Shown here: positions 1 through 58,303 of the stretch, one piece after another | Layout: each line of letters starts with the position of its first letter | How positions within the stretch are numbered: the first letter of the stretch is position 1 | Origin: Atractiella rhizophila | Lineage: Eukaryota | Reading direction: 5' to 3' | Assembly (NCBI GenBank): GCA_021432655.1 | Contig: MU271244.1 | Coordinates: 1 to 58,303 of the forward strand | Length of the DNA stretch: 58,303 nt | Made by a program: the position numbers and the translations under genes | The notes under the pieces: model-generated | The model's database searches: none | What the model was told of the DNA's origin: nothing | What the model saw: the letters and a program-made list of their open reading frames with translations, nothing else

Positions 1-18
1 TACATCCCGTTAAATTGT

Positions 19-3000
19 GTGCCATTCCTGTCTGCCTGCCGGGATAAGCAATCAGCTTCAGAAATACTCACTGATTTTGGTATTGGATTGACAGACGCTT
101 CCATCCAATCCACTCGCTCTTACTCCCCCATGCCATTTCGCGCTTCTCCCGCCGTGTCCCGAACAAATTCACCAATTCCTCCGATCTCGCGGACCGACTC
201 TCCCTCCCTGTCGTCCCGTCAACATGGCGGGCACAACTTCCCACTCCCTCCTCTTCGCACACATACCGCACTCACGCCATCTTCATCGAATGTCTCTCGA
301 ACGCCGTCTCCCCTTCCTGCAAGAGGTTCCACACTTCCGCTGCCCGAGCGTGGGATGGGGAGGGACGCACCGGACGCGTGGCATCTAATATCCCCCGCCG
401 TCGCTCGACAACTCCCATTAGACCTCCCCAGCCCTCGATCCCGAAGCGGAACGCCGACTGGACCGCGATCTGTAACGCCTACGTTGCAAGTCGGTCTCTC
501 TCCGCGGCCACATCGCCCAAAGAGTCCCGCGCCATCAAACCTTGGAGGTTCGCCAGCCACGAAGGGGAAAGGATTGAAAATCGATCCTAATAGACCCTTG
601 AGGGCCCCTGTAGCCGATGTCCCATTCACCCCACCTTCCGCGCTCGAACCTGTCAGCCCGTCCATCTCGGCCGTTGGGAGTGCGAGGATGGGAAAGAGCT
701 TTTCGGACATGGGACTTTTGCTGGAAAGGGAGGAGAGGGGAAGTGTTGGAATGATCAAGAGCGCATCGGACATGGGTGTTGTGCCGGAGAGAGAACTGGA
801 TATGGAGGAGGACTCGCCCCTGGAGAGAGAGATAGTGAGGAGGGAAGATGAGGAAGAGAACGTTCCTCAGAAGCGCCGCATTAGCAAGAGTCTACCAGGT
901 GGGATGGCGTTCAACACACGAACGATGATGGTTGAACCGATGCCGACTACCCTCCCTTCAACTCGTCAAAATCCAGAACAACCAAAATACCAACCCCAAA
1001 TCTCCGTCAAAGCATCATTAAGGCGAAATGGACCTACTCAACCACCACCACAAGCGCCTGTCCCCCTTCCTCCACCACCCAAAAGTTCCACTTCTTCCCC
1101 CGCTGGTTCCTCCAACCGCTCACTTCAACCACGAATCACGATCCCTCTTATGCCCAACTCCTCATCTACTTCACCTGCCAGCTCTCTCAATCAATCTGAA
1201 CACCTACCTCCCGATTCGGCATCTACCGCAATGACGAGCAGTCCAAATCCTTCCCATCCTTCCCCTTCCCCGTCGATTCCCTCACTCGACGACGGGAAGT
1301 TTCCCATACGCAAACGCACATTGTCAGCGCCGAAACCACCGCCGGCTGGGCTGCCCCCTCCTCCTCCGGTGTCAGCATCAAAAAATGGTGCTACGCCTCC
1401 CATGTTTCCATCAACTATCCCAATGCACAACCAGAAACAGAAAAATAGGGAGAGTCAGGCGCCTATCGGATTGGGATTCGACCTCGCTAATTTGTTGAGC
1501 GGCATGGAGTCGGATTTCGGAGATGATTTGGCTGGGGACGTTAACTTGGGGGCTTTGGCGAATGAGAGTTTTAGGCAGCGGAGGAGCTATTTTCCAGACG
1601 AGTTTGAGTACAGAGAAGAGAGGGAGAAGGAGCGGAGTAATACGACGAGGGAGAGAGATGACGAAGGGATGGGGAGCTCGAGTTCAACGAATTCGAGTGA
1701 GAAGGACAGGGCGAAGAAAGGCAAGAAGAAGAAACAACGCGAAGAACAAATGATGGAGGATGATAGTCAGATTTTCGAGGGGCTGGAGGGATGGGATTGG
1801 GCACAAAAATTGGCTGGTCAGGCGCCGAGGAAGATGCATCGCATCGTCGAGGGGAATGAGGAGGAAGAACAACCAAAGCCTAGGTACACTTTAATCTTAC
1901 TATGCTGAAATGGTGTCTGATTGAGGTCGATGATAGAAGCCAGAAAGTGTTCAAGTCCCCGGAACCACCTCCTCCGCTTCCGACCCCAAATCTTGCAGCA
2001 AGAGAGATGGACAGTCCACAGCCAACTCTCATGGTATCATCTCCCTCCAACGATAGTGTCAAACCGTCGCAGACCACCGTCATCACTCCATTCACACGCG
2101 GCGGAAAGAGAGTGAGCGTCGTTCGCCCAAATCTCCCCGCAGACGGTCGTCGTCCATCCACGGCAGACTCACTCGATGAGAATGGCAACCCGAAAGGAAA
2201 GCTTAAAAACTTTATTCTCAAACCCACTCATGCTCCGCCCTCCCACTCAACAGCACCGTCTGCTCCTTTACCTGCTCCTCCCATCAGCGAAGAGGAACAT
2301 AACGCTCGCCGCAAATCGATCGAGACTGGGGAAATGCGACCTCTCCCTACTTCTGTGCCCATGAGTCCAGGAAATAGTCGGAATGGGACTAGCTCCACCT
2401 TCCGTACCGTGAAAGGTGACGCCGGTAGGATGGTCTCTCTCTCACCGTCCACACTTTCCATTCCAGTGTCCAATGTAAATGGAGACATGCCGAAGCCGCC
2501 TTCGCCTCCTCCTCCTGTCCCTGAACTTCCTCTAGATGTCAAGAACGACCGGGAGCGGATGCGAAAGGTCAAGCGGGCCTCGTTCCTTGCTCATATTCCC
2601 GGATCTCCAACCAAAACTGAGGCTACACCCTCCTTCAAAGAAGAGTTGTCAATGTCGGACCAGAGCTCGAAATACTTAAGCTCGAGGAAGAACTCAATGG
2701 CTAGCAGTACAACGAGGAAGAGGAATAGGAACGCTGCTCTTGAGGCTTTGGAGGGGAAGAATGACCCTGTCGCGGAGGAGACACCCTCAGAAGTAGATGT
2801 GAAAAGGACAGGACACGGAGAGATGGACTTCTTCGACTTTGAAGACGGAGGTGATGATGAGATTGGATCCCCTGACGATGATCCTGGAAGGCTTCCAAGC
2901 AGTTACGACTCGCCATCGTCAAAGCATGGTCGTCAGAGCTCACACTTCCAGGCCATCATTCAGGCGTATATGAATGGCGGCATTGCTCCAAAGATGTACT

Positions 3001-4005
3001 ATTACGACGAAGAGGAAGAACCTCAAGACCTTACCGAACGTCGTGGGAGACGCGCGATGGAGCAGAGGATCGAGAGCCAGGGAAAATATAAGGAGGCGGA
3101 ATACTTTCAACAGCGATCGAAGGGTGGCAAAAAGTTCAAACAAGATGTTGCATACAGTCTGACACCTTCAGAGTGAGTCCTTCTCTTTTCAAAAAAGCAT
3201 GCTCTGAATTCTTTTCAGTTCCATCTCCAATGTCGCTTCGGTAGCGAGCGGCTCCAGCGGGGGCAGCCGAAAACGTTCCAATACCCTCGACTATTCGTTG
3301 GATCCTCCATTATCTCGCTCTCCCCCTCCAGCCAATCATCGCTACCGAAGAGAAGAGAATTATTCGTACTCGATCATGGAAGAGGATGAAGACTTCTACA
3401 GTGCCCACTCTCGTCGTGAGAATACCAAACAACCAAAAATATCTTATCGAGATTCGTTAACACCTCCACATTCTCCAAAGGGGATCTCCAACGCACTTCG
3501 GTCGTACAATTCACAAGGCTCCTTGAGACCAACCCCCGAAAATCGCGCGCCATTTGACTACCACATCCGCACCTACACCCCTCAGAATCGTTACACACCA
3601 GACGATGACTCTCCTGGCTCTTCTACCAGCACCTTTTCCCTGACGAACCATCCCTATTCGGCTTTCGCTGCGAGCGTCGCTACTCATCGCTCCGCATCCA
3701 ACGACACCTTGCTTGAAATCCCTCCACGGAGGCAGTCACTCCTCAGCCCACCTAATCAAACTCCGAATCATTCACCCGGAAGTTCATTCAGCGGGTGGGC
3801 GGACCTTGGAAAGCAGTTTCCTGGCGTCCCAGGGGTGGTGGCGATAGTGGAACCCGAGTTGAGAGAGCCTTGGAAGGACGAGACACCTAAAAAAGCGAAG
3901 AGAGGATGGTTGAAGAGGAAGGAGCCTAACGATGACGCAAAATTCGCGGCCAGACCTCAGGGCAAATGGAATGCCAAAGCTGGCAACTTCTTGGATTGGG
4001 ATTGA
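19..4005 (+). CDS. Large Pro/Ser-rich low-complexity protein of unknown function (5' end uncertain, may begin upstream of the window)
   Basis: ORFs 19-1908, 1902-3176 and 3298-4005 join in frame through GT-AG introns 1884-1936 and 3173-3218 (second junction reads ...LTPSD-SISNVAS...). Stop TGA ends at 4005. No recognisable domain. Confidence 0.75.
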
Positions 4006-4616
4006 AGATTTGTTCCCTCGTTTCGTTTTAGTTTCATTTCCTTTCGATTTTCTCATTCCATCGTTTTTTTTTTCTCAACGCTCAACCAACTGTGAAACTG
4101 GATATTCTCTCTTCTTGAACTCCGGATACCCTTCGTAATGTGTCTCAATGAGAGTCAGTAGGAATCCATCGCATGGCTGCACTTCGTCCGTCTATGTAGA
4201 TACGTACCTGTTGGTTGATGTTCTTACTCCTCTTGGAATCACAGTTGTTGTTTTGGATTGCCCATCAGTGTTCCTCCTTTAACGTGCCTCAACTCGAGGA
4301 CCTATCACGAGTAACTAACAACTACAAAATCAATCCTGCGGCATATTAGAGGGACAGGACTGTAGCACACTTATTCCCCTGCCTTTAACAACACTCAAAG
4401 AGACTGCGCAGGATTATTGATAAATATTCCTTCCCGTTCCATTACAGGCTGACTCAAATTCAGCGGGCAGCAGGAGAAACAGTTCGGGTTCAGCTCTGCA
4501 CAACATGCAGATATCTGCACACGTATGCAACTAACGACGCCAATGTGCAAAGCATCTCCAAACAGGCAAACACTCTGTCGTGGAACATCCTTCCAGTTCA
4601 AGTCCTCAGCTGTGAC

Positions 4617-6843
4617 ATGTCATCGCTTCCTAGCAGGAAGAAGCAAATCTTGAAGGATATGCGCTAGTGCTGATAAATGGCGATTCTTACGCGGTTTGCT
4701 CGCCTTAGCTCTTTCTTCCGTCATCTAAGCTGAAGCACCAGTTCCATCCCAAATTTTTCGACAAGACGATTGAGGACTCCGGAGCTGTTGCGTCCCGCGA
4801 ATTACGTTCATGCCTCAGCATGTCACTTTCTCTCCCAGCCGTTGCAGGCTCATTGTTCAATATTTTGGCGACGAGATACCTGACTCACTGGTTGGAAAAG
4901 GAAGGAATAGACAAGGCTCCCGTCAAGAGGGTGAACCTCTTTGTTAGCACATTTGGAAAGGAGGTAGATGGGTTCAGCATGAATGAGGTGTAGGAAGGTC
5001 CTGAATCCATTTACAAACGAGTGAAACGTGTGCCTTTCCTCCCTAGTCAGCTTTAACTTCTTTCTGACCTCATGCGCACTGCTTGTGATGCTAGTGTGCA
5101 TTGAAACTCAAGCTCCTCATGACCTCTGTCGCGCCGTCCTTTTCATAGGCATGGACGAAGAGCGATATGCCCCTCTCCTCCAACGTGCAAAGGTGCTTGC
5201 CCAGCAAGTCCCGCTCTTCGCGATGTCTCGCACGCATGTCCCGGCATCGATACGATGCTTAAATCTACAAGTAGTGGACGGGAAAGGATGCGACGTGCTT
5301 CAGAAACCTCCTCCGGGAAGTACTGGTTCGTTGACAAATGATTACCCTTTAGGAAAGGAAGCGCGCGCTGACATAGTGGACAGGGACGGTCGAAAGTGTG
5401 CAAGATAAAGAGGACGAAACTGAGAGGCCAAAAAAGAAGAAGGTCTGCTCTTACCTTCCTTCTTATGGCGAGACTTATACATGAACTCAGCGTTGGAATG
5501 TGTCGAGAGATGGACAATTCGAACCACAAGCATCACAAGACATTCTTCAGATTATGAAGCTTTCAAATGTAGAGCCATCTCCTTCTGGTCGTAACTAAAT
5601 GGAGTCCACATAGCCAAGTACGACTCGCGTCCTCGGTGATAAAACCAAGTCTGCGTCAACGTCTATGGATGCTCCTTCTGTTCTGATATCATCAAACGAA
5701 TCTCTCGCTCAGCTTCAAGCAGAGTATATCCTGGTTTGTTGCTCGTGCCTGCACGCAGTCGCCAATTAAGTTGTCTGCTGCAGCCCGATGAAATTGAAGA
5801 ACCACGATGCCCCCTTTTGGCTCGAAAACTCGACGCTTCCTTTAAACCTGATATGAAAGTTCAGCTTGAAGATCTGGTGGGCAGCCGTCCCGTGCGAACA
5901 TGCCTCATCTCGTCTTGCGTTGAAATTGTGATAGGACGAGAAAAAGCCCTTCCTGGATCAATGTGTCAAATCGGGGGATGTTGACCGGCTTGACACGAGC
6001 TGTGAGAAAGTGGAAACCACCTCGCAGGTGCGAATCTTGAATCCATTCACTGGCTCCAATTAATAATTCGAGGTTCAAGGGAATGACAGGTTCCGGGAAA
6101 GACGCTGACGCTTCGACAACTCAAATCGACATCTCTAAGGTGCTTTATTTGGTTAATTGCTAATCTCCTGTCTAATTCTCTACAGCCATTGACCAGACAG
6201 AATCCACCATTGTGTCCCGAGTTCTATTACTTCGCTCGAGACCACAGCGGTGGTGAAGCTTGGTGTTCCAATCCCTCTTGCGGATACAGTCACAACTATA
6301 CTCTGACGGCCGATCAAAGGATCGATTTTTCGCAGCGATGGTCACACTTATGTTGGGAAAGTGACCAATCGTTGTCCCATGAATCTTCCTCGCCCAACGT
6401 TGATTCTCGATTCAGACAAGGTGCTGTTCTGCCACTGCCGTCTCTCTCGTCTTCAGTTTCTGACAGTTCAGCCATCTCAGCCATTTATTGCGCAAGACCC
6501 TCCCCTTTGTCATCGTCACTACTTCCTGAATCTCGTCGATGGCTCGATGACAGAGTGTGATAGAGTGCATCGAATCGAACGTGCGAGTCACGAGTACCAG
6601 CTGAACGAAGGACAGCGCGTCCTGTACAATCTACAGGCGTTGCACAGATCTTGTTTTCAAGGTGAAAGGATCATTTGCCCCGTTTTCCACCCAAAGAAAG
6701 GCGAACTCCATTCGTGTCCCTTTGGCTTAATCCATCTCAGTCAGGTGAGCGGCGATAGTTTATTCTTGAAGGACTGACTGAAGTTCATTTAGTTGACCAC
6801 AGAGGAGCGGGTGAGATACGAGGCAAGTCCGCTGTTTTCATAA
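4617..6843 (+). pseudogene. Degenerate paralog of the 9159-10943 gene (DUF7923-like N-terminal domain plus tandem CCCH-type zinc fingers)
   Basis: GYALVLINGDSY, PVKRVNLFVSTFG, HDLCRAVLF and PPLCPEFYY..C....C.YSH.Y.LT match the second copy. ATG 4617 is out of frame with the GYALVLING block, and there is an in-frame TAG at 4991-4993 (MNEV*EG vs MTEVPD). Confidence 0.7.
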
Positions 6844-7049
6844 TCACACTGATAACATTGAGAAATAGGCGCTGCAATCCGAATCGAAAAATGGCTGCCG
6901 TCGTTCGCGGGCGTCATGAAAAACTTATTTGTTCCTCCTGGCTGTGCTGTTAACAGAGCAGCCTATAGAAGGATGGCGCCATTAAAACCGTTCACTGTAG
7001 ATCTTTCGAAAATGCAAGGTAAACGTCATGCAGGATTCAATAGGAACCT

Positions 7050-8709
7050 TTAAGGCGAGGGGAGATTACTTGCATTTTTATATCTTTTCATTAAACTTAG
7101 AGGAATATATTCCCTGGTGCGACGATATTTCTTTGCAAACACCAAATTGATACCTTTCCCCCGGCAATACTTGACGAGAGCCGATCTCGTGGAACCCCAT
7201 TCCTCTGTGATGTGGCTCGAGCTGGCATAAGACTCTGAATCCAGTGTCATGGCTCTGATATGGCTAGTTTTCAGAGATGTCCTCCACACACCCCAATCGA
7301 GGCCTCTTCCTTTACATCCTTCTAAGCTAAACCGTTGTATTGGATGTCAGAATAGGACAGCAGAATCTTTCAATCTCATCCCCCCAAGTTTTAATGAGAT
7401 CAGCCCGCTGCACTTTCCAAGAAGGTCAAAAAAATTGTTCCAGGGGCTTTCAGACTCGTCATACGAGCAGTGAAGGGAGAGATCTTGAATGGTTGGCGAA
7501 ATTTCTTTGAGAATTGAACACATAAGCTCTATATTGCTGGTAAAGTCGCATTCAAAGATTTCAAGATGCGGGAAAGGTGCATCCGCCTCAAGGATATGTT
7601 TCAAAACCCCAAACAAAGAGGAGTTGTTGCCCACCAAGCGCAATGCCGTCAGTTGCGACAACGAAATTTTCGAGGGATCCAGGTCCATGTTGCTTTCTGC
7701 TCGCTTGAGATACACGTAGAAACCCCCTAAGTGCTTCATGGTAGGTGATCGCTCGCTGCTGTGTAAATACGTCGAGAGCAGAGTAAGATGCGTAACGCGT
7801 GGAAACGTCTCCTTCTCCAGTGCCCTCCAGAAATATTCCGAACCGTCATCCAACAAGTACAAAGTTTGAATTCGATTCTGCACAGGCTGCAGGACTCGAA
7901 AAATTTCTGACACAAGAGCAGAATTTTTAGGACCGGAAAGCTGAGTGATGGCGTTCCAATTCAAACTAAGAGTGGTGATGCGAGAGCACAATCCGACAAT
8001 TTTGATGAGTGCCGCGTCGTCAAAGAGGTTCCCAGGCACGGGTCGAATGGTCAGATGTCGAATGTCTTCAACCTGCACCGAACTAAGCATGCGTAAGAAA
8101 GACCAAATGGTTTGCCGGTCCCTGAGCGCAATGGGATCCACTGAGAGCTCGCGCAAAACCTGCTTTCAATAGTCAGGAAGTCCTCTATCATGTCAAACAA
8201 AAAGGTAGAGGCACTTACGATGGGAAAGAGCGCTTTGCAGATACAAAGCTAGCTGCTCATTTGTCTATCCGTCCTGATCCCTTCTACGTGCAAAGCTTCA
8301 TAAAAGATGGCTGACAAAATCTCATTCGGTAGTTGCAGAAAGCAATTGTTGCGATTGGTTAGGGCGTTTTTCCGTATCTTTTGGGGGGGACAAAATCTGT
8401 CTGCTGCGATTTAGGAGGAGAAACAATCTTCGAGCTGATTTCTTCTTTCGCAAGGAGCTTCAGCAAGGCGGCCTCTAAATCAAGACGACCTTTATCAGAA
8501 TCAAGGCCTTGAATCTTCCAAATTTTGACAAGAAACTCCATGGTTTGTTCTATGCTCTCGATACGCATCGTGTCTTGTTTGGAACCATCAAGACGAAGGA
8601 CGGAGCAGTTTTTTTGCAGCCAAAGCTTGAGATAGCCCGTCATGACATCCATGGAGTCGTCAATATTGCTCAAGTCAGGGAGTACAGGGAGTACGTCAGT
8701 GGTGTTCAT
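7050..8709 (-). pseudogene. F-box-like / LRR(RNI)-like protein, disrupted
   Basis: F-box-like CFLQLPNEILSAIFYEAL...LCICKALFPI at ~8345-8220, then LxxLxL repeats (ORF 7347-8156). Lesions: frameshift in the G7 run 8383-8389, in-frame TAG 8249-8251, in-frame TGA 7347-7349 with the frame continuing into ORF 7050-7289. Confidence 0.65.
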
Positions 8710-9158
8710 TGTCCGCACGACTTGGTCGAGGAAAAATTATTAGAGTGAGATGAGGAACGACGTCTTCTAAGATTGAACAATGAACAAACATTTATTTGAC
8801 TTGGAATGAGAGGTCCATCATGAGACTCACGATTGCACCACTACTGACACGCACACAAGATTCTGAGAAACTTAACTTCCAACGCCGAGAGTCTCGTCAC
8901 GTCGATAGATGTCTCCGAAGGAATCAGGAGTGCTGTTTCCGTTCACAGAGCGACTACAATGTATCACCTTTCCAATCCTAGATACGTGGCCCATGCAGAT
9001 GCCCTCGAATAGCAGGCAGACGAGACGTTCCTGAAATAAGGTTGCCGGTTGCCAGTAACACTTGGTGTTGTTGCTTTGATCCACTTGGATGCGTTCGCTC
9101 CACTATACGTCGACCTAGCTCTGTGATACGTCTCGACCTGACGTTCTAGGCTGCCCCT

Positions 9159-10943
9159 ATGTCACTCCTTCTGAATGAGGAACCAACGAAAGGGTACGCT
9201 TTGGTTCTAATAAACGGGGACTCATACATGGTAAGTGTCGTCTTCCGTGTTGACACTCTACCAATTGCGAGTCTACAGTTTTCGTCGAGTTTATTTAATA
9301 AAGGCATCGCAGATGCTGGAGCCGCTGCGTCAAAGGAAGTCGAGGGATGGCTCCAAAAATCAGCCAGCCTTCCACCAGTGGACCGTGTTCTTCTTCATAT
9401 TTTCTGGCGCCGCGGAAAGATTATTCGCTGGCTTGAGGAATTTGGAGTGAAGAAGCCGGTGAAAAGGATCGATCAATTTGTTTCAACCTTCGGGCGTGGC
9501 CAGCCTAGCTTCAGTATGACTGAGGTGCCGGATGAGGAGGAAGCTATCCTCAGAAGGGTGGAGAGTAAGTCCTCTCCTCAGAAGCGACTTGAGCAGTTGA
9601 ACCTAAGTCATTGGCAGTATGCGCTGAAACACACGCTTCCCACGATCTTTGCCGCGCTGTGGTTTTCGCCGGGATGGAAGAAGCCTCTTTCCTGCCCATT
9701 CTTCAGCGCTGCAAGCTTCTGGCACAGCAAGTTCGGCTGCTAACAATGTCAACGACACTTCCTCCTTCAATTCAACGTCTGAACTTCCCTCTCTTAGATT
9801 TGAGGGAAAGCGGGCTGTTCCAAAATGTGCATCCAGGTAGTGAGTGATGAAATGTTCTACCGTGCAGTAATATTGAATAATCTCAAGCCGACGAAAACGG
9901 CTCTGTGAGCGCCCATCGCTGTGGATACTAATCATATTTCTGACTTTCCACCCCATAGCGCGCTGAGCGCACTTTTTCAGTTGAGCAATCGTCTTTTTCT
10001 GAACCTGCTTCTGTGAGCAGAAGAACGACGTGGGCCGGCTCTTTACCGGTTCAAGAGCTGAAGCCTACTGGACTTATGGGGGTGTGTGCTTATTTCCCAA
10101 CTCCTCACTGCTGCTGACCTTGAAAATTCAGCCTGCCCCTCGATTCTCTGCTTCAGGTCTCGAAATGGACCCTGACTACGTCTGTATCCTGCTTTGCTCA
10201 CATGCCACTCTAAATCCACTCTTCAGCCGTTGACCGAACAAAGCCCACCACTCTGTCCCGAATTCTACTTCGACACATTTCTGCAGAAAGGTCGCTTTCG
10301 TTGTTCGAGGGTGGATTGTCGATTTTCGCACGATTACGTTCTCACGCCGCAGGAACGCGGCGCGTTCTCGAGGCTCTGGGGACATACAAAGTGCAAGGGA
10401 AAGGAGCATTGTCAGAATGAGCAACGCACACGGTGTCCGCTCAATCTTCCTCTGGCCATCGACCCAAAGAAAGTAGGTTTCTTTCCAGCGCTGATATTAC
10501 GCCGGACTGACGAGTCATACAGCCGTTAATTTTTCAAACACCTCTGTTGTGTCAAAAGTACTATCGCCTTAACGCGTCAACAAAATATTTTTCGACAAAT
10601 GCGCTGCCAGGCCATTGTGACAAGATCCACAACGACAGTGAACAACTCAGCCATTCGTACTACCTTACATTCGAGCAGCGTGTATCCTTCACCATCCAAC
10701 TCCTGCATTCGGACTGCATTAGCGGCGATCACGAAACGTGCCCAATAACCGCATCACTATTTGGACAGAAAGCGAAATGTCCATTTAACTTACCTGTGAA
10801 ACCCATGACAGTGAGATTTCTGTTCCGTCGATTCACTCGTATCCAGCTGACAGCTTTTATACCTGCAGAAGGCCATGAGGAAAAGAAAAGCTCGAGCTGA
10901 CGCTGGACTGCCCACCAAAAAATCGGTCAGGCTGTCCCTGTAG
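9159..10943 (+). CDS. DUF7923-like (NYN/PIN-fold-like) N-terminal domain plus two tandem CCCH-type zinc-finger repeats; multi-exon
   Basis: YALVLINGDSY resembles the fungal 'VLIDGDG' motif. Repeats PPLCPEFYF..RCSRVDCRFSHDYVLT...CPLNLP and LCQKYY..HC..H...SHSYYLT...CPFNLP. GT-AG introns join the ORF pieces; stop TAG at 10941-10943. Confidence 0.65.
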
Positions 10944-11608
10944 TCGTCGATCTGTTTCTGATCCTGTCAGCAGAAGAAAAAGAAAAAGTTAAATCACACT
11001 GGCAACACAGCCTCGAGCTCTGTACGTCAATTTTCTCGTTTACACCTTTGTCTCATGGTGACACAGGTCAAGGGAGGAATGAAGAAAGAGGAGGGTGACA
11101 GTTTCGCTAAATGACAGCTCGCAAGTCAGATGCGGCGTAGAATCAAGTAAATTAATACATTGTCAGTACTGTAGACAGCAAGCTTAAGGCATTGCCAAGA
11201 ACAATAATTTCCTGGTAGCGTTTCTCATTCCAGCGCACTTCATCAGCTTTTTTGGTATTTTGTCCAATGTTATTGTTAAACTCATTTCACCCATCGGCGA
11301 CCTTGAAGCTCGCCGACTTTGGAAGCCACATATTTGGGCACGGAGCAGGAGCCGTGAAGAGAGGACGTGGCAATAGACTGCTATTTCGCCCAGGACTTAT
11401 AAATCTGATAAGACACGAGACGCGCAACAAAGAAACGGATAGTGTACATACGGACAGCAGCGGGGTGAAACAAAAAAAAGAGGAAAGAATCGCTTTTGAA
11501 GAAAACGAGCAGCTCGAACCAGAAGAACAGGAGAAGAACGAAGATGGTTATGGCGCCAGCCGGACGAGTCGGAGACAAGAATAGGGCGAGAACAATGGCA
11601 TCCGATCC

Positions 11609-12654
11609 TCATACTCTCGCTCTTTTGGCCGCTTCGTCGCCTTCGACTCCCTCGTCCTCCCTCAGCCTCTTCGCTCCGATGCCTTTGAGTCGGCCCAACT
11701 CCTCCTCTCTCTCCTTCAATCTCTCCCTCAAGCCTCTCAACTGTCCTTCCCTCTCTTCGAGCGTTTTATTCAGTCGTTCGATCTCGCCATTCAGGTCTTT
11801 GACTGACTGTTCGTTGAGCATCTTCTCCAGAGTCCACTTCTCGATGTTCTGCGCTTCATTCTCTTTTAGTTGGAGGAGATATTGGACCGCTCGTTGGAGG
11901 ATGGAACCTTTGTTTTTGTCGCAGCCCGGAACAATCTTCTTCAACTCGTTGATCCCGTCATTTATGGTCTCTCGTCGCCGACGCTCGACCTCCTTCTGCT
12001 CTCCCAAATTAACAATCAACACTCCGACATCCCGTCACGGCTTGAAAGAGAGGACAAGCGACGAACGTGATTATCCTTCTTAAGCCTGCTCCACTCTTCG
12101 CTCCCCTTCACCAATCCCTGGTCATACTGCACACCTTCCTTCTTCTTCCTCCTTCCCCTCTTTGCTCCACCATTGCTACCCCCAGGGCCTACAGCAATGT
12201 CCTCGCCCTCCATCACAGCTTCCATATCCATGGGGAGGTGTGGTTCGTCTAACTCGTCTGCGCCGTCCTCGCCTCGATGCTGAGAGGACGGATGAGGACC
12301 TTTGACGCCGGGAAAGAAGGAGTAGGCGTCGGGATTACCCTGCGACGAGGGAAGGGTAGCTTGGATGGCATGGAGGAGGCCGTCGCGGTCGCCTTCTCCG
12401 TCCTCTTCGCCTTCATGACCGTTCGTCATCTACGCAAGCGGGCCCATCCCATCAAATGTCCGTTCCCTCGCTAAGCAGACAGAAGACGGGACGAAAGGAC
12501 GAACGGTGGCCAGCAAGTCGTCAATCATGTTCTCCTCCCTCCCATCACTCTTCCCGATCCCTCCCTCAACGCTCACGGACCCGTCTCTCAGTCTCGGGTC
12601 GACGGCGATGTTCATCCCCTCCGTCTCGATATTGTTCGACGTCGAATCGTTCAT
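11609..12654 (-). CDS. CBF1: bHLH-ZIP transcription factor, Cbf1 (centromere/promoter factor 1) type
   Basis: KGSEEWSRLKKDNH|KEVERRRRETINDGINELKKIVPGCDKNKGSILQRAVQYLLQLKENEAQNIEKWTLEKML is the Cbf1 signature. Two introns; ATG taken at 12654. Confidence 0.88.
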
Positions 12655-13671
12655 GCTGCCTCTCTTTGTTGTATTCCGTCTGTCGCTGAAACTTCGCACG
12701 TGCGCAGCTGAGGGGGCGAGTCGCGCGCAGGAGCAGTGCGGGCGTGTGTGGTGTTGGAGGGGCGAGGTGAAGAGGTCGCGAACGGTGGCGTACCAGTCAG
12801 GTGAGGGAGCGATGGTGGTCACGAGGAAGTTTGGGCAGGAACGTGATCGATTTTATCCCTCGGCGATCGTCGGCGATTGGGACAGACCCACAAAATTTTA
12901 TCATGATGGCGACGGAAATGGCTTCCATGATTTGCCTGGTCGTGCTTGTAAGGTTGGAGTTAACTGTTGTTGTCATTCGAATATTTAAAGCTGGAATGAG
13001 GAGACATTGTTTTTGGTGATGTCCGCTTTTAGAACTGTACAGTCTTCAGAAGGAGTGAAATGGTGCAGTTGTCAAAGTAGTGTTTATTTCATTGCATGAA
13101 ATTGCTCATGCGGACGTTGATAGCTAATGAGCCTTTGTTCTATCTGTGATTGTTCAAGCCATCTGTGCAAACGATTGGAAACAGATCAGTTCTTTGTCAT
13201 TGAGGAAGAGAGCAGAGTTATATATCAGTTCTAGACACTGCCGTACATTTTTGCGCGAGGGAGCCTTCGAGCTTAGCTGCCGATATATCTTCACACGAAT
13301 TGTTCAGCAGAACACCAAGGACAGTAGATCAAGCCGGCACCTCCTCAGTCCTCTTCCACTCACTCAGCTTGGTTAGAGAGGTAGTGAGCAGCCTCCACAA
13401 ACCAATCTCCACCCGCACCACCCGCGCCATCTGAGCACAGACTTCCATTCAATTGCTTATAAGCGGCAGCCGCCATCCTCCCTCGCGCGCCTTAGTCAGC
13501 CTTTCATCATTGACAGGCAACGGCGGCTGAGGAATCCCTTGTTGTTCATCTGTCGGCCCTTTCGCTTCGTCCCGGCTGGAGCGGTGGTGGCGCACAAGTT
13601 GGGGATGGATGACGCGATTGCTGACTATAGTTCTCCACCTCCTCCCCGCTTCCCACGGTAAAGGCAAATTG

Positions 13672-13679
13672 ATATAAAA
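13672..13679 (+). promoter_or_regulatory. TATA box candidate for the AsaB-like gene
   Basis: ATATAAAA about 95 nt upstream of ATG 13771. Confidence 0.45.
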
Positions 13680-13770
13680 GGCTCTCGCCGTTCGAGTGCT
13701 ACCACCATCATCCAAATTACTGTAACAAGTCATCACTCGTGCCAAAGAAAGTCCAGCAATCGATAGAAAT

Positions 13771-14864
13771 ATGTCTTTCACTGTCACCTCACCGCCAGCA
13801 GCTCTCTCCCTTCAGCTCGCCGCTGCATCAAGCGAGGATGGGATTCACACTTCGATGATCTATTCCCAGCTGCCCATCGATGGAACCAGGCCGTACAACT
13901 ACATCAATGAACCTCCAGCGGGAGTGCCGAGGACCAGCTTGACGCCTATCGAGGTGCCGACTGTTGTGAAGGATTTGAGGAAGTTGTCGAAGGATGAATA
14001 TGGGACTGAAATTAGTGGATTTGGCTTTGAGACCGAAGGCACGAAGATGGAGTATGAGGACTGGGCACAGGAGGAGAAGATCCGTGGTGTTTACTACCCA
14101 GAAGTCGAGGAGTCCGTTTCTCAGCTGTCTTCTCGATGGAGAGCGAAGCTGATCATGGATTCTTGTTGATGGACAGGTTTTTGAAGAAGCAGTTTAATGC
14201 ACACACGATTCATATTTTCGATCACACCGTCCGCCGCACTCCACCTGTTGGCACGGTTGTGAAAGATACGCCAGAGACTCGGCAGCCTGTTTCACGCGTG
14301 CATGTGGATCAAACGCCTGAATCTGCGATCGCACGAGTGCATAGGCACCTGCCTGAGGATGCCGACAGGCTTCTTAAGGGTTCGTTCCTTTCCTCTCGTA
14401 TTGCTTCAACGTGACGACCTGACGGATGTGGATATAGGGAGATACAGGCTCGTAAATGTCTGGCGACCATTCCATACTGTATATGATATCCCGCTCGCTG
14501 TCGTCGACTATCGAACACTTGATTATGAGAAAGACCTCGTGCCGACAGCTCTGATTTATCCCGACCGTGAAGGAGAGACATTCACTGTCCTTCGTGAGTT
14601 GTTCTCCTTTTTAGCCGACACAATGTAACAAAGGCATCGCCCACAGACACTCCTAATCAAAAATTCTACGCCCCTTCCCATCAAACGAAAGATGAAGTCA
14701 TACTTCTGAAGTGTTTTGATTCAGAAGCCCTCAAAGAGGGAAATGACCACATCGCGAAGCTTACGCCTCATACTGCATTTATTGATCATCGGTTCTATGG
14801 GAAGGAAGGAGTGAGGGGAAGAGAGAGCATCGAATTGAGGTGTCTGGTATTCAGCGATGAGTAA
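13771..14864 (+). CDS. AsaB/CmcJ/GA4-desaturase-like Fe-dependent hydroxylase/desaturase
   Basis: Motifs YYPEVE, IFDHTVRR, VHVDQT, VNVWRP, PLAVVDYRT, DEVILLKCFDS, TPHTAF and RESIELRCLVF. Three short introns; stop TAA ends at 14864. Confidence 0.88.
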
Positions 14865-16799
14865 ATGTGTGATAGTTGTTGGACCATTTGTATATTACTT
14901 TCAAATCGACATGTAAACTTAGTCTTGCCACGGTATCCCCTGTATATCCCATACTTTATCAGATCGTACTGAAGCACGCTTTCACACAACCTGATCTGGG
15001 TAACGTGTTATGCTGAAAGAAGAAAGCTGCTTGTCAGGAGCATGAAAACATGAAGGGAGGCGAGGGGAAGAAGTTCGTAGGTTAAACGAGAGACAAATGT
15101 AGCTTTCCCATAGACGCAGCCAGTACTCGCTGCTTTGCATGCATAATGGAGTTCGTGCATGAACCGAATTCTCATCCGTTTGATGAACTATAACATGAGA
15201 GACTTTCCCGCTAGCGTGAGGTTTAGAAGACAAATTGGGCGGCTCGTGCCGGGCCCCATCAGTAAAATTCAGAGCATAAGAGTGATGACGCAGGGGCGGG
15301 TCTTGACATATGGCTACTTTGTTAACGGTCTCACTGGGATGAAATGGTCGTTACCTTGCTCGAGTCAAACTCTCTTGGAGCGTCGACTACTTGAGGGTAG
15401 AAGGGGAATCCAAAGGGACAAGTGCTGTGAGGTGGCCGACCGATTGCCGTGCAGACCTTTCTCTGTGGACACTCATATTGTCGAATGTCTCAGACAGTTG
15501 TATCCTTTGGTCCCAAGTCAAGACGCAGGAGTGAGAACCATGGTTTCTTAAGTTCGGTCTCGGATTGTTTTCAGGGCAAGAAGCCATCTCTAAACAAGAG
15601 CTGACAAGTGTAGGTGGCGGGACTTTTGGAGTCTGTTGGGTTATGGCCTGACCTCATTGTATTACACTGCCAATCGAAGTTGATCTGTATTCAGCCGTGC
15701 CCCACAATTCTGAATGCAGATCTCAGGTATGGCTGGACAGGCAATCCGGTTGGCTGGACAACTGGAAAAGATGAGATCCCATCTGGATTCAGATGTAGAC
15801 AGTTGCTTGAGTCTGAACACGCCCTCATCCAGTAATAGTAGAGAGTTTACGAAGCGAGCCTCCAGCTTATTTTTCCCCTTAATTTTTCGCCGGCGCAGTC
15901 GTACAAGGAATATCTCAGATTAACTCAACACTGTTTCCTGGAGCTGGGGCCCAAAGTTCTGGAGACAGGAGCTGCCGTGCCTTCCTGCCAAAATCGTTAA
16001 GCAAGGTCACTTATCAAGGCTTCCTTAAGACCCAAGGCTTATGAACGGACCTTTGCAGATTCAAGCCTAATGCCACATAATTCCATAGACTGGTAACCTT
16101 CCAGAATTCAATTCACATTGTTTCTGTTGTTATATACATGGTGAACAACAACTTCCACCATGGTTTAAGTCTTGGTTTAAGCATTTTCTTTTCGCAAACC
16201 CCTGCAACTTCTGACATTGCCATTGTTTTGTTTTTCTGACCCAGAGCTTGCACGTGGCAACTGATGATATACTCGGCACTAGTCAAGCCAAAAATATTGA
16301 GAGGTCGTTAAAGGAGCTTGTTTCGCAAACCCTCTAGTATCAACTGGACTTAGCTGCTACCACCTGAAATCAGATTATTTGCACCTGTCCTCAGCTGTCC
16401 TCTCTATCCAAAGCACCTGCTGATACCTCTAAGCAGTCATCTATCAACCTGCCCTCAGCCATCCTACCCATCTGTATCTAGGCATGCCAAGCTGTAACCG
16501 TCCGGTTAGAAAGCTACACTAAATGGACTTCCGCATTAAGCTGTGAGCACAACGTATTTGCCTACACCCTTGAGAATAATGCATACACATTTTGACTCAG
16601 TCCATTCTGCTGTTCTGTATAGGTCTTGTGGTCTTTCTGCATGTACTCTAGCCATATGACCTGCATAATATGTATGTATGAAATCATCATTATTATTGCA
16701 GGGGTAGTTTGTGTAAGAAATATCTTACAACTGAATAACACCAGACATAACAAACATGGATCGTATGCTATTGTGTAATGAAAATGGATAGGGTTATAT

Positions 16800-19700
16800 G
16801 ATGACATGGAAGAGCATTCTTGACTGTTAATTCAATCGAAATAGAATCGAGAAATAAAACCCGTAGATGGTAAATGATACATGGTGTTTTGAGATGCAAG
16901 GATAATAGCAGATCAAATCAACAACATAAACAACAGATGTGACATTCGAACAAAATATTTTAATGCTTGCTCAGGTGGAAAGATTAGAAAGGGTCGAGCC
17001 AGTGCTTTCAGTGACTGCAGCATCATTGGCAGTTGGCTCGATCCTGCGATCAAACTGTTGACTTGTGTGATGGTAGATCCATATCCTTCCTGGAGTTGAG
17101 ATTCTCAATACCATCCGGAAGAGCATTCACATGAGTGGAAGTCGTTACGTCTTTTGTCTGGGAACACATGTGAATGTCCCTCTTAACGAGCAAGCCATAA
17201 TGTCGAATATTCAGTATTTGTTCATCAAGTTCACAAAATTTGAGGAAACAAAATATTGACTTGCCTTTCCACTGCTCCTAGGTCCACCTTCTTCATATCT
17301 AACATGTCTTGAATGACTTTGTCGACTCGACTGAATATATCAATGTCATACAAGAAATACATAGTGAGCATAATGAGCATATGTTGGTGTTATGGTGGGT
17401 CACTTCATCAATTGGTTTGATTCTTCGCAAGAGTAGTGAGAGACCATTCGTAGTCAATAGATCTGCCAGCTGTTGAATTCACAGTAAGCTATAGCGACGA
17501 AAGGATGACAAAGGGACAAACTGGACAAACCTTCATTTTCGTATGGTTACACAAGTCGTCAAATGCTCCATGGGCATTGACCTTGAATTCCAGGCAGGAT
17601 CCCCTTTGCTGATGCCAGCAAGTAAGGGTGTTTGTTGAAGTATTACTACTAGTTGCTTGTCAGTGCAATGAGTAAAAATCCAAAGAATGACATATATGCA
17701 AGGTCCGAAAGACTAACATATTATCTGTGGAAAAGGGGAGCCTAAGGAGCCACCATATCAATGAGCAGTTATTTTGATAACTGCCTGAACAGAAACAACG
17801 AGTCCAATACCCAGAAGTGCCCATCATAGTCCTCTCATCGATGTGTATCTTGAGAAATGAACCCATTCATAGGCTTAGAGAATCGAGCTTCTCATTCTTC
17901 CATACCAAACAGCATTACGAAAGTTGCAACTTGGTATCCAAAACACAAGACCTTTCGAGGCTTCTTTCGAGGTCCCCCTCTTCGTCCTTCTGCTGTCCCA
18001 AAGCTTTCTTCCACCATGTATTTGTCCCAGCTGATCTATTTTCAACATACAGAGTTCATCATTATCTTCTGGTGGGGGACAAGCAGTTTACGTGCCGTCC
18101 CTTAGAAGCTTTTCAATGTCCTTTTTCTGCTCTCTACCTGATCTTCATCAGACAAGCTGGATGGATAGGAGTTTGCGTGAAGCCTGAGACGCTGTGTAGT
18201 CGTTAATATTCTCATTCTCGTCAAGGTTGCCGAAATGAGTGAATGGGCCATCATCATCTAAGATTCATTTTGAAAAATTTTGATCGACAGTTATAGCTAC
18301 CAGGTTCAGGGTCGAATGTTGCAGATGCTGTGAAGGAATACAAAATATGTCATAGCGTGATATATCACGTGCCGCATTTCCTGCGTCTCTGCTCGACCTT
18401 CAATATAAAAACGAGTTGTACTTTCCTTTCTACGATCTCTCTACGATATTCCTTGAAAGATTTACAATAACAACACATAATAATTTGCGTGACATAGAGA
18501 AGCGAACCATTTATGACAATGTTCCAGAAGGTGATCAATAATGTCCTTTTTGATGATTTTTGCAACTTTTTTTGGCTTACATTATGTTTAAGGGCTGAAA
18601 GAATCGCCAAGGAATCAATTCATCTGCTTGATTTGCCCATGCCCAAACAACACTTGCACAAACCATTCCCTCACTCCAAGATTCAGCAGCATCTTCACTC
18701 CTTATCTCAACAAGATGATCTGATACATTGGGCTCCCAATAGGAAATGGCACTAGACGTTCTGGGCCATCTGACTATTCCAAAAATGATGGAGCATGGCT
18801 TGGTGCTCAAGATCCAGAGGCATCTGCATCGAAGTCAGAATGCACAACAAGTCCTGCTCTCGGCAATGACTTGGGCATGAGAATAAAATAACCTTCCAGC
18901 AGGTATGTCATTCTACATTGCATTAATTGAGATTGAAGGGCATTATACTCCAAGCCTTTGTCGATTGACAGCCCGTTTCGTATTTGAGAGGACCCTCTCA
19001 TCATTATTGTCCCCACTCCCCATGAGGACTTTATGTATACCACGCAGCATACAGATAGCATGCTTAGTGTGAATATGGGTGTTGACAATGATACTCTCGA
19101 AACTCATCTGGCTAGGAGATGGTTCAGGTTTATGTCCTGGATCTAATTTTGATGAGGCAATGAAAGAAGAGGTGAGCGCTATGTGCAAAGCAGATGGCAC
19201 AGATTGGGCACCGTATAAGGACAGGAATGCAAGGCCGTTTTTGCAAATCTATGGTCTGTTGCTTCTTTGACACTGAATTGCATAGTTATTCCTTGCTCAT
19301 CTTATCAGCTGCATCCCACGTTACCCGATCAGTGTCGAAATGCTCAAAAGCACCCTGTCAGTATAAATTGATGGGTGCCTCAGATGTCCTAAGTTATAAC
19401 GCCATGGAGAAGGAGATCTAACAAATCAGTTGGTTGGTTGTTATATATCTTTCGCTTCTGAGCATGTTTCCTAAGTTACACATGAATAAAAGGGTTTGCA
19501 AAAATACTCCAATCAAAAGCAAAGAATGCACGTAATCCAGGAAAGTGAATAGCTCCTCTAACATGATTGTGCTGTGCTTTTTGATCACTTCCATAGAGGA
19601 ACTTGTATTGTCAAGATTGTTGACATCACTGAAATAAACCTTGTATGCTGCCCTTTTCCTTGTTAGAATTGGTTTCGATCTATGTGCCATATTAAATCTC

Positions 19701-20680
19701 TCCATCCTAGATGAATGAAAAACAAATGTCGATGGACTGGCTGTTGTCACTAATGTCGGCATCTTGCTTACTTCCTTTCACCAAGAGGGTGTAAACTCTA
19801 CAAAGCACAGATAAGAAGTATGGGATTGCAAACAATACTAAAAGAGAATGTGAATCGTTTCGTTGAACCAATATGTCAAACCTACTACCACTTTGCTTGT
19901 CAGTTTCAGGTATTGGCTCTATACTAGAGATGTAAGGAAACAGCCTGTTTGAGTTCATAAACCTCGGTAGCATCATCCACCATGCAAACACTCTGTAAAT
20001 GAGTATTATTCGGCTTAGCCCATCACAAACACTACGATAAGCATTGCCATAGGGAGAAAGAGATAGTACTTTCAACATGGTCAATTGCCCAAGTTTCAAA
20101 GCTGTGTTCAGTACACTAGAGTGTTAGCTTTTGGGTGCTCAGACGAATGCATTTTGGTGAGGCAACACTTGCCCTATCAGGAAAGGTTGTCGTCTTGATC
20201 CAACACGATCGGGCTTGGTGACACTTCCAAGATCGGATGACAAGCTTTATTGTATTTATAGAAGCTGTTGGTCTAATACTGGTGACACAACATGATGAGC
20301 AGTAAGCTTGTCAAACACTGTTGTGAGCACTGGTGTCAGGACCTCCCTCAAATTGCCTATTTTTATCCTATTTGGAGTCGTGGGTTCAATTAACATTTGT
20401 ATGGCTTATTTCCCCACCTCTTTTGCCCTACATATCAAGTACCTTTGCACCCTATCTTTGATAGAGTTTGAATGTTTGTTTGTAGCTGTGCAGTCCTTTA
20501 TGTGTATAGGCAAGGACAATGCCCCTGGGAGACATTGGATGAGACACTTTGCTGTATTTGAAAAACTGAGCTTTAAATTGTCATACTGCTGATAAACTCC
20601 ACATTTAGGCTCCTTACTATAAATAATAGCACTGTAAACTACATGGAAAAACAGAGCTATTGAAAAGGAGTTGGTAGCTC
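16800..20680 (-). pseudogene. Heavily decayed coding-like region of unknown family (possible Helitron cargo or separate TE relic)
   Basis: AT-richer and visibly CpG-poor. Long near-open minus-strand frames are broken by stops (e.g. IYSKEPKCGVYQQYDNLK...GNLREVLTPVLTTVFDKL at ~20620-20290). No motif recognised; boundaries approximate. Confidence 0.35.
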
Positions 20681-21161
20681 ATGTGGAAGTGTGTGGAAAA
20701 GGGATCTAAAGCTGTTTCGAGTGCATCCTTACCTCTAAAAGTCATCTCTTCTTAGCATGAGTCATAAAACACACTTTTGAGCGTTCATACCTCCCTCAGC
20801 AGGCACATTGAAACGAAATGAATTACACCATGCTACTGCATATGTTTTATTTTGAAGTGGTGAGAAAAAGTGTTTTGCAGCGGACTTGAACCCTTGCAAC
20901 CGTGTACAAAGGTAGCTCTGCCTTCCCTGGCTCCACTGGCTTCCCCACTTGGCCGCTAAACACCGTGCACAGCTGCCCCGCAAAGCAACCGCAGCACACG
21001 GCGCCAAAACAAGGCTGCACGCTATTTCTTCAGGGCATTTTGGGATTACTCAAGTTGGGCGCCAAAAAGTGTCGCTTGTCTACCTTAAGGGGAAGAAAGT
21101 GAGCACATGTGAGCTAGAATATACTGCCTTTGGTGTTTTCTGACAGCACTTTAGAACCATC

Positions 21162-24100
21162 ATGCCCCACCCTAAGCGAAAAAATGGTCCAAACCGACGA
21201 GTTCATGCTCAGCAGCAACGGCGAGAAGACAGCCAGTCAGATACCCCTCAGGCTGCTCCACGACGCACAGAGAGATGTCATGCAGGACTGCCCCAGCGTT
21301 TTCAGATTACACAACCTACCCCACCTCAGCATTTGACACACCAAATTTGTGAGCCACAGCAGCAGGCTCAACCTCTGAGGGTACGACAACAACAACGTCG
21401 GCAGCCAGACCCTCAGCCTTTAGATGGAGACATCACTGAAGGATCCTCTGATGGAGGATTTGGGAACAATGATATTCCTGACCCAAGGATGGTGCCACCA
21501 AGAGATGAAAGGCATGATCGGCATCCTTTCATCGCATTTAACTACTCTTCGGGAACCGTGGAAGCCGTGTGACTTTCTGGCTGGAGCGAAGTCTTCTGCT
21601 CAGAATGCGGTGCCTTACGTTGACTTGAGGAGCGAATAGTCAAGAGCTCTAAGCGTAATCCGAAATTTACGAACTGCTGCTCCCATGGAAAGATTGTTCT
21701 TCCTGCATATAAAATCCTCCACCAGAGTTGTTTTCAGCTGTTCACCAATCCAGATACGCATGAATCAAGACAGTTTCGTGAGAATATCCGCTCCTACAAT
21801 AATGCTCTTTCCTCTACTTCTCTCGGAGTCAAGCAGCCACCTATCCCTGGGCATGGAGTTTACACTTTCCGGATTCAAGGGGAGCTTTGCCATCACATCG
21901 GTGCTTTGCTTCCGGAATCTGATGACGAAGAAAAGTTTGCACAGATATATATGCTGGATTCTGAAGAGCAGATTTGTCAAAGAATAGGGACCATTAGAGG
22001 GAACAAACTTAAGGAAGTGACATTGAGAAAGTTGCAAGACATGGTGTGGCGGGTTAATCCATGGCCACAAATCTATAAAACTGCAAGAGAGCGTATGGCA
22101 GATGATCCAGCATTACAACTCCACATTCGAACTATTAATCCTACAGATCTCGATCCCTGACGATATAATAGGCCAACAGCTCATGGCATAGAGAAATTGC
22201 AGTGCTTCTCATTGGAGAAGAATCAGGAGCCACTGCCGGTGTCACAAGAGATTTTGCGGTCAAACTCTGACGGCCTGATGGTCAAAACTTTTATGAAAAA
22301 GTCACTGATCAAAATGCCAACTATCTCCCACTGTGATTTCCACTTTTATTTCCATATGGCAAGCAAGGTTGGCACACGTACATTCCCCTTCGTCATGGTG
22401 ATCTGCTTCAAAGTGGTCCACGGGAAGAACATCGAAATAATGAAGGACAAATAGTTGGAAACATGGGAGAACGAGTCCATGTTACGTAGATGGACTAGTA
22501 CTCCTATCTTTTTTCATCCAAAGAAGAATACTTTCTCTCTCATTCACCATGGCGGTCGACTATTTCAAGAATTGGTTTGCGATGCTTACGCACAAATAGA
22601 GAGTGGAAGGTTGAAGTTTCTTCGGTTTAATCAAGATCTTCTCCAAACTGAATCCTATGCTGGACTTGGTGACACCTTAGAAGATGGCCGAGATGAGCAG
22701 ATGTTGGGAAGTGGACCATTTACCCATCCACACATACTGGAAGCCCACGTCAAATGAATCAACAATTTCAGGATGTGATTGTGATTGTTGGAAACAGAGG
22801 TTCTCCTGCTATCTTTACAACATTCACCTGCAATCCTCGATGGCCCGAAATCACAGAAGCCTTGCTTCCTGGACAAACAGCTGCAGATAGGCCAGACTTG
22901 GTCTCTAGGGTTTTCAACGTGAAGGTGAAGGCCTATATGCAGGACATCAAAGATAACTCAATCTTTGGACGGACAGATGGCTTTGTCTGGGTGATCGAAT
23001 TTCAGAAACGTGGTCTGCCTCATGCTCACATCCTCATCATTCTCAATGCCAAAGACACCATCCAGGATGTTGAGGCTATCGACCGCATTGTATCTACTGA
23101 ATTGCCTAACAAGGATACCGATCCTGAGTTATTTGACATTGTCTGCAATCACATGCTCCATGGACCCTGCGGAGATATCAACCCAGATGCTCCATGCATG
23201 ATAGATGATCCTAAGAACCCTGGGAGAAAAATCTGTGGCCAAGGGTTTCCAAAGCCCTTTGCAGAAAAACAGGCATCAATGAAGATGGTTATCCCAACTA
23301 CCGGAGACATAACAATGGACGCACATTTCAGAAGACACCGAACGGATTTATTTACCACAATCGCTGGGTTGTACCATTCAGTGCTTATATCCTTCTGAGG
23401 TTTGTAGCTCACATCAATGTGGAGCTTTGCATCTCCATTAAATCAGTCAAATACCTCTTCAAATATGTCTACAAAGGAAATGATTGGGCACAAGCTATAC
23501 TTCATTATGCAAGAGGTGAAGGTGTGAGGGTTCTGGATGAGATTCAAGAGTACTTGGATGCCAGATTTATCGGATCTTCTGAAGGTAATGCTTAACATAA
23601 TATTATGGGTAATCTGATATATATTTCTAGCTGTTACCAGATCTTCCACTTCCCACTACACCAGCACTTCCCTGTGGTTATCCGCCTGGCAATACACCTT
23701 CCTGATAGGCATTTTGTGACCTTTAATCCCCAGGATGAGTCACTGGGAGACATTCTCAACAGGAATAATGTCACCAAAACGACGTTGACTGAGTTCTTCA
23801 CCTACTGTAGGGAAAACCCCAACATTACTGAAGACCTTACCTATCCAAGAGAGCCCCAATTCCTTCCTTGCAAGTCAGCCACACACACTTGGAAAATTCG
23901 GGAGCAGCAAGAAGCCATTGGACGCATATATTACGTTGCACCTTCACAAGGGGAACTATTCTATCTCCGAATGCTCCTCCATAAAGTTGTCAGCCCAAAA
24001 TCTTTTGAAGATATCTGGACAGTAGATGGAACCATCCATGAGACTTTTTAAGGCTGCATGTATGGCTCTTGGGTTGTTAGAACATGATCAAGAATGGGAT

Positions 24101-25928
24101 TTCTGCTTTGACGAAGCCAGTGCAGTTAAGAATGGCTTTGCGATGCGGTCTCTCTTCATCTATATTCTATTATTTGGTGTTGCCAGTGAACCTAGAAGAC
24201 TATGGGATAGCCATAATAGGCAGCTCAGCGATGATTGTAAACACCTTCTACAAACAAAGTATGGCACAGACGATCCGACACAGGAGCACATTATCAGTAT
24301 TTGTCTCCTTGAATTTGAAGATCTTCTCTAGGCGTACGGTAAAACTCTAACTGATTTTGGACTACCACAACCAGCAGAGCGGTTTGAAAGATGGGGAGGG
24401 GAGACAAGGATTATTGGTGAAGAGCTTGCATATGATTGATCATTACTTCCGTACGCCTTGAGACAGAGTTGCCATTATTAAACGAAGATCAATGTCATGC
24501 TTATGACATGATTGTAGTAGCATGGCAAGGTGGAAATGGTGGATTGTTCTTTATTGATGGACCAGGAGGGACTGGAAAGACCCTGTATTGCCGCTATCCT
24601 GCTGGAAGGAGGATGAACGGCCCATACACGCTTCCGGATCCCACTGGACATTGATGCCGACTCAGTCTGTAGTATTACTGCTCAGAGTGATCATGGACGA
24701 CTTTGCCGTGAGGCAGAATTGATAATTTGGGATGAAGTAGGAATGAGCCATCGATGGTGCTTTGAAGCAGTCGACCGGATGCTTAGAGACATGCGCAAAG
24801 TAGATGCACCTTTTGGTGGAGTTATTTTGGTCCTAGGCGGTGAGTGAATCAAGTCAAAGAGTTCAGCTCTAATAATTTTCGGGTGATATGCGACAATGCC
24901 TATCAGTGATTCCCAAAGCTTCAAGGGCACAGATTGTCAGCGCGTGTGTTATCAACAGTCCTTTCTGGCCAGCAGTTCAAGTCCTCCCTCTGACCGTGAA
25001 TATGTGCCTTCTTCGTCATCAAGCTGAAATGACACAGCGGGACTTTATGACTGCCTCTCACTTTGCTGAATGGTTGCTGTCAGTTGGAAATGGTGCAACT
25101 GACAACCCAGAAGACTGTGGCCATGGTCCATTAACTATGAAGGATCAAACAATAGTCCCACGATCCCATGGCCTGGAGGGTCTTTTAAATGACATCTATC
25201 CTGGACTCAGCACTATAACACAAGAAGTGAACTCAGTTGAGCTCAGGCAATACTTTCAGGAGTGCATGATCCTTACAGCCAGAAATATTGATGTTGACCT
25301 GATAAATGATCAGCTTATTCACGGCTTTGTCTCCCAGCAGGAGCGAGTCTATCTCAGTGCCGATCGATTGATGGACCACAGTGAGAATATTCAACAAGGA
25401 TTTACGGTTGAGTACCTCAACACTCTCAACATGATGGGACTTCCTCTCCATCGGCTTCATCTCAAAGTTGGAGCCCTTGTCATCCTGTTACGAAACCTCA
25501 ATCCTTCAGCTGGGCTCTGTAATGGTACACAGTTGATGGTCACCCAGCTGGTTTCTCACGTTATTGAGGCTACAATCATCACAGGAGCATTTACGGGTAC
25601 CTCAGTCCTCATCCCACGTATTGCTTTGGATAGCAAGGTCTCCAATTCATTTCCTTTCACCTTACGCCGGTTTCAATTCTCCATCAAGTTGGCTTTCTGC
25701 CTCACCATCAACAAGTCACAGGGACAGTCGGTGGGAACTGTTGGATTATATTTGGACACACCAGTTTTTACACATGGACAACTTTATGTAGGACTTTCTA
25801 GAGTTTCGAACACAAAGAATCTTCGAGTTTATTTACACCAGGTACAAGGGATAGAGAATAAGAGGACAGAAAATATAGTGTACAGAGAAGTTTTGAATTT
25901 TCACAATCAGATGCATGTAGACCTATAA
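21162..25928 (+). pseudogene. Helitron Rep/PIF1-helicase (RepHel) gene with many stops and frameshifts
   Basis: CCSHGKIVLP, RENIRSYNNAL, FAQIYMLD; Rep motifs FTTFTCNPRWPEI, VIEFQKRGLPHAHILI and KYLFKYVYKG; helicase motifs FIDGPGGTGKT, IIWDEVGM, RNLNPSAGLCNGT, TINKSQGQS and VFTHGQLYVGLSRV. Intron remnants at ~23585-23630 and ~24840-24882. Confidence 0.93.
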
Positions 25929-25990
25929 TGAAATCATAAAGATTCGTACCAAAACCCATGTGCATATGGTGTGCATATGGTGAGTCAGTG

Positions 25991-26099
25991 CTCGCCGAAG
26001 GCGAGAGGCCGCACGCAGTGGCTGCCAGAGGCTGGGGTCCAAGGGGCGAAGCCCCTGGCGGTGGGGGATGCCCGAAGGGCGATGGCATTGACACACTTG
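25991..26099 (+). repeat. Helitron 3'-terminal hairpin cluster and CTTG end
   Basis: CTCGCC-GAA-GGCGAG (25991-26005), AGGGGC-GAA-GCCCCT (26042-26056), GCCC-GAA-GGGC (26070-26080), then CTTG (26096-26099) followed by T. Confidence 0.75.
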
Positions 26100-26574
26100 T
26101 GCATCATTAACTACAGAGCTCATCAAAAAACTTGGATTGCACTTATTCTGAAGGCTCAACAATAAATACTGAGGGAGGGATGTGTGGTTGAAGTAGAAAA
26201 AAAATTCAAGTTTTGAGTTTCTCCCTTTTCTCTCTATGAGTAGGACCAGACTAAGTGAGGGGGAAAAGGTGGTCGAATTATTAGGAAGATAGTTTGGCGG
26301 AACACGTGACCCACCAGGCCACCACCATTTCCACCTCACGAAGGTGGGTTCGAGACTATTGGCAAATGGACAAAATGCGTTCGAATTCTATATAGACCAC
26401 GACTCACACCTTCGAACGCACTCCCAGTCATAGCGATACCAGAACTGGATCAGCATGCTTGGAGTGGTTCTACTTGAGACAGAATACCAACAGAAAGGAG
26501 AAAACGGGCAGACGTTAGGAAGGCTGGTTCAAACTCTAACCACAACCAGATATGGTGCAAAACGAAATCGTTTA

Positions 26575-26716
26575 ACAGACCACGACCGAGCCGTATCTGA
26601 AGCCATATCGAACGAATTGATTCTGTGTTACGGGTGCAGATACGATACGATACGGCTCCAGAGCCGCCTCGAATCGAAAGCTCTAGCCGATTCGATCTGA
26701 TACGAAACCATCCCTA
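26575..26716. mobile_element. Orphan hAT-type terminus (subterminal GATAC repeats plus TIR)
   Basis: Aligns by eye with the reverse complement of 35117-35260 (shared TATCGAACGAA, GATACGATACGA and GCCGCC.CGAATCGA blocks). Ends in CCATCCCTA (reverse complement TAGGGATGG, vs TAGGCATGG at 35117). Confidence 0.7.
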
Positions 26717-28646
26717 CGCATATGCGTACGGTCCCTCCACTCGGGTTCTTCTTCACTCCAAACGTCTTCAGCGTCTCCATGTGGCTCCACCGTTATCTCT
26801 TTCAGTGAGCGAAAGGGTTATAAAACAGATTGTAACGCATCACGGCATTATGATTTTTGAGTTAAATCTCCTCCCACCGTTGAAGTACTGATACAGATGG
26901 TTATGGTTCTAACGTTCTCTTGGGACAGCCTCGTCCGACAAATGTGCATTGCCTGTGTTGCGACATTGAATGCAAACACCAGATGGACAACAGAGGGCTG
27001 CTTCTGGACACACGGACGGAAAGAGGCGTAAAGATACTGGAAAATGACATTGAACCCTGATGAGCTCAGGGCAAAGTGTTTTAAATCGGAATACGCAGAA
27101 CTGACATTTGTATTTGCTTCACGGAAGACCGTACGTGCATTTTCTCGCGTCGATCCTCACTGAAATATTATTGCAGACTACGAGAGAAGACACAATCTAT
27201 CACACGAGCTCTCTAATCCAGACGGAAGGACGGGAACACTGTCATTCAAGAACGTCGAATGTCTCAGCCGTCTAAGCAAAAGTTTGGAAATTCGAAAAAG
27301 CGCGCATCTCAGCAACTCAGAACCGCACATCCCAAGCGACGGGTGAAGTGAAGATATCGCGAAAGTGTTTGCGAAGTGAGTCTCCTCTTTATGCTGTAAG
27401 CAATGAAACTTTAGAGGCGAACGCGGCGAACACGCGGTGTACGTCGAAGAAGATCCAGCTAGCAGTTCGAGAACGATGTCAACGTAAGCGTTTCTACAAA
27501 ATGTGTCCCCTTCTTGGTACTTATTTCAGTTGACTGATTTGGAGGCAGGCTCAAATGCCTTTGGTGAGGAATCGAGAGCTGCTAGAAGCTGTGGCACTCA
27601 ACATTGGGTTTTGGTGCTCTTTTACTCTTGCGTCTGACTGGGTCCCTAAGTCAGGGAGTAGGCTCGTATGAGGAAATTATCGCCTCACATCAACTAGGAA
27701 AGTGTGAGATTCGTCGAGTGAGGCTGGAGGATATAACTTGAATCCACTGCGTAGCTGGACGAGGAGTCGAAGTCCCTGTGTGACTTGGACCAGGACCAGG
27801 TGGAAATGGAGGTGGGCGTGTGGGAGGTATTGGAGAGACATACGACAGACAAGAGCAGGAGGACGGCTATGGAGCTTTCACTCTCCAATGGGAATGGGAG
27901 AGTTCCACCTCTTCTTCTCCCTCCTCCCTCCTCACACCAACGTTTCCTGCCTCTCCCTTTCTTCCGCTCCGATTGGAAGTATACGGACGAACCGGCCCAG
28001 CTCGAGAGTTCAAACTTACACCCGCATCACAGTACACGAAGAGGATTCGTCCCCTCCTGTTCCGAGTACCCACCCCTCCTCATGTAAATGCAAGGTTCCA
28101 CCACTTCTCTCTCTTCCTCTTGCACGAGACAAGAATACTTCGTCTACGCCACATCCACATCCACATCTCCATGGCAGATGTGTGGCGCTGAATGCAAACG
28201 AAGTCCCCGTCTAACCCTTCGTCCTCTCTATCCACCCATCCTGGAATCGTAGGATCGGAAGGGGCCGCGAGAGGGTTGCGGATACTTTGCGTCGCCGTCA
28301 AGGACGACTACTCCGCCGTTCAGTTGGTTGAGTGGAGGAAGTATGGAGTCATCACCGACGCAGAAGGAGAGGAATAGGGACTTTAGTAAGTTATTCGTTT
28401 ATTTCCTTCATGCCTCGCTGTGTTTTTTTCATGGTCGTTCCTTAACTCAAGAACCTAGAATGTTGACAGGGTGATCATTGCAGTAAACAACTCTTTTATC
28501 CAATCCAAAATGTCCCAAACGCAAAGTTGAAAGCAGACCTAAAAACGTGAATGGGATCCCCTCACCTTTTTTTCGGTGCCCCAAAGCATCCCAGATTGGG
28601 TTCTTCATCACGTCCCAAATTATTCCCGCCCAAACACACAGCATAC

Positions 28647-30236
28647 TCAGTCAGTTATACGACCGAACCCAATGTCATCTATCATCCTCTGCCCAATCCC
28701 AATCACATCAGCAGCCCATTGTCCAAAAAATAGTTTAACAAATAAACAGCGTGTTATCTCCTCTTTGGAATACACTTGATAATCCTTAGTGAAATACCAG
28801 TGTATGAAATTTGGGAAGCCGAGGGCGCCCACTATACAGTAGTCAAGGTGTATGCGTTCTAGGCCTTTCGCATTTTTTATGGTGTCAAAGAAATGGTGGG
28901 AAACAAGGTTTGAAGTTTCCTCGCCACCATCAAGCCAAAGGTGTGTAAGGTGTGTGAGGTGTGATAGGTTTAGTGGAGTGGGTAGAATGGTGCTGCTTCC
29001 ATCCGCTGAGAAGGGTACCAGTTGGAGCTGGAGCTGCTGTAAAAGAGGCGGTAGCGGGGAGCTTGAGATCGACGGAGGGAGGGGACACATGTTGCCCAGA
29101 GACAGGGTTCTAAGTGTCTGTGGAAGGGAGAGATATGGCAGAGGTGGATAAGAAATGAGCGTGAGCTCTACGAGGTTATGAGGTAATTGAAGATAGGATG
29201 ATGCCGAAGGGGTAGACCACGAGGAAGAGTTCTCCACTTCATAAGCAGTGAGGTGACTGATCCTCGTACTCATCCTTCGCACGAAGTTCTCGACTAGCTC
29301 CTTCTTCCATTTTCTCAAACCCAACCCCCTATCAAAAGTGAATTCCCTCAATCTCGTCAAACTTTCGGTCGCATTCAACACTGCTACTGTCTCCTCTTCG
29401 TTCCAATGTGGCCCTATGACAACGTGTCTAACATTCGGCGACCCCATGATCAGCTCTTTTGCCATCCCAATGCTGATATCTTTTCCGAACTGTAGCTTTC
29501 TCCACAAGCGTCCGCCTTGAGGATACATTTTCAAATGAGCAAGTTTCTTTTCTGAGGACCAAGGTTCCTCCCAGTAAGCAGCTGAAACCATCCTCCAGAG
29601 TCTGCAGACTCCAGACAACTTACTAGCGTCATTACTACCAGCATTCGTGATTGTGAGGAAATCGAAGATGCGAGAGATAAGCTCCATAGGTATGTTGGAG
29701 ATAAGTCCTGGACTACCCTTTGGAGTTGAAGAAAGCGAGAGTTGAAAAACCATGACTTTCGGAGAAAGGGAAGTTGGGGACAACTGACTGCCAAGGATGT
29801 TAGGCGACATTCCTTCTGGAGATGAGGCGAGGGGAGTATACATGGTATGAGAGCGATCTGAAGGGAGAGAGAACGTGCGAGTGAAGCTAAAAATGTGGTG
29901 CTTGCTGTCTTGAAAGGTTAGAGCCACTTTTTTCCAGTTGAAGGTGATGCAGAAATTTGTTTCGCCATCACTTTGGGCGGCATATCTTTGGAGACATTCA
30001 AGTGAGAAAGTGGACAGCGCTGAGGGATATTCCGGTACACGACTATCTTTGAGGTCGAGAGAAAAGACAAATGTGATCTGGACCGTGGTAATTGACGGAG
30101 GTAGGCAAGATAGGAAAGAGGGAAGAAGGGATAAGGAAATCGACGTGCTCTCTGCTTCGAATGTGAAGAGATTGACAAGTCCAGTCGAATCTGGCTCCTC
30201 AGGGCTCCGTCGTAGGATAGATCCTGCCGTCTCCAT
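28647..30236 (-). CDS. F-box-like / LRR-like protein (intronless ORF, 529 aa; true start uncertain)
   Basis: ISNIPMELISRIFDFL...ASKLSGVCRLWRMVS is F-box-like, followed by LxxLxL repeats (LVELTL, LRTLSL, LTHLTHLWL, LERIHL). Confidence 0.7.
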   Translation of the reverse strand: METAGSILRRSPEEPDSTGLVNLFTFEAESTSISLSLLPSFLSCLPPSITTVQITFVFSLDLKDSRVPEYPSALSTFSLECLQRYAAQSDGETNFCITFNWKKVALTFQDSKHHIFSFTRTFSLPSDRSHTMYTPLASSPEGMSPNILGSQLSPTSLSPKVMVFQLSLSSTPKGSPGLISNIPMELISRIFDFLTITNAGSNDASKLSGVCRLWRMVSAAYWEEPWSSEKKLAHLKMYPQGGRLWRKLQFGKDISIGMAKELIMGSPNVRHVVIGPHWNEEETVAVLNATESLTRLREFTFDRGLGLRKWKKELVENFVRRMSTRISHLTAYEVENSSSWSTPSASSYLQLPHNLVELTLISYPPLPYLSLPQTLRTLSLGNMCPLPPSISSSPLPPLLQQLQLQLVPFSADGSSTILPTPLNLSHLTHLTHLWLDGGEETSNLVSHHFFDTIKNAKGLERIHLDYCIVGALGFPNFIHWYFTKDYQVYSKEEITRCLFVKLFFGQWAADVIGIGQRMIDDIGFGRITD

Positions 30237-30927
30237 TCTTTGTTGAGAGGAGTTGCCAGACTATAGCCCATAGATCCATGTTAGATGCGAAAAGAAAAAC
30301 CAAATAGCAAGAACAATCATGCCTGGATTAGATCGTCAGACAACGGCGGCCTATCCAGCTTGACCATTCTCGGCACGATGAATAGAACAGAGATTGTGAG
30401 AACGGAAAAGAAAAGAAGTGCCAGAAGGAACATTTTGCAGGAACGATGATGGATAAAGGTCCTCGCTTTGACTGCGATGGGCCAGTTGTGCAAACTGGTT
30501 GCCCCCAGGGGTGGTGCGCGCTGAGCTCCTCGTCCCTTGGGATCACATCGACTTTCTGAATAAAATTATCTTGCATGTTCAGAAAGGGGCAAGCATATGG
30601 GTTATGATGGTAGAATTCATTTCATTCTATTGTGCACGTGTGAGGGCTCAAAAGTGCATCTTATGACTCGTGCCAAGAAACCCACCGCTATTAGAAGAAT
30701 AGATAGACAACTCCAGATCTAGAGCATTCCGATATCTCGCTCGTGTTGCTCCTGTCTGTGCATGTGCTCAATGAATCGATGACGCGGGATGCAAACGACT
30801 GGGTATCATGTCACTACGATTCAACAATCCAAATCTACACTCCACAGGCTAAAGAAATCAGAAGTGAAGGTAGATTATGAGCTCTACGAGCATCCAATAT
30901 AAGATCCCTCTTTGACAGATTACCAGA

Positions 30928-33900
30928 TTAAGACCCAAGGAAATCGAAAACTGCTTTGCCGCACTCCCTTCCATCGTCCGTCAACAATACTCCTCTCACT
31001 TCGGCACTATCCAACTCGAGACCGAGATCGAATTCAAGGAAAGCGCCTCCTGGCGCTTGCACCTTTCGAGAGAAGTCGGGGAGGGCGGATAGATCGACGG
31101 TCCAGCGACAGAGCTCGAATGTCTCACCTTCACGCACACGTCAGCCTCTCAGCAGCTTTGCGAAAGAAGGGATGCATTACCTTCATCAGAATACCTGAAG
31201 ACGTTCGGATTATCGCTCGTGTACATCACAGCAGTGAAGAATGAGTCGCTCGGTCCTTCAGGTTCACCGCAGCTATCAGCGCTAGCACGAACTAATTTAG
31301 GATATACCCACCTCTAGCATACTTGCAAAACCTCGTCCTGACCCTCTGTCCCTTCTTCAACACAGCTCCTTTTTGCACCAGATATTGCAAACGATTCTCG
31401 CAAACCTCAATTCCAGCATCATTCCGAATAATATATGCTGGACGTGCATGGTAATCTTGGGGCTCCGCTGGGAGTTTGACCTCTGTGGATCGTCTGTAAG
31501 CATCCATGCACCAAATAGAGGAGAAAACGCGCTCATGCAATAAGCTCTCGGCGAAATGACGGACGATACCCAATTCTTGCCTCCCCTCAAACCCAGACCG
31601 TATCGCGCAGCGCCCTGCAGAGTAGCAATATCGCAATCCTGCGGTCTTGCAATCACACGAACTGTCTGTCCGAAGGCATGTTGGACGCGGGTGAAGAGGT
31701 ATTCGGAAGCAGAAAATCCGCCGACCATGATGATACAGTCAATGCGTTGCTGAGCTTTGCGCATTTGTTGGTCTAGGAGAAGGATGACTTGGTCTTCATT
31801 CCCACGAAAAGTTAGGAAGTCAGGAAGATGGAGGGAAATAAGAGCGAAGGTGCGTACCAACAACGGGATCAAACACCTCTCGTCGTAGGATGTGACCGGG
31901 TATGGAGAGCTCGCCGTACTCCAATCCAATAGCGGGGTCGTTACCATCCTCAACATTGAAAGTAGTGAACCGGAACCAAGTAACTGTCAACCAAGAGCGA
32001 TGTTAATTTACTTGGGGTGGGAGGGAAGAAGGAATTTCATACAGTCGTCCACTTCTCCCCTATACGCAAGTTTGTCGATCTCTGAGAAGGAGTGCATGAA
32101 GCTAGCCAAACTGGGAGGGTCGAGATGGATCGGATGATCCTTCAATCTGTCAGGTGAAAATCATCAACTTTTGTTCTTTACTCCATGATGGCAGAAAGAG
32201 GGTGGTAAACACGCACATGTTCCTCACGAGATCCCTGAACCTCAGATCTAAGAACAGACTACCACAATTCGCTCCGCTCCTCGTAACCGTCTCTGCGATC
32301 TCGAGTTGCGACAAGTTGCCGATGAGTTTGTAGACAGCTGTATCCACAGTTCCTCCGCCTACGATCCGTAGTCAGCAAGGGTTCAAGGAGAAGATGAGGA
32401 CATACCAGCATCGCAAATGATGAAGCTCTGACTCACGCGCAGTTTATGCAAGCTCGTCAGGGTGGACGCATGAATGGCCGCTGCTTCTGGTTCGCTGTTT
32501 GGGGTACGATGTTCTCAGATCCGCTCCTGCAAAGGCTAAAGAAAGAGAGGCGCATGGCTCACGTGATGATCCTCAAACGGTCCCTCCAGTTCTTATCGTC
32601 GCCTCCAGAGTTCATTACCATCCCAGCCTTGATAGCTGCTTCCCTCATCAAGGAACATCCAGCCTCATCCCAGGCTGCAGGGACAGTGAGAATTACGTCT
32701 GCTGAGTCTGATTTCATACGATACCGAGTTAAGGTTGTAGCAAAAGAGGAGGATATCACACATACCCAAATCTGCGACAGATCCAATATCCTCTGTGATG
32801 CGTGTGCGTGCATATTCCCCTTTTGCCAGCATCAGTCAAGTTGCCTGGGAAATCAAGAGCCAAGCGTACATAGACAGGTCAAATAATCCACAATCACATC
32901 TATCGGTTCCTACATCCATTCGACACAATCTCAATGCCACTCTTCGCCGAGAAATATAATGAAATGAACAAGCGCACCTTTCCTGGCGGGAGAGCGGGTA
33001 ATCGCTTATCCACCATTTCTCCGTCTCGCAACGCCGAGGGCTCGAGGAAAAGCTTGAACCATTCGCACCTGCATCAATCCCACCGTCAATATCCATCCTG
33101 ATCTTTCTCAAAAATGACAAATGATTGTGAAGGTTGAAATCGTACCGTAGCATTCCATCCATCACGGTCGCATTCTTTGCCTCCAATCCCCAAGCCAAAA
33201 TGCGTGCTTCTTCGTCCATTCTGGTCGGTATGGAGTACAACATGCAAGTTGGAACCTATCCATCAAGATACACAATCTGTGTTGAATCCACGCAGGACGG
33301 AAAATACGACCCACTTTGCGATAGGTCTCGTACGATCCGGGCCAATTTAAGATCTGTCGGATCTCAGCGTTCGCTGTCCCTCCAGTCGAGCTAGCGATGC
33401 TGGTCAATCGAGAACTTGCATAAGCAACACCCGAGAAGGTTGTCCTATTCTCTCATCCATGTCATTCAGCATCCAAAACGAGGTATGGGATAAGCGAGGG
33501 ACACACCCAAAATCGATACCCACACTCAATTTTCCTTCTTGTGGTCTCGTCGCTGGAGCATTCGGTCCCCTCGCACCAGGGGTATAAGTCATGCTCCCTC
33601 CTCCTCCACCCGTATCCTCTCCGATCCTATACGCCTGTTCGGGTTGTTGGTGTCCATTTTGTTGCTGTTGCATGGATCCAGGAGACATCGATGTTGGCAT
33701 GGAAGACAAGGAGGGGCTTCCAAAGCCGTTAAGATTAGAGCCATAGTGGCCTGAAGAGGAAGAGGGAGAAGTGACGCGAGAGGTTGGGCCGTGTGATTGC
33801 GAATGTGATGATTGAACGGGTTGGGGAGAGGAGGGGGATGGATGGGTTGTGGACGGATTAGGTTGTTTGGAGAGGGTTGGGGAGTGTAGGATTGTTGTGG

Positions 33901-34642
33901 GTGTTGGGCATGTAGCTGTTGTTGAGAGAATTGCTGTTGTTGGTGTTGCTGTATTGGAGGGGATTGAGGAGGTAAAGGAGGCAAAGGGTTGTTCTATTAC
34001 CCATGTGTATGTCAGATTCACATCCCGCTTCTAGGCTGTCAGAAGAGAAAGGAGACGAGTGAATATTCCGCTTAGATTCCATAGACTTGTGAGAAGGAAA
34101 TGACAACATTGTTACAGCCTCAGACCTGTACTTGGCTAATTCCACGCAGTGAGTGGATAGACTATTTGCCTCATCTACAGTTCTCTACAGTCACAAGTTA
34201 AGCTGACACGGTCCTTAAATGCAGACAACAGGCAACTCTCCGTATTATGCAGATCTGCGAGGCAGCCTATTGTTTCAGGCATCGGAAAATATAACAGAAC
34301 CAATCTGAGCAGAGGGTTCAGTTCTTCCATATGCAACGCAATAATATGCAGCCAAAAATTTCGAATGAAACCTCCCGAAAGAAAATCGAGAGGACATACG
34401 TAGGAATTGAGGTTGGAGCCAAACTCAGTCGGATAATTGTTATTGCTCATAAACGCCTGTCCGCCACCACCATTTCCGAAGGTGCTCCCACTGCTCATCC
34501 CGTTTCCAAAGGTGCTTCCATTGGCATAAGGACTCTGATTCCCCTGCTGTTGGTTGCCGTGGCTGTAAGGATCAGAGTCGTAGTACTGGTCTCTCGATCG
34601 TTTTGATGACTTGAACAGTCGCTTGAAGTTGGTGAGGGACAT
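30928..34642 (-). CDS. Fungal Hsp70-like (HSPA12-type actin-like ATPase) protein with an N-terminal Q/S/G/P-rich extension; many introns
   Basis: SVGIDFG|TTFSGVAY, ILNWPGS, VILTVPAAWD, EPEAAAIH, IICDAG|GGTVDTAVY, GANCGSLFLDLRF, IMVGGFSASEYL. Exon 1 (MSLTNFKRLF...NLNSY) joins NNPLPPLPP through intron 33994-34399; that link is inferred. Confidence 0.88.
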
Positions 34643-34764
34643 CGTGTGCACTCCTCAGCTGGGTATATGCGAAAGCTTGGCTGGAGACTTCTGGGAGGCG
34701 GTGGTTGTCCAGATTGCTGTTGTTAGCAAACTACAGGATTCTAAGGCTTAGTGATACAGATAAC
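34551..34764. repeat. 214-bp direct repeat, copy 1 (5' UTR plus first 30 codons of the Hsp70-like gene)
   Basis: Matches 37484-37697 at offset 2933 with 5 mismatches counted by eye, all upstream of the ATG. Confidence 0.95.
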
Positions 34765-35116
34765 TAGGCGGCCCTTCCCTTCCGTCTTGCTGATGAAGTA
34801 GTGATGGCATGGCGCAATAATTAAGATAACTTTGTGGCGCAATCAGATGCGAGATAGATGGAGATACATTAGAATATCTTTATAGAACGTTTGACACTAC
34901 AAAATAATCGTCCATATTCATATCAAAGAAGAACAACACAGCACAATTGTCCAAAGAAACCACATGCAAAGGACATGAGGGGAGGTTCCTGGTTATAAAC
35001 AATGCATACATCAACTGGACGACAGGTCAAGTGAATCAACTGACTTAGCGATGGATAGGAGTAATTGCTCTCATCCACAACCCAAGCTTCTCCATTTAAT
35101 CCGGATGTGCCTTCTC

Positions 35117-37483
35117 TAGGCATGGCTATCGAATCGTATCGTATCGGAGAGGCCCTGGTCGATTCGTGGCGGCTTATAAGCCGTAGTCGTATCGTATCGG
35201 TAGTCGTAACTCAAAATCAGCTTCGTTCGATATAGCCTCCGATACGATTTCGGCGTCGTAGGTCGATCGGCGGTACGGGTTGCTAGAAGGTGTCTGACCA
35301 CGATTCTCTTTTAATAGACAGTAATTGCCTGTGTAAATTGCATTATGAAATGAAATACAAGATGGTTATGGTAAAGACAAAATTCAGCTCTGCGCTTCGG
35401 CCAGAACCTGCATCTCGTGCACCTTTTCAGCTTCTTCCAGCTTCCTCAACAGCTCCATCCTCTCTCTTGTCCGATCTAACCTAAGCTTAGCCTTCGTAAT
35501 GATCAGCAGACGAATAGTGGAGGGCTTTAAACGATGTCTTCGGATGCCGATTGTGTCCCTTGCACCTGAAAATACCCGTTCCACACCAACAGCGCACCCT
35601 TTGAAGTTGTCAAATCTAAACATAGTAGAGGAGAGGCAGAGGACAAACCAGGGATGGAGAGTATGTCTCTTGCCATCCGAGACCATGCGGGCAGTGAGGC
35701 AGTCGATTGAGCCTTGTACCATTCGAAGATATTGACCGAAGCAGGGAGTTGTGGCTGCTTCATGTAATGATCGACTTCTTGCATGGCTTCGAACTCCGCT
35801 GCACTTGCCTCGAGATCGTCACGGTTGCCACAGTTGTCTTCGTCATTGAAAGCGTCAGTGAGATAGGATCCAGTGTATCCAGACCTGCTGGAGGTGTGTA
35901 CGGGTTGAACAGGGACGGTGCGGCCGTACTTCGGAAAGTATTTCGCTTTGAATAGTTTGATAAGATTGGTCTTATGCTCTTCAATTGCTGCTTGTTCGGA
36001 TGGGCTGAAGATTGGGCGCTGAAAGAAATTTGGTCCAAGTCGGGGATCAAGAACTAACCGTCATTTGTTAGAACAAACCGACTGAATGAGAGAGATCGGA
36101 GCTCAAAGAACTCACGGGCTGCATAGACGTAGTAAGGGGAGTCATCTGAACGATGTGGTACTCAGCAAGCTTCATGTGGGCATCCACCAGACCGATTCGA
36201 TACTCCTTTGAGAGGGGGGGAGGGAAGTCCTTAATCGTCTTTTTCAGGTGGTTGAGCAAGCCGTGATACTGAAGGAGTGTTGATGAGAGGCATGGAGCCG
36301 TTGTTGTTGACATCAAAACCGTTGCATCACGAAAAGCGGTTAGCCACTTGCAGACAATGCTAATTCCTTCCCAATCCTCTTCTGATAACCATTCCTCATC
36401 TGATACCTCGTCGTGGTCGGAATACCGATCAATAGCGGGTCTGCATTTGTTGGCAAGATCCAACATTTTGTGAGTGGAACCCCATCGAGTGCACACATCA
36501 AGAATAAGCATTCTTAGAGTTGCGTCACACATACTCTCTAGTTCTGTCAATGCCTTCTCTAATCCTAGGAGCCAGTTATTACGCCGATTAGGAGAGCTCC
36601 GAATTCCTTTTATGAAAGCGCGAAGCTTATGCACCAAGAACTTCAGTTTTACAGCTTGCAGTTGAAAGGAATGAAAGACACACTTTTGGAATAGCACCCT
36701 TGAAAGTATTGACCTCATCTTCGAAATATTCATCCTCTGCCCTCGCCTCATCATCATGAACGGTTCCAAGCTTCTCCGTTACACACTCTTGATAATTTAT
36801 CTTTCCCTTCTTCTTTTTCTTCCTGTGTCCATCAGCTTTAGCCCACACACCTAGAGAATCGAGCAGCGCAAGGACGGCAAGGTGAATGATATGCGGGAAA
36901 CAGCGTATGCGTCGTTCCTTTGGGTCAAATGGAATGCCTTGTGAAACAAATCTTCGAGCAAGGGCGGTCATCATGCTATCATTATTAGATGCATTATCTG
37001 AAGTGATACAGCCGATCTGTTCTATCCATCAGTACATATGGTGTAAATTCGAGCTGTAACTGACCTTATGAGTGATGCCAAAGTTCGTGATACACCTCCA
37101 CACTGCCTCTGCCATATTCTCCCCCTTGTGTGATCCTTGAAGCTCTGTGAAATCAAGGACAACTTCAACAACCTCCCAGTCCTTGTTGATGTAAGTAGCA
37201 GTGGTGCAGAGAAAGGGGAAGCCATTTTCAGAGGTCCATGCATCGAGAGCAAGGTTGACAGTTATATCCGCTTCCTATGCCAGATATCAATAAAAATTGC
37301 TCAAACAACTGTGAACAGCAAACCTTCAATTCTTGCTTAAGTTCTTGCATCGTAGCTTCACCTTTCTTCATCACTATTTCCCGCAACTTCTTCCTCATCG
37401 GCACTTTCATGGATTTTGCACCTGTATCAACATGATTTATCTCCTGATCACTTGCTCCACCCTCATCGTCACTATTCCATGAA
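35117..37483 (-). mobile_element. hAT-superfamily DNA transposon, 5'-truncated
   Basis: Terminus TAGGCATGG at 35117 with subterminal (ATCGT)n repeats to ~35270. Transposase lies on the minus strand. No second TIR found to the right. Confidence 0.9.
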
Positions 37484-37575
37484 TGGTTGCCGTGGCTGTA
37501 AGGATCAGAGTCGTAGTACTGGTCTCTCGATCGTTTTGATGACTTGAACAGTCGCTTGAAGTTGGTGAGGGACAT
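35384..37575 (-). CDS. Chimeric host-exon/hAT transposase gene (one apparent 1-nt frameshift near 36150)
   Basis: Catalytic motifs LALDAWTS, ITSDNASNND, IRCFPHIIHLAV, LDVCTRWGST and the C-terminal dimerisation region WSRMARDILSIPG|CAVGVERVFS. Intron 37275-37323 joins ORF 37228-37584 (host-derived N-terminus) in frame to the DDE core. Confidence 0.8.
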
Positions 37576-37697
37576 CGTGTGCACTCCTCAGCTGGGTATA
37601 TGCGAAAGCTTGGCTGGAGGCTTCTGGGAGGCGGTGGTTGTCCAGATTGCTGTTGTTAGCAAACTACAAAATTCTAAGGCTTAGTGGAACAGATAAC
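37484..37697. repeat. 214-bp direct repeat, copy 2, fused to the hAT transposase
   Basis: Near-identical to 34551-34764; supplies the ATG at 37575. Confidence 0.95.
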
Positions 37698-38411
37698 ACA
37701 ACAACGAAACCGACAAGGAAAACAATTCCTTATGGCTTATTTCGGCTCACATCCCTCGGTTACGCTTTGCCGCTCATGTGTACGAGCGAATTTATAGCCT
37801 TATTCCTGTCCGTCTCACATTGCTTGTGGACTGATCACCACCTGACGGCTCCACGTCTTCCCACAAGTTTTGATTCTATTTCAGCACGTTCAATCGTGCA
37901 GACAGAATACCGGGACAGACTTTTTACCAGCACCAAGTACAAATCCTGTTGACGATGCTTACTACCCTACTTCCTTTAACACGCACGGTTGCCACTTGTG
38001 CCGCAGACATTGGATCAGACGCAATACCATCATCTTATGCAGGAGTGTGCTCCTCTGTGGCATTCATAATCTAGCTCCTCGTCGCTGTTGGCTACTTAAC
38101 AACCATGTCTGGGTCTCCTCCCATGAAAAACGTCTCATTCTGTGCATTTTTCACTCATCCCCAATCTCTTGATCCGTGGTATTCCCTCTCTTTCGAGTTT
38201 CCAACTCAAAGATAGTTGAAAAGTGCCGAAAAATGTCCCACTTATCTGAACTCCTCCTGAAAATAACATGGACGCAGTATTCGCCATCTTTTCAAAGCTA
38301 CTTGATTTCCTGGCTGTAGGGACGCAGAACGAATCTCTTCAGTTTTCCCCATGTTATTTCCAAATGTCACATTCCCTATCATTTCGCGAATTTAGACTTT
38401 TGATATCTTTT

Positions 38412-39547
38412 TCAAGCCGTGCTTAAGTATTCGGCAAATGTCTTGGGCTTCCATTCTGGCCAGACCTTGAAAGCATTGATGCGGTCAGAAGAGTCATCAG
38501 GTCCTAAATCAAACGTAGTTGTTCCACAACCCTCAGGGATCTGCAAGATATGTTATTCAAGCTGATGGTGGTGGAGACAAAAACAAACGTAAACGTGAAA
38601 GAAGTTCACTACTCCCGCGATATCTGGCGTCATGGGAAGGTCTTCCATCTTCACGTAGACGATTTCTCCACCGTATTTGTCCTTCAGCAATTCCTGCGGC
38701 ACAATTTATTGGCAAGGATCTAGACAATTGAGAGTGAAGAGAAACACACAGCGATGTGTTTCACGCTCAGACGATCTCCTTCCAACCTCCAAGTAGAGTT
38801 GTGGAGTACCTCTTTTGGCAGCGTGGTCAACGACCAAGCGAGGAAGCGACCAACGTCAACAAATGAAGTCGTGCTCAGGAGACCGTTCCCTTCATCTAGG
38901 ACCTTCACCTTATCCATTCCGAAGAGCCTGTAGGAACAAGAATTAGTGGACCTTACCTACATTGCCATGTCATGTTTGGCGATAGAAAAGATAAACACTT
39001 GCAAAGGCACAAATTCTGCAAAAACACCGGTAAGGTAGATCGCAGTCGGGAGTCCTTCAGCTTCCGCCAGTTTGCGAATCGCGAGTTTTGCCGCAAGAGG
39101 GGTGTTTTCTGTGCGTTGTACCACATCCGTACTTTTACAACTTCAATGAGTTTAAAAGCAACCTCACCTTTGGGATTTATGCCGAATTCGGACGGCACGA
39201 AAAGCTCGATTCCCGCTTTCTTTGTCGCTTTAACTAGAGGTTCCTGTGCCAGCAGATTTTTACCAATGGTGCTGATCAGAACCTCGATCCCCTTGCCCTG
39301 AAGGGAAGCGGCAATGGTATCCGGCGTAGAGTAGTCTACTGTGACGATTTTGATGTTTGGATGAGAAGGGACATCAGGCTTGTCCTGGCGAGTCAGGATG
39401 TATATTTTTGGGACCATGGGAAGGTCCAGAAACTGAATTTCGTCTCAGGGAACCATGCTTAGCGACAGAAGATAGGTGTACACTTTGCAAGAAAGTCTGC
39501 GAGATTTTTTCGGAGATTCCTGCAATAGCGAAGGTCTTGAAAGTCAT
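38412..39547 (-). CDS. NmrA-like / isoflavone-reductase-like atypical SDR protein
   Basis: MTFKTFAIAG, YILTR, VTVDYS, GIEVLISTIG, KAGIELFVPSEFG, SFVDVGRFLA, WRLEGDRLS and C-terminal WPEWKPKTFAEYL. Multi-exon. Confidence 0.85.
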
Positions 39548-40236
39548 GTTGTGCCTGGATGTCTGGTGAGTTGCTCATGCTGAAGCTCTCTCTCATCCCC
39601 TTTTAAGGTCACTCTAGGTGCTTAGATGTCGATATGTCTCCGGCTGGAACAATGCCTCCCGCTGGAGCAATGCTTGAACGTTAGGAAGTGACTAATGGTC
39701 AAGAAGTCAGCAGGAGGCTCCCACGCCGTTTCAAATAATTTTGGCAAGGAGCAAACTGGTTCCGTTCGTTTGTGGTTTGCGTGCCGGTTGCTTGCGTGTT
39801 GACCCTTAAAGATCTTCACTGCGGATGTCACAGGCACCACCATTGATGGGCAGGGAAGCACGGCGAATAGAGCAGGTCTGATAATTAACTGCTTAACTTC
39901 AATAAAATCAATGCACAAGTTCCCGTCTCCCTATCGGCGCTAAGCAGACCCTGCTTATGAATAGCTAGGAATTAATGAATCCAGCCTGTCTGTTTGCGCT
40001 AGCCCTGTTTTATGCCGGCCGCTTCCAATTCGTCGCCGTTATTCCTGGCAGGATGTCATATCGAACCTGAATTACCTGGAGTTTTCGCTGTCAAGTTGCG
40101 TAACCCTTCATTAGGAGCAAAACCCCTGTCATCATGGCAGCCTCACCTACTAATCCTTTCGCTCGCCAAAGACGTGTGGAATGTGATCAAATATACTAAA
40201 GACAAAGGATTATCCACACTTTACATACATGTATAT

Positions 40237-40764
40237 TGTAATACGAATAACATAGATGAACATTCTTCGTACTTTATGAGTCATTTTCTTTTGTCGCAGT
40301 CTTGCTTCCGTGACCTCGTTTCTCTCCCTCACACACAACCACCATCTTCTCTGAGCTTGCCTGTATTGAGGTAGAGCTAGTGCTGTGTGTGAGGTGAGTA
40401 CTCGTTAATTTCTACCTTTATTGTGCTTTGCTCATCGGGCACTTGTTTAAGGTCACATTTCATCTCCCTTTCCGAGTTCGAGGTATTTTATCGTTCTAGA
40501 ACACTCAAAGAGGGTGTGTTATTTCCTTTTCACCCTCTTCTCGCTTATTCATGTCCGTTCTCTTTCGTAGGGCTGTGCCAACAGCCTTGTCCGCTCTCTG
40601 TTAGCCCTCGCGGACTCTTTGGGTGTTTTAGGTACGCATACTTCATTGTTACTTATGCTTCTATGTTCCTTTTCTTATACTATGCAAACCATGTTTTAGA
40701 ACCCATTATTTCGAACTCACCGCCGCTAAACGAGCCTTGCCAGCTCTCACTTAGTCGCGTTATA
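40237..40764 (+). repeat. 5' LTR (528 bp)
   Basis: Starts TGTAATACG, ends CGCGTTATA. Direct repeat of 48511-49037 with about 6 substitutions and 1 indel by eye. Confidence 0.95.
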
Positions 40765-40766
40765 CT

Positions 40767-40778
40767 TGGTAGCGAGAG
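40767..40778 (+). promoter_or_regulatory. Primer-binding site, compatible with initiator tRNA-Met
   Basis: TGGTAGCGAGAG starts 2 nt after the LTR; TGGTAGCG is the tRNAi-Met-type PBS core of yeast Ty1/Ty3. Confidence 0.7.
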
Positions 40779-40828
40779 GATTCGCATCCTCGCCTTCGAC
40801 CTCACCCTCCGCCGTCTCATCGCAGTGG

Positions 40829-42289
40829 ATGCCCTTCCTCAGGGACCTCTTCCACACAATCCGATTGGTTGCCAATCTCCCGTTCTCGTCTTACCGAGGC
40901 CTCCGCGCAACCTCGCACGCGATCACGGGCACATTCGAGCTACTCGACTCAATCGGAGACGGATCAATTTTTTCGAAAGTTATGCAAGCTCTCCGCTCGC
41001 CGTTCACGTCGTGGACCCACGGAGCACACGCCAGCGAAACCCACACACCAGTGGCTCCGCCTCCCTCGTTCACGACGCCCATGCCAGCCCAAACAGCCCT
41101 TCCTTCCGTACCTCAGCACGAGCTCCTTCCACTCATCTACGAGTTGCTTTGCGAGCAGCTAGCCGACCTCGTCGACTGCACCAGTGACCTCCTAGCCGTT
41201 CTTCTTTGGCTAGGTGTGTTCTGGGTGGTCTTCTGTCGCGGTTACGTGCTCCGAACGGTCTACTTCTTTGCGCCAGGCTGGATTCGCTTTTTTCTCCCCC
41301 AGCCTGGAGAGCAATGGCCGATCATCCCTAGCTTCATCGGAAACTGGCTCAGGTTCTTAGAAGGAAGACCCACAGTCCCTGAACCCGCACATTACCAACC
41401 CGTCGTTGCGGAAGACGAGTTCCAAACTCCAGAACCCGTCCTTGCTCACGCTTCGCCGGCTCCCTCAGCCTTCGTTCAACCCGTCTACCCATTTGCCGCT
41501 CCTTTCGTACTCGACAAAGCGAAAACAGCTTTCACCGGTACCAACTTCGACGAGAAGTTTGAGGACTACCTCGACGAAATCGAGGACTTTATTCGCTATT
41601 ACCCTGAGAAATATCACTCCGAAGAGCGCAAAATCAGCCTCTTCTGCTCGAATCTCAGGGGTACGGCGAAGAGAGTGGTGCGAAGTGAGCAGAATGGGAG
41701 TGTGCAGGGAGAATGGCCGTTCCAAACGTACAACGAAGCCGTGGATCTTATGCGCACGACTTTCGGGTCCAAGAATCAGCTCAATCTTGATATGGATAGA
41801 TTGCTCCTCATTAAGAATGACGCTACGGTCAACAAATACGTCGCGGAGCTCAATGTCCAGTTCGCTAAAGTCACCCCCGTCAACTTTCGCGAGTTTTTTC
41901 GCAAATACCTCTTCCTGAAGAATCTGAAGGAGAAGGTGCTTGTGGAAATCCTCAAGACACCCGACTACATGAGTGTTCCCTATGATCATCTCACGGAACG
42001 CGCTATCGCGCTGGACAACGCTCTCCCCGACAGCCTTGCCTCCAAATCCTCTTCTTACTCCACGAAGAAACCTTCCGGTTCCCCCTCCAATAACAATTCC
42101 GCTGCCTCCTCGAAACCGTCACTTCCCCTGGGTCCAAACAAGAAACTCACTCCTGAAGAGATGGATCGAAGGAGAGTGAACAAGCTCTGCTTGTACTGTG
42201 GATTGCACTCGCAAGACACGGAGTGCACGGCGAGGAAGAACAACGAGAAGGGAAAAGAGAAGGAGGGCGGCTCGAAGTCAAAAAACTAG
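40829..42289 (+). CDS. gag: Retrotransposon Gag with an N-terminal hydrophobic extension
   Basis: Capsid-like FEDYLDEIE...[14 protein letters not shown] and C-terminal [21 protein letters not shown]...C knuckle-like motif. First ATG at 40829. Confidence 0.88.
42280..42286 (+). promoter_or_regulatory. -1 ribosomal frameshift slippery heptamer (gag-pol)
   Basis: A AAA AAC in the gag frame immediately before the gag TAG; pol (KKLESS...) is in the -1 frame. Confidence 0.8.
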
Positions 42290-43918
42290 AGTCGTCCGGG
42301 GTGGAGCAGAGCTCTTCGGACTTGAATGCACTATCTGCATCATGCCACCGTCCCTCGAAGAGTCGCCAACGCTCTCTCCACCTTAATTCGTTCGGGACGG
42401 ATTGGGAAGATCAGATTGTCGTGAGGGGAACGCTCAACGGCAATTTAGCCTCAGTCTTCCACGATTCCGGCTGTCTAGGCGACACAATCGGTTTCGTAGA
42501 TCCTCGTTTTTGTCAACGTTCCAACCTCCCTCTCATTCCTTACCCCGAAATCCTACACACGGAAGGAATCGAGGGAAAACCTGGGTCCGCTATCACCCAC
42601 CACGTTATCGCCACCATCGAAATTCCTTCGATGGATGGAGTCTTCAAGTCCTTGGATGTTCAGCTTGGAGTGCTGCCAATCGCACATGCAGACGTGGTTA
42701 TCGGGAAGAAATGGTCTGCGATTTTCAATCCCATCCCAGATTTTCGCACCAATACCCTCTCCTCACGCTCAGGGGTAGAGTACCCTTCTGGCCATTCGTT
42801 CATCCCTTCCCACAACGAACTTCCACCTTCGGAGGACGAGTCAAAGAGTTATATCTCTTTGATGCTCGGCTGGCTGGGGCTCAATGCCTTCTGTCCAGTC
42901 AAGCCTTCCGCCGTCTCTCCACCCACTCCTGTGTCTCCTTTGACGTCCACTTTGGCTGCCCACAATCCCAACGTGCGCAGGACATCCTATCCGTCAAGAA
43001 GATACACTGCTCGAAGAAGCAAGTGTCGGCTTGCCTCTCTACGAATTCCACTTCGCGAGCAACTCCCTTTTTGGACGACTTGTCACTCAACATCCCCGGA
43101 TGCGCATCCAACCAAACCCAAGTCCCATTCCAACGTTCGAGTGATTAGTTCGCTTGCCATCAAGCGCGCAGCAAGAAAGAAACAACCTATGTTCATCGCT
43201 GTGGTCCGCCCTTCCTTGGAAGGCCTGGAGGAGTCAGACACCTCAGCTCCTCGTCCACACATCACAGATGTATTCCAAACGGACAACGCAGCTCTCAAGG
43301 AAGTCCTCAATGAATTTCGAGATGTCTTCTCCTCAGATCTTCCAACTGGGGTTGTCGACAGAGGCGTCTACCACGAGATTCATGAGATCCCCGGTTCTTC
43401 TCCGCCTAACCGTCCACTCTATCGCAACTCGCCCTCAGAACTAGCTACTCTGAAGGCGTGGATAGAGGAAGAGGTGGAAGCAAGTCGCATTCGTCCCTCA
43501 GACTCCCCATACGGTGCACCTATCTTATTCGTCCCAAAGAAGGATGGCAGCCTGCGACTCTGTCATGATTTCCGAGCGTTGAATCGACAGACTATCAAGA
43601 ATCGCTTTACTCTCCCTCGAATTGATGATTGCCTTGATCGACTTGTTGGCGCCAAGTTCTTTAGCAAGATCGATCTTACCAAAGGCTATAATCAGGTCCC
43701 AATTCACCCGGATTCGATTCACAAAACGGCTTTCAAGACACGCTATGGACTCTATGAATCCCTTGTCATGCCGTTTGGACTCACCAATGCCCCTGCAACG
43801 TTCCAGGCATTGATGAACAAAGTCCTCCGACCTTTCCTCGATCAGTTTGTTGTGGTCTACCTCGACGATATCCTCATCTACTCGAAGACAGCTGAAGAGC
43901 ATGCTCAACATATCCGTC
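42280..43918 (+). pseudogene. pol: Pol 5' part: aspartic protease and truncated reverse transcriptase
   Basis: FHDSGC protease motif; RT motifs [55 protein letters not shown] and [10 protein letters not shown]. Similarity stops after HAQHIR. Confidence 0.92.
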
Positions 43919-43994
43919 TATTCCATATTGAGAAAACGACAATCCTGCTCCAGTTTTATTCTCCAAGTCAACTTTAATCAATCTCTCCTTCAGC

Positions 43995-45484
43995 ATGTCA
44001 CCTTCCCCTTCATCAGCTCTTGCCGAGGCGAGCGCGATTCCACCAACACCGAAACCGAAATATGTACTCAGTACAGCCGGTGAGCTTTCTTTCCCTCCAC
44101 CGGCCTACAATTGCTAACTCCCCGCTCCAGAAAGTTTCATAGCTGGAGGAATAGCAGCGTGCGTCCCTCTCTCCGTTTCCCTAGTTTGGTCAAGCGGGAC
44201 TGATTGTTTGGGTCACAGTTGCGGCAGCGTGACCTTCACCAATCCTTTTGAAGTAGCCAAAACACGGTTACAGTTGCAGGGAGAGTTGCAAGCTAAAGGC
44301 ACGCAGAAGGTGTATAACAATGCTTTCGATGCGTTACGGAAGACGTGGAAATTTGAAGGAATCAGGGGAGTCCAAAGCGGTCTCACGGCTGCTGTGAGTC
44401 TCCTCTTCCATTACTTCACAATTTTCACCAACTGATGCAATATCTACGACTTGTACAATAGTACGGATATCAGATGGCATTGAACGGTTGTCGGTTAGGC
44501 TTTTATGACCTTTATAGAACCACTTTGAACCGGTTAGCTGGTGTTGAGGATGTTACAGCCCAACATGCTTGGAGTAGTGTCGCAGCTGGAGCAAGTAGCG
44601 GAGTGACAGGAGGTAAGCATTTTCCTCTGCCCTTACCGCCCAATCTGTTTAAACATCCTCCTTCTTTCTTTGCGAGTGAAAGTCTGACGGAATCAACAGC
44701 GATACTTGGAAACCCTCTTTTCCTCATCAAAGCGAGGATGCAAGCGTACTCATCGGCAAACCCCGTCGGCGCGCAACACAAGTACAAGAGCCCATTACAT
44801 GGCTTACAACAGATAATGAAAAAGGAGGGCACCAAGGGTATCTTTAGAGGCGTGGATGCAGCCATGTTTCGAACAGCGTGTGGGAGCTCAGTCAGTCGTT
44901 CCATCCCTCCTAGCTCCAATTGATTTTGGCTCTACAGGTTCAACTGCCAGCATACAATTTTGCCAAAAGTTCGTTCACCTCTCTTTGCATTTTTTTGATG
45001 TGGTAACAACAATACGAAACAGTCTACTTATCTCAGTATATGCCCTCCGACAGCGTCTTCACCTACATTCTCGCCTCCACCTTTTCTGGCGCTTGCGTGT
45101 GCCTCGTCATGCAGCCGGCTGGTATGTCCTTCTCTCACAACATTTCTTCCTTCATTGACCAGCCTGTAGATACGGCATTAACGAGAATGTACAATCAGTC
45201 GCCAGATGCTCTGGGACCAGATGGAAAGCCACGAGGGCTGCTTTATAAGAATCCGTTTGATTGTTTATGGAAGACATTCAAAGTAGAAGGTATAAGAGGT
45301 TGGTATAAAGGCTCGACAGCGCACTTATTGCGGATAGCACCGCATACGGTTTGTCTTCCCTTCCCTTAACGAAGAGAGGCACAAATGTTCTTTGATGGTA
45401 ACTGATCAGTTGCATACTTGTTAGGTTCTTACCCTTGTTTTCAACGAATTTGTCATCGCAGGATACCAGTCATTACGCTCATGA
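43995..45484 (+). CDS. OAC1: Mitochondrial oxaloacetate/sulfate carrier (SLC25 family)
   Basis: VTFTNPFEVAKTRLQLQGEL, YGYQMALNGCRLGFY, GNPLFLIKARMQAYS, DTALTRMYNQ and GWYKGSTAHLLRIAPHT are OAC1-type carrier motifs. Several short introns; ATG 43995, TGA ends at 45484. Confidence 0.9.
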
Positions 45485-45696
45485 TATCGACAAAGCATGA
45501 TAGAAGGACCGTAGAACTACTTTATTGATTGCTCCATCTCCCTTCGTACACAGCAAACCATCGTAGCTTCCGTCTGCACTCATTCTGCAAAATCTCAATT
45601 TTTTGCTCTGGAACCGACCGAAGATATATTACATCAAGTATAAGAAGAGCATGCGCATGAAGCGAACAAAAAAAGTAGAATGATAAGGAAACAGAA

Positions 45697-46962
45697 TCAG
45701 ACCTGCTTAGCAACCCTGGTGTAGTATTGCCGGCGATCAACCTCGTCACTCCACGGGACAACGACATAAGAGATATCTCTTTCGGAACACACGTCTTTCA
45801 ACAGAAGGGTTGGTTTTGAGGACGAGTGCATTGATTTTAAATTTGGCCAGTTGCCCGAAGTGATGGACCAGACCAGTGAGCCATGCCAATGTTTCCCTTT
45901 CTCGTCATTGACAAATAAGCTCTCTACTGAAGAAGAAGAGAGATGCTGAAAGTCGGGCGCAATGCCAGAAAAGTTCAGGGATCGGAGTTGGGAAAGCATT
46001 GGAAGGACACCAACTGCGATTGCAGTGAGGGAAGACTCGTCTTGGTGGTTAAGAGAGAGTTCTTCGAGCGTGGATGAGAAAGAAGTGATGAAATCTACGT
46101 AAACTCGTGTGGGTATGACTTGTAGAGTGGAAGGGTCAACGTAGATGTGGAGCTGTCGAAGCGTCTGGCCGCAGCTTTGGATGAGCAGTTGGCGAAAAGA
46201 CGGCTTGGGAAGAGAATTCGAAGACATGCGTATAGAACGTAAGGATGGGAAGGAGGCCAAAGCTTTCTCCTTGAAGTTGGGGAAGCCGAAATATGGAGAT
46301 CTACATTCAGGAGTCGAGACCATTCCCTCCATCGTGAGAGAAAGCCACATACCGGTTCAGTTGGAGGTGTTTTAATGTCGTGAGCCGCGACATGAAAGTC
46401 GCAACAGCCACGTCAAATTTTGTGTTGGATGGCGGAGTCAGCTGTCCCATGAACCTTTCAAGGTGTCCAGGGATAAAGTTGATGATGACGCTCTCGAGAG
46501 GAGGCAAGACCGGCCAATCAAATGATCTACATAGAAGGGTAAGACGAGGTCCTTCGATGATGAATGACAGGCTGCTGACCTTCGTACGTAAAATCCAATG
46601 GTCAACTCAAACTTCCTTAAATTCGGTAACAGCGTAAAAAATTCTCCAATTGTGCTCCACTCCCACCTAGGAAGCCTCAAAATCTCCAGAAATCGAACGT
46701 TCCTTCTCTTCTCCTCAGGCCAGTACTTTAGAAATACTCGTAGACGTGGGATATCCGCTTCTGAAGCGAGAAGTAGGTCGCGAAACCATTCTTGACTGAT
46801 GATTTCATGCCATAGAGAGCATGCATAGGCAGCAGGAGGAGTTTCAAGACTGGATTTGTCTGTCGAAGTCGAACCGAGGCTTCGAAGAGTGTCGCGAGCA
46901 GAGGCACAGACTAGTCGGAGAATGGAAGTGTGGATCTCGGTTGGAAGCTTTTGAATGCTCAT
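45697..46962 (-). CDS. F-box-like / LRR-like protein
   Basis: MSIQKLPTEIHTSILRLV...AYACSLWHEII is F-box-like, followed by LxxLxL repeats. Two ~52-nt introns (GTCAGC..TATGTAG and GTATGT..ATGTAG) restore one continuous frame. Confidence 0.72.
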
Positions 46963-47018
46963 CTTGCAGGTCAGGATGATGATGAGATGGAGTTGGAGAG
47001 AAAGCGTCCATTTTATAA

Positions 47019-48461
47019 ATGCTTCCTTTTCTGCGTGACCCAAGCCTCCACCGCGATCGATCAGTAACCGCGAAACTACGCGGCTTAGCGTTCAGTGAAA
47101 CCGGAGTCCTGTTAAAAGACAGAACCCGACTATACCTTCCGACTACTGAACTGAGAAACAGAATCCTTCAAGAGAGACATGACTCTGCGCTGGGAGGCCA
47201 CTTTGGTCAAGACAAAACCCTCAACGCTGTCTCTCGCGATTTCTTCTTCCCTCACCAAGTCCAGGTCATTCGGGACTGGTGTGCATCTTGCGCCATTTGC
47301 GCACGGACAAAACCATCAAACGAGAAGCCCAAGGGCAAACTCCAGCCGCTCCCAATTCCAGCAGCGCCATGGGAATCCATTTCAATGGACTTCATTACCG
47401 ACCTCCCACTCACGACGCTTGCGCACGATTCAATCCTCGTGATTGTGGATCGCTTCTCAAAAATGGTACACTTCCTTCCGTGTCGCAAGGACAACACTGC
47501 TGAACAGACCGCCATGCTCTTCCTTCAATGTGTGGCTCGACACGGTGTTCCCCTTTCCATCGTTTCCGATCGCGACCCCAAATTCATCGCGTCCTTCTGG
47601 CAGGAGCTCTTCCGACGTTTCAAAACGGATTTGAAGACCTCGACGTCCTACCACCCGCAAACGGACGGCCAGACGGAGCGAACGAATCGGACGTTGGAAC
47701 AAGTCTTACGCGCGTACATCTCGTACAATCAGGACGACTGGGAAGAACTGCTTCCATTAGCAGAGTTCACTATCAACAATACCCCTTCAGCTACAACCAA
47801 CGAGACCCCATTCTTCATCAACTACGGCTTCAACCCTCGCTTTCCGTCTTCATCGTACACCGGCGAAACCGTCAATCCGAAAGCAGAGCATCTCGTCCTT
47901 CGTCTTCAAGACCTACACAAAAAGGTGAAGGAGGAGATTAGAACCGCTCAGGAACGCCAAGCGCGATACGCAGACGTGAAACGTGGAGAGGTGGAGTTTA
48001 AGGAAGGTGATTATGTTTGGTTAAGCACGAAGAACTTACGGTTACGCCGCCCATCCCGCAAACTCGACGACCTCTGGATCGGCCCTTTCCGCATCAACGA
48101 AGTCGTCTCCCCCGTTGCATTCCGCCTCGGCCTCCCCGACTCCATGTCTCGCATCCACCCCGTCTTCCACTCGTCTCTCCTGAAACCGTGGCTCTCTGAC
48201 ACCACTCCATCAGCCATCTCCTCCCGTCGCAAACTCGCTGTCCCCCTGCCCACTGTCCTCGAAGAAGAAGATGAGCAGGAAGTCCAGCAGATACTAGAGG
48301 TTCGAGGGAACAAATACCTCGTCCACTGGGCGGGTGAGCATCATTCAGAGGCGACGTGGGAACCGAAGGAGAATCTCACCAACTGCAAGGAGTTGTTGGA
48401 TGAGTTCTGGGCGAGGGAAAGAGGGAGAAAGAAGGGAAGAGGCAGGAGACGACGTGCGTAG
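47019..48461 (+). pseudogene. pol: Pol 3' part: integrase (HHCC, DDE, GPY/F) plus chromodomain, detached from RT
   Basis: HDSALGGH...CASCAIC, WESISMDFIT, IVSDRDPKF, YHPQTDGQTERTNR, WIGPFRI and chromodomain KYLVHWAG...ATWEPKENL. Confidence 0.93.
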
Positions 48462-48496
48462 TCTCATTAGGCACCTCGCGAGGACGCTTCGGTCTT

Positions 48497-48510
48497 AGGA
48501 GGGGGGAGGG
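48497..48510 (+). promoter_or_regulatory. Polypurine tract
   Basis: AGGAGGGGGGAGGG directly before the 3' LTR. Confidence 0.9.
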
Positions 48511-49037
48511 TGTAATACGAATAACAGAAATGAGCATTCTTCGTACTTTATGAGTCATTTTCTTTTGTCGCAGTCTTGCTTCCGTGACCTCGTTTCTCTC
48601 CCTCACACACAACCACCATCTTCTCTGAGCTTGCCTGTATTGAGGTATAGCTAGTGCTGTGTGTGAGGTGAGTACTCGTTAATTCTACCTTTATTGTGCT
48701 TTGCTCATCAGGCACTTGTTTAAGGTCACATTTCATCTCCCTTTCCGAGTTCGAGGTATTTTATCGTTCTAGAACACTCAAAGAGGGTGTGTTATTTCCT
48801 TTTCACCCTCTTCTCGCTTATTCATGTCCGTTCTCTTTCGTAGGGCTGTGCCAACAGCCTTGTCCGCTCTCTGTTAGCCCTCGCGGACTCTTTGGGTGTT
48901 TTAGGTACGCATACTTCATTGTTACTTATGCTTCTATGTTCCTTTGCTTATACTATGCAAACCATGTTTTAGAACCCATTATTTCGAACTCACCGCCGCT
49001 AAACGAGCCTTGCCAGCTCTCACTTAGTCGCGTTATA
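48511..49037 (+). repeat. 3' LTR (527 bp)
   Basis: Direct repeat of 40237-40764. Confidence 0.95.
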
Positions 49038-49487
49038 GAACCAGTATGGCAGGAAATGTGCTGGCTGATTTGCTCAGGAAATCATGAAGCGCAACGTGAT
49101 GACTTGCCGCATGCCCCCCACATAACAATGCAGAATAAGGCTCTCCTCGTCGAGCACCCATCATCCTAATTACATGAAGCTCACCATATAATTCACGCTT
49201 CAGTACCCTTTTCAGCTCAAAAGGTCGGTGCCCTCGTTCCCTACTTGTCACAGAAACAAAACAGTCTTTCCCCACGTAGCGGCTCTCGAGCGTTTTGTGC
49301 ACGCCACAATATCAACTCCTGTTCAGCTGGATTCTGTCTCCTCAAGGCTCAAGGTAGTAATGTCAAGGTCTGTCCTGTGGGGCCTGCACCATGCTGAGGG
49401 GGAACCCAAAACTTCTCTTTCGCTTTCGCCGTCCAAAGTAGTGACACTTCAGACCCACTTACAGAGTTACAGGTTTGCATTAACAGC

Positions 49488-52400
49488 ATGGATGATTGTG
49501 CGTAGCTCCTTAGTCCTATTCTGTGCTAACCCTTGCTTTAGACGATGAGTATGCTCTTCGTGCTTGTCGCGACATACACGCCTCTAACTGGTCTGCAGAT
49601 TCGGAAACTTCATTGGGCAGCTTTCAGACAGCGAGGGGTCATCGCGTGAGGGGTCGGAGGAGCTGGAGGAGGCACAAACACAGAAAGACGCGAGGCGGAG
49701 GTTCGAAGAAGGGCTGATGGAGGTTGAGGAGGATGAGCCTATGGATGGGAGAGGTGGTGGTGGCATGAGCTTAATGCAAGTTGATGGTGCGCTTTCTCTT
49801 CTCTTCCTCAGTTTGGGAGGTGATGCTGTCTTATGAATGTAGAACCTGGACCAAGTAATCAGGTCGTGCTTCATGATGACAAGAAATATTACTCGACGTA
49901 AGCTTGCTCTCGGTGGCGGGAAGTGCATTGAAGAGTTATCAGGTTGGAAGAGACGTATGGGCCGGACGTTGAGACTCTTGTGCAAGAAGAGGACGCTCAA
50001 CCACTCTCGGAGCCAATTATTGCGCCAGTCAATAAAGGCGTCAAATTCAGTGTTGTGGACAAGCGGAAAGAGGGACCAGAGACGCGTTTTGACAAAGAGT
50101 GCGAACGATGCCTGTTTCTCCTATTTGATTTGACAGTATGCTAGTTTCATGCTCTTCCTCGCAACGCATCAAGCGAGCATACGAAATGTTGCTGTCGTTG
50201 GACACTTGCATCATGGGAAGACGAGTCTGATAGACATGCTTGTTTACGAGACGCACAAGATCGATTGGGACACAGAACGACCGGTTAGTTCCTGATTTTC
50301 AACCTAGATTTGCGTTTCTAAGTCGTTGGAAACAGCTACGATACACACAGACCCATACACTTTCTCAAGCGCGTGGCATCTCTCTCAAATCCTCTCCCAT
50401 GTCTCTCGTCCTCCAAAATTCTAAACAGAAGTCTTATCTCTTCAATATACTCGATACACCGGGACACGTTAACTTCGAAGATGAAACTGCCGCAGCAGTA
50501 CGACTAGCTGATGGTGCCATCGTTGTCGTTGACGTGGCTGAAGGAGTACATTTGCCCTTCTATGGTTAATGACATATTTTTGACGTGTAGTTATGATACA
50601 GGTACTTCTAGAGACGCAACGGGTCATCAAACATTTAATGACCCAATCAGTACCCATGGTCTTGGTCCTCAACAAGATGGATCGCCTCATCCTTGAATTA
50701 CGACTACCTCCTTCGGACGCGTACTTCAAAATTCGGCATACTATTGAGGAAGTCAACACGGTCATCAGGTGAGCATCGAGCTTTTCCAACTGTTCGGAAC
50801 TTAGGCGTAACCAACAGCTCAATTAACCCTGATCCCAAATATCGTCTGTCACCAGAAAAGGGCAACGTCGCATTCGCATCCTCATCAATGGGCTGGTGCT
50901 TCACATTGAGGAGCTTTGCAAAAATGTATGCCGACACGTTCGGTATGTCCTCTATGGTACCTTGATATTATAAGCGTTGAAGGTGACATAGGTTCCATGG
51001 ACATCGAGCAGTTCGCTTTGCGATTGTGGGGAGATATTTTCTACGATCCTGAGGCGGAAGGGGACAGAAAGAAGTTTTCAAAACAAGGCGGAGGGACGAA
51101 GAAGAGGTCGTTTGATCATTTCATCTTGGAGCCATTGTACAAGCTTTATACACAGGTTCGACTCTCTTGTTTGGAGGCGATGGGGCTTATGGGAGGTGTG
51201 CAGGTCCTTGCGTCCGATAAGGATAAGTTGAAAGAAACACTTGGATGGATGAAGATTTACCTCAAGCCTGTCATGTACAAAATGGATGTTCGACCGCTTT
51301 TAAAAGTCGTGCTTGGTCAATTCTTCGGACCTTCAACTGGCCTGGTGGATCTAGTAGTCGACAATATTCCCAATCCACTCGAAGGCGCGTCAGCCAAGGT
51401 CTGCAGTTTGCTTTCTCGTCTAGCCAGTTGCTCACTCTTTCCCAGCTTGAGACAACATTTACTGGACCTCTGGATTCTCCTATGGCTCAAGCCATTCGTG
51501 CCTGTGACCCAGCAGGGCCGCTCATTGTGCATGCGGCCAAGTTGTATCCCACTCACGATGCGCAAGAGTTCCGGACTTTCGGTAGAATATTGAGTGGCAC
51601 AGTTAAACCGGGTCAGGAAGTCAAGGTATTGGGCGAGGGGTACTCACAGGAGGACGAAGAAGACATGTTGATGCAGAAGGTCAACGGTGTTTGGATATGT
51701 GAATCTCGGTACGTTGTTAAACTCGGAGCTTGTTGATGCTGACGCCTAAGTAGCTATAATGTCGAGACGAATGGCCTTTCAGCTGGCAACTATGTCTTGC
51801 TTGGAGGAGTCGACAATTCTATCAACAAGACAGCAACTATCGTGGACCCCAACATCCCACCTTCCGATCTCTACATCTTCAAACCTCTGAAGCACATGAC
51901 GCAGTCTGTCGTCAAGATTTCAATAGAACCCATGAATCCTTCTGAACTTCCGAAAATGCTGGACGGCTTGCGGAAGATCAACAAAACCTATCCACTCGTC
52001 GAGACCAAGGTTGAAGAGAGCGGAGAACACGTTCTCATGGGAACGGGAGAACTCTACCTCGATAGTGTGATGCACGACTTGAGGAGAATGTTTGCCGAGA
52101 TCGAAATCAAGGTATCAGATCCTGTCGTACGATTCTGCGAGACAGTGATCGACACCAGTGCGCTGAAAGTCTACGCTGAAACCCCCAACAAGAAGTGCGT
52201 GTCCACGCCAGCTTGTCTGAATCTGTGTGCAGTATTGATTGTGACGTAGGAACAAAATTACGATGATATCTGAGCCATTGGAGAAAGGCATTGCCGAGGA
52301 TATCGAAACGGGACGGGTCTCCATCAAGATGGCGCCAAAAGATCTGGGTAACCATTTCCAGAAGAAGTACGGCTGGGATCTTTTAGCCTCGCGTTCGATA

Positions 52401-53425
52401 TGGGCTTTCGGACCTGACGATTTGGGGCCTAATATCCTTGTGAACGACACACTTCCATCAGAGGCAAGTTTATTTCCACAGAAGTTTGCTTACTGACCTC
52501 TGCCGAACAGGTCGACAAGAAGCTCCTTTTCAGTATCAAAGAGTCTGTTAAGCAAGGCTTCCAATGGGCAAGTCGTGAAGGGCCGCTATGTGACGAGCGT
52601 GAGATGCTATCTCAACAACTGTTCTCACATGACCTGATTGGGTTCGCACAGCCATGCGAAATGTCAAGTTCCGATTACTCGATGCCACAATAGCACCTGA
52701 GCCCATCTTCCGTGGAGGGGGTCAAATTATTCCAACAGCTCGTCGAGTCTGTTACTCCTCCTTTTTGCTTGTGAGTCGCCATCCTTGTTTTCTTCCCCCT
52801 CCTTACGATATGTGCTAGTCGACACCACGGTTAACGGAACCGGTGTATTTCTGCGAGATCGTTTGTCCAGCGGAATCAGTATCGGACGTCTATACCGTCC
52901 TTGCAAGACGCCGTGGGCATGTCACGAAAGACATACCGAAACCCGGTAGTCCACTCTATACAGTACAAGCCTACATTCCCGTGCTTGATTCGGCGGGTTT
53001 CGAGACGGACTTGAGAACGCATACGCTTGGACAGGCAATGGTGCTCCAAACCTTTGATCATTGGTCCATCGTACCTGGTGAGCTGAAGTACCTACGGGAA
53101 ACTCCACAATCTTACCAATCTGTTCCAGGTGATCCGCTAGACAAAACCATTCAACTTCGCCCATTAGAACCTAGCTCTGCGAATGCTCTTAGTAGGGATG
53201 TTTTGCTGAAGATCCGACGGCGGAAAGGTAAAGTCCTTGGTTGTTGCCTCTACGAAAGTACTAAGACCGTATGATAGGTCTAGGCGATGTTGTTTCAGTC
53301 AGCAAGTACCTTGAACAGGTAAGCCACTAGTCTAGCAATGCTCCTTTGTCCAACCTCTCATGTTATTCCAGGATATGCTGATCGCAATGGCGGCTAACCC
53401 TGAACTTTCAGACTTGCTAGGGTAA
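49488..53425 (+). CDS. SNU114: U5 snRNP 116-kDa EF2-like GTPase (Snu114/EFTUD2)
   Basis: [86 protein letters not shown] and [12 protein letters not shown]. Many introns. Confidence 0.95.
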
Positions 53426-53669
53426 AAGTAATATCAACGTAGTAATAATCTGGATGTTCAGTAACCTGTTGTCCCTGTAAATTATACAAGCGTGCTGCAG
53501 CTATCAAGGTCACGTGGCGCTTTGGAAACCAACGCGTTCGGTTTAGCAAGATTCACCCGAACCGCTGAACATATAAGTAGCAGAGTGCAGCAACAACTTC
53601 CAGAATACTTCTTTAAAAGAACTCAGAGCAGAACTTCCCCATTTCCGCAATCAACGTTACTCAAGCAGC

Positions 53670-54718
53670 ATGGTCAACGCACCTGTACTCCTCACCAATC
53701 CACTCAGCCTCCAAGGCTTGGCCTGCGATCAAATCCCAAAGGCTGGAACATCAGAGTACAATTCTTTTATCAAGTGCGTGATCAGCAGTGGGCTGAATAT
53801 CATCAACGGTACGAGTCTATTATGGTTATTTTAGGAAGGTTCATGAGTAGTCCTGTGAAGATTCTCGTAATTGGCAAACTGGAAAGTCCTACAATTCTGG
53901 AGAGGCAAAGACTGAGACACGCTCACGAAGAGGACACCAGTTCTCGTTCCTAAGTGATATACCGGCTGCACTAGCGCGTACAATATCGGGAAAGAGCAGC
54001 AAGAGTGCTCGCAAAGGGTCTGGTCTTGACGACAAAAACAAAGCCCCAGTTTACGACGAGCATTCTGCGTCAGGCTGGCATCTTCGACATAGCACTCATA
54101 AGGAGTTTTCCTATGAGCAGTTTCGGGATGCCTTACTTATTCGACACAGCCAACAGGAGGTGGAGTATATACATTCCCTATCGAAGGCAGAGATGTTGGG
54201 GACGATAGAATCAGGTCGAGTAGAAAGTAAGTGACATCTCGCCATTGCTTCCGGCTTTCAGACCTGACATTTGAATTCACCAGTCTGGCAGCTCTTCTAC
54301 TCCCTTCCATTTCCGACAACAAATCGTGACTTTGTCGAGCTTCTCATTACGGAGGAGTTGACTGAAGACGACCGCAAGACTCTAGGCGGAAACGTTGAAC
54401 GAGCATTTGCGATATTCAGTTTGCCGGTGGATGATCCGAAGTTCCCCCATGCAAAGAAATATGTCCGAGGGAAGTATGTGTCTGCAGAGGTGGTTGCAGA
54501 GGTGAAGGACCCGGAAACTGGGAGCAAATATCTGGAATGGAGGTGAGCTCCTGCACTTCAGCCGTGCGACGTTTTCGATAAGTGTACGCAGGATGGCAAC
54601 GTCTTCGACGCCGGGAGGATCGATACCTACTTCTATTGTTGAGAGCACGCTGCCGAAGACGATCGCACAGGATGTGGTCATGTTCTTGAACTGGCTACGG
54701 AAGCAAGGCAATCACTGA
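53670..54718 (+). CDS. START/SRPBCC-like protein (fungal DUF3074-type)
   Basis: WHLRHSTH, EVEYIHSL, YSLPFPTTNRDFVELLI, YVRGKYVSAE and EWR|MATSSTPGGSIP...IAQDVVMFLNWL. Three introns. Confidence 0.8.
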
Positions 54719-54938
54719 TTTTCGACTCTTCAACTCCTCTTTAATTTGGCGGCAGCCGCCATTTCACCATCTTCACACACAGGCACTTCATCCAATCAGC
54801 ATTCGTCCGTCCATACTCAACATATCCGTGCACAGTGCGCTATGCTCATCTATTTGTAATCGTCATATCCGACAGAGTATCTTGTTAATGCATCGTGACT
54901 TTTGATATCTAATATGTTCAGCACATAGAGTCTACCAT

Positions 54939-56970
54939 CTAATTACTCTCCCCCTTATCCATAGTACTGAGGACACTCTCAAAAACATCGCAAAGATGAT
55001 CTATTTCCTCCTTGGTGATAATTAGGCTGGGTACAATCCTGCAGGGGTGTGGTCAGTCTCCGTGATTCGCGTGAATCTAGACCAAGAGGTCTCACCTGAC
55101 CGTGTTCCTGCCTGCAGTCAGGACAATAACGCCTCTGTGCCTCATCTCCTCCATCACGGTCTTCTCCAGTCCCTCCCTCCTCATTCTGAGACCCATGATC
55201 AATCCCGTCCCCCTAATTCCCTGTACCAACTCGGGAAACCACTCTAGCATCTTTTGTAACCTCTTTTCAAGGCACGAACCCATCTCCTGAACATGTGCCA
55301 GAAATCTAGCTTCAGATATTCGAGAAAGAACATAGCTCCCCACTGCCGATTGCAACGGTGCGCCACCATACGTAGTGCCGTGCGAACCTGTTGTGATACT
55401 GGATGCGAGTGAATCACGAAGGATGACGGCCCCAATAGGGAATCCATTTCCTAGTCTGTCTCCAGAATGGATAGTGAGTCCGAAATTGAACATTGGGAGG
55501 GAGGCTTACGCCTTTGCTGAAGTAACGATATCAGGGTGAGCGCTCGTCGGGAACGAGGAGTGCGCCCACAGCTTTCCCGTTCGACCTAGACCACACTGTC
55601 ACGATCATGAATAAGAACTTCGTGTTTCATCGCCCATGGAAAACAGACTTGGATCTCGTCGTAAATGAGAACCGCTCCAACTTCATCCTGTTATGATCAT
55701 CAATATCATTTGGAGAGTGAAAGGGCGAAGACGCACGCATCGGGCCCTAACAGCCTTCAACCAGTCCAAACTTGCTCCTTCAATCCCACCTTCTCCCTGA
55801 ATCGGCTCAAGGATGACACCACACGTTTTCTCCGTTATCAGATCCTTCAGAGAGGCAATATCGTTGAACTTGCCAACCTTGATACCAGGTAGTAATGGGG
55901 CGAAAGGTTCCTGATATTTCGCTTGATTGGTAACGGAAAGAGACCCGAATGTCCTTCCATGAAAAGAGTTTTCGAAAGACACAATTTCTTCCTTCCCCTT
56001 TCCAGGGCTGTGAGTCTTGCCGTGTATCCGTGCGAATTTTAGTGCTGCTTCGTTAGATTCAGTACCCGAGTTCGTGATGAAAGCTTTCAGAGATGCCGAT
56101 CCTGTGTCCCCTGATCGTTCCGTGGAAGGAGAAAAGCCAACTCCTCCATGTTGAAGCGTGAGACGGACAAGATCTTCCGTTAGTTTGAGCGAGGGCTCTG
56201 TCCAGAAGAGGTTGGAACAGTGTACAAGTCGGGAAGATTGGTCCGCAAGGATCTTTGTCAAGCCTTCATCTGGCGCCAGGGTCAACATCAGTGACACGTT
56301 CATATCTTGGTTGATGAAATATTCTATCTTCGCGCTAGTTTAAAGAATTTCACAAGTCAACGTATTCTTGACTGGTTCAATGTTTCTAAAGTCACTAGAG
56401 GATGAATAGATGTAGTAGAGATCATCAAGCAAACATGGAGTCTGTTCGCGGTTTCTGTTCCTACCTATCCTGTATCAATACACCAAAACTCGAGCAAAGT
56501 CACCGATTTAGACGAATATAAGGGCCACGACAGGCAGCATAGCGGCGTATTTGAAAGCATTATTGTTCATGGAAAGGGCGAGGAGCAGTCCGGACGCACC
56601 AGCATGCCCAAGAGCAGTTACAGCAATCCCACCAGAACAATCTAGATATTGTCGCCCGCTATCGTCCCAAATGGTACATCCCTTCCCACGGGAGACTTTG
56701 AGTGGAACGCGAGCAAAAACCGGCAGAGAATGACGAGTTTGAGCGTGGGAAAGGGGGGGAGGGGTCAGGATGAGTCGGACGAAGGTATTTCGTGCAATAC
56801 GGCTGCAGAGCTTGAATTTCATGAAGATAAAAGTAGTTCGACGTACGACGGCTGTAGAATATGAGCGAAAAGAAGACCTTTCGACTTATTATCAAGACTA
56901 ATGAGCGATGCTATGAAAAAGCGGGAGACGACTGACTGGCACTGGACGCTGAAGACCTCAAAGCGAGCAT
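54939..56970 (-). CDS. ARG8: Acetylornithine aminotransferase (class III PLP), mitochondrial
   Basis: [83 protein letters not shown] and HGTTYGG. Start 56970 is inferred. Confidence 0.92.
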
Positions 56971-57235
56971 TTTGCTTTGAAATCTGACAGAAAGTAACGC
57001 GCAAAAAAAGCTAGGAAATGCAGCCAAAGAGAACTGGAATAAGAAAGGAAGAGAACTGAAGTAGACTCAGAGAAAAGTTGTGCGAAATAGCAGGTGACAG
57101 AAGAATAATATACCCCTTGGGGATAAATCGTTCCAAATTTTTTTGATAACTTGCTTCATGCTGTAGAGTCCTGTGTCGTGTAGGAAGGGTGCTAGGGCAT
57201 CGATTTATAGTCCGGAGTGTCAGCAGAAGCGAAGA

Positions 57236-58303
57236 ATGGACCCTTTCAAACCAATAACGAGTTCGATCACCAGCACCAGTTTCACCTTCCTTACCTCAGC
57301 TGAAGTGAAGGCTCTGAGCGTAAAGCAGGTCCAGAACCCAAAACTCTTCGATAACACCAATGTTCCGACTTCAGGAGGATTATATGACCCAGCGTTTGGA
57401 CCTACGACCCATGGGGATATTTGCCCAACTTGCGGCTTGACCAGCTTTAACTGTCCTGGACATTTCGGACACATTCAGCTCCCCTTTCCTGTCTACAATC
57501 CCCTTTTCATGAAGAATTGCTTTGCTGTACTCAGAGCGAGCTGTACGAACTGTCATCGCTTCTTAGCTACAGAGGCTGCTGCAAGTGTTCTTTTCTTTCC
57601 CTGGACGCTTGCTGAGGAAGTATAGATTGTGAGATATACAGCCAAGCTCATTCTACTCGAACACGGTCTCCTCACGTCAGCCATGTCTGTCGACCTCTTC
57701 ACAGCGGCAGGCGAAGAAGCAGACAAAGAGGAAAAGAAAGCTAAGAGAAAGACAGGGAAGGGAGAAGAGACGGAGGAGGATACGGGAGAGGACATTGGCG
57801 CGGTCCATTCTTCAGTTGAGATGCTACGATCGAAAGTCGCTACCTGGGTCGACGTCTCCCTACGCAGGGTAATCGCGACCTCTCAATCCACTTCAAGTTC
57901 AGATGACGCACCGAAGGAGAGTTACGACCGGGACGCGTACAAGCAGAGCGGCTCAATGGTCCATGATGAGCGTAGGAAGCTGTTGGCGAGTTTTTTCAAG
58001 GAGAGCGCGAGAAACAGGTGCTCGCATTGCGAGGCTCATGTGCATCGACTGAAGAAGGATGGAGCAACTAAAATAGTGGAATTTTCGCTTACAAAGAAGC
58101 AGAGGGACTTTCAAAGGGCGAGAGGAATCAAGAGGAAGAATGCGGCGTTTTTGAAACGATTGGCAGATAAGAGTGTTGGGAAACGAAGGGAAGGAGAGGA
58201 GAGCGATGAAGGTTTTGTTGAGAAAGGGAGTGGGAGTGATGAGGACGAAGATATGGAAGGAAAGAAGAGGAAACGGCGTTTCGAGGAGGATTCTGAAAGT
58301 GAG
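57236..58303 (+). CDS. RPA190: RNA polymerase I largest subunit (5' part, runs off the window)
   Basis: LSVKQVQNPKLFD...GGLYDPAFGP...CPTCGL...CPGHFGHIQLPFPVYNPLF...RASCTNCHRF is the Pol I A190 N-terminal zinc-binding region. Confidence 0.9.

Follow-up and report, generated by a model that had tools for sequence, protein, structure and literature searches.

A fractured hAT element joined in frame to the copied start of a likely Hsp70-like gene in an assembled Atractiella rhizophila contig

The locus described here lies in a 58,303-nucleotide stretch of Atractiella rhizophila DNA (contig MU271244.1 of assembly GCA_021432655.1; the whole of this stretch is hereafter called the window) and consists of a hAT transposon, read as fractured, whose transposase frame is entered from a second copy of the start of a neighbouring gene. 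As a structure, the fusion does exist in the assembly. The fused reading frame is probably a non-functional by-product of break repair, i.e., a rearrangement scar left at a fractured hAT element. The initial annotation, made from the letters of the window, had proposed a nascent host–transposase chimeric gene; of this, the in-frame structural fusion stands in the assembly, whereas the status of a gene is not supported, in view of the truncation, the frameshift, the repair-type character of the joint and protein searches in which no annotated model of the fusion was found. The features discussed are collected in Table 1, and the contigs used for comparison come from four of eleven runs, referred to as X1 to X4, of which X3 and X4 are spliced, the shares of X5 to X11 being small.

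Table 1. Positions in the window of the fused hAT element, the two copies of the host gene start and the surrounding features
Feature	Position	Strand	Remarks
Likely Hsp70-like host gene	31357..34642 (approximate)	-	ATG 34642; exon 1 34642-34400; intron 1 34399-33994; then many short exons
Copy A of the 214-nt repeat	34551..34764	-	122 nt upstream, ATG 34642, 30 codons and 2 nt; runs on into the host gene body
Spacer between copy A and the transposon 3' end	34765..35116	.	352 nt; unique within the window (self-blastn)
hAT 3' terminal region	35117..35383	-	TAGGCATGG terminal repeat (35117-35125); TCGTATCG repeats in the subterminal part; 3' untranslated part
hAT transposase remnant, 5'-truncated as judged from sister copies	35384..37482	-	Stop at 35384
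hAT exon parts	37482-37324, 37274-37065, 37016-36684, 36625-36116, 36053-35649, 35598-35384	-	From tblastn and sister copies
hAT introns	37323-37275, 37064-37017, 36683-36626, 36115-36054, 35648-35599	-	GT..AG; 49, 48, 58, 62 and 50 nt
1-nt deletion (frameshift) relative to sister copies	36154..36155	-	One extra base behind 36154 in contigs
Joint base, matching neither partner	37483..37483	.	A in the window; host T at the matching 34550; T also first behind 37482 in the sister copies
Copy B of the 214-nt repeat	37484..37697	-	Host upstream 122 nt, ATG 37575, 30 codons; abuts the transposon

The doubled start of the host gene

All genes in the region lie on the minus strand, and a repeat search of positions 30000-45000 returned a single direct-repeat family, namely copies A and B (214 nt, 98% identity, spacing 2933), the identity being far above chance expectation. 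Blastn of one copy against the other gave 97.66% across the 214 nt, self-blastn found these 214 nt to be the only stretch that occurs twice within the window, and the initial report of a 214-bp duplicate with its copies 2933 bp apart is confirmed by both the repeat search and blastn. The repeated segment comprises 122 nt upstream of the Hsp70-like gene, its ATG and its first 30 codons. The five mismatches between the copies (at copy-B positions 37620, 37669, 37670, 37687 and 37688) all fall upstream of the ATG, with no difference in the 92 coding bases or in the 30-residue peptide, and the list of positions thereby bears out what had been said of them before. This pattern of an identical coding part with all mismatches upstream is not significant, as the clustering has P = 0.06 when five independent sites are counted and P = 0.19 when the two doublets are treated as single events; selection on the identical coding part of the duplicate was rejected on these values.

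Each copy can be followed into its surroundings on contigs found in both X1 and X2: a 446-nt contig (34706-35151, 0 differences from the window) carries the upstream edge of copy A, the spacer and the transposon end, and a 1162-nt contig (37639-38800, likewise 0 differences) links the upstream variants of copy B to the DNA past 37697, with the qualification that the assembly may itself derive from X1 and X2 and that agreeing contigs may thus not be independent. Contig depth is no measure of copy number, and a rough depth estimate, by which the shared 136 nt would be present three times and the body of the host gene twice, is not relied on.

The host gene itself is likely Hsp70-like. Its frames contain GIDFG..TTFSGVAY, ILTVPAAWDE, DAGGGTVD and MVGGFSASEYL, which, by eye, we take to be Hsp70/actin-like ATPase motifs, and the language-model features of one host exon fall into an Hsp70-family cluster (score 0.92, 171 shared features, PF00012 on 14% of the members); Pfam run on four single-exon host frames returned no family, and a PDB sequence search with one single host exon returned no match. 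The gene is spliced as expected, seven CT..AC joints being seen across it in contigs of X3 and two of these recurring in X4. Protein P0154 represents the local gene model (a 100% match to the host exons of the window), and protein P0153, encoded on another scaffold of the same assembly, represents a second, diverged Hsp70-like copy (84-93%), which shares the first 30 residues, has an 18-residue deletion and several substitutions, and may be either a paralogue or an alternative haplotype.

Within the host gene, at a C/G run (33832-33837), all contigs listed in all four runs, DNA and spliced alike, have one base more than the window. With this extra base, the gene reads from a Q/P-rich N-terminus straight into the ATPase domain, and without it P0154 ends in the wrong frame at 215 residues, which suggests that 33832 is probably a 1-nt assembly error or else a strain-specific frameshift. 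As for the neighbourhood, the gene upstream (38420-39548, minus strand) has a weak NmrA-like match on one exon frame (E 1.2e-5, 25.5 bits, cut-off 27), and a 537-residue open frame at 28647-30260 (minus strand) has a weak F-box-like match (E 0.0015, below the cut-off).

The hAT element and the frame that enters it

The introns of the transposase were placed with the guidance of tblastn and close sister copies. The first of them, 49 nt long with GT..AG borders and already proposed at 37275-37323 in the initial annotation, coincides with the stretch that a spliced sister-copy contig skips in X3. The third accounts for a frame change that is easily taken for a second frameshift, and in the sister model P0152 the peptide stretches on its two sides are likewise connected. 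In each of X1, X2 and X3, one contig steps back by 86 nt at 36652-36737 and adds two letters, so that some sister copies would be about 88 nt longer inside this third intron.

That the remnant belongs to a hAT transposase is indicated by its central exon, which matched 641 proteins at E <= 0.001 in a representative library (the best of them 40% identical), full-length fungal hAT transposases of 683-1057 residues among them, and by Pfam, which placed Dimer_Tnp_hAT (PF05699) on one of the six exon frames (35527-36060, E 1.6e-7, 31.5 bits against a cut-off of 21.4). With the break in the frame read as X, the first D (LDAWTS), the second D (SDNASNN), the CxxH motif (RCFPH) and the E (VERVFS) are colinear with four full-length fungal hAT proteins; the catalytic residues and CxxH motif named in the initial annotation are thus present if the break is read through, with the E out of frame as assembled. 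The fungal hATs P0001, P0007, P0012 and P0020 are colinear with the window copy from just before the first D to the C-terminus (36-44% identical in the central exon), but they have 230-430 extra N-terminal residues, including a Cys/His-rich stretch and a 'DQPF' region, and the window copy is without both.

How much is missing can be read most closely from the sister copies. P0151 and P0152, whose peptides are 89-92% identical to the exon pieces of the window, read '...DQPF...MPAKGT' right before 'SWNSDDEGG', which is the exact point at which the window switches to host sequence, and it is exactly at 37482/37483 that the sister copies diverge from the window. Upstream of the switch point, P0152 continues for about 320 residues, two X2 contigs continue past 37482 with 19 letters that are unlike the window and encode MPAKGT, and a spliced 1639-nt contig of X3 carries 1189 nt upstream of 37482 that are absent from the window, the sister copies thus having at least 1.19 kb more 5' sequence than the window copy. 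As they extend beyond 37482, the window copy, which starts some 40 residues ahead of the first catalytic D, is 5'-truncated and is without the DNA-binding region and the 5' end. Aligning the family copies (proteins and contigs), a check suggested together with the initial annotation, places the whole N-terminal part among what was lost. No BED-type finger was found in the window copy, and the additional residues of P0152 are likewise without a Pfam BED match; the finger and the 5' TIR are both missing from the window copy, just as first noted. Judged by these comparisons, the element is a 5'-truncated, “fractured” member of a multi-copy hAT family that has at least three copies in the assembly (that of the window and those on the P0151 and P0152 scaffolds) and is transcribed and spliced in X3.

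At the other side of the element, contigs of other copies leave the window just before 35117 (two records in X2, one in X3), and five of the seven window matches of TCGTATCG fall within 35134-35247, compared with 0.83 expected. The window also holds, at 26592-26716 on the minus strand, a solo related hAT end (TAGGGATGG...) that is 76% identical over 130 nt to 35117-35246 and has no transposase alongside; read from 26716 to 26592, it starts at the same base as the element end at 35117. The contig ends, the solo end and the clustering of TCGTATCG together mark 35117 as a true element end. At 5146-5255, an exact TAGGCATGG has a TCGTATCG repeat some 100 nt inward of it, making this a possible third end of the hAT type. 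Beyond 37697, no convincing 5' end was found in the window: the candidate at 39453-39461 has one mismatch, lies inside the NmrA-like gene and has a flank that differs from the 8 bases next to 35117. An element with a captured fragment and a distant 5' end was rejected, this sole candidate being unconvincing. Only one element end survives, and with it only one of the two flanks that an 8-bp target-site duplication would occupy.

The frame that starts at ATG 37575 stays open across 37483/37484 into transposon sequence, host codon 30 and the transposon abutting inside exon 1 (37575-37324), and the initial reading of a host start running in frame into a hAT transposase is accordingly upheld in the assembly. 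The host contributes 30 low-complexity residues only, and an in-frame joint would arise by chance alone in one case out of three. With the five introns taken out, the spliced coding sequence has 1925 nt (2 mod 3) and, as assembled, encodes 422 residues in the transposase frame followed by 110 out of frame, i.e., 532 residues with a stop at 533. The frameshift that had been suspected near 36150 corresponds to the 1-nt deletion at 36154/36155, which was recognized against the only contigs listed there, the sole contig over 36154 in X1, and likewise in X2, having one extra base; a single X at this place restores a 641-residue frame that runs to the native stop. The deletion puts the catalytic E and the dimerisation domain out of frame as assembled. 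Apart from it, there is no stop in the 1.9-kb frame and all five introns keep GT..AG, so that the hAT copy of the window is young and may be under selection.

Searches for the fusion elsewhere were mostly empty. Exon 1 of the fusion, compared with annotated proteins by a word-index search (16 candidates of 147-2000 residues, four of them scored, all from Atractiella rhizophila), matched the host part or the hAT part only, with no protein matching both; the central hAT exon had no match at high identity among 1615 candidates of 129-2000 residues in a search of the same kind, and a second such search with this exon (452 candidates) gave one 44% Mycena match and none at high identity. As word-index searches, all of these are weak evidence. 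In scans of metagenomes, nothing was found with a 28-nt pattern beside the joint, and none of the 191 pattern-matching stretches obtained with the 83-residue first exon was confirmed. Among the spliced contigs listed for X3 and X4, none lies on the copy-B variants or the joint, a missing contig cover not being evidence of silence.

Origin of the joint

The joint consists of one base that matches neither side, there is no homology between the partners, and it sits inside the element and within a single exon, not at a terminus. For the maize element Ac, Zhang et al. (2006, PMC1592236) describe transposase-made junctions as precise at the element terminus, and repair-made deletions as running into the element. 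Its position inside the element and the odd base thus give the joint of the window the signature of cellular repair rather than that of a transposase-made junction. An ordinary insertion would first have placed the element some 470 nt upstream of the host ATG, with its 3' end at 35117; a later break would have removed its 5' part; and the gap would have been closed by end-joining or template switching, in the course of which 214 nt would have been copied as a patch from the DNA lying closest on the downstream side, at a distance of 2.9 kb. Such a patch is favoured by the single-context, window-identical contigs (34706-35151 and 37639-38800) together with only 214 nt being doubled. We infer this repair route from its outcome. 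Any product of the fused frame would be without the DNA-binding part and, as assembled, also without the catalytic E and the dimerisation domain.

The order of the parts (repeat, insert, repeat) would also be obtained if a block had been inserted, i.e., if the native gene had lain immediately below what is now the DNA from 37698 onward, and a 2719-bp foreign fragment (34765-37483), made up of the truncated hAT and 352 nt of its old flank, had been captured at a staggered break in the first exon, fill-in duplicating the 214 nt. The insert does include transposon-flanking DNA that matches nothing else in the window, in keeping with this course of events. A copied fragment should, however, leave a donor locus, and in X1 and X2 a single continuous contig, identical to the window, carries both the spacer and copy A and gives no sign of a second context; a target duplication of 214 nt would, moreover, be unusual. 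We consider the insertion of such a block unlikely, and its outcome would be a scar just the same. That the host gene was duplicated in tandem and then partly deleted is conceivable but unsupported, self-blastn finding no further similarity in the window.

Could the joint, then, be a product of the assembly, with 37483/37484 absent from the genome and copy B derived from the other host-gene copy? Both partners are indeed repeated (the hAT is multi-copy, and P0153 marks a second Hsp70-like locus on another scaffold), and a probable 1-nt assembly error is located nearby. Mis-joins, however, arise in shared repeats, and the joint is a sharp switch between unrelated sequences, which reads must therefore have crossed; there is no N in the window; and the variants of copy B are linked to the DNA past 37697, those of copy A to the spacer (X1 and X2). 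No contig bridging 37483/37484 was met with among the 32 pieces listed (451 further pieces) from the four runs, nor was any contrary piece, and record 12 of X2 (34464-34713) crosses 34551 unbroken, which is hard to square with a fork toward the transposon. Of all the explanations considered, an artefact is the one to which we attach the slightest chance.

A different matter is whether the fusion is a young, expressed chimeric gene, in which the host promoter and start would drive an N-truncated transposase that might dimerise with, and poison, the active transposase of the family. The in-frame joint, the five intact introns and a single lesion in 1.9 kb agree with such a gene, as do the dimerisation domain and the DDE residues, which are conserved if the lesion is read through, and the transcription and splicing of the hAT family in X3; the lesion, too, may be an assembly error, for which 33832 sets a precedent. 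Against this, the frame shifts after residue 422 as assembled, the mismatch pattern is not significant, the joint was formed at the DNA level within one exon and not through splicing, and the DNA-binding part is absent, which is the very part kept in 76.5% of the transposon-derived domains of animal fusions. On balance, a young chimeric gene seems very unlikely. The extra base seen at 33832 in all contigs of all four runs makes single-base errors plausible in this assembly, and it is plausible that the deletion at 36154/36155 may be one of them, in which case the fusion would be an intact 641-residue frame. That this deletion is indeed such an error, and that the locus thus holds an intact fusion of the host's 122 nt, start and 30 residues with a transposase that kept its DDE core and dimerisation domain and lost its DNA-binding part, strikes us as highly improbable. 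Were the fusion both intact and transcribed, it would be a host–transposase fusion caught very early in a fungus, and would give a dated record, free of the single lesion, of how the capture of a transposase begins outside animals; its product could plausibly act as a dominant-negative partner damping a hAT family that is still transcribed. Read as a repair scar, which we prefer, the locus illustrates the ordinary reshuffling of gene starts by transposons and break repair, and shows how an in-frame host–transposase joint can arise accidentally and look gene-like in raw sequence.

Relation to known fractured elements and transposase fusions

The structure belongs to a known kind: a hAT element, fractured and sealed by a templated patch of host sequence. 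In templated (“filler”) insertions and in template-switch repair (MMBIR/FoSTeS), a deletion is sealed with a direct-orientation copy of nearby sequence, with little or no homology at the joint. The joint of the window resembles such products; a patch of 214 nt is long for end-joining filler.

Among described elements, the maize fractured Ac (fAc) and other terminally truncated maize hATs are similar in having one terminus and a partial transposase gene in or beside a host gene, and rearrangements that involve such fragments and the sequences next to them give rise to chimeric genes (Zhang, Zhang and Peterson 2006, PMC1592236). The new junctions in the maize cases are, in contrast, located exactly at the terminus and join two host paralogues, whereas in the window the junction lies inside the element, a host start is joined to the transposase frame, and a 214-nt templated duplicate is present.

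The host–transposase fusions of tetrapods (Cosby et al., bioRxiv 10.1101/2020.05.07.082677) are similar in that host and transposase coding sequence share one frame, and hAT elements supply 23.4% of them. They are spliced from separate exons, mostly keep the DNA-binding domain, are transcribed and are under constraint. The fusion in the window differs from them in its within-exon joint, in the loss of the DNA-binding part, in a host share of 30 low-complexity residues and in a frame that is broken as assembled.
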